A stretch of DNA of 64,000 nucleotides from Leucoraja ocellata (Eukaryota): NCBI GenBank assembly GCA_036785375.1, contig JAWMAR010000377.1, forward strand, positions 1,550,001 through 1,614,000, written 5' to 3'. The first letter of the stretch is position 1. Every line of letters starts with the position of its first letter. Both the position numbers and the translations under genes were made by a program. This document shows positions 1-64,000 of this stretch, piece by piece. The notes below the pieces were generated by a model, which did not search any database, was not told the origin of the DNA, and worked only from the letters and a program-made list of their open reading frames with translations.

Positions 1-643
1 GGGTAAGGTACCATGCCACCAGATGACAGTCATTTTCCCTGCATCCATTCTAATGAATTTTTATGTTGCAGAAATAATCAAAGGTCATTACATGACATAA
101 CATTCAGACATCACTAAAGAGTCTGCAACATTTGCAGTTATTTCGTTTTCTTTATGAGTTTTCTTCAGAAAAATAGAAATGCACCATTTGACAACTAAAA
201 AAAAAAATCAATCACTTCATTTTAACGTTATTTTCAAGTATCAGTAATTAGAAAATGGTCAGATTGGAAACTGGAAATTAATAAGCAGCAACTTTGTGGT
301 ATTTGTTTTTGATGGAATTTTTGCAACATGTTTTTGCATGTCTTTACCACTCCAAATGGACTGATGCATGGGAAGCTAGGAATGAGAGATTTAACATGTT
401 TTTAAATGAACTGCATAACTTTTCATTTATTGTCCCTTTTAGTGCAGGTTTATTATGGGTTCTGCAAATCTTTTATTGGTACATTTCAACTGTTTGCCAT
501 GCAGGGCTGTGAAATATGGAATTAGCATTGTCCATTTTGAAATAAAACCTATATTCTTTACTTTCAATGAACCCCAATGCTTGTGTAAAAACACTGCATG
601 CCAAGTAGCGTATTGCCTTAATCACAGGACTGAGCAAATGTAG

Positions 644-2130
644 TGCTAACACCTTGAAGATGGAGTTGTAGGTAGATAGGGTGGTCAAAAGGCATTTGGC
701 ACATTGGCCTTCATCAGTCTGAGTATAGAAGTAGGAAGGTCATGCTGCGTTATAAGATGTTGGTGGGGCCGCATTTAGAGTAATGTGTTCAGTTCTGGGC
801 ACCGTGTTATAGGAAAGATGTTGTCAAGTTGGAAAGGGTGCAGAGAAGATTTACGAGGATGTCGAGGATCTGAGCTCGAGGGAGGTTGAGTAGGCTGGGA
901 CTCTATTCCTTGGAGCACAGGAGGATGAGGGGTGATCTTATACAGGTGTATAAAATCATAAGGGGAATACATCGGGTAGATGCACAGAGTCTCTTGCCCA
1001 GAGTAGGGGAAATCGAGGACCAGAGAACAAAGGTGAAGGGGAAAATATTTAATAGGAATCTGAGGGGTAACCTTTTCACACAATGGGTGGTGGGTGTAAG
1101 GAAAACGCTGCCAGAGGAGGTAGCTGAGGGAGGAACTATCGCAACGAAAAAAAAAATCAGTGAGCGGCGCGACTTTCGTCAGCAGCGGCCTCTGCAGTCC
1201 GTCTGTATTTTTATTATTTTTGTCTCGTTTCTATGTAGTTTTTATTATTTTTTTTGTCGGGGTATGTGTGTGGGGGGGTGTGGGTGGGGGGGGGTAACTT
1301 TAAAATCTTTCCCCTGCACAGGAGACCCGGCCTTTTCTTGTCGTGTCTCCGTTGTCGTTGGGACTGCAACGTGGAGCGGCCTCCAACAGGAACGACCGGG
1401 GGCTCCAGTTGTGGAGCTGTGGTCCTACTCACCGTCGCGGAGCTGGCCGAGTCTGGAGCGGGTGAAGCTGTGGTGGAGCGCTGCTGCGACCCGACCCCCG
1501 GAGATTCGGAGGCTACAACCGTGGGTCTGGCAGACGGCAACACCGGAAGCCCGCGGGTCCCTGGTGGGAGACCGCTTTTCGGGGCTTCCGCAGTGGTGAC
1601 TTCTCCCGCCCGAGTTGCGGGGTTGAAGAGCACCTGGAGTGGGGCCTTACATCACCGCCCTGCGCGGCTTGGAATGGCCGCGGGACTTTGCGAGCGCCCG
1701 CCGGGGCTCTAATACCAAGACCCGGTGCGCGACGTTGCATCACCCGGCGTGGCTTTAAATGGCCGCGGGACAATCACCATTGCCCGCCGCGGGCTTTGAC
1801 TTTGACTCTGACATCGGGGGGGGGGGGGGGGGGGAGTGCCGTGGAGAGATAAGGTTTTTTTGCCTTCCATCACAGCGATGTGATGGATGTATGTGTAAAT
1901 TGTGTTGTGTCTAGGGTCTTTTTCGTTTTGTAATGTATGGCTGCAGAAACGACATTTCGTTTGGACCTCAACGGGGTCCAAATGACAAATAAATTGTATT
2001 GTATTGTAGACAGGTACATGGATAGGACAGGTTTGGATGGATATGGGCCATGCGCAGCAGATGGGACCAGTGTAGCTGGGACATGTTGGCCGGTGTGGGC
2101 CTGTTTCCACACTGTCTGGCTCTATGACTC
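644..2130 (+). mobile_element. CR1 LINE 3' fragment, interrupted by an insertion at ~1160-2008
   Basis: ORF 886 begins with the CR1 C-terminal motif 'RLGLYSLEHRRMRGDLIQVYKIIRG'; the CR1 3' tail resumes at 2009 (gacaggtacatggatagg...ctatgactct). Confidence 0.9.
1160..2008 (+). mobile_element. Non-autonomous GC-rich retroelement with Rex1-like 3' end and (TTGTA)n tail
   Basis: It splits a CR1 and consists of a T-rich leader, G-runs and a CpG-rich core, ending aatgacaaataaattgtattgtattgta. Its 3' end recurs reverse-complemented at 10657-10830. Confidence 0.7.
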
Positions 2131-2989
2131 TAATACAATGTTCAACATTTTCCCAAAACCCCACAATGCATTCACCTTCAGCAAAGGCATGGCAGAGCCA
2201 ACCGACCAGCTTGAGCAATTCCAACTTTTATAATTGATTTGTTTCATTATAGTTAAAACATTACCCATAAAATCAAAAGCAGCATTTGCTTTTATTTGAA
2301 GAGAGTAAGGTACACGTCTCACAAATACTTAATTGTTATCATGAATTATTTTAAAAGACAATTACCATGTGTGTTAAAAAGAGATTTATTTGGTATTTCA
2401 GTGACTCTAAGTTCATTGGCGCTGAGGTTTGTCTAGCAAGAAATCTTCATGTATCTTCAGGATCTGTGAAGAACATTTCTGGGTTATTCGTTTTTATGCT
2501 AGAAACCATTTAATTAAATAAAGCCTGAAAAAAAATAAGGGTTATTCCAGGGATTGGGGGGAAGAGGAGATTGTCAAACATCTTTCTCAAAGTGAATGCA
2601 ATATTTAGAACATAATTTATTTGACACCTTTTTTGTGATTATTAGCAACAAGATGTTGTTCAATTGTTTTAAACATATTTGTGCCTTTTATTTAATGGCC
2701 ACTTTTTAAAGCAATGTGTTGCATCTCAAGATGTCTGACAATGATTTGAAAAAAACTTTCCATATCTTTATAACAAATTGTCTGGTAATCTGGGGATGCA
2801 TTTCATTATAGTTTTATCAATAAACCCAACCTTCCTTCCAGTAAAACAACTTGTTCAAACTACTCTCTAAATGATCGATGATATTGATAACACAAAAAAG
2901 AAAAGTAGGCTGATTTTGGCCCCTGTTTATAAACATGGTCTGAGTAGAACAGCTTTGAGTATAAAATTATAAAGTCATCCACTGACAAG

Positions 2990-4010
2990 ATTTGAGTCAA
3001 GAGTCCAGAGTGTTTAATTGTTATGTGAACCTGAACAGAACAATGACATTCTTGCTTATGGCACATTAACACAATAACACAACAAATAAATATATGAGAA
3101 ACAATAAATTACCAGTTATAATAGGAAACTAGGGCACAATAGTGCAAGCCCAAGTAGGCAGTGCAACCAAAAAAAACTCCATAGTCCTTTGTTGCTGAAG
3201 TAAGGTTATGCAGTGTGATTCAAGGGGCTGATGGTTGAAGGGAAGAAGCTATTGGTGAACCTGGAGGTCACCAGACTCCTGTACCTTCTTTTCAAAGGTA
3301 ACAATGATATGAGATTGTGGCCAGGGTGATGTGGGTCTTTGCTGTTGTTTGCTGCCTTCCTGAGGCATTATTTTCTGTAGATCCCTTCGATGATGGGTAG
3401 GTCAATATGCCTGAGGAACTGGACAATGTCCACCATTTTCTGCATCTGCTTTGCTCTTGGACATTCGATTTACTGAAATAGGTTGTGACAAAACTAGTCA
3501 GTATGCTCTATGTAGAAGTTTGATAGAGTATTCAGCAACATTCTGAATCTCCTCATATTTCCAAGGAAGTTGAGACATTGAGCTTTCTTTGTGATTACAT
3601 CAATGTGCTGTGCCTAGGACAGATCTTTAGAGATGTACATGCTCAAGAACCTTAAGCTGCGGACTCTCTCCACCGCCATCCCACCGTGAAGACAGGTTCA
3701 TAGCCCCTCAGCTTTTCTTTCCTGAAGTTAACAATCCTTGGTCTTGCTAAAGTTTGCAAGCTGGTTGTTCTAGCGTCATTCAATCAGATTATCGATCTCG
3801 CTCCTGTACCCTGCCTCGACATTACCCATTGTTTGTACAACAATGGGTGGGGTATCATTGCCGAATGTAAAGGTAGCGTTGGAGCTGTGTCTGGCTATAC
3901 GGTCATAGGTGATGAGAGAGGAAAGATGGGGATGGAGCACACAGCCTTGAGGTGCCCCTCCACTGATGGTCAGTGAGGAGGAAGTGTTACCAATTTGTAC
4001 TATCTGCTTG
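2990..4010 (-). mobile_element. Degenerate Rex1/Babar LINE fragment
   Basis: Reverse-strand similarity to the Rex1 copies at 35949-36770 and 53430-54405, with a tail at ~2995-3020. Confidence 0.7.
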
Positions 4011-4780
4011 AGGTATGCCTGCTGTAATTTTGAAACAGACCACGAGTGAGGTGTCGGTTCCAGCTGAAATCAGACAGATGCCTCATTGAGATCTGCAAAT
4101 CAGGGCCCTACATCTCATTTGGAAAGCAAATATTATTTTGGTCGTTCCTGACATGCCGCCTGGAGGTAATATCACACATTTGCACAAGATGCAAGAATCC
4201 ACTTCAATATCAATCCTTGAAAGCTGGCATGACCAGAACAAAAACAACTTAGAACTTCTATAGCTTCACTATAGCTTCACAACATCCTTCATTGTATTTC
4301 CTGCTTCACTCTAACAATTCACAACCCAAGCAAAGACAGTTGTGGCATGGCCAATGACTACAATCATGCCAAATCTCTGAAATGATCCAAAAACCAAAAT
4401 CAGGCATGGATTAAATTAAGCAACGTTTGCAAATTTATTTTGAATGTAGCTATGTTACCTAGAAATTTATCCCTAGTAAGGAGTGGTAAAAATTTGACAC
4501 TTCCAAAATTCAGTTCCGTTGAAATCAATGGGACCAATTTTTTTAAGCTGAATAACCGGAGGGTCTGTTTCCACACGGCATCTCTAAGACTAAGACCAAG
4601 CACATGCAAAATTTCTGACTGGGATTTAATTTCTAGACACATTTTTTACATGAAAGAAAATACAAATTACCATTCACTTGAATTACTCAGATTCTCCAAA
4701 ATCACAGTTTTGCTTGCTCATTGGTAATTTTCATGTAATTATTTACTAAATAATCCCAATGGTAACATAACAAACCCATG

Positions 4781-4848
4781 CTTGAAGAAGGGTCACGACC
4801 AGAAACATTGCCTATCTATCTTCTCCAGAGATGCTGCCTGACCCATTG
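4781..4848 (+). mobile_element. Penelope terminal-repeat fragment with degenerate hammerhead core
   Basis: ttgaagaagggtcacgaccagaaacattgcctatc...agagatgctgcctgaccc. Confidence 0.7.
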
Positions 4849-4852
4849 CATT

Positions 4853-5508
4853 GCCTGGTCCTCTGAAAGTAAGCATGCAGGTACAGCAGGCAGTGAAGAA
4901 AGCTAATGGCATGTTGGCCTTCATTGCGAGAGGATTTGAGTTTAGAAGTAAGAAGGTCCTACTGCAGTTGTACTGGGCACTTGGAGTATTATGTGCAGTT
5001 TTGGTCTCCTAATTTGAGGAAATTATTGCTATTGAGGGAGCGCAGCGTAGGTTCACCAGGTTAATTCCCAGGATGGGAGGACTGACATATGATGAAAGAA
5101 TGGGTCGACTGGCCTTGTATTCACTGGAATTTAGAAGGATGAGAGGGTATCTTATAGAAACATATAAAATTCTTAAAGGATTGGCAAAATGTTCCCGAAG
5201 TCGGGGGAGTCGAGAACCAGGGGCCACAGTTTAAGAAAAGGTAGGCCATTTAGGACTGAGATGACGAAAAACTTTTTCACTCAGAGAGTTGTGAATCTGT
5301 GGAATTCTCTGCCACAGAAGGCAGTGGAGGCCAATTCACTGGATGTTTTCACGAGAGAGTTAGATTTAACTCTTAGGGCTAAAGGAATCAAGGAATATGG
5401 GGAAAAAGCAGGAACGGGGTACTGATTTTAGATGATCAGCCATGATCATATTGAATGGCGGAGCTGGTTTGAAGGGTCATTTTCTATTTTCTATGTTTCC
5501 ATGTTTCT
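4853..5508 (+). mobile_element. CR1 LINE 3' end
   Basis: ORF 5189 'ESRTRGHSLR...FFTQRVVNLWNSLP'; (ttctatgt)n tail. Confidence 0.92.
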
Positions 5509-5695
5509 ATTACTCCAGCATTTTGTGTCTATTATGGTAAACCTATGTAGATGATTGACTTAATATGGCACAGAAAGCTACATGGATCACCATAGTGAGG
5601 ACTTTTCATTTTGAAATACATACATACAGCATATTTAGTAATTTAATTTCATCAGTGACAGACATCCAAAATCAATCATATATTATTACAGTTGG

Positions 5696-5822
5696 ACACA
5701 AGGAACTGCAGATGCTGGTTTACAAAAAAAAAGACAAAGTGCTGGTGTGACTCAGCAGTCAGGCAGCGTCACTGAGGAGCATAGATAGATGGTGTTTTGT
5801 GTCAGATCCCTTCTTAAGACTC
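5696..5822 (-). mobile_element. Penelope terminal-repeat copy
   Basis: aggaactgcagatgctgg...cccttcttaagac, flanked by acagttg direct repeats. Confidence 0.7.
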
Positions 5823-6010
5823 CATATATAACAGTTGTCCTTGATAAAAATGTCAACCTATAATCATAATTTATTGTATACGTGGATCATTGTTTTCTGA
5901 AACAAAGATCTGTTGTAATGTTAGAGACTTATTTGCAATATTTGCTTGCCTTCAGTAAAATAGAATGTTTCCTTCTCATTAACTTGATTTATATTAGTTG
6001 GAGATTAGTT

Positions 6011-6098
6011 GGACACAAAATGCTAGAGTAACTCAGCAGGACAGGCAGCGTCTCTGGAGAGGAAGAATCGGTGACGTTTTAGTTCGAGACCCTTCTTT
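6011..6098 (-). mobile_element. Penelope terminal-repeat copy
   Basis: gacacaaaatgctagagtaactcagc...gtgacgttttagttcgagacccttct. Confidence 0.75.
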
Positions 6099-6364
6099 TA
6101 TGAGTTAGGTTGTATTATACATCAGCGAAGTTGTTGTTTATTCCAAAAGACTACGGCCATGAAGTCTATGAGTTGTACAGCACAGATTAGTCCATGTCGA
6201 CCTTTACACCCATTCACACTGATCCCATTCTCATCTAATATGATGTGCACATTATCATGTGATACGCAGCAAGATCACACCTTGTATTAAATTCTTACAT
6301 TTTATTTGTTTATTATTGGTTTTCTTTATTGCATGCACTAATACCTGTGAATTGCTACTCTAAA

Positions 6365-6822
6365 TCAAGAGGAGGAATCATGAGGAACAATTCCTTTCGC
6401 CAGAAGGTGATGAATCTGTAGAATTAATTGCCACGGACGGCGGTGGAGGCCAAGTCATTGGATATTTCTAAAGCGGAAATTGATAGATTATTGATTTGTA
6501 AGGGTGTCAAAAGTTCCGGGGAGAAGGCAGGAGAATGCTAAAGAGAGCTATATTTAAGAGGGAGTTAGATGTGGCCCTTGTGGCTAAGGGGATCAGGGGG
6601 TATGGAGAGAAGGCAGGTACGGGATACTGAGTTGGATGATCAGCCATGATCATATTGAATGGCGGTGCAGGCTCGAAGGGCCGAATGGCCTACTCCTGCA
6701 CCTAATTTCTATGTTTCTATGTTTCTAATGGTGTTGAGAGGGGAAAATTAGATCAGCCATAATCAAATGGCAGAACAGACTTGATGGGCTGAATGGTCTA
6801 ATTCTGCTCCTATATCTTATAG
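6365..6822 (+). mobile_element. CR1 3' end with a younger CR1 3' tail nested at ~6540-6726
   Basis: Two CR1 3' UTR variants; the inner one ends (ttctatgt)n. Confidence 0.8.
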
Positions 6823-7424
6823 TCCAAGTAACAAGGATGTGTGGGTGAGAGTACCCTACTCTGAAATGTTTTGATTGCAGGCTTCAATAATTATAATCAT
6901 TTCCCATGGAAATCCACAAGAATTTATGCTTTTGTTAAATGGGTGAACACAAAATCAATGCTACAATCATTCCTCTATTTAATTCATTATAAAACACTTT
7001 GTATAAACTATTCTTCAAGGCTGCATTAGGTACTTATCTCTTGATGCTCCAGATAAAATTCAAGTGAATCGAATAATGTTTGGTCACAATTTTTTACTTC
7101 TCTCCGCACACTCCCCCCCCAACCCCCCCTCCCCACCCTCTTTCCTGACCCCTCCCTCCCACCCCCTCCCGCACTTACATAAATGTTTAATTTTGCAGCA
7201 AAATTACTCAAATTGTCTCAAATGGTTTTGTTCTAATAAGACAATTTTATCTTAAGTGGATTAATCATTACTAATACCTTATTGCTAAACTTTAACTAGT
7301 ATAAGACACTGCAAATACATTTCAGAAAATTTCCATTCATTTCTCATGCTATTAAGAGTACCACCAGTGAAGTGGGAATTAACCAACTATCATCCTTTGA
7401 CACGTCGCGATTTATAATGCTTTT

Positions 7425-8790
7425 CTACAAGTGGCAGATGAGTTGAACAGGTACTTTGGATCTGTCTTCACTAAGGAGGACACAAACAATCTTCCTGATA
7501 TAGTAGTGGCCAGAGGATCTGGGGGGACGGAGGAACTGAAGGAAATCCACATTAGGCAGGAAACGGTGTTGGATAGACTGATGGGACTGAAGGCTGATAA
7601 ATCCCCAGGGCCTAATGGTCTGCATCACAGGGTACTTAATGAAGTGGCTCTAAAAATCGTGGATGCATTGGTGATAATTTTCCAATGTTCTATAGACTCA
7701 GGATCAGTTCCTGTGGAGTGGAGGGTAGCTAATGTTATCCCACTTTTTAAGAAAGGCAGGAGAGAAAACAAGGAATTATAGACCAGTTAGCCTGACATCG
7801 GTGGTGGGGAAGATGCTGGAGTCGATTATAAAATATGAGATAGCAGAACATTTGGATAGCAATAACAGGTTCGGTCCGAGTCAGCATGGATTTACAAAGG
7901 GGAAATCATGCTTGACTAATCTTCTGGAATTTTTTGAAGATGTAACTTGAAAAATGGGCAAGGGAGAGCCAGTGGATGTAGTGTACCTGGACTTTCAGAA
8001 AGCATTTGATAAGGTCCCACATAGGAGATTAGTGGGCAAAATTAGGGCACATGGTATTGGGGGTAACATGCTGACATGGATAGAGAAGTGGTTGGCAGAC
8101 AGGAAACAAAGAGTAGGGATTAACAGGTCCCTTTCAGAATGGCAGGCAGTGCCTACTGGGGTACCGCAAGGCTCGGTGCTGGGACCGCAGCTATTTACAA
8201 TATACATCAATGATTTGGATGAAGGGATTCAAAGCAATATTAGCAAATTTGCAGATGACACAAAGCTGGGTGGCAGTGTGAACTGTGAGGAGGATGCTAT
8301 GAGAATGCAGGGTGACCTGGACAGGTTGGGGGAGTGGGCAGATGCATGGCAGATGAAGTTTATTGCGGATAAATGTGAGGTTATCTACTTTGGTAGCAAA
8401 AACAGGAAGGCAGATTACAGTCTAAATGGCGTCAAGTTGGGAAAAGGGGAAGTACAACAGGATCTGGGGGTCCTTGTACATCAGTCTATGAAAGTAAGCA
8501 TGCAGGTACAGCAGGCAGTGAAGAAAGCAAATGGCATGTTGGCATTTATAACAAAATTAATCAAATATAGGAGCAACGAGGTCCTTCTGCAGTTGTACAG
8601 AGCCCTAGTGAGACCACACCTGGAGTATTGAGTGCAGTTTTGGTCCCCTAATTTGAGGAAGGACATTCTTGCTATTGAGGAAGTGCAGCGTACGTTTACA
8701 AGGTTAATTCCCGGGATGGCGGGACTGTCATATGCTGAGAGAATGGAGCAGCTAGGCTTGTACACTCTGGAGTTTATAAGGATGAGATGG
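7425..8790 (+). mobile_element. CR1 LINE ORF2 reverse-transcriptase region (frameshifted, with stops)
   Basis: ORFs 7431, 7732 and 7954 contain KSPGPxG, NYRPVSLTS, QHGF, LDFQKAFDKV, GVPQGSVLGP and FADD. Confidence 0.97.
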
Positions 8791-8958
8791 AACAGGTGAC
8801 ATTTTGGATCGAGACCCTTCTTCAGACTTAAGAAGGCTCGCTAGCCGAAACGTTACCCATTCCTTCTCTCTAGAGATGCTGCCTGTCCCGCTGAATTATT
8901 CCAGCATTTTGTGTCTGTCTTTGGTTTAAACCAGCATCTGCAATTCCTTCCCACACAT
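8790..8958. mobile_element. Inverted (head-to-head) Penelope terminal repeats with two degenerate hammerhead cores
   Basis: Minus-strand core at 8796-8827 abuts a plus-strand core at 8827-8855 (cttaaga-a-ggct-cgct-agcc-gaaacgtta). Confidence 0.8.
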
Positions 8959-9414
8959 CTATTAGGTCTATTTTTTGGACAAGTTTCTGTACAGTGCAAC
9001 TACAGTAAATGGTTTGATAATGCTGCTGCAACAATCAATACTGGTGGCCAGCTCCAATCAGGCGGCTGCTGGAATGTGTCCACAAAGATCATTTTGTTCA
9101 ACTACTTACAATTTTCCACTGTATCTCAGTACACATGACACTAAACCAATACCAATGTTTTATAAACTAACATGGCGATATTAACCTTACTGCAGCATGT
9201 GAAATCAATTATTCATGACTGGAAAATTGTTACTTCAGAGTAGTTTCAAAATTTTAAAGACATTCCTATCAGCAGGTATTCCAGCCTTCCATGAGAGATT
9301 CTCTCACAAATGCATTTGGCCCGGATTCTCATGTTAGGTTACTTTGAAAATAATACATGGTGACCGTTATTTTTAACATCAAAATAGAAAAGGGTAGATT
9401 TGCTGCACAATTAT

Positions 9415-9640
9415 CATGTTCACAACTTCTAGGAACAGAATGAGGCCATCAAATCTATGCCGCCATTCAATCATGGCTGATCTATCTTTCCCCCTCAATC
9501 CCATTCTCCTACTTGCTCTCCATAACTCCTGACACCCGTACTAATCAAGAATCTGTCAATCTCCGCCTTAAAAATATCCATTGACTTGGCCTCCACAGCT
9601 ATCTGTGGCAATGAATTCCAGAGATTCACCACCCTATGAC
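9415..9640 (-). mobile_element. CR1 3' end
   Basis: ORF 9495 'HRVVNLWNSLPQIAVEAKSMDIFKAEIDRFL'. Confidence 0.85.
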
Positions 9641-9728
9641 TAACAATTTTAGATTTGTCTATGAAGATGGGGCAATAACCTATTGCCATTCAACAGATTT
9701 CCATTGCAGCCAAACTCCATTTTATTCA

Positions 9729-9865
9729 ATAGACAATAGGTGCAGGAGTAGGCCATCCGGCCCTTCAAGCCAGCACCGCCAATCACTGTGATCATGGTTG
9801 ATCATCCACAATCAGTACCCAATTCCTACCTTCTCCCCATATCCCCTGACTCCACTTTAAGAGCT
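9729..9865 (-). mobile_element. Short CR1 3' tail
   Basis: caatagacaataggtgcaggagtaggcc...; same family as 43438-43600. Confidence 0.8.
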
Positions 9866-10384
9866 CCAAAGGGTGATCTGATAACCACATTTAGCTTGGC
9901 CTCCTGCAGAGCCCTCACGATCAAGTATTTGTATGTTAAATGTGTTAGAATATTCCTTCCACTTGGTGGCAAATGCAGAGAACATTTTAGATAATAGTTT
10001 GTTGAGCTTGGAGTGAGAATTGCAAAAAGGGGATTTAAATGAAGTAATGAAACCCTGGGTGGGGATTCATTGCAGATGGGGGGTCAAGATTTGGAGCTTC
10101 GGGGATAAAATGGAGTGGATCGGGAAGGGACCACATGAAGATAAAATAATCCCATCAGGCAGACATTTTAATGGGAAGGCGGGGAGCCTAAGGACAGTGG
10201 AGAGAGGATATGATGTCCAAAAGAAAAAAGTTCCAGGAACCCCATTTTCAGGATGAAGATCTAGTCTCCAGAAAGCCTCAGCATTTTAACTAATGCCGAG
10301 CAGATCTCATTTACATATTAGAATTTTGTGGAAGTAATATCAAAATTATATGACAATCGATACAGCTATCTATAGTTTAATCTC

Positions 10385-10635
10385 TGGCCTTTGTGTTCCA
10401 ACCATCTGCCTATCATAAACCTCCCTCCTGTGTCCACCTATTACTGCTATGCTTTGTCCCATGTCTCGTTTCTGTCGGCTTTCTCCTACCTCCCCCTGCA
10501 ATCAGTCTGAAGAAGGGTCCCGACCCAAACTATCACCTCTCCACGTTCTCCAGAGATGCTGCCTGACCCATTGAGTTACTCTACCACTTGGTGTCCTTTT
10601 GCACATACCAGCATCTGCAGTTCCTTGTTTCTACT
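10385..10635 (+). mobile_element. Penelope 3' UTR plus terminal repeat
   Basis: Pyrimidine-rich UTR then atcagtctgaagaagggtcccgacccaaac...ccagcatctgcagttcc. Confidence 0.8.
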
Positions 10636-10656
10636 TCTCTCCAGCAACCTCTATTC

Positions 10657-10830
10657 AAGAGTCAAGAGTCAATTTAATTGTCATTTGGACCCCTTGAGGT
10701 CCAAACGAAATGCCGTTTCTGCAGCCATACATTACAAACAAATAGACCCCAGACACAACATAATTTACATTTTACATAAACATCCATCACATTGCTGTGA
10801 TGTAAGGCCAAAAAAAACTTATCTCTCCAC
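10657..10830 (-). mobile_element. 5'-truncated copy of the 1160-2008 element family
   Basis: Reverse complement matches ~1845-1995; (cttgact)n tail. Confidence 0.8.
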
Positions 10831-10964
10831 CTTATCTCACCAGCAGATCATGTGTAGAGAAGTGCTGTCTATAGTTTCGGCTCGTAATCTGCTTGAACTT
10901 GAAAGCCAAGCACAAAAGTCAACATTGCATATTGATAAATGATCAATGTAAAACTAGATCACAA

Positions 10965-11095
10965 GGTCATAAGTGATAGGAGCAGAATATAGCCATTCGG
11001 CCCATCAAGTCTATTCCGCCATTCAATCATGGCTGATCTATCTCTCCCTCCTAACACCATTCTCATGTCTTCTCCCCATAACCCTTGACACCTGA
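10965..11095 (-). mobile_element. CR1 3' tail
   Basis: ggagcagaatatagccattcggcccatcaagtc... Confidence 0.8.
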
Positions 11096-11978
11096 TCCAC
11101 AGATAAAATAGTGCATTAACAAATCGTTAAAGCAGAAAGATTGGAAAAGTGCTTTAATTTCATTCTCCTTTAGTGCCATGGTACACATTGGAAAGTAACA
11201 AGAGAGGAAGATATTGCAATATCATTTAGCAGTCATACGTGGAACTTTCATAATTTACAAGCGTTTATGGAGACTGCAGTCTGATAAATATGATGCAGCC
11301 AAAACCCTATGAGCCTTGGCAAGCCAGTGTAAGTGCTGAGAGTTATACACTTAGAATTCATTACTGATCTTATAAACATTTCCATGCAATTAACAAGAAC
11401 TCGTGCTTCTGTGTTAATGAGTCTAAAACTGAGCACCTGCTTTCCATCAGTGCTCTGCTTACAGGATTACTCCATAGTTCCAAGAGGAACGTTGTGATTC
11501 CCAGAAAGATTTTGGTAAACAATTGCATTATGTATAAATTACATTTATGTATAATTGAGTAATCTATACAGAGCATGTCTAAAGTTCTTGGACATTCTAA
11601 TGAAACTAAAAGTGGGAGGTTTTTGCAGCAAAAACAAAGTTGTGGACAGAACTCTGTGGGTCAGGCTGTGTCCGTGGAGGAAGATTGGCAGTCGACGTTT
11701 TGGGTCGAGACCCTTCATTTTGCCTTGGTACAAGGTATGCTTTATTCATGTATATTTTAAAAAATGATTGATTAGTGCTATTTTTGACTGAAAAAGGATG
11801 TCGGGCAATGTGCCAACAGTCTCCCAAGACATGAAACATAAAGCCACACTTGCTAGAAACCTGAAATGTGCCACAACATTGACCACGTTCGGCAGCCCAT
11901 GGGGAGAGAGAAATAAAGTGAACATTTCAAATACATAACCATCAGCAGAACTGGAGAAGTGAGTCGCTTCTGATGAAA

Positions 11979-12228
11979 GATAGACACAAAATGCTGGAGT
12001 AACTCAGCGGGTCAGGCAGCATCTCTGGAGAATATGGATAGGTGACATTGGAACAGGAAAAGACCAGGAGAAATCAGAGCCTGCAACAGATGGTGGTTCA
12101 GGCAGGGTGGTTCCCTGATAGGCCATTTTTAGTGGAGGAAGGGAGGCAATGGGGTAAAAGCGAGGGGAGGGGAGGGGAGGGGGAGAGGATTGTAGTTGAA
12201 GTTACCTAAAATTGGAGGATTCAACGTT
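11979..12228 (-). mobile_element. Penelope terminal repeat plus 3' UTR fragment
   Basis: gatagacacaaaatgctggagtaactcagcggg..., then purine-rich UTR and ttacctaaaattggaggattcaacgttca. Confidence 0.7.
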
Positions 12229-12315
12229 CATTGCGAGAGGATTTGAGTATAGGAGCAAGGAGGTCCTACTGCAGTTGCACAGGGCCCTGGTGTGACCGCA
12301 CCTGGAGTATTGTGT

Positions 12316-12502
12316 AAAAAGAACCGCAGATGCTGGTTTAAATTGAAGGTAGTCACAAAATGCTGGAGTAACTCAACGGGACAAGCAGCATCTCTGGAGA
12401 GAAGGAATGGGTGACATTTCAGATCCGAAAGGTCATCCATTCCTTCTCTCCAGAGATGTTGCCTGTCCCGCTATGTTACTCCAGCATTTTGCGTCTACCC
12501 AA
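12316..12502. mobile_element. Fold-back Penelope terminal-repeat insertion, 10-bp TSD
   Basis: Inverted arms meet at ~12420; TSD agtattgtgt at 12306-12315 and 12503-12512. Confidence 0.85.
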
Positions 12503-12826
12503 AGTATTGTGTGCAGTTTTGGTCTCCTAATTTGAGGAAGGACATTCTTGCTATTGAGGGAGTGCAGCGTAGGTTCACCAGGTTAATTCCCAGGATGGTG
12601 GGACTGTCATATGCTGAGAGAATGGAGCGACTGGGCCTTAAGGGATTTGACAGGGTAGATGCTGGAAAAATGTTCCCAATGTTGGGGGAGTTCAGAACCA
12701 GGGGTCACAGTTTAAGAATAAGAGGTAGGCCTTTTAGGACTGAGATGAGGAAAACCCTTTTTCACCCAGAGTTGCGATTCTATAGAATTCTCGGCCAATT
12801 CACTGGGTGTTTTCAAGGGATAGTTA

Positions 12827-13133
12827 AGGGCCTGTCCCACTGTATGAGGGAATTCAAGAGCTCTCCCAAGTTTAAAAAAAAAATCAAACTCGTGGTAAGC
12901 ACGTAGAATGAACGTAGTGGGTACATCGGAGCTCGGGACGTCTCTTAGCGGCTAGTAACGCTAACGGCAGGCACTTGGGAAACGCGGTAAGCTCGTGAAG
13001 ACTCGTGAAGATTTTTCAACATGTTGAAAAAATGTCCACGAAACCCCGAGTACCTGCGAGCGGCCATTACCGTAATTCTCCGAGTTCGAATCAGGGAAAC
13101 TCTTGAATTAGCTCGTACAGTGGGACAGACCTT
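12827..13133. mobile_element. PIF/Harbinger-type MITE
   Basis: Terminal inverted repeats (TIRs) AGGGCCTGTCCCACTGTA / tacagtgggacagacctt, with TTA TSD on both sides. Confidence 0.88.
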
Positions 13134-13211
13134 TTAGATATAGCTCTTGGGGCTAACGGAATCAAGGGATATGGGGGAAAAAGCAGGAACAGGGGGGGTA
13201 TTGATTTTAGA

Positions 13212-13300
13212 CTCAAAATGCTGGAGAAACTCTGCGGGTGAGGCAGCATCTATGGAGAGAAGGAATGGGTGACGTTTCGGGTCGAGACCCTTCTTCAGAC
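13212..13300 (-). mobile_element. Penelope terminal-repeat insertion, 10-bp TSD
   Basis: TSD tgattttaga at 13202-13211 and 13301-13310. Confidence 0.85.
13269..13300 (-). ncRNA. Minimal type-I hammerhead ribozyme motif (intact core)
   Basis: Minus strand reads gu CUGAAGA A GGGU-CUCG-ACCC GAAA CG UC ac. Confidence 0.75.
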
Positions 13301-13521
13301 TGATTTTAGATTATCAACCATAATCATATTGAATGGCGGTGCTGGCTCGAAGGGCCGAATGGCCTACTCCTGCACCTATTTTTCATGTTTCTATGTTTGT
13401 TCACCTCTTTTAACACCAGGCCTTCATGTGTGCTTTGGTTGGATCCTGGGTATGTCACTCAATCACAAGAGTAAACCCCTGTGAGTTAGTTGATCGTGAA
13501 GTGTGGAGTGAGTTGGGTTAA

Positions 13522-13740
13522 AGATCTTATTGAAACATACAATTCTTCAGCGATTGGACAGCCTAGCTGCAGGAAAAATGTTCCCGATGTTGGGGAAGTC
13601 CAGAACCAGCGGTCACAGTATCCCCCCAAAGGGATATGGGGGGAAAAGCAGGAACGGTGTACTGATTCTTCATGAGCAGCCATGATCATATTGAATGGCT
13701 TACTCCTGCACCTGTTTTCTATGTTTCTATGTTTCTATGT
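13522..13740 (+). mobile_element. Deleted CR1 3' end
   Basis: gatcttattgaaacatac...(ttctatgt)n tail. Confidence 0.8.
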
Positions 13741-14070
13741 AAACAATGGTTGTAAGCTATCAAGGAACCCTCTACCTGAGGTAAACTTTTGTCTTTCCTT
13801 GCTTCTACTGCCTCTCCCCTTGCATAACAGAATCGTCCTTGCAGATTTTAACCACATAACATTTTAAATGCCATGCATGGCCTGCTGGAAAATGAGACGG
13901 GTATAAATAGGTGTTGGTACTTAAAGGTAAACATACATCAGTGGATCAAAAGGGTCATTATCATTTGAGTCCATTTTGCCACCACCAAAATACACTTCCA
14001 AAGAACTCAAAAGAAACTCCACAAAGCCCTCTGCCTGAATCACATTGCCTTCCTGACTGTTCGGACCCAG

Positions 14071-14283
14071 GATAGACACAAAATGCAGGAGTAACTCAGC
14101 GGATCAGGCAGCATGTCTGGAGAAAATGAATAGATAATGTTTCAGGTCAAGAAACTTTTTCAGTCTGAAAACCGTAATATCACCTACTCCTTTTGTCCAG
14201 AGATCCTGCCTGTCCCGCTGAGTTATTCCAGCATTTTGTGTCCATCTTCGGTGTAAACCAGCATCTGCATTCCTTCCTACACA
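14071..14283. mobile_element. Fold-back Penelope terminal-repeat insertion, 13-bp TSD
   Basis: Inverted arms; TSD tgttcggacccag (14058-14070) / tgttcagacccag (14284-14296). Confidence 0.85.
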
Positions 14284-14542
14284 TGTTCAGACCCAGCACT
14301 TTGTGCCACCCACTCAATGTATTCTGAAGCCAAATTCCTAATGAGAATTTTCAATGACGATACTAACAAACAGATCTCTAGGTTTTTTTAAATCGCCCTC
14401 AAATAAAAACATTCTGGGCAACATCCATTAATGGATGCATCTGCCTTAAAATGGCATCCCTGAAATATCAGTGTATGCATATTTTTTTGTGCACCCAGTT
14501 GCTTCTGTCACAAGGAGTCTACATTGATTATTGCTTACAGCC

Positions 14543-14700
14543 TTTGTGACCCTCGGACTATCCTTGATCTTTTTTGCTGGCACCTTGCACTAAATGTTAT
14601 TCCTTTATCTTGCATCTATACACTGTAAATGGCATGATTGTAATCATGTATTTATTGCCTTTCTGCTGACTGGATAGCACGCAACAAAAGCTTTTCACTG
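14543..14700 (+). mobile_element. Rex1-type 3' UTR fragment
   Basis: ...tgactggatagcacgcaacaaaagcttttcactg; related to 45255-45397 and 23280-23380 (-). Confidence 0.6.
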
Positions 14701-15059
14701 AAACTGAAACTGCTTAACAGGCCTGCTGAGCTTCCAAGGCTGCCTGGTTCACGCCTCCGTGGGCAGCAATGATTCACCCTATACCCCACGAGAATACAAA
14801 TTAAACCATTTTCTCCCAATCCTCCACTTGAAGATCAGCAGATCAGCAGAAACCCCAGAGAAATAGGTTTTGTGGCCATTTTTAGCCATTTTTCTGAGGT
14901 TTCATGTATCTCCATTATCATGTAATCCCACTTGATTGTGGATGATCAGCCATGATCACAATGAATGGCGGTGCTGGCTTGAAGGGCCGAATGGCCTACT
15001 CATGCACCTATTGTCTAATGTCTAATGTCTGATCGTAGTCTCTCAGTCAGTGCATCCAC

Positions 15060-15850
15060 TTTAACCCAATTCACTCCACACTTCACGATCAACTAACTCA
15101 CAGGGGTTTACTCTTGTGACTGGGTGACATACCCAGGATCCAACCAAAGCACACATGAAGGGGTAGTGATAAAAGAGGTGAACAAACATAGAAATATAGA
15201 AAGTAGATGCAGGAGTAGGCCATTTGGCCCTTCGAGCCTGTACCGCCATTTAATATGATCATGGCTGATCATCTAAAATCAGTCTGAAGAAGTCTGAAGA
15301 AGGGTCTCGACCCAAAACGTCACCCATTCCTTCTCTCCATAGATGCTGCCTCATCCGCTGAGTTTCTCCAGCACTTTGTATCTGTCTAAAATCACTACCC
15401 TGTCCCTGCTTTTTCCCCATATTCCTTGATTCCGTTAGCCCCAAGAGTTATATTTAACTCTTTTGATAACATCCAGTGAATTGGCGTCCACTGCCTTCTG
15501 TGGCAGAAAATTCTACAGAATCACAACTCTCTGGGTGAAAAGGTTTTTTCCTCATCTCAGTCCTAAATGGCCTACCTCTTATTCTTAAACTGTGATACCT
15601 GGTTCTGGACTCCCCCAACATTGGGAACATTTTTCGTGCACTCTAGCCTGTCAAATCCATTAAGAATGGTATATGTTTCCATAAGATACCCTTTCATCCT
15701 TCTAAATTCCCGTAAATACAAGCCCAGTCAATCCATTCTTTCATCATATGTCAGTCCCGCCATCCCGGGAATTAACCTGGTGAATCTACGCTGCACCCTC
15801 AATAGCAAGAATGTCCTTCCTCAAATTAGGCAACCAAAACTGCACACAAT
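15060..15850 (-). repeat. Inverted duplicate of 12502-13522 (CR1 3' end, nested Penelope repeat and unique flank)
   Basis: The unique ~125 bp at 13397-13522 is present reverse-complemented at 15060-15187, with the same nested insertion. Confidence 0.88.
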
Positions 15851-16184
15851 AAATGCAAGAGCTACAAAGTAAGAATGCTATAAATTATTATAAAGATTGC
15901 ACGTTTCACTTGCTGTTGAAATCAAATCGATTTGACTGGTGGGTCACTGATGTATAATTATGGCACAGAGTAGCTCAGAGCACTGAATCTCCCAGTCTCC
16001 AAAGGTCAAGTATAATGAAAGCCCACTTGTCTGCAGCGCTCCTTTCTCTATGCACTTATGGACCCCACACGTTCTTTGAATCAATTTAAATATAATATAC
16101 GAGTTTCACCAGCAAACCAGGAGACTTCAAGATGGAGGAAGTGACTTTTAGTTCATTCCTCCACTTCATTGCATCTTGAGGTCC

Positions 16185-17270
16185 ATTATAACCATATAAC
16201 CATATAACCATATAACAATTACAGCACGGAAACAGGCCATCTCGGCCCTACAAGTCCATGCCGAACAAATTTTTTTCCCCTTAGTCCCACCTGCCTGCAC
16301 TCGTACCATAACCCTCCATTCCCTTCTCATCCATATTCCTATCCAATTTATTTTTAAATGATACCAATGAACCTGCCTCCACCACTTCCACTGGGAGCTC
16401 ATTCCACACCGCCACCACTCTCTGCGTAAAGAAGTTCCCCCTCATATTACCCCTAAACTTCTGTCCCTTAATTCTGAAGTCATGTCCTCTTGTTTGAATC
16501 TTCCCTATTCTCAAAGGGAAAAGCTTGTCCACATCAACTCGGTCTATCCCTCTCATCATTTTAAAGACCTCTATCAGGTCCCCCCTTAACCTTCTGCGCT
16601 CCAGAGAATAAAGACCTATAGAAGATTAGTCAAACATGACCTTCCAGGCACAAATCCATGTTGACTGTTCCTAATCAGACCCTGTTTATCTAGATGCTCA
16701 TATATATTGTCTCTAAGTATCTTTTCCATTAATTTGCCCACCACTGAAGTCAAACTAACAGGTCTATAATTGCTAGGTTTACTCTTAGAACCCTTTTTAA
16801 ACAATGGAACAACATGCGCAGTACGCCAATCCTCGGGGACTATTCCCGTTTCTAATGACATTTGAAATATTTCTGTCATAGCCCCGGCTATTTCTACACT
16901 AACTTCCCTCAATGTCCTAGGGAATATCCTGTCAGGACCTGGAGACTTATCCACTTTTATATTTTTCAAAAGTGTCAGTACTTCTTTTACTTTGAACCTC
17001 ATAGTATCCATAGCTACTCTACTAGTTTCCCTTACCTCACATAATTCCATATCCTTCTCCTTGGTGAATACCGAAGAAAAAAAATTGTTCAATATCTCCC
17101 CCATCTCTTTTGGCTCTGCAGATAGCTGTCCACTCTGTCTCTCCAATGGACCAATTTTATCCCTCCTTATCCTTTTGCTATTAATATAGCTGTAGAAACT
17201 CTTTGGATTGACTTTCACCTTACTTGCCAAAGCAACCTCATATCTTCTTTTAGCTTTTCTAATTTCTTTT
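16185..17270 (-). mobile_element. Young CR1 with internal deletion of the RT core
   Basis: ORF 16616-17230 ends at 'SCLTNLL' and joins directly to the GLYSLERRRL region and ORF 16281; (tatatggt)n tail. Confidence 0.92.
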
Positions 17271-17274
17271 TGTT

Positions 17275-17560
17275 TATGTCCATATTTGGCCCTTTAAATG
17301 TTTCATCTCCACATACCTGTCTTTTATATGCTGTTATAGTACCTGCCTCAACTACTTCCTCTGGCTGATCATTCTATATTCCCACCACCCTCCGAGTGAA
17401 AATGTTGCCTCCCAGGTTTGTATTAAACCATCCCTCCTACCATAAACCTATGTCCTCTGGTTCTTGATTCCCCTAACCTATGCATAAGTGTGCATTCACC
17501 CTTTCAATACCCTTCATGATATTAATTACTTCTGTAAGATCACCACTTAACCACCCACGC
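17275..17560 (-). mobile_element. Old CR1 3' fragment
   Basis: gtacctgcctcaactacttcctctggc...ccttcatgat...aagatcacc. Confidence 0.7.
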
Positions 17561-17639
17561 TCAAAACCACCTGCCCACCCTCTGCCTATCGCTCACACTT
17601 CACATAAATAACTTCCAATTCAGAAGAAAACATGACAAT

Positions 17640-17970
17640 AAAATAAATCTGCAGCTGCAGAAAATCTGAAATAAAAATAGTAAATGCTGAAACCATTTAG
17701 CATGCCAGCTAGCATCTGTAGAATGAGAAACGGTTAACATTTTGGTCCCTGGAACCTTCATTCACCAATACATTGACAAAGGTTTCTGCTAAAGGGCCTC
17801 AGACCTGAAATGTTAATGGTTTATTTTTCGACAGAGGCTGACTGACCTGCTGAGTGATTTCAGTACAGGAAGTCGGGACCCTTCTTCAGGCTCGACCCGA
17901 AACGTCACTCATTTCTTCTCTCCAGAGATGCTGCCTGTCCCGCTGAGTTACTCCAGCATTTTGTCTATCT
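17640..17970. mobile_element. Old inverted Penelope repeats plus a younger fold-back copy (17870-17970)
   Basis: Degenerate cores at ~17733-17763 (-) and ~17786-17816 (+); ctcgacccgaaacgtcac at 17891. Confidence 0.65.
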
Positions 17971-18039
17971 CAATTTAAACCAACTCCTTTAAACCAACTT
18001 CATCCAGTCACCTGATCACATAGGCATTTCCAAAATTAT

Positions 18040-18210
18040 TTTAGTGTAGTTTAGTTGGGAAATACATCTCAGAAATTAGCCCTTCGGCCCATCGAGTCCG
18101 CACTGACCAGCGATCCCCATACACCAGTACTATCCTACACACAAGGGAGCCCAATTCACCTACAAGCCTGTACGTCTTTGGAGTGTGGGAAGAAGCTGGA
18201 GCACCTGGGG
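18040..18210 (-). mobile_element. V-SINE fragment
   Basis: (tttag)n tail; acgtctttggagtgtggga core. Confidence 0.8.
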
Positions 18211-18465
18211 AAAATTATTTGTTATTCTCAAGTTTGTAAAATACAAATATATTTTGAGAATCACTTTGATTTTAGTAGACATGTTATGTAAATGTGCTTG
18301 ATGGAATGATCATTTAGAGAGAAACATTATTAGAAAAACTGAGCCCTCCTCAGCAAATTCTAAGTAATATAAAAATCTGAAAATAAAATTTGGTTTAAAT
18401 AAAGCAGCAACTTGATACTTCTTTGCACTAAAAAGGCAGAAAGACAGGAATACCAAGAGAGGAAT

Positions 18466-18495
18466 CTGAAGAAGGGTTTCGGCCCGAAACGTTGC
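18466..18495 (+). ncRNA. Minimal hammerhead ribozyme motif (intact core)
   Basis: CUGAAGA A GGGU-UUCG-GCCC GAAA CG UU gc. Confidence 0.75.
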
Positions 18496-18559
18496 CTATT
18501 TCCTTCGCTCCATAGATGCTGCTGCACCCGCTGAGTTTCTCCAGCTTTTCTGTGTAACC
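18466..18559 (+). mobile_element. 94-bp Penelope terminal-repeat insertion starting at the hammerhead core, 7-bp TSD
   Basis: TSD gaggaat at 18459-18465 and 18560-18566; near-identical to the end of the Penelope at 57515-57606. Confidence 0.9.
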
Positions 18560-18913
18560 GAGGAATTTGCATGTTTACTTATGCAGCTGCGATATTTAGT
18601 AACAAAGTGAAAAATGTTAATTTCTAGGAACCGATTACAAAATAATCAATTTTCAAAGTTAGCAGAATCCATCTAGAAATGTCCAAGCTAATGCAGTAAA
18701 AACTCAGGCATTGCCAGTACTGCAAGACCCAGCCATTCTCACTCTCTCTGATGCCAGACTCCACAACTCAACCAGTAGATTGAAATGCAGAATTATAGAA
18801 CCACGAACAAAGTCCAGAAACTACCACCTGTATTTCATTATCTCCACCTTCTCCACCTTCTTCCCCTTCTCCCCCCCCCCCCTTTCTATTTTTAATTTAA
18901 GGTTCCAACATCT

Positions 18914-19206
18914 GGGCATAGGCATAGCGGTAGAGTTGGTGCCTTACTGCGCCAGAGACCCGGGTTCGATCCTGACTACGGATGCTGTCTGTATGGAGTT
19001 TGTATGTTCTTCTTGTGATTCATGGGTTTTCTCCAGTGCTCTAGTTTCCTCCCACATATTCCACAGACGGGCGGGTTTGCAGGTTAATCTGCTTCTGTAA
19101 ATTATCCCTAGTGTGTACGGTAGAACTAGTGTATGGGTGATCACTGATTTGCACAGCCTCGGTGGGCTGAAGGGCCTGATTCTGCACTGCATTTCTAAAC
19201 TAAACT
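18914..19206 (+). mobile_element. tRNA-derived V-SINE (HE1-like)
   Basis: A-box-like agcggtagag, B-box GGTTCGATCC at 18963, V-domain-like core, (ctaaa)n tail. Confidence 0.88.
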
Positions 19207-21174
19207 GCAGTTTCTTGCCTTTCAAAAACTCATTAGCCAGTTTCAAACATAATTTCATTTCTATAAATCCATGCTCACACTGCACAATAGTATTATTTTC
19301 CTAAGTGCTCCATCTCCATGGCACTTGGTTGCCAGAGTGCTTGGTTGTGGCCAAGAATGGTCTCTGAACTCAACGATATTGCGATTCATAGTCTGCCTCA
19401 AAGCTTCTGACCTCCTGGCAGATATCTTCCATCTTTCTCTGATCATCACAGCCTCTATTTTTGAAGCAACAGTTGGCCCCAGTAGATGGGAGGACGTGTC
19501 GTTTACAATATGCACAATGTGCATACATTCCTTTGAGGGTGGGCTACCAAAGTCGCAATTCTGCAGCCAAGTGTCAGAAGCTACAAAATCTTGCAACTAG
19601 TGCATGCTTTCATTGACACAGAGAAGTGTTCTATGGGGAAACATGGCAATGTTAAACTGGGAACCTCAAGTAAAGATTGGAATTCATATGGCACATAAAA
19701 CAATGTTAGGATAATGCACAACCCTATTTTAACATCATTAAATTAGGAAAGCAATTCATGGGACAATTTCTAAACCCGTAAATTACAAGATAAATAAATG
19801 GTCATTTTTTTAAATTAAGTTTATATTTTAGACAATTTAAAGACAAAAAAAAAAGATATACGTTTTTGGTAGTTATTCCTGTACTTTGTCTTTTTTTGTA
19901 ACCCGAAGATTCTGCCTGACCCGCTGAGTTACTGCAGTACTTGGGGGATTTAAATAAATAGATTGGACCATTGGCCTAATTCCAAAATTATTGACAATGT
20001 AAGCAGAGGTATAGCAGTCCTCAAAGCCCATTAAATTTGTGTTTACTTATTTCGAATGAATGTTTGCACAAAGTCAGAGAATCCCTGAAGTCATTAAGAG
20101 CTGTACAAAGCAGTCCGGATTTTACAATAGGGAGAATAGCAACGTTTTCAATGCATAGCTCTGGAAAATTGGAACTAAATCACCAACCCGTGTAAAGTTT
20201 AAAATAGGTGGTAGAATCAGAGACACCCAACTTCAGTAAAATATTTAAATGAGCAATGTCCCTCCTGGGAGTAGATTAGCTGTTCCTGTCAACCCTGCCT
20301 CTGAACAATGAGCGTGGTTGGATTTAAGGCAGGCTGGGTTCAGATTTAAGATGCTTTGAATTTTAAACATTTCAGATGACTTCAACCCACTAGTTTGATG
20401 GATTTTAAATTACCCCTGCAAGCCTCATTGAGGATTTTATGATCTGTCGAAGAGATACACACTTGGATTTATACATCATAGATGGCACGTGAATGGCGCT
20501 CTACTGAGAAAGATCGCCATATAGTCAGAGCTGCCTTTCAAAAGACCCCTGTGCCCAGCTGTAGGCATAATGATGACAATTTAATTTAATTTTTGCAAAG
20601 TCTAGCTCAACAGAACTGAGAGCAGAGAAGAATTTTGAATCGCAGTACAGCAAGAATACACTAGTCAAAAAAAATTGCAACAAGTGTTAGGTTACGGAAT
20701 GAAGTTATTTATTATTAGAATATTAATGATTAGCCCCACCACAGAAGGAATTGTGTTTTTTTTTTAAAGCAACATAAGGCCATTCATCTCCTCATTTAAT
20801 GGACACTAACAGTATATTGATTCATTTATAGGTTTCTCATTGAGTAGGATTAAGAGAATTGTCAAAATATTTTAAAACATCACCAGTTGAAAAGCAATCC
20901 AAAGCTGAAATAAATATGTTTATAGAGCTGTATAATTTGTTTAAATTCCATTGTGAAAAGAGGAGACATTCATCATTTTGTTGATCATATTTTATATCTT
21001 GTGAAGCAATTCTATCAGCAGCTCCTTGACAGGTCATGGAGCAACATCAGGTTTCCAGGAATTCCTGAAAACTCCCAAAACACTTGGAAAATATCGCACT
21101 TGTCTGTATTGAGACAGTTAGTCCAAATATGGCCTTGCTTAATGTTTGCATAAAAAGTGTAAAGCCAAGTTGTA

Positions 21175-21980
21175 ATAGGTGGAAACACACGAGACTGCAG
21201 ATGCTGTAATCTGGAGCAAAAATAAACCCCCTATCTACGAGTGTAACTCAGCAGGACAAGCAGCATCCATGGAGGCCTGTCGGGTCATGACTATGAATCA
21301 GGATTAAGAACTTAGAGGGAAGATAACCAGTATAAGGAGGTGAGAGGGAGGGAGGGAGGCAGGTAGGTGACAGATGGATCCAGATGAAGAGTGCAGTATG
21401 AGCAGGTGGAAATGTGTGCAGAGAGGAGGGGGGGAGACCCAGGCAAGGTGTGTGGGCAGGTAGAATCTGATATGGCAATATGGCAAGTGTATATGTCTAG
21501 CTAATGAGGGCATGGGCGAGAGTATAAAAAAGTATAAAATATGAACAGGGAGAGAGTTTAGGTAGACCAGTAGAGTGGGAAGGGAACAGAGGGCGTATGG
21601 ATACCTGAACTTTCATCTCAATGATCTACCTTCCTTATCCCTCCCATTTCAGATTCAACCTGCTCATCCTCCCTCCCTCATCTGGTTCCAATTAGCAGCT
21701 TCTGGCCTCCATCTCCAGCTACACTCTTCCCCTCTCCCACCTGGAACCATCTTTTCCATCTTTTCCATCAGATTTCACCCATCACCCACCATGTTCTGGT
21801 CTTAATATTTCCTTCATCTCACCTGGTTCCACTCATCAGCGACCACTCCCCTCACTTTCTATACACTGGTCATCTTCCCTCTACACACAGGCCTGGTGCA
21901 GGGTTCTTAAACTGAAACAGCAATCACATCTTTGTTGCCACAGATGCTAACCCCACTTGATTAGTTCTTGGTGTTTTTTA
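21175..21980. mobile_element. Old Penelope 3' ends in inverted arrangement
   Basis: Purine-rich UTR (-) at 21300-21600 followed by pyrimidine-rich UTR (+) at 21620-21890, with terminal-repeat remnants at both ends. Confidence 0.6.
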
Positions 21981-22552
21981 ACCAATTCTAATTAGGATTG
22001 TATACTGCTGATTAGAATCCAGATGCAAGGTAACTCTCTGCACACCTCTTCTTTAAAAAAAAATTGAAATCATAATTATTCCCAAGTTATTTTTCCAAGT
22101 TGCACGTTTTATTTTAGTGGTTTTATTTTTAAATTGTTTAGCATTTTTTCGTTAAAAAATATACAATTTTCTGAATGTCAGAGACATTTAGAAACTGCCG
22201 AATTCAGTGACATCTTTGGCAGAAGCAAAAGCTCTGTCAGGCTGCCTTTTGACAAGGTCTGTCAGGAGGAATTGGGTGCAAAACCTGAGCCTTACTGCGC
22301 CTGAGGCTTCGTCATCCAACTCGACGGCACGGACAATTAACAAAGCAGGCCTTCTGCCAAGTAAATTATAGCATGCAGGGAACACAAACAGAGGGCACAG
22401 TGCAGTAGTATTGCAAGTCTAGTCTCTTATCTGGTCTTCAGCCGGTAGAGAGGAAGAATGCAGAGAGAGTGGATGAAAGAATAAAGGAGGACCATGAAAG
22501 AGTGGAAAGCAGAAGTTAGTAAAGTGATCGTGGTATAAGATAAAGAGGATAA

Positions 22553-23072
22553 TAGAAACATGGAACATAGATGCAGGAGTAGGCCATTTGGCAATTCAGC
22601 CCTTCGAGCCAGTACCACCATTCAATATGATCATGGTTAATCATCCAAAATCAATACTCCGTTCCTGTTTTCCCCCCATACCCATTGATTCAGTTAGCCC
22701 CAAGAGCTATATCTAACTCTCTCTTGAAAACATCCAGTGAATTGTCGTCCACTGCCTTCTGTGGCAGAGAATTCCACAAATTTGCAACACTCTGGGTGAA
22801 AATGTTTTTCCTCATCTCATTCCTAAATGGCCTACCCCTTATTCTTACACTGTGACCCCTGGTTCTGGACTCCCCCACCATTGAGAACATTTTTCCTGCA
22901 TCTAGCCTGTCCAATCCCTTAAGAATGTTATATGGTTCCTTAAGATCCCATCTCATCCTTTTAAATTCCAGTGAATACAAACGCAGTCGACCCATTCTTT
23001 CATCATATGTCAGTCCCGCCATCCCAGGCATTAACCTGGTGAATCTACGATGCACTCCCTCAATAGCAAGAA
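22553..23072 (-). mobile_element. CR1 3' end
   Basis: ORF 22690-23055 is the CR1 ORF2 C-terminus. Confidence 0.92.
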
Positions 23073-23094
23073 TTGAGTTTGTGTAATGTTTTGT

Positions 23095-23277
23095 TTAAGA
23101 AAGAACTGCTGGTGCACATCAAAGATAAGTACAAAATGCTGGAGTAACTCAGTGGGGTCAGGCAGCATCTCTGGAGAATAGGATCAGGTAACATTTATCA
23201 CCAAAACACCACTTATTCCTTTTCTCCAGTGATGCTGCCTGAACTGCTGAGTTACTCCAGCATTATGTTTATCTTTA
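23095..23277. mobile_element. Fold-back Penelope terminal repeats
   Basis: aatgctggagtaactcag...ggcagcatc / gatgctgcc...ctgagttactccagcatt. Confidence 0.8.
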
Positions 23278-25599
23278 ATGTTTAGTATAGTTTATTGTCA
23301 CGTGTACAGAGGTGCAGTGAAAAGCTTCTGTTGCATGCTAACCAATCAGTGGAAAGATTACACACAATTACAATTGAGCCAACCACAGTGTACAGAAGAC
23401 ATGCAAAATAAATTTAAAAAGCTGGGCCGAGGATTTGCAAATGTCATCAATACAGCACCCTATGCAAAATTTAGAGCACCAATTATGATCCAGCTGTATT
23501 AAATTCTGTCATCCAGCTTTAATAATAAAAGAGGTTATTAACTATACCATGACTGCCAGTGACCCTCGAGTATTAATGTATTAAGGCTATGCAGACATTT
23601 TTAATGATGTTCTCAAAATGTTTGAAGAAAGGAAGTTTCACAATTTAATGACCATTTGCCCATACCATCCTTTACCAGTTTCTCTTTTCAAACTGAGGAA
23701 AATGAAAATGCATAACTTTCTCAGGAGGCAATGGAATTCAGTGATTGTAGTTTAAACTGTGCAGAAATATAATCTGAAAGAATACAATTCCACTAATTTG
23801 CAATATTACACAAATTTTCCATGAAATATCTGCACATCGTCCTACTCCCTCACCAGTAATAATGAACCACAAACAATTAAAATGGTTACTTGCACCCAGT
23901 GCTCTTTTGTTCGCACAAAGGGTGACAGTGCCAATACGTGTTTCGTTCTTTGCTGTAGGTGTCCAAGGCAGATTATCACCCAAGTAGCTACTTACGCCAT
24001 TTAGGGCTTGTTGGCTCATTAAATTATTATTTTTTACACGATAATTGGGGAGTGCATTCCACCTTGCTTCCCGAAGTCAATAACTAGTTCCTTTATCTTG
24101 CTGACGTGGAGGGAGATGTTAGCCCCACATAGGGATAATATTAAGGGGCTTAAAATCCATCCTTGCAGAGCACTAGTATCTCCCTTTCTTTCCATTACTT
24201 TTTGGAGAATTCCAAAGAATCATGTTGTTTAAAGAGAAAAAAAATAATGCCTTATCTCCTGATATAGCAATGCGTAGTTCTGGATTCTCACACAAGAAGA
24301 AACACCTCTCCATGTCGTAGATGTATCAGGATCATAGATGTGTCTTATATAGTCATTTCTTGTTCGCATTTTCAGGAAATACTGGACTAGCCTGCCTAAT
24401 CTTTCTTCAGAAGGCAACCAGGTATTAGTCCAGTAAATCTTACCTGAAGCGTTATAAATGCAATAACATCCCTTTGTATATAAAAGGATGAATAGGTAAA
24501 ACAGTATTTTAGATGTGGTCTCACCAGGGCTCGACATATATGACTTGAGCATAATCTTCTTACTTTTGCATTAATTTCCCTTCAAAATATACAATAAATT
24601 TCCAACCTGTGGTGAGAATTTTGGGAAGGATGTTTATTGCCTATCCTTGCTGGTGGATAATATATTGAAGGCAGCACTCAGCACACTTGCCTTCAGAGGC
24701 TGAGGCATTGAGTAGACTATTGGGATGTCATGTCGCAGCTATTTGAAACATTGGTCAGGTAGCAGGAGTACAGATGCTCCCTGACTTGCACCAGAGTTAC
24801 ATCCCACAGACCATGCACAAGACAGATGTTTTGTAAGTGGCAACGGAAGGACTTCAGCGCATGAGTGAATTTACTATCTGTACCGTGTATTGCCAGTGGG
24901 AGGCAGTGTGGGGAGCTCTGGCACAGAGGCCACATGGGAGCATCTGTCAGAGGCAAACAAATCAGCCAGAACTTTATTGAATAGTGGAGTTGGTTCAAGA
25001 TGCTGCAAGTCATATAGCATTAGGATTATGAATAAGATGCTAACCGCTAACTTAGTTGATTTGTGCATACATTGGCTACCCACCTGTGAAATATTGTAAA
25101 TGCAAAACAATGTATTTTGCTCATGATTCTCACTCTAACTTCTCCCCGTCACTAATTGACCAGATAACAACGTTACATCTCCTCAAGTCCACAGTGGGCT
25201 TGTTGGAATGCAAGTGGCCAAAGATGGATCAAAGCGGGAATGAACTGGACTATTAAAGTGACAGGCAACTCAGGCAATATCTAGCTTCCTTCATTGACAA
25301 ATATCAATTCCAAGAGAGGCAGGTTGAAAACCCATTCACATCACCATATTTTATACTAGCGTTGAATATAGGTCACAAAAAAAGGACCCTCACCAAAAAC
25401 ATCACCTATCGATGTTCTCCAGGGATGCTGCCGATTCTGAGTTTGTCCAGCATTTTCTATCTTCCCCTGGCTTTAAATAACTTGTGGATCAAGATTTATA
25501 GGAACTGCTTCTAGGTATTTCTGAGAATCAAATATTCAAATAAAGTTAAATTGCAAAAAAATGTAAAACATTGTATAGATTTATTAAAAATCAATTGTG

Positions 25600-26002
25600 T
25601 AGTGACACCAAAGGTGCAGCTAGAAAAGCTGCCATCCCATAACCCCAGCGACTGGGTTTGATCCTGACATTGGGTGCTGACTCTGTGGAGTTTGCACGCT
25701 CTTCTGGTGACCGTCGGTTTCCTCTGGTTTCCTCCTACATCTCAAAGATGCGTGGGTTGGTAGGTTAGTTGGTCATTGTAAAGTGTGCAAAAGGTAGAAT
25801 ATGACGGGGGCTGACAGGAATGAGAGAGCAAATGGGTTTATGGAAAATTAGTATAAGTGGATGGTCGATGGTTGGTGTGTATTTAGTGGACCTCATGGCC
25901 CGTTTGTGTGCTGATTGTGGATGATCAGCCATGATCACATTGAATGGCGGTGCTGGCTTGAGGGGCGGAATGGCCTACTCCTGCACCTATCATCTATTGT
26001 CT
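25600..26002 (+). mobile_element. Old V-SINE followed by a CR1 3' tail (25915-26002)
   Basis: gggtttgatcc B-box remnant; gatgatcagccatgatcac tail. Confidence 0.7.
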
Positions 26003-26740
26003 CTCTCAGAGACAAATGTCAAAGCTTGGCAGTAGTCCAGCATTTCTGTATCAAGCTACTCCACTGACAATACAACAATGTTTGTTGAACATTGACTGTT
26101 GGGCAAGCTTTGCTCCAAGCACAAAATTTGTCATCTTGTCATGAACTATACTCACTACTGATGCCACACTCACACCCAACCAGACCTTACGCAACAATGG
26201 CACCTTATTTAAACCTAAAAGTAACTTCAGGCACTTTAGACCTGAACAAAGATAACCTATTTCTATCTCTGTAAGACATAAACATGTCCCTGGACCTCGG
26301 GCCCATTACATTCTTACAATATATCCAAGGAATTATATACAAAAGTACATGGATAGGACAGGTTAGAGGGATATGGGCCAAATGCAGGCAAGTGACACTA
26401 GTGTAGATGGGACTGGCACAAAATAGGCCTTTGACCAAGAATGCTTTATGATGGAGCTAAAACGTTCAATCTGTTACACAGCAATGTTTCATGATTTATA
26501 TTTTGGAGCCTATTACTATAAACATCTCTTCCATATCCAAGGTATACTGAGCTATATTAAAACTAACTTTTCATACTGATAAATCAAGAAATTGGCTGTG
26601 TGGAATATGAAGACAAGACACATTCCCATGAGGAAGCCTGAAAAGATGCCAATCCTACGGGAACCGAGGAACAACCCACACAATAGTAGTTCTAGACATT
26701 AGTCATTGAATTAATTGAAAGATACAGAATAAAAGCAGAC

Positions 26741-26853
26741 CATCCCCCCCCCACTTCACCCCCCCCCCCCCCACTTCAACCCCCCCCCCCCATCACCCCC
26801 CCCCCCCACTTCACCCCCCCCCCCCCCCCCCATCACCCCCCCCCCCCCCCTCC
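26741..26853. repeat. C-rich minisatellite (poly-C plus acttca/atca)
   Basis: About seven poly-C runs separated by acttca or atca. Confidence 0.9.
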
Positions 26854-27891
26854 CAATCAATTGCACGTTCACAAGAGTTTTAAGTTATCCCACTTTTGCA
26901 CACAGGGGCAATTTACAGAGGCCAATTTGCCCAATTCTATCCCACCTCCATCTTTTCCCCACTGTATTACAATGTCTATAAAAGGGAATATCCACTTGAA
27001 CAATCTACCAACACGAAACATCGCATATCCATGTCCACCAGAGATGCTGCTCAATCCGCTGAATTACTCCAGCACCATGTTTTTGGAAAACTTGCTTCTC
27101 CATTAAAAAAACGTTTTATTCATGTTCCACTTTGCTTGTCAAATAATAATTAATGTAAATGCCATTTTTTTTTCTTTTAATTATTACAAGTTAATGTCAA
27201 ATAAAAAATATGACAATTAATTACAAAATAAGTCTCTATTACAGCTGAACACTGCTATTTTTCTTTCATCAGGCCACTGTTTACAAACATGTTTGTCGGG
27301 GTCTGCATATACTATTGAACATAAAGTACATTTTGTCCCCATAACATACAGTATTTAATCACGTCAAGTTGTTGCTTAAAGTCAGAGTAAGGCACCTTTA
27401 CTAAAGGTGATGATCCTCCTTGCATGAATCTATTAGTTTATAGTTACAGGTGTGTCAAGTGAAGAGTCAAATGTTGATTGTCCATCAGGGCACATCTGAC
27501 AAAAATTACTTTCAAATTTTAAACAAACAAAAATTAGGCCCATGGGTAATATATCAGCCCTTTGGCCCAACTCACCTTGCAGACCAAGTTGCAAACCGGA
27601 GCTTGTACCATTTGCTTGTGCTTAATTCAAAAGAGTCAGACTTTTGTCTGAACAAAAATATTAATTCAAGTTAGATTTCTGTACACAGAAGCTATATTGC
27701 ATGTTAATGATAGAATCAACATTCTGCCAAGTAACACCACTATAAAATCTTCATACCTCAGAATAACAAGTAAAGCTTGCCTTCATTAGTCAGTGCATTG
27801 AACACCAGAGTTTGGACATCATGTTACAATTGTACAAGACGTGGGCAAGGCTGCACTTGTAGTACAGTGTGCAATTCCGATCCCTGTACCA

Positions 27892-28090
27892 TGGGAGGTA
27901 GATGAGGTTGGAGGAGGTGCAGCTGAACCTCTGCCGAACCTGGAAAGACTGCTTGGGTCCTTGAATGGAGTCAAGGGGGGAGGTAAAGCGACAAGTGTAG
28001 CATTTCCTGCCATTGCAAGGGAAAGTGCCAGGAGAGGGGGTGGTTTGGGTGGGAAGGGACGAATTGACCAGGGAGTGACGGAGGGAGCGG
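27892..28090 (-). mobile_element. Penelope ORF fragment nested in a CR1 (27775-28335)
   Basis: ORF 27790 'PGTFPCNGRKCYTCRF...FQVRQRFSCTSSNLIY' matches ORF 57603. Confidence 0.9.
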
Positions 28091-28374
28091 TTTATAAAAT
28101 CATGTGGCAGATTCAAGATGAGTGCTCTAAGTCATTTCTAACGACGGGGAGTCTAAAACTAGAAGGCAAAAGTTTAAGGTGAGAGGAAAAAAAATTTAGG
28201 GACCCAAGGGTCAGGGTTTTCCACACAGAGGGGTGGTGGGTATATGGGCAGGAAAGATTTAGAGTGATAAGGGCCAAATGTTACTGATTTAGACAGGCAT
28301 GGATGGGGTGGATTGAAGGGCCTTTTTCCATGCGAGAACTATAATCCTATAACATAGGAATTGTATAGAAGTTT

Positions 28375-28883
28375 TGTAGCGGCAGATTTTCATATCTTTC
28401 AGGAAATTAACTCCCTAGTCGCTATTTGGACGAGCAGGGATAAGGGGAATATCTTTGATACGCATGCGATCTGGCTCACAGAGACCTTCAGAGCTTCTTC
28501 ACAGATAAGTCTTCAAAAACACTGATTAATAAATGCTTTATTGTTGATAGAAAACGGTAAAATACATCCAAACTTCTTCCGACGTTACTGCAATCTTCAT
28601 CGTACTCCAGCTTATTACTTCAAACATTAGAAAACTCCTCGTCTCTCCGTTACACTGGAATGATCTCCTTTTGATCTCGCATGGACCCTGCATGGTCGAA
28701 GGGTTAACCTTCTTCCTGCGGCCTCCAAACTACACTAAAAACTAAACTTCTGCGCAAACTTCTTAGCTCCAAACACGCCCCAAAACTCGTCATAAATCCA
28801 ACCCACAATATAACGGGCAGTCTAAAATTTAAAGGCACATGCTGTCATCATAGACATGCGAAACAGGCCAAATGGCCACTACA
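28375..28883 (-). mobile_element. Solo LTR
   Basis: TGTA...TACA termini; flanks agttt/agtat; homologous to 35467-35948. Confidence 0.82.
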
Positions 28884-29929
28884 AGTATTAAGCAGATGAT
28901 TTGCTACAAATACATCGATCACTAAAAAAAATTCAAAGTATTGTTACTGTAACAATAATGTCCATCATAGCTAGAGAAAATCTATGATAATAATTTATGA
29001 TTTAAATATTTTTTGTCAGATTCTCCCCTTTTTCATTGTTAAAAAGAGCTCAATAGTTATTAAAATTCAGTTTGCAAGCAGTAATTTCAAAAGATCAAGG
29101 TTAATCAGAATATTAATCTGCATTGGCAGCCTATGATAGCCCGTCGAGCGTTCCCATTTCCTGCAGTTGAAAGAGGCCAATCTGTGATTCATCACCTATT
29201 TTCCAATGACCTTAAAAATTCCACAAAGCAAAATACTGTCTACGAGGTTAAAACTATTAATTGGACATGCCTTGAACTAAGATACAACCAGTGACAATTG
29301 CTTGCGGATTGCACCCATAATGATTGTCTAATCATTTGGCAAGTCCATCTCCAGGCAGGTTTAGTAGATAATATTTCAACCACACACCAGTAGCAATGTT
29401 AGAACATTACTCAATACACAGGTGAAAATCCTTACAGACATTAAATGTGCATACTATGCTCGACTCTCAGGCAGGATATATTGGCTCAGAGGGAAATGTA
29501 GGTTAAAGAGATCAAAGTAGGAGAGCAATTTGAATAGATTATTTTACCAGGTGCTTGGAGAATTGAAGAACAAGAGAGCCAATTGAAAGGTGTTAGAAAG
29601 GTGAAAGATAATTAAACAAATCACTAAAAAAAAACAATGGTTATATTGTCCGTCTAAATCCAGGTAAGTGGTTCTCAAAATAAGATGATACTTTATTGTC
29701 ATACAGTATATACCTAGATGCAGTGACATTCTTTGTTTTGATTAGAATACACAAAGTGTGCGAAGAGTCACCACTTATAAGGGGCTGACAAAGTTACAAA
29801 AGTATTCATTATAGTCCCAACGCTCGCTCTTTATTCTCCCCCCCTCCCCCTACACAACACTGGATTCCTCTTTGTTCTCTTGAGCCCCCCCCCCCCATGC
29901 CTGATCACTCAGTAAAAAAAAAATTACAT

Positions 29930-29993
29930 TTCTTTACTCGGAGAACAAGTTCTTTACTCGGAGAACAACTTTCTTTACTCGGAGAACAAGTTC
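29930..29993. repeat. 20-21 bp tandem repeat x3
   Basis: (ttctttactcggagaacaag) x3. Confidence 0.9.
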
Positions 29994-30044
29994 TGACTCA
30001 GGTTGTGAAGGCAGAGTTAATGAATATTCAAGGCATATCAGTAT

Positions 30045-30140
30045 ATCTGTCTATCCATCCGTCCTTCTGTTTGTCCGTCCATCCACCCATCTATCCATCC
30101 ACCCATCTATCCATTCACCCATCTATCCATCTAGCCATCT
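30045..30140. repeat. Degenerate (ATCC)n microsatellite
   Basis: Direct inspection. Confidence 0.85.
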
Positions 30141-30339
30141 AACATAAATCCTGTTAAATTTTAAACTATTTTAAAATTAAAATTTTTAACTAAAAATTTA
30201 CTTTGGGTTTATCAATACCAGTTACTAAGAAATTAGACAAGTTTTAAATATTAGTTTACGATTGCCTTCTTAAGCAAGATAAATTTGTCTTTTTCCAGTC
30301 TGGCCCAAGCCCACAATGTTGTGGTTAACTCTTAAGCAT

Positions 30340-30587
30340 CAGGGGTAGGTCATTTAGGACTGAGTTGAGGAAAAACTTATTCACACAGAGAGTTGTGAAC
30401 CTGTGGAATTCTCTGCCACAGAAAACAGTGGAGGCAAATTCACTGGATGCTTTCAAGAAAGTTAGATATTGCTCTTAGGGCTTCGGAATGAAGGGATATA
30501 GGGAGAAAGCAGGAACGGGGTACTTTGAATGGCGGTGCTGTCTCGAAGGCCGAATGACCTACTAATGCACCTATTTTCTATGTTTCT
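30340..30587 (+). mobile_element. CR1 3' end
   Basis: cagagagttgtgaacctgtggaattctctgcc...ttctatgtttct. Confidence 0.85.
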
Positions 30588-30969
30588 TAGCTGACCTCCG
30601 TAATTCACCTCACACCATAAACGTGGCAACATTTGGCTAAAGACCATTGGTCCACTTCCAGCGGGAATACTGGTCCACTTCTACCAGCCAAGTTCACTAC
30701 TCTCTTAAAGGTCTTCCCCCACTGCCTTCTTGCTGCATTTGCTGGCCATTCACACGGGAGTCAGACAGCTGTTATCACCGCACTTAGCAAAAGATGTGCT
30801 TTTATTGTGCTTTTCACTATCTATTATTAGTTATTTAAAACAGGATTTTTTTCCTAAATTCACTACTGTTATAAAATTGCAGTAGAATTAGCCCGATTAA
30901 TTTAAAGTCAATTACACATCTTTTTGTTGAAGTATGGTCATTACACAACATAGTTTATTCACAACATAA

Positions 30970-31446
30970 AGGGCCTGTCCCACGAGCATGCGACCTGCAT
31001 GCGGCAAGTGTGACCAAACCGGAAGCGGGGGCCACACGGAGGTCGACTGATCCCCGTACAGGGCCGGTCCCACCAGCATGCACCTGCATGCGGCGAACGC
31101 GACCAAACCAGAAGTGGGGGCCACGCGGAAGTCGAGTGAGTGGCGTGAAGTTCGAGCGAAGTCCGCGGGAAGTTCGCACGTGACGTACGGCATCAAGACG
31201 CTGCGTATGCCCGTCGAGGCGGTGGGTACTGTGTAGAGGCGGCTGCGGACCGGCAGGCCGTTGCCGCATGGAATGTTTGAACACGGTCAGTTTTTCGGAG
31301 CCCCGCGCGATGTTGGGACCAGTTCCGCACATCTCCATACGGCTCCGGCGATCGAAGTCGGACCAGCCCCGCGAGGCCGTACGGCTCAAGAGACCACGTT
31401 AGGTCGTGCTTGCCACATGGAGTCGCATGCTCGTGGGACAGGCCAT
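30970..31446. mobile_element. PIF/Harbinger-type MITE with duplicated left end
   Basis: ~24-bp TIR AGGGCCTGTCCCACGAGCATGCGAC, TAA TSD; a second left-end copy begins at 31060. Confidence 0.88.
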
Positions 31447-31584
31447 TAAGTAGTGCACAGAGAACGCCAGGTACAAAATACTGGAGTTACTGAGCGGGTC
31501 AGGCAGCATCTCTGGAGAAAGAAAGTGGTTTGATAATGTACAGAGCGGTGTGATAATGGCCCGACGATCTGTTTTAGTGATATT

Positions 31585-31695
31585 CATTAAAGGATAACTG
31601 CTGGTCAGAATACCGGAAAGAACTTCCATGTTCTTTACAACAATCTTTCACATCTAATTCTGAGAATAAACAGTACCTTGCTTTAAAAGATGACA
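31585..31695 (+). mobile_element. Possible ancient DeuSINE (SacSINE1/AmnSINE1-like) remnant
   Basis: ggtcagaataccggaaagaacttccatgttctt...atctttcacatct resembles the Deu domain as I recall it. Confidence 0.4.
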
Positions 31696-32089
31696 AAGGC
31701 AGAATGCGGGATGACTATATAAAGAACAATTCATTGAACAGGTAAGCCACTCAGATAAAAAAGCCAGATAGTGTACATATGCGTTGTGATGCTATTAGTT
31801 GCTTCTGCTTCGTGGATATCTGGTAAACAGTAAATGACCATGATAAATGCGTTCATCGCATGACAACATAAAACGCAAACCCTCCTAGCTGGCAACAGGG
31901 CGGTTGACAAATAACCGGTGAAGTCATTTAGTCTGCCATTAACACTTAATAGCCTGCCATTAGTCTATGACCAGAGGCTATAGACTCAGAATAAAATAAT
32001 AGAATGTATTTTATTGTCACTCAAACAGCTTGGTTTGAACAAAATAGTCTTTCTACAGTCTTAACAATTACAAAAAAAACCAAGACCGT

Positions 32090-32370
32090 ACCTTTAGAGA
32101 GGACATACCTTTAGAAAGGAGATGAGGAAGAATTTCTATAATACGTGGTGAATTTGTGGAATTAATTGCCACAGATGGCTGTGGAGGCCATGTCAATGGA
32201 TATTTTTAAGGCGGAGATTAACAGATTCGTGATTAATAAAGGTGTCAGGATTATGGGGAGAAGGTAGGAAATGGGGTTAAGAGTGAGTGATAGATCACCC
32301 ATAATTGAATGGCAGAATAGACTTGATGGGACAAATGGCCTAATTCTACTCCTAGAACTGAAGACCTTAT
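32090..32370 (+). mobile_element. CR1 3' end
   Basis: cctttagaaaggagatgagg...aattctactcctag. Confidence 0.8.
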
Positions 32371-32569
32371 TTCAGGGGTCTAGGCTTCAACAGAGCCACT
32401 GTTACAAAGCAAAGCTCTTACATCTTCTCTATCCATTGGGTTGAGCTGATGGACAAATAAACAAAACAAATAGTGGGGGTTGGAGTGAAGTCTGGAGACA
32501 TTGCCAACACAAGAATGTTTGTGTTACCATAAGCTCCCGGAAAGAATTGGTAGATTCAAGAGTGGAAGT

Positions 32570-32860
32570 ATTCTTAGAATAAAGGGGAGGTCATTTAAGA
32601 CTGAGGTGAGAAAAAAAAAATGTCACCTAGAGAGTTGTGAATTTATGGAATTCCCTGCCACAGAGGGCAGTAGAGGCCAAGTCACTAGATGGATTTAAGA
32701 GAGCGTTAGATAGAGCTCTAGGGGCTAATGGAGTCAAGGGATATGGGTAGAAGGCAGGCACGGGTTATTGCTAGCCATGATTACAATGAATGGCGGTGCT
32801 GGCTCGAAGGGCCGAATGGCCTCCTCCTGCACCTATTTTCTATGTTTCTATGTTTCTATG
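32570..32860 (+). mobile_element. CR1 3' end
   Basis: RIKGRSFKTEVRK; (ttctatgt)n tail. Confidence 0.85.
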
Positions 32861-33537
32861 GAAGCTGAGCACTGAACAGGCTACTTTCATAAGGATACAA
32901 AACCAAACTAAAATCAGTCTTAAATCAGTTCAAATAATAGTAATATCTCAGACCAGTGGTCTGCAAGAAATACTTACATAAATCTTTGTATTTTCTCTAT
33001 GACCTTCAGACATGAATCACTATATAATTGATGGAGGAGCATTAGGATGTTGGAATTGGTATCTTCTGGAGCAGAACGTCAACTAGGCACTTAACAGTTC
33101 TGGAAATGAAACTGGTTCATTTTAAAATTGATTGAATAGACCAAATAGACAGCAAATTAATTCTTCCAGTGATCCATTTCCATTGTGGCATTGACTAAGT
33201 CAGCGATCTGTTCTTTGAAAGAGAGCACAATGTATGATGACCATTTGACGGCTCTGGGCCTGTGCTCGCTGCAGTTTAGAAAGTTAAGGGGGGAATCTCA
33301 TTGAAACCCACTGAATAGTGAAAGGCCTGGATAGAGTGAAAGTGGAGAGGATGTTTCCACTAGTGGAAGAGACTAGGACCCGAGGGCACAGCCTCAGAAT
33401 AAAAGGACGCACCTTTAGAAAGGAGATGAGTAGGAATTTCTTTAGCCAGAACGTGGTTGAATCTGTGGAATTAATTGCAACAGATGGTTGTGGAGCCCAA
33501 GTTATTTTTAAAGAGGAGATTGACAGGTTCTTGATTC

Positions 33538-33782
33538 ACGGTGTCTCACGGTGCGAGTTGACACACGAGGTACCCCGAGTTAAAACTCGTGGTAATAACG
33601 TACGATTAATGTAGCTGTAACATCGGAACTCGTAGATGCAACTTAGAGACTCGTGGCGCTAACGGCGTGAAACTTGTCAACTCTTGAAAAAAATCAAACA
33701 TATTTAAAGTTTTCCACGAGTCAAATCTACTCTTGTGATTAAGAATTGAAACTCGTTGTAAGAACGTAGTGGGCCGTGCGTT
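33538..33782 (+). mobile_element. Truncated MITE related to 12827-13133
   Basis: Shares aaactcgtggtaa, acatcgga.ctcg and cgctaacggc with the 12827 element. Confidence 0.65.
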
Positions 33783-33784
33783 TA

Positions 33785-34440
33785 GGTTTCAAGGTTTCAA
33801 GGTCAGTTTATTGTCACATGTACCAGTTAAGGTACAGTACATTTGAGTTACCATGCAGCCATACTAAGTGAAAAGCAACGAGACATTCCTCACTGTGATG
33901 GAAGGCAATAAAGTTCAATCTCCTTCCTCTTGTTCTCCCGCAGTCGGGGCGATCAAAGCCCCCGCAGCCAAAGATTGAAGCCTCATTGGGGTGATCGAAA
34001 CTCCTGCATCGGGGTGGTTGAAACTCTTTCCGCGGCATGGAGCTCCCAAGTTCTTCTTACCAGAGACCGCGGGCTTCACAATGTTAAAGTCCGCAGGCCC
34101 TGCGGTTGGAGCTTCGATCCACTGCAAATGGATCACAAGCTCCGCGATATTAAAGTTCCGCAGACTCCCGCAGCTTGGAGTGCCGGCTCGGTCTCCAGGA
34201 AAGGCCGCCAACTCCACGATGTTAGGCCGCAGTGGGGACGGAGATACGATATGGAAAAACATTGCATCTCCGTCAAGGTAAGAGATTGAAAAAAAGTTTC
34301 CCCCAACCCCACCACCCACCCCCCACATAAAACAAACCAAGGAATACTAAAACATACTTTTAACACATACTAAAAATAACAAAAAGAAGAAATGGCAGGC
34401 AGACTGTTGGTGAGGCAGCCATTGCTCGTGGCGCCACCCG
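33785..34440 (-). mobile_element. Non-autonomous GC-rich retroelement with (ttgaaacc)n tail
   Basis: Same architecture as 1160-2008: short GC head, T-rich leader, G-run, CpG core and a Rex1-like gtacatgtgacaataaa tail. Confidence 0.7.
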
Positions 34441-34688
34441 ATTAGTAAGGGTGTCAAAGATTACAGGGAGAAAGCAGGAGAATAGGGTTGAGAGGGAAAG
34501 ATAGATCAGCCATGATTGAATGGCAGAGTAGATCTGATAGGCCGAATACCTTAATTCTGCTCCTGTGACGTATGAACTTAATGTGTGCTTCGATTTCAAA
34601 ACTGTTATATAAACGGATGAGTTCCTCTAACAGATTGTTTTTACTCCAGATTACAACACCTGCAGTCTTTTGTGTCTACGTAAACTAA

Positions 34689-34975
34689 AGGGCCTGTCCC
34701 ACTTGGGCGACCTAATCCGCGAGTCCAGAATAGTGCCTTCGATCTTCAAGCTCGAGGGCACTCGCTTGGAAAGCCTCAAGCTGGATCAACCAGCCGCATT
34801 GAAACCACGAGCTGGATCGACCGAAAGGTGAGCTGCATCTACAGACCGCACACACACACACACACATAAACACATCGCGAAGGTGGGGGCCATGGAGAGC
34901 AGAGTAGTGCTGTCTGCGCAATGAAGATGAAGGTAAACGGCTGCCACAGAGTACGGTAAGTCCTTTAGAGAAACT
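34689..34975 (+). mobile_element. Left part of a PIF/Harbinger-type MITE
   Basis: taa-AGGGCCTGTCCCACTT...gcgacctaat matches the 59537 element; no right TIR seen. Confidence 0.7.
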
Positions 34976-35029
34976 GGATGAAAGGCAGTGAAGATGGATT
35001 GCAATATATTCACTATATTCTGTAGGTTC

Positions 35030-35425
35030 AGGTGAGCAGAGCAGTTGCCATGCCAGGCTAAGATGCATCTGTTAGAATGCTTTCCATTGTGCATCTGTTG
35101 AAGTTCATGAGACTCCTCGTAGACATGCTGAATCTTCTCCCGTGTCTAAGAAAGTAAATACGTTGATGCACTTTCTTGATCAGTGTGAAGGGACCAGGTT
35201 AGGTTGCTGGTGATGCAGATTTTCAGGAGCTTGAATCTGTCGACCCTCTGTCTATAGCAGCTCAATTGATGAGGACAGGGTGGTGTTCACCCGCTCACTT
35301 CCTTAAATCAACAACCAACTCTTTCATCTAGCTGATGTTAAGGGCTAAGTTGTTGTCCTGAGAGCATGAGCGAAGGTTCTAGATCTTTTTCCTGCATATC
35401 ATCTCATTGTTGTTGTAATGTCACC
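35030..35425 (-). mobile_element. Rex1/Babar fragment
   Basis: Minus-strand Rex1 ORF2 C-terminal similarity. Confidence 0.7.
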
Positions 35426-35444
35426 AATGTCACCGATGTCATTG

Positions 35445-36772
35445 GGAACTTCAAATTCGCCGACGATGTATTGGCCATTTGGCTTGTTTTGCATGTCATT
35501 GATGATGGCATGTGTTTTTAAATTTTAGACTGCCCGTTATATTGTGGGATTTATGACGTATTTTAGGGCGTGTTTGGGGCTATGTATCTCGTGCAGAAGC
35601 TTCGGAGTTAGTGGAGTTTTGGAACCAGCATGGAGAAGGTTTATCCTTCGACCATGCGAAGTGTAACGGAGACACGAGGAGTTTTCTAATGTTTAATGCG
35701 ATAAGCTGGAGGTCGATGATGATTATAGTAATGAGTCGGAAGAAATTTGGATGAACTTTATTGTGTTCATCAACAATAAATAATTTACTAATCAAAAGAC
35801 AGTGTTTTGGAAGACTTATCTGTGAAGAAGCTCTGAAGGCCTCTGATGGTGAGCTCGCATGCGTATGGAGACATTCCCCTTAACCACGCCGTCCATTTAG
35901 CAGCTGGAGGAACTAATCTCATGAACGATATAAAAATCGTCCGCTACAAACGAAACCACAGTAGTTGGAAGAATTACAAATGACGATGAGTCAGCGTATA
36001 AGAGGGAGATCAATAGATGGATCAAATGGTGGCAGCACAGCAATCTTGCTCTCAATATCAGTAAAACCAAGGAGCTGATTGATGACTTTGAGGAAGGTCG
36101 AGGATCCACAAACCTGTCTTCATTGATGGGACTGTGGTGCAGAGAGCCAAAAAGTTTACATTCCTGGGCGTGCATATCTCTGAATATCTGTCCTGGACCC
36201 AGCACATTGATGAAATCAACCATCAATATCACTACTTCCTTAAAAGATTGGGGAGATTTGGTATGTCAATGGATACTCTCTTGAATGTCTACAGGTGCAC
36301 AGTTGAGAGCATATTGACTGGTTGTATCATGGTCTGGTTCGGCAATTCGAATGCCCAGGAACAAAGAAGATTGCAAAAGGTGGTGAACATTGCCCAATCC
36401 ATCATGGGAACTGACCTCCACCATCAAAGGGATCTACAGGAAGCATTGCATCAAAAAGGCAGTCAGCATCATCAGAGACCCACACAGGAAGAAGGTACAA
36501 GTGCTTGAACGTCCAGGTTCAGGAACTGCTTCTTCCCTACAACCAACAGGCTACTAAACACTCCAACCTCCAAATAAGCATTGAAATGCATCGACTTAAA
36601 GGAATTGGTTTCATTTTCGTATTATTATTATTATTGATTGTTTCTTATATATACATATTATGGTGTTTATAGAGTACTACGTTTACATATCTGTGCTGCT
36701 GCAAGTAAGAATTTAATTGTTCCGTTTCGGGATACATGACCATAAAACACTCTTCACACTTAACTCTTGACT
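35445..36772 (+). mobile_element. Rex1/Babar LINE 3' half, interrupted by a solo LTR
   Basis: KFAD|TTVVGRITNDDESAY; ORF 36134 'FLGVHIS...RCTVESILTGCIMVWFGN'; tail ~36740-36772. Confidence 0.88.
35467..35948 (+). mobile_element. Solo LTR
   Basis: TGTA...TACA; AATAAA at 35775; flanks gacga/aacga. Confidence 0.85.
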
Positions 36773-36997
36773 TAAAGATTGAGTTGGCATTGCATTTGGC
36801 CATGCAGCCACAGAATGGAAAAAATGCTATAACCAATTATAACCGATTGAGATTTGTTGGTCAACCAGTTGAGGTGTACTGGTCAAGAAGTCCAGAAGCC
36901 ATTTATAGATGGAGGCCTCAGGTCCAAAGTCCACAAGTTTAGGGATGAGCTTATTTGGTATTAAGAATTTGAAGGTTGAGCTGTAGTAAATGAATAA

Positions 36998-37280
36998 TGG
37001 GGCAGTGCGTGGCATAGCAGTAGAACTGCTGCCTTAAAGTGCCAGAGATCCGGGTTTAATCATGACTAAGGGTGCTGTCTGTACGCAGTTTGATGTTCTC
37101 CCCGTGAACTGCGTGGGCTTTCTCGGGGATCTCCGATTTCCTTCCACACTCCAAAGACGTACACGTTAGTATGTTCATTGACTTGGTCAAATTGTAAATT
37201 GTTCCTAGTGTGTGTAGGATAGTGTTAATGTGCGCGGTCGGTGCTGACCGGGTGGGCCGAAGGGATTGTTTTTGAGCCGT
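36998..37280 (+). mobile_element. V-SINE
   Basis: tRNA-like head, cacactccaaagacgtac core, (ctaaa) tail. Confidence 0.85.
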
Positions 37281-37410
37281 ATCTCAAAACTAAACTGAAA
37301 AAATAACATCCTGACATAGTTGTTCTTATTGACCAAAGTGATCCAGGACTAACTCTAGTGCAAAAGAGATAGTGTCCTCAGAAGACCTGATTTCTGTCAC
37401 TGGGATATAA

Positions 37411-37636
37411 TGCCCCTGTCCCACTTAGGAAACCTGAACGGAAACCTCTGGAGACTTTGCGCCCCACCCAAGGTTTCCGCGCGGTTCCCAGAGGTTGCAG
37501 GTGGTTGCTGGAGGTTGCAGGTAGTGGAAGCAGGTAGGGAGACTGACAAAAACCTCCGGGAACCGCACAGAAACCTTGGGTGGGGCGCAAAGTCTCCAGA
37601 GGTTTCCGTTCAGGTTTCCTAAGTGGGACAGGGGCA
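37411..37636. mobile_element. Palindromic PIF/Harbinger-type MITE
   Basis: ~85-bp near-perfect TIRs beginning TGCCCCTGTCCCACTTAGG; TAA TSD on both sides. Confidence 0.93.
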
Positions 37637-38357
37637 TAAGAGACTGAGCCGGCAGGGAATGGGATACATGTTCAGTGGAAGTTTGCCTGTTCAAAATGAG
37701 CATAAAATGGACATTGAGTTGATCAGGCCCTTGTGCATCTTATGACAACCAGTGATTGTTATAATATGCACAACAGATGCCTGAATTGCCAAAGATGCTA
37801 ACATGATTTTGCACAGAAGTGCCTGCTTTAATTTTTCGATGGGTAAAGTTGCACATCAGCATGATCTAACCTGGAGAAATCATTTGTGTGTGTGATTTAT
37901 GCTTGTAAAACAACACTGGTGGGTAAAATTTCATGGCAATCTAGTCCACAAGAAATTTTAAACTCTTACTATAACTTGACGTAAAGTCAACTGTTAATCA
38001 TCTAGGAGTGAACTTTATTTAGGTTTTATCTGTCAGCAACTACATTGATATATTGCGTACAGGTCACACTAGGAAACTAACTCATATTTTAATGTAACAT
38101 AATGTTTTTTTGCTTTGCAAACCTTCGTGTCAGCATTTGTGAGAGATGAGTTTAAAAGGAAAACAAGGCCCCATACAAGCTGGAACATTCAAATAAATAC
38201 TTTTGAGTTCCCATGAGGTAGGGAACAGTGGCTAAAATAACAAAATATAATTGTAACTTTTGTTGAAGTAGAAGGGAAATGCTCTGTTAAACTTTTGACA
38301 AAGGTTTCTTTCATCCCAGACAAGAATTTGCCTCGGGATGTGTTTTTAACTCAATCA

Positions 38358-38585
38358 TGGGCGGCACTGTGGTGCAGCGGTAGAACTGCTGCCTCACAGC
38401 ACCAGAGACCCGGTTTCCTCTCACATTCCAAAGATGTACAGGTTGATAGGTTAATTGCCTTGGTATAATTATAAATTGTCCCTAATGTGTGTAGGGTCGT
38501 GTAAGCTTGAGGTGATCACTGGTCAGCGTGGATTCGGTGGGCTGAAGGGTCTGTTCCCGTGCTGTATCTTTAAACTAAACTGAAC
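38358..38585 (+). mobile_element. V-SINE with internal deletion
   Basis: gggcggcactgtggtgcagcggtag head; (ctaaa) tail. Confidence 0.85.
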
Positions 38586-38849
38586 GTTCTTGTTCTTAAT
38601 TGTGCAATCAAAATTCATTTTGTCCTTTCTGGAAATAAAACTTTAAAAAACATTTTAGATAATTCAAACTACAGGAGCATTGGCCTGGATTTTATCTTCT
38701 GTGGATGGCTGTATTTTGGCGTGCTTGGGGGAGGGGGGGAGGATTTATATTGGCTGAAGTGACAGCATATCTCAAAGGTCTCTCCAAAATGCTAACAGAA
38801 CTGCGGCTGGATAATGCTTATAGTTTTTTTAATGTCATTATTATGCAAT

Positions 38850-39067
38850 TGTAGCGGTGCCTGCTAGCACACGCAGATATCAAACCCAGCGTTCGGAAGC
38901 TGCGGTCACGGGACTCGGGAGGGGCTGTTGTTTTCATGCGGTTTTTCCCCTGCGCGCGTTAGTTCAACGTTGTGGGCAGACGTGTCTGATAAGACTGTAT
39001 GCTGCAACTTGAACTTTCGAATAAAGATTTGTTGGAAACTCCAGTAGTCGTTTCTCAGACCACTAAA
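38850..39067 (+). mobile_element. Probable short solo LTR
   Basis: Starts TGTAGCG, CpG-rich, AATAAA at ~39020, ends ccactaaa (near-TACA); flanks caat/ctat. Confidence 0.55.
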
Positions 39068-39657
39068 CTATGTTATATTCAGTGCATCTGTACAATTAAT
39101 CATAATAAGGGGTGTACAATGGTTGGTATTTGCAATTGAATTTCATTACCAGGAGCTGTGAGCTATCCCTGTTTATCGTCATATCCTTTCCAGTTTTTCT
39201 TTTTAATTAGGTGGAGCAGGGATGTTGTTAAAGTGTGCGATTCAATTTGGTTTCCACTTTCTAACAGGACCAGGCACACATTGCCTGATTATCTTCCATT
39301 GGGCCAACTATCTCCGGGACTATAACACTACAGTGCCAGTTTGTAACACCTGGAAGATGCTAGTTACCAGCGCCCCAAGGAGTACCTTCTTCACTTGCAT
39401 GGGAGGAAAGAAGGGAACTTAGCAGGAGAAAAATAGTCTGCATCGAATAGAATGAAAACACATCCTTCAGTTATCAGTCACTGTGTCAGAGACGCCTGGC
39501 TACGAAATTAAATGTTAGTCACGGCGAACTGGGTGGTGACATGAAAAAGTGCAGAGACAGGACAGATCAGACACTATGCAAGATACATGGGGCTGGAGTA
39601 ACAAACCTATCAGGATATGCATTCATACTTTACTCTCTCGATATGGTGAAGTTGTTA

Positions 39658-40105
39658 AACTCAAAAGTCAAGGGTGTTTAGTTGTCATATGTATCAAAGC
39701 AGAACAATACAATTCTTATATGCAGCTGCATAACAGATCTGTAAACACAGTACTTTATAGATACCAACCAGAAAATAATTTCAAGAACTCAAAAAAATAT
39801 TAGTGTAAAACAAAAGCCTGAAGTCCCTAATGCAAGCAAGTTTGTAATTCAAAGTATAGTTGGTGTTAGTGGTGTTCAATAGCCTGATGGTTGTTAGAAA
39901 GAAGCTGTTCCTGAACCTGGAGGTCACAGTTTACAGACTCCTGTGTCTCTTTTCCGATGGCAGGAGTGAAATAAGAGCGTGGCTAGGGTAGTGTGGGTCC
40001 TTGATAACATTGGCTGCCTTTTTGATGCAATGCCTCCTATAGATCCCTTTGATGATGGCCAAGTCACTACCCGGGATGAACCAGGCAGTGTCCACCACGT
40101 TGTGT
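39658..40105 (-). mobile_element. Rex1/Babar 3' end
   Basis: Reverse complement resembles 54040-54400. Confidence 0.8.
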
Positions 40106-40124
40106 TATCTCTTTCGTCGTAGTG

Positions 40125-40602
40125 GTTCTGGAGTAACTCAGCGGGACAGGCAGCATATCTGGGGGGAACCTTTTTCAGACTAATTGTGGTGATGGGGAGG
40201 GGGCGGGGGTTGAAAGCTGGAAGAGAAGTGGGGGCAGGACAATGCCTGGTCAGTGAGAGGTGGATGCAGGTGAGTGGGAAAGGAGTTTGTTTGGCTGATG
40301 CTTGGGCAAAGGCCAGAAATGAGAAGACAAAAGAATGAAAGAGATGCAAATTGTGAAACCAGAGGAAGGAATGTAGGTGGACGCAGACGGGAGAAATGAT
40401 TGTGATTTCAGGTGGGGCGCTGGGAAGAGTGGGGGGGGGGGGGAAGAAAGGGGATAAGAGTGTGTTATTTGTAGGTTAGTTACCTAATATTAGAGAATTC
40501 AATGTACATAACCATTAGGTTGTAAGCTATCTAAACGGAATAAGAGAAGCTGTTCCTCCAGTTTGTGTGCGGCCTCACTCTGACAATGGAAGCGGCCCAG
40601 GG
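40125..40602 (-). mobile_element. Penelope 3' end (endonuclease C-terminus, UTR, terminal repeat)
   Basis: aaacggaataagagaagctgttcctccagtttg parallels 57735-57770. Confidence 0.8.
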
Positions 40603-40824
40603 CCTTTACTACTCAGGGACTGGCATTCATGCTCCTGTTGTAATCATGCTTCCTCTTCTGTGGCAACCTCAAGCCATGCCTTCTTTGTCCCATTGGCAGA
40701 TATCCTCCCTGCCACTAGGGAATATAGCGCCCCTTGGCTGCAGCTGTACGAATCGTGGCTTAATCTGAGAAGTCACTGAATGTAAGAGCTACTTTGTGGC
40801 ATTTGTAATCTAGTCCCCCACTCC

Positions 40825-40936
40825 AATAGGCAACGTTTCGGGCCGAAACCCTTCTTCAGACCCTGCTGCACCTGCTGAGTTTCTCCAGCATTTTTGTGTA
40901 CCTTCGATTTTCCAGCATCTGCAGTTCCTTCTTAAA
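40825..40936. mobile_element. Inverted Penelope terminal repeats with an intact minus-strand hammerhead core (40832-40859)
   Basis: aacgtttcgggccgaaacccttcttcag followed by a plus-strand terminal segment. Confidence 0.82.
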
Positions 40937-41117
40937 CAACGCACAAACCTTTATGTCTTTGGAGTGTGGGAGGAAACCGAGGATCTCAGAGAAAACACGT
41001 GCAGTCACGGGAAGAATTTACAAACTCCGCACAGACATGCACGCGTGGTCAGGAATTAAACCCAGGTCTCTGGCGCTGTAAGGCAGTAACTCAACCGCTA
41101 CACCACCATACTGCCCG
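40937..41117 (-). mobile_element. V-SINE 5' part
   Basis: tctttggagtgtgggaggaaacc...ctggcgctgtaaggcag. Confidence 0.82.
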
Positions 41118-41639
41118 ATAAGAAGCCCTTACTTCAGCTCCATGGCTCCCATTTAAAAGTAAGTCCCTTAATTTTAAATTGGAAAACAAGGGTATGGAGC
41201 CTCAGAGAAAATACTCATCTTTTTTATGAACACGTATGCATGTTGAAAACAATATAATGCTTGGTTCCAATAATTTAAATGAATTCATGCATATGAATGT
41301 ATTATGAATCTCTGTCCCCCTCTAAACAGTAGGCAATTCCGAGAAGAAGGACTTGAAAAAACTAGGCCACAATCTTTGTGATAACTATACACACCATTTT
41401 GTTCCTCCATATCATTGAGGGTTACATATCAGTGAGGAGACTGGGAAAGTTTATCTAAGATTTCTTACATGAAACATCAGTTTCTTGGACCTTTGTGAGA
41501 TTATGATATCCATGGTGGACAACATAATAATCGGTAACAAATGTATCTGTGATCAAAGAGAAGACCTTTGGATTGATTAGTCATGGGAATCTGGTGTTGA
41601 AAAGTTGCTGCAGTGAATCTTCTTTCACTTTGTATGAGT

Positions 41640-42200
41640 TAAGTATTGAATGTGAAGCAGCTGGGAATGTGAGCTTGTGACAGGCACCAGGAATCTGAAA
41701 AGGGATATAGACAGGTGAAGTGGATAACTAAGAAAGGGGCAGATAGTGAAGCTATTCACCGGTTAAAAAAAAACAAAAGAGTTTAATATTTTTTAAATGG
41801 TGGCAAACTATTGAAGACCAATGCCCAAAACAGCCTTGATGCTCTGGTATGTGAAACATAGGATGTTAACATGCAGGTACAATAAACCATTGGGAAGGGA
41901 AATAGTATGTTGAATTAATTGCATCGAATGGTAGCACAAAGAAGGCCTGCTGCAATTGTGCAGAGCTTTGATGAGACTATACATGAAATACTATGCAAGT
42001 TTGGTTTCTGTACTTGAGGGAGGATATATTTGCCCCAGGGTTGCTACTCACTGTATTCACTAGATTAATTGTTGGCCTGCAGTTGTTCTCCATTAAGGTC
42101 AGAATGAGCAGACTGTTTAAATAAAGGAAGTTCTCTTGAACAATGCAAGAATCTGAGAGGAATTGACAGAGGATATTCTGGAAGCATATTGTCAGGATAA
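41640..42200 (+). mobile_element. Old CR1 ORF2 fragment
   Basis: Degenerate match to 8250-8790. Confidence 0.7.
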
Positions 42201-43437
42201 GTGCCTGACGATTAATGAGAGTCCAACCTGTTCTAACTTGCCAGTGCTGATCTGTGACCTGGTGTGGAAGGACTCATCAAAGATGCAGCGCTGCAGATAG
42301 AGCAGTATTGAGAATAAACAGGTGTTCCAGGACAACATTTACTACTAAAGCAACATTTAAAAGGCATTTGGACAAGCGCATAGATTGAAAGATTTAGAGG
42401 GAAAGTGGGACGCGTAGATGGGGCATCTTGGACAGCATGGACAAGTTGGTCCAAAGGGCCTGTTTCCACGCTCTGTAACTCTATGAATGACCAATGACAG
42501 TTGCTCCAAAGAACAATGTGATCTAGTTCCTCAATAAGTAAGTTTGGTATTACAACTGTGCATGCCCAGGTCAAGGGTCATTTGGGATAAACATTCTCGC
42601 CAGCTGAGCTACTGTGTTTGTACGGACCTGCGTATTCATTTCAATGAGATTCATAAATAAATATATCTGTTAAATATGTCAACAGTAGGCCACATCGTAC
42701 TGCAGGCTGCACAAATCCATAATAGTATTTATTTAAATTATTGACTCAATACAGCACCAGCCTTGAAAATGCAAAAATGCCTGGAACGAACCTGTCAATT
42801 ATCAAATCCCTGACATTAGCCTGAGTCACAGCCATTCAAATTTGATATTGATTTACGCAAAATACAAGTTGTGTGGTCAACCAATTTGAGACAATCCCTA
42901 CATTCCTATCTAAACAACCTTCCTGGATTGAAGGAAACAAAGAAAATGTGCTGTGTGGGGGTAGGTTGGAAAGTTCAGATTGGATTAGAACAAGCTGGTT
43001 AAACCTTCGAGGTGGGTTGGCTTGAATAAGGTTGCTGTCATTTTAACCTCTGGGATTGGTTCCAGTCTGTCAGGGCCCACAGTTGGGAGCCGGGTCCAGG
43101 TGACCGGGCGGTGATAATTATGAGAATTTGCAGCCATTTGAACCGCAGCCAAACAAGAGGCTTCACTCAGGAGTGGGTCGCAGCTCCCCAGCTGACGGTA
43201 CCCATTCTCACTCTCTTTAAAGGAGGCACCGCCCGTCCTAGCGAGTAGGCAAACGTGGAGCCAACCCGTAATACGAGTGGGAGCATTTTCTCAGTCAGAC
43301 TTTGTCGACAGTTGGGGTGGGGAATTTGGGAGAGAGAGAGAGCTGGCGATGCCGCACAGTCAGAACAGTTTAATAATGACCCATTAAAATCCACCCTTTT
43401 GCCACTCGGCAACCTGGGCTGATCTGATCTGCCAGCC

Positions 43438-43602
43438 AATAGACAATAGACAATAGGTGCAGGAGCAGGCCATTTGGTCCTTCGAGCCAGCACCGTCATT
43501 CAATGTGATCATGGCTGATCATCCCCAATCAGTACCCCGTTTCTGCCTTCTCCCCATATCCCCTGACTCCGCTATTTTTAAGAGTTCTATCTTGCTCTCT
43601 CT
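43438..43602 (-). mobile_element. CR1 3' tail
   Basis: (caataga)n tail. Confidence 0.85.
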
Positions 43603-44017
43603 TCAAAGGCCTCTTGCTAGCTCGCTGCGTGCCCGATCCTATAGCAGAACCTCCACAAAATGTTTGGGCTTCAGGTAACCCCTGCACAAAGAGCCTTAGC
43701 TAACAAGGGCTGGCGAACTGTGCTGGTCAACGTGCACTGGGCCAGATGGCTGGGGGAACGCACCGCAACCACTGCAAACTTGGAACAGCACAGACCCTCT
43801 ACCCAATCTATCCAGTACTAAAGGGGAGGCACTTCGTAGTTAAATATCTTATATTGGATTGGCAGCTCCTTCACAGGGCTAACCCTGCACTCAGTTTTCC
43901 TCTGAGATTAATCTTTACCTTAAGGGTACATTCATACAGCCTGTAGGTGATGCATTAGCCCACATCTCACTGATACAATCGCTGCCTGCCTCAGATTAAA
44001 TATATTTTTACACATAA

Positions 44018-44452
44018 ATTATGAATAAGTTAGGACTTTATTCTTTGGAGCGCAGAAGGTTAAGGGGGGACTTGATAGAGGTTTTTAAAATGATGAGAGG
44101 GATAGACAGAGTTGACGTGGAAAAGCTTTTCCCACTGAGAGTAGGGAAGATTCAAACAAGGGGACATGACTTGAGAATTAAGGGACTGAAGTTTAGGGGT
44201 AACATGAGGGGGAACTTCTTTACTCAGAGAGTGGTAGCTGCGTGGAATGAGCTTCCAGTGAACATGGTGGAGGCAGGTTCGTTTTTATCATTTAAAAATA
44301 AATTGGATAGTTATATGGATGGGAAGGGAATGGAGGGTTATGGTCTGAGCGCAGGTATATGGGACTAGGGGAGATTATGTGTTCGGCACGGACTAGAAGG
44401 GTCGAGATGGCCTGTTTCCGTGCTGTAATTGTTATATGGTTATATGGTTATA
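44018..44452 (+). mobile_element. Young CR1 3' end
   Basis: ORF 44021 is an intact C-terminus; (tatatggt)n tail. Confidence 0.95.
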
Positions 44453-44814
44453 AAGATAAGAACATGTTTCAAACACAAGTAATATTTTCTTATTCCAGTA
44501 GCAAACACATTAAGGATTAAATGAAAATAATAAATACTTTAACTTTGTGAATATCTCATTGCAGATTAATGAACTGAACTAGAACTGGGACTGTGTAAGT
44601 AGTGTGGGAACAGCGGAACAAGAAAGGAAGCTATTGAGTTGACAGAATTCTAGATTAATTCCTTGGTAGAATAGTTAACAATTTATACAGAATTTATACA
44701 GCACTGCGCTTTAAAAAAAAAATCCCGAATGACCTTTGACAAATCCCATGATTCCTCGCGTTTATCGAGATACTGAACTCGCTTAATACAGCCCCATATC
44801 ATGAAACTATGTTG

Positions 44815-45015
44815 AAACAAAGAACTGCAAATGCTGGTTTGTACCAAAGATAGACATAAAGTGCTGGGGTAACTCAACGGGTCAGACAGTACCTCTGGAG
44901 GAAAAGGATGGGTGACGTTTCTGGTCCAACCTGAATAAGAGTCCCAACCTGAAACATCATCCATCCTATTTCTTCAGGAATGCTGCCTGACCCGTTGAGT
45001 TACTCCAGCACTTTT
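44815..45015. mobile_element. Fold-back Penelope terminal repeats
   Basis: Inverted arms join within the hammerhead region at 44911-44960. Confidence 0.8.
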
Positions 45016-45254
45016 TTTCTTCTTTATCATGAGAGGTTGTTCCCTGCTCTATGACCCCCTGCCAGCAGGACAATCTCTCAGCATTTCCCAATTCAGTTTC
45101 CCTCAGATTCTTATGATTCAATGAGATCATCTCTCATTCATTTAAACCTAAATCACATGATTGATGCAAAGATGCTTTGAAAGAGCAGAACGGTTCAATT
45201 GAATTTCTGGAGAGGCCACACAGGAAATAAACAGTTTTCAGAAGTACAACACTG

Positions 45255-45632
45255 GAAATGGTAGCATTGCACGTTTGCACTAAATTGTTGTACCCCTCGA
45301 CCTTTATTTGTGCACGGTGAATGGCTTGATTGTATTCATGCATAGTCTTTTGTTTGACTGGATAGCATGAAGAAAAAAACTTTTCACTGTACCTCAGGCA
45401 GGGCATTTTTTTTACAGAGGGTAGTGGATGCCTGGAACATACTGCCGGGGGTGGTGGTGGAGGCAGATATGATAGTGGCATTTAAGGGACTTTTGGATAA
45501 GCAAGTGGATGTGCAAGGAATGGAAGGATTTGGATTAATTGCGGGCAGAGAAGAGTTGGCCTTGGCAACAAGTTTAACATGGACATTGTGGGCTGAACGG
45601 CCTGTTCCTGTGCTATACTGTTCTGTGTTCTA
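45255..45632 (+). mobile_element. Rex1 3' tail followed by a CR1 3' end (45398-45632)
   Basis: 'FFLQRVVDAWNILPGVVVEA'. Confidence 0.75.
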
Positions 45633-47024
45633 GTTTGCACTTGATTAACTGTTGATGGACATAGACTCGCTTAGCAGCATGAACTGGTGAGGAGTCAATG
45701 AGTTTGGTTTTCTGCCTTGATTTATTTTAACATTGGATTTAACCATCAATGTTCAGAGGGCTTTGCAAACATTGCAATAAAACAAATAGAAAAAAAGCCA
45801 CTATTTCCGGAGAAAGGCGCAACATTGTCTGAGGGTTTGTCCTATGAGATTAGGTTAAAACATAGTCAGGGGAAAGACTGCATCACACTCCACATCTGCT
45901 GCCACCATGAAAGAACTATAAAAATGCAGAAATCAGCATTAAAACTTGGCAAAAAAAACACGACTTTAAAAAAATAATGTCTTGCTGCAGATGGAATGCG
46001 AATATTCTCTGGTGTCCAATATGGAGGCGTTGCAATGCCAGGAACTCTATTGTTAAGGTATATAATGACTTGTTTTTAATGCAGACAGTAGGAACAGCGT
46101 ATTCCCTCTTGGTCCAAACAAATAGATGTCAGTGATTAATCGCCTTAAATAAATCTGTAAAATGCATGCAAATCCGAGAGAGGTTGTGAGTTTTACAACT
46201 GGTGAAAGATCAGTGTTTGGCGCCTTGGTGTTCCATAAATTCTTTCTTTCATCCTATGACCTCCTCGTGCTATAAATGATAATTTGATATCAACCAGTGT
46301 TTGCTTGTTTTAGAGCAACGTGTGCTCGGCTCGGCAAAGTGCCGGTAAAATCAAGAACTTAACATATGTTTCATGTCTGCGAGCTAGCCTCTTCTGTTGG
46401 TAGTGGGTGTTTTTTAAAGGCTTGGACTTAAAAATTCCAGATGTTTTTTTCTTTAAGTCACAGATGTTTATTTCTAAGTGGGTTCTCTTATTCAACTGCC
46501 AGAATTGCAGACACAGCACATTTTAGGGAGGATTAAATCTAAGATGGTCAGAAGAGTCGGAGCATTATTTCTTTTTCAGTGTTTGAAACTGTTCTTCAAC
46601 ATTGCGGGGTTAGGGGAGAGACAGTGAGCTCCATGTTCTCCACTTATGACCTGGATATTCAGATTACACATATTAAATTAGAGACGACAGACTATTTTTA
46701 TTCAGCAGGGGATAGAGCACGATCACTTCATCTGCAGATTTTAACAAGCTAAAGCAGCTTACTGCAAGTTCAAGGAACTTTAAAGATCTGAGATATAAAA
46801 ATGAACAAATGTTTCTCAGAGCTTTTTCTATGGCATTATTGTTGCCTTTATGAAACCTTGAGATGTTACATAGAGGTTAATTTGTTTCAAATCCAGTTTA
46901 AAGTTATTTTCCCCTTTCTCATTGTCTTCCCTCTAGATCCATTGATTTCTAGTTACTAAATGAAAAATGTTCTCAGCAAAGTATCTTCACTGCCATCTTC
47001 TCTCAGTGGCTGGATCAAGCAATT

Positions 47025-47830
47025 TAAACTCCAATCCAATTCTTCCTGACTCTCATTCCTTCAGCCAGCCTCAACGCCTGCTTCAGCTCATCTGTAGCTG
47101 AAACCATCATCCATTCCTCTGTATCACTAAACCTGATTAACAGGAAAGGATTATAGGGATATGAGCCAAACGCTGGCAGGTGTGGCGAGCAAGGATAGGG
47201 CACCTTGGTCGTTATAGGTAAGTTGGGCCAAAGGGCCTGTTTCAATGCTGTCTGAGTCTAGGACATTAGGACTCAATTCCAATCCATTCCTGATAGGCTT
47301 CCCTTCTTCTATCCTCAGTTAAGTGAGCTCATTCAAATATCTGCTGATCATGTCCTATGCTAACCTATTGCATTCACTGGCTAACCCTGTGTGAAGAATA
47401 CTTCCTGATTAAGATGCATCTTGATTTCAGAATGTTAACAATTATTTTGTGAAATAATGGCAACAGTGGAAAACTAGTTTATTTCCTATCGCATGTTGAT
47501 TCGCTTACCCTTGATATCAAATCCTTCCATGGTCCCACCCTACTCTATCTCCATAAAGTCTTCTAGTTCTACCATCCTGAATGTAATTCTATGTATGATT
47601 TTCATTTAACACAATGAGTTTTCAAATTCCTTCCCAATATATCTCTGTTTTGTCTATCACAACTTTTTAAAGGTATTTCTTAAAGTTTATCTACTTGATC
47701 AAATGTTTGATCATTACTATAATATTTTCTCACATGGCTTATTCAAACATTTAGCGTGATGGTGCTCCGATGAAGCAACTTGAGACATTTTTATATGTTA
47801 AAGTTATTATATAAATGCACGATGCTGCTG
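47025..47830 (+). mobile_element. Ancient L2 3' fragment with a CR1 tail inserted (47140-47265)
   Basis: gctgaaaccatcatccattcc... resembles L2 'AETLIHAF'; 3' end ttatatgttaaagttattatataaatgca. Confidence 0.55.
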
Positions 47831-48479
47831 ATGAATCCCTTTTATTCAACATCCTGATTGTTGCTTTTCGTTGTCTCTGTACTGTACACTGCACAATGAC
47901 AATAAAGTTTGAATCTGAATCTGAATCTGAGCTTTGAACGAGAAACAGCTGAAACATCCAACGTAAAGCTACTAAAATATTTATAATGCAGAATTGAGGG
48001 ATAGATCAACTCTTGCCTCCTATAACATTTCATACCCTTGTAAGGTACAAACTGGAGGTGATGGAAGATTCTTTAGATGCCTACATGGCCACATCTTCTA
48101 TGCCTGTCAGAAGAAATCTATTTGTTGGATTGGCACCTTTTGCATTAGCTTGAAAGTCTATGCTCTGCCATGTACTCTAGCCACAATGTGCACTGCATGT
48201 GAGCTCATTGAAGACAGATACAGTTGAGCTAATCATGGATAATAAGGAAGTGGCTTAAGTTAAATCAGAACATTGGAGTTTTTCTTGTTGCAGAGGACAA
48301 TACAGCAAGATGAGGGGAAACCAAAAATAAATTGTGAAAGGTAATACATTTCTGATTAAACAGTTAAGTTTTTTTCTCTTCCACCAATCCAATTTTTCTT
48401 TTGTGATGCCTCCTTCCAGATGAGCCTACCATGTGGACCTAGTCAAAAGCCTTACTAAAGTCCACATCTGTTTCCCTGT

Positions 48480-48618
48480 AGATAGACACAAAATGCTGTA
48501 GTAACTCAGTGGGACAGGCAGCATCTCTCCAGAGATGCTGCCTGTCCCACTGAGTTACTCCAACATTTTGTGTCCATATTCGGTTTAAACCAGCATCTGC
48601 AGTACTTTCCTACATACT
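48480..48618. mobile_element. Fold-back Penelope terminal repeat (~44-bp stem, 2-nt loop), 14-bp TSD
   Basis: ...gcagcatctct-cc-agagatgctgc...; TSD atctgtttccctgt / atctatttccctgt. Confidence 0.9.
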
Positions 48619-48682
48619 ATCTATTTCCCTGTCCTGCCAATCTTATTGGTCACCTCCTCAAATATATTAATTAAATTTGTGA

Positions 48683-48807
48683 TAGAAGGAACTGCAGATG
48701 CTGGTTTAAACCAAAGATAGACATAAAAAGCTGGAGTAATTCAGTGGGACAGGCAGCATCTTTGGAGAGAAGGAATGGATGACATTTCGGTTCGAAACCC
48801 CTTCTTC
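48683..48807 (-). mobile_element. Penelope terminal-repeat insertion, 10-bp TSD
   Basis: TSD aaatttgtga at 48673-48682 and 48808-48817. Confidence 0.88.
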
Positions 48808-49339
48808 AAATTTGTGAAACACAATTTCCCACACACAAAGTCCCACTGACTATGCCTAATTCGTCTTTGCCTTCCCAAAGGCAGAACTACCCAGTCTCTT
48901 AGAATCCCCTCCGGTACCCGTCCAGCTGCTGATGTTAGGCTCACCTCCCTGGAGTTCCCTTGCTTGCCCTTGCAGCTCTTTTTAAGTATATTCCCAACAC
49001 TGGCCACTGGTTACCATGTGATAGCATGGATAAAGCATCACTTTGTCCACTTTGTTCGGAAGGCCAATCTGTGGTATAGTTGTGTTGGTAGATTAGAACT
49101 GCCTATCCATGCATTCTGGTAGCTGCTATGATTGGAATCACCGTATTTGGATATAGAATTACTATTGGAAAGTTTGTGCCCATTATTAAAATGCAAGATA
49201 TTCCCAAAATAATTTGCTGAAACGTTTTCACTCCAAAAATGATAGCTGTCTTTTTTCTGTTTGCATATAAATCACTTTGATTTGAAGTGAAAGATGAAAA
49301 CAGTATAGGCTTTTCTCAGATGTGACCCATGCAGTAAGC

Positions 49340-49556
49340 CGCAAAGGGGACAATTCACGCCCCATGATTCGGGGCGGTCGAAACTGTTGTTGCTGGAGTT
49401 CAGAATCGGTCACCAACCAGGTCAGCTCCCGATGTTACCTTCCACAGGGCACACGGTCGAAGCTTCTGAAGTCTCGTGTGTGTGTGCGTATGCGCGTGCA
49501 CGTGGCCGCCAAGAAATTGTGTCCCCCCCATGTTTTGATAGCGATTTCCGCCCCTG
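49340..49556. mobile_element. CpG-rich probable DNA-transposon end fragment
   Basis: Ends gtccccccca...gcgatttccgcccctg (CAGGGGCGG-type terminus); no partner TIR found. Confidence 0.4.
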
Positions 49557-50648
49557 GATGTGTTCGTTGGGACGTATAATGGAGCTTTCTTCTGCCTTTT
49601 GTTCAGACTCCATTTTCCATTCGTTTTTTCAAGCTGCTTGCTAAATCCAGTTGAATCTGGAGTAACGCCGAACAACTCTCAAAAGAAATATGAGCTCTGC
49701 CACTTTTTTTGGTTCTTTTGCTTTTAATCTGAGATAACAACTTGCAGTTTGACAGACATGCAATTACATAATGTTTTATATTCTGATGATTTTGTCATGT
49801 CTGTGGGCTCCTTTGTGTTTTAGTTCACTGATTGACAATAGGGCTACTGGCAAAACATCTTTTACTGAACGTGGTCACACAAACAGAACGTTTTATCTTG
49901 ATACTCATGACAGTAATAAACTTAACTAAAACTAAACTAAACTTAGCTAATTGCAGTGGCTGGTCCACCAGTGTATCTGGTCATACCACATAATACACAC
50001 AGTTCTTACAAGGTGCATTCTATACTAGACTGGGGGACCCATTGGGTTCCGTCACCTCAACGCGTGGTTGTGGGGGGGGGGGGGGGGGGGGGGAGCTGTA
50101 GCGTCACACACACACACACACTAACCCCCCCTTGATATTTACTTAATATTATTAATTTGCTCCTTTTCCCCCATCCCCCGCCCTATCCACTCATGCATAG
50201 CCCCCAACTGCGCAGGTGCAGCTAGAGAGGGAGAGGAAGGGGTGTAGTGAGGGAGGCAGAGAGGGAGGGGGGTAGATAGGCGGGGGGTAGAGAGGGAGAG
50301 AGGCAGAGAGAGGGGGGCAGAGAGGGAGGGGGCAGAGAAGGGAGGGGGGCAGAGAGGGAGGGGTAGAGAGGGAGGGGGAGGAGGTAGAGAGGGAGGGGGT
50401 GTTGGCTGCCTTTTTGAGGTGCCGGGGAGGGTGCGGGAGTGTGAATAACCCGGGGTGGGGATTCTAAATTACCTGGGATAATTTCAGTAATATTGAGAAA
50501 TAAAGCATAAAATGTTCAGTGGTAATCTCTGCCTAGAGGGAAAAATCTGAATCAGAATATGTAAAAATGTTATCGTTACCGCGTGGTGTTGGAAGATGGA
50601 AAGACACACACACATGCACACATACAAGATCAGAGTTGTAGAGTTATA

Positions 50649-64000: not shown

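Follow-up and report, generated by a model that had tools for sequence, protein, structure and literature searches.

Why should short, independently inserted copies of a Penelope-derived unit begin within a few nucleotides of one point, the core of a hammerhead motif? The question was raised by a first-pass annotation of a 64-kb stretch of the Leucoraja ocellata genome (contig JAWMAR010000377.1, positions 1,550,001 to 1,614,000; hereafter the window), which described ribozyme-only mini-insertions with a clustered 5' boundary and suggested that either a discrete retrozyme-like unit is mobilised by Penelope or reverse transcription terminates at the ribozyme fold. The sharp 5' boundary is a real and non-random feature of a known class of elements. 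Offsets are counted throughout from the C of CTGAAGA, which is taken as 0.

Short inserts and their boundaries

The insert at 18466-18559 on the plus strand is 94 bp long and lies between two copies of GAGGAAT (Table 1). It had been said to begin exactly at the C of the core and to carry a perfect 7-bp TSD, and this is what we found, with the start at 0 or -1, as the last T of the TSD equals element base -1. An exact 7-bp repeat is expected by chance with a probability of 0.005 when 3 nt of slack are allowed at both ends, and a 10-bp repeat with a probability of 0.00015. The inserts at 13212-13300 and 48683-48807, for which 10-bp TSDs had been given, were confirmed as well. In the case of the former, an empty CR1-type copy at 5395-5450 carries the target site once. 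The same insert recurs at about 15283-15385 (15294) through a local inverted duplication and was counted once. The duplicated segments (13134-13523 and 15059-15457, 88% identical) consist of a CR1-type piece carrying the Penelope insert, and the second arm shows a 10-base tandem duplication at the hammerhead start.

Four further copies, at about 4781, 5822, 6098 and 52410, had been listed as independent inserts with the same boundary. All start close to the core; those at about 4781 and 6098 have no clear TSD, the TSD of the copy at about 5822 is degenerate, and the copy at about 52410 adjoins an internal Penelope RT-coding fragment (52418-52758, detected by tblastn), which is its 5' neighbour in place of host DNA. 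The last copy was for this reason rejected as a UTR-bearing one, and the fusion could be due to a template jump at the RNA 5' end or to a deletion. A homology test of 17 upstream regions returned one pair with related UTRs, and blast comparison of the upstream regions gave no matches.

The short unit has two 3' ends, near +94 or at +125..+135, within a wider spread of ends over +87..+135. An optional tail of 30-40 nt, a TSD and an inverted 5'-truncated partner are all seen among window copies. The description of the inserts as ribozyme-only is wrong, since the motif occupies about -2..+29 of a 94-135-nt unit and two thirds of the unit lie downstream of the ribozyme. The short copies look like dead repeats, with no sign of a host function.

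Table 1. Positions of the short inserts, head-to-head pairs and related copies in the window (offsets relative to the C of CTGAAGA)
Feature	Position	Strand	Remarks
Left TSD	18459..18465	+	GAGGAAT; last T may also be element base -1
Short insert 0..+93, tail absent	18466..18559	+	2 differences in 95 from long copy
Right TSD	18560..18566	+	GAGGAAT
Minimal type I hammerhead motif	18466..18493	+	CUGAAGA, helix II 18474-18485 with 4-nt loop, GAAA, palindromic ACGU; predicted cut after 18493
Short insert in CR1-type piece	13212..13300	-	start -2, microhomology to -5, 10-bp TSD
Short insert with tail	48683..48807	-	start +2/+1, 10-bp TSD
Short insert with tail	5694..5822	-	start -3 plus one extra G, degenerate TSD
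Composite: RT-coding fragment and tailed short unit	52278..52758	-	unit start -3, no TSD found
Copy reading through core into UTR	10380..10632	+	UTR homologous to copy 40128-40603
Long 5'-truncated copy	57513..58520	-	RT C-terminus, CX4CxxC linker, GIY-YIG, pyrimidine-rich UTR, TCAGT, hammerhead core at 57606, 3' end +94
Head-to-head pair	12316..12502		10-bp TSD, junction in helix II, tail on minus arm only
Head-to-head pair	14071..14289		7-bp TSD, junction at TCAG-N-CTGA palindrome, tail on plus arm only
Head-to-head pair	23092..23275		8-bp TSD, junction near +16, tail on minus arm only
Head-to-head pair	44805..45024		8-bp TSD, plus arm from 0, minus arm near +11, tail on minus arm only
Head-to-head pair	48480..48623		9-bp TSD, junction at palindrome near +46, tail on plus arm only
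Head-to-head pair	8784..8955		joined at -1/0; no TSD found
Inverted 0..+17 piece and arm starting +13	17872..17985		no TSD found
Inverted -2..+35 piece and tailed arm from near +54	40825..40945		subfamily of the 18466 insert; no TSD found

Parent element

Judged by sequence, the short inserts are copied from the pLTR end (terminal module) of a Penelope-like element (PLE) that is endonuclease-positive (EN+). The window copy of its ORF, in the long copy at 57513-58520, comprises the 3' third only, and a full-length pLTR-ORF-pLTR copy is absent from the 64 kb. RT together with a C-terminal GIY-YIG domain is found in one ORF, the GIY-YIG match having an E value of 4.6e-4, just under the Pfam cut-off. 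Longer homologues of the ORF number 49, most of them annotated as RT (best E 4e-80), and the closest named vertebrate match is a bamboo shark protein. A C-x4-C-x2-C motif precedes GIY-YIG and agrees with the CX2-5CxxC linker, by which, under the definition of PMC8557442, the element is classed as Neptune or Nematis type, an assignment that follows the linker and not RT phylogeny. The hammerhead motif is located in the terminal repeat downstream of the ORF, an arrangement common to related loci. Several subfamilies include short copies, and the same subfamilies also have UTR-bearing ones. A degenerate motif of the unit gave 0 matches in viral, metagenome and prokaryote contigs.

The core stands at the front of the long ORF in five near-full-length invertebrate relatives, and repeat 3' ends fall at +81..+114 in all six loci tested. 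In the invertebrate loci, selected because they contain the ORF, starts range widely from -489 to -7, and given this scatter the 5' boundary may be lineage-specific. Two short invertebrate Penelope copies (L042:3142-3201 and L045:2097-2166) start at +26..+28, the predicted hammerhead cut site, unlike the window family.

Two other features of the window concern different repeats. A GC-rich 89-bp unit at 30970-31139, unrelated to the Penelope unit, is present in 1.9 tandem copies, and an assembly gap of 212 N (59992-60203) lies within a repeat matching 16195-16618 and 44022-44452.

Hammerhead motif

With the descriptor taken from PMC4209133, the elements CUGANGA, helix II, GAAA, palindromic 15.2-16.2 and NUH are all present. 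Predicted helix I has 2 bp in the three copies that keep -2 and 1 bp in the 18466 insert, where the norm of the type is 4-5 bp and the D. virilis variant has 2 bp. The motif is a putative minimal type I hammerhead, not a canonical one, and its self-cleavage is predicted only. Rfam at the gathering threshold gave no match in the window. Single-strand folding of isolated units produced no hammerhead in five of five, their stability relative to shuffled sequences ranging from z -0.4 to +1.3. The consensus fold suggests a putative stem of about +47..+54 with the tail, of weak energy (-2.7) and with no net covariation support, two-sided changes occurring in 2 of 15 pairs.

Helix II pairing is kept between subfamilies, with U-G and a UUCG loop at 18474-18485 and U-A and a CUCG loop at 13279-13290. 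Two old copies of a more divergent hammerhead family stand head to head at 17679-17863 (17760/17792), separated by a 31-base spacer. The ACGT of the motif was also considered as the Drosophila downstream promoter element RGACGTGY and rejected, as it matches 5 of 8 bases only and the ribozyme needs ACGT anyway.

Clustering of 5' ends

Altogether 38 pieces of the unit were recognised in the window, with starts assigned by eye. Boundaries were regarded as fixed in 24 of them, where the piece abuts a TSD, is paired with an inverted partner or adjoins Penelope sequence that could be identified. Of the 14 pieces left out, one is a duplicate and one lies at +70, while the other twelve have unfixed boundaries, half of them near the core and half downstream. 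Fixed starts fall at -5..+5 in 11 cases and at +6..+55 in 10, while three read into the UTR. This clustering differs from uniform starts with p=4e-4, or 0.01 if any 11-nt window is allowed. When only those fixed ends that reach the core are considered, 11 of 14 stop there, compared to 11% expected from the downstream rate (p=9e-9). Counted by event, 10 of 13 stop at the core, and p is still below 3e-4 when unfixed copies are added in three ways. The clustering at the hammerhead core proposed by the first-pass annotation is thus upheld, both by these counts and by a peak at -2/-3 in public reads (see below). It was also right that the boundary is not the predicted cleavage site, as the unit ends lie at -3..+2 and +87..+135, and not at +28.

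Head-to-head pairs

The window holds eight head-to-head pairs of units, which had been overlooked before. Five of these are bounded by TSDs of 7-10 bp; as the TSDs bound the pair, each represents a single insertion. The tail is found on exactly one arm in all five TSD-flanked pairs (chance 0.01-0.03), and none of the 16 arms in the eight pairs passes about -5. Four junctions are positioned on palindromes of the unit, two of them at CAG-N-CTG. The middle base of the latter is A in one junction and T in the other, and one arm is mutated to CTT. Such A/T middle bases would be expected if two cDNA ends reaching -3 had annealed around one mismatch. On the question of a single template, identity within pairs exceeds the mean between copies in five of five pairs, clearly so in only one.

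The boundary in public sequencing runs

One DNA run (contigs) and three RNA runs were aligned to 57490-58089 at 92% likeness. The results on loose ends refer to the best 24 of 1208 rows, counts for the DNA run are incomplete and given as minima, and the organisms of the runs may differ from that of the window (best word share 0.74). Loose ends at -2 were present in at least 107 DNA contigs, the largest 5'-side row among those listed; in the two bulk RNA runs they account for 480 and 223 reads, compared to 733 and 193 for ends at -3. At -2 the loose letters agree with each other to only 0.34-0.35, which indicates unrelated AT-rich flanks and not a shared exon. According to computation, the -2 peak cannot be produced by chance extension of starts at 0 or -1. 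Position +28, the predicted cut, is absent among the best 24 of the 1208 rows. The single-cell run shows rows at -5/-6 and none at -2/-3 among the rows listed. Rows at -5/-6 occur in all three RNA runs and mostly resemble the UTR of other subfamilies, as do some at -3.

Immediately within the boundary, depth exceeds that of the ORF by a factor of 4.5-21, and short units are covered 6- to 34-fold more deeply than ORF-bearing sequence. Because part of the depth step stems from other subfamilies with a different UTR, it overstates the peak. An RNA start peak at -3..-1 was not listed for the three RNA runs, where the table threshold is a fifth of local depth and reads through genomic copies probably dominate. 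The best 15 of 89 joints include no GT-AG joint ending at -1 within 480 nt upstream, and no end-to-start joint, although poly(A)-type libraries would lose circles.

At 57566-57602, many contigs and reads jump back by about 33 bases and so duplicate roughly +4..+37; two of the inverted short arms (8784-8826 and 40825-40860) likewise end at +35..+41. In run X21, reads of the ORF (57690-58089) show a several-fold strand bias that is absent from those of the short unit; ORF-bearing copies may be expressed, or orientation within introns may be under selection.

Origin of the boundary

With little more than even confidence, we infer that short inserts arise when RT initiates within an RNA, at about +94 or +135, and runs off its 5' terminus at -3/-2; this terminus would most likely be a transcription start and possibly a trimmed end. 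Such a run-off is supported by the 11 of 14 fixed ends that stop at the core, by the lack of any pair arm (0 of 16) passing about -5, and by the read peak at -2/-3. In the invertebrate relatives the core is at the front of the long ORF and the repeats end at +81..+114, so the same module should also stand at the front of the mRNA of the element. An enzyme binding this front copy, or an RNA from a solo pLTR, would then give a run-off product of fixed size. If both target strands prime, the two cDNAs would anneal at short palindromes and form the head-to-head pairs.

The RNA 5' end itself could be made by initiation at the Inr-like TCAGTCT, a possibility that we put forward tentatively. The Inr consensus is YYANWYY, and both TCAGTCT and TTAGTCT fit it, with A at -3. 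Against a transcription start, the clearest peak is at -2 and not at the A of the Inr at -3. An extra G derived from cap copying is a signature of LINEs; that only two copies in the window have an extra G, and that the loose-end consensus begins with another letter, speaks against a capped start. A more doubtful source of the end would be 5'-3' trimming up to a protein-protected fold, for which RNA folds that block exonucleases are a precedent. As to the D. virilis element, its pLTR holds a promoter and an Inr (PMC2377424), while the analogous position is a splice acceptor (PMC4209133), and this analogy would argue against a start site.

Work on an Anolis element (PMC11167929) describes an enzyme that nicks and extends both target strands, initiates internally at two adjacent sites bounding the tail, and makes products with a length that follows the 5' terminus of the template. 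Cleavage by the ribozyme, which is protein-assisted, is not needed there, and ribozyme mutants leave product size unchanged. The rule of one tailed arm in the window pairs connects both published initiation sites with the two strands of the target. In a further, rather doubtful extension, the hammerhead region would set the 5' terminus of the template without cutting: a protein-bound fold would mark or protect the RNA end at the helix I edge and yield a 90-135-nt mini-template, to be copied onto both strands of the target by a dimeric enzyme that uses two start sites.

The boundary could also be inherited, if a few short copies acted as SINE-like masters that are transcribed and mobilised in trans. 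The greater depth of short units agrees with such masters, as does the observation that rotifer pLTR sequences suffice for mobilisation in trans (PMC3846280), and internal initiation would probably remove the need for a defined RNA 3' end. On the other hand, the boundary recurs in several divergent subfamilies, so that every master would have to share one start position, and between the 18466 insert and the long copy only 2 of 95 bases differ. Inherited masters are unlikely in our opinion, and can coexist with the run-off explanation. Short and long copies, few as they are, share subfamilies. Termination of RT at the ribozyme fold, the second of the original proposals, would mean that RT stalls or hands over on a long template once it comes to the upstream edge of the hammerhead, to which protein is bound. 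Its position is well chosen, the commonest end (-2) being the outer base of the predicted 2-bp helix I, and the assistance of the Anolis ribozyme by protein (PMC11167929) also fits. The direction of copying does not: RT meets the fold from the 3' side, and the 3' strand of a helix I of only 2 bp is copied before RT reaches -2. As the isolated units did not adopt the hammerhead fold and were no stabler than shuffles, and Anolis product length tracks the template 5' end irrespective of ribozyme mutations, we consider such stalling distinctly unlikely. A boundary set in DNA, by a dimeric endonuclease cutting the quasi-palindrome TCAG-T-CTGA or by microhomology joining of longer cDNA, would account for the two head-to-head junctions on this palindrome and the two more on other palindromes, and palindromes are known at inverted PLE junctions (PMC3846280). 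Single inserts with TSDs and unrelated flanks are not easily accounted for in this way; furthermore, the palindrome is weakened in TTAGT variants (40185, 52406), one of which, 52406, still starts at -3, and we regard a DNA-level origin as improbable.

A pyrimidine tract, YAG and T at -1 resemble a 3' splice site, and spliced RNA or a splicing by-product might serve as the template. The UTR-bearing copies 57606, 10507 and 40185 retain YAG at -4..-2, and a D. virilis intron ends at helix I (PMC4209133). Splicing is nevertheless quite improbable here: a shared upstream exon is not seen, agreement being 0.34-0.39 in four of five listed rows at -2/-3 and 0.57 in the fifth, the TSDs abut the unit with 0-1 extra bases, and the suitable GT-AG joint is missing from the best 15 of the 89 joints. 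For the proposed discrete retrozyme-like unit mobilised by Penelope, the data agree that the unit is discrete, Penelope-derived and non-random in its start. The retrozyme part of the proposal, a self-cleaved circular unit copied by rolling circle, is very improbable. It can draw on the type I hammerhead motif and PLE kinship, both retrozyme traits, and on the reads with a duplication of about +4..+37. However, the tandem arrays that had been suggested as a check are missing, no head-to-tail array of the unit being present among 23 repeat rows of the 64-kb window; the unit ends are not the cut site, +28 is absent among the listed loose-end rows, the motif is minimal, and subfamilies are shared with UTR-bearing copies. 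We give equally little credence to an artefact or to selection, by which random truncation would appear sharp because UTR-bearing copies escape recognition (divergent UTR) or were purged for their splice signal. The UTR is of low complexity and differs between subfamilies, and the -5/-6 rows show this effect. Against it, ends are fixed by TSDs and an empty site, and if random truncation were followed by pure selection against the UTR, depth in the last bin should reach 0.21 of the plateau, compared to 0.47-0.82 seen in four of four runs.

Relation to known elements

Truncated copies, solo and inverted pLTRs, one-sided tails and palindromic junctions have been described for PLEs (PMC8557442, PMC3846280). 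The window family shares with EN+ PLEs of the Neptune/Nematis-type linker the RT with C-terminal GIY-YIG, the CX4CxxC linker and the pLTR hammerhead, and its copies share TSDs of 7-10 bp, an optional tail on one end and an adjacent inverted copy. It differs in that published accounts describe truncation as variable whereas ends in the window peak within a few bases, and in that inverted pairs of the short module alone form whole TSD-flanked insertions.

The Anolis Poseidon element PAc (PMC11167929) likewise has two adjacent 3' ends downstream of the hammerhead with the tail between them, AT-rich targets and no RNA ends at the cut site, and its priming on both strands would explain the head-to-head pairs of the window. 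PAc belongs to another PLE clade and has a start codon in its core, CUGAUGA, in contrast to CUGAAGA in the window; a genomic 5' peak is not reported in the main text of that paper. Metazoan non-LTR retrozymes, as described in PMC7229834 and bioRxiv 10.64898/2026.07.22.740005, are similarly non-coding, carry a type I hammerhead and are kin of PLE pLTRs, but the window unit lacks head-to-tail arrays, ends off the cut site and has a minimal, not canonical, ribozyme. The 5' region of D. virilis Penelope (PMC2377424, PMC4209133) resembles the window family with respect to the pLTR promoter, a helix I of 2 bp, and a pyrimidine tract and AG bordering helix I. There, however, transcription starts about 120 nt upstream of helix I, a 75-nt intron begins 46 nt after the start site and extends to helix I, and use of the edge as a splice acceptor is proven, while splicing was not seen among the joints listed for the window family.

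Our search of openly accessible literature found no sharp 5' boundary at a hammerhead edge, and PMC6431247 added nothing on such a boundary; the supplementary coverage plots of PMC11167929 could show a 5' peak. The role of the PLE hammerhead and the formation of the second end of an insertion are described as open questions in PMC11167929 and PMC8557442. A boundary that is sharp to the base across subfamilies, together with the junctions in public runs, makes the role of the ribozyme region and the joining step directly testable. The short copies would represent a genomic read-out of a poorly understood insertion mechanism, most likely through an RNA copied to its very end. If the template end is indeed set by the fold, this would give rise both to single inserts and to TSD-flanked palindromic inserts in which exactly one arm is tailed; the dead copies would preserve a record, at base resolution, of how the enzyme works, and would behave as a self-generated SINE-like class.
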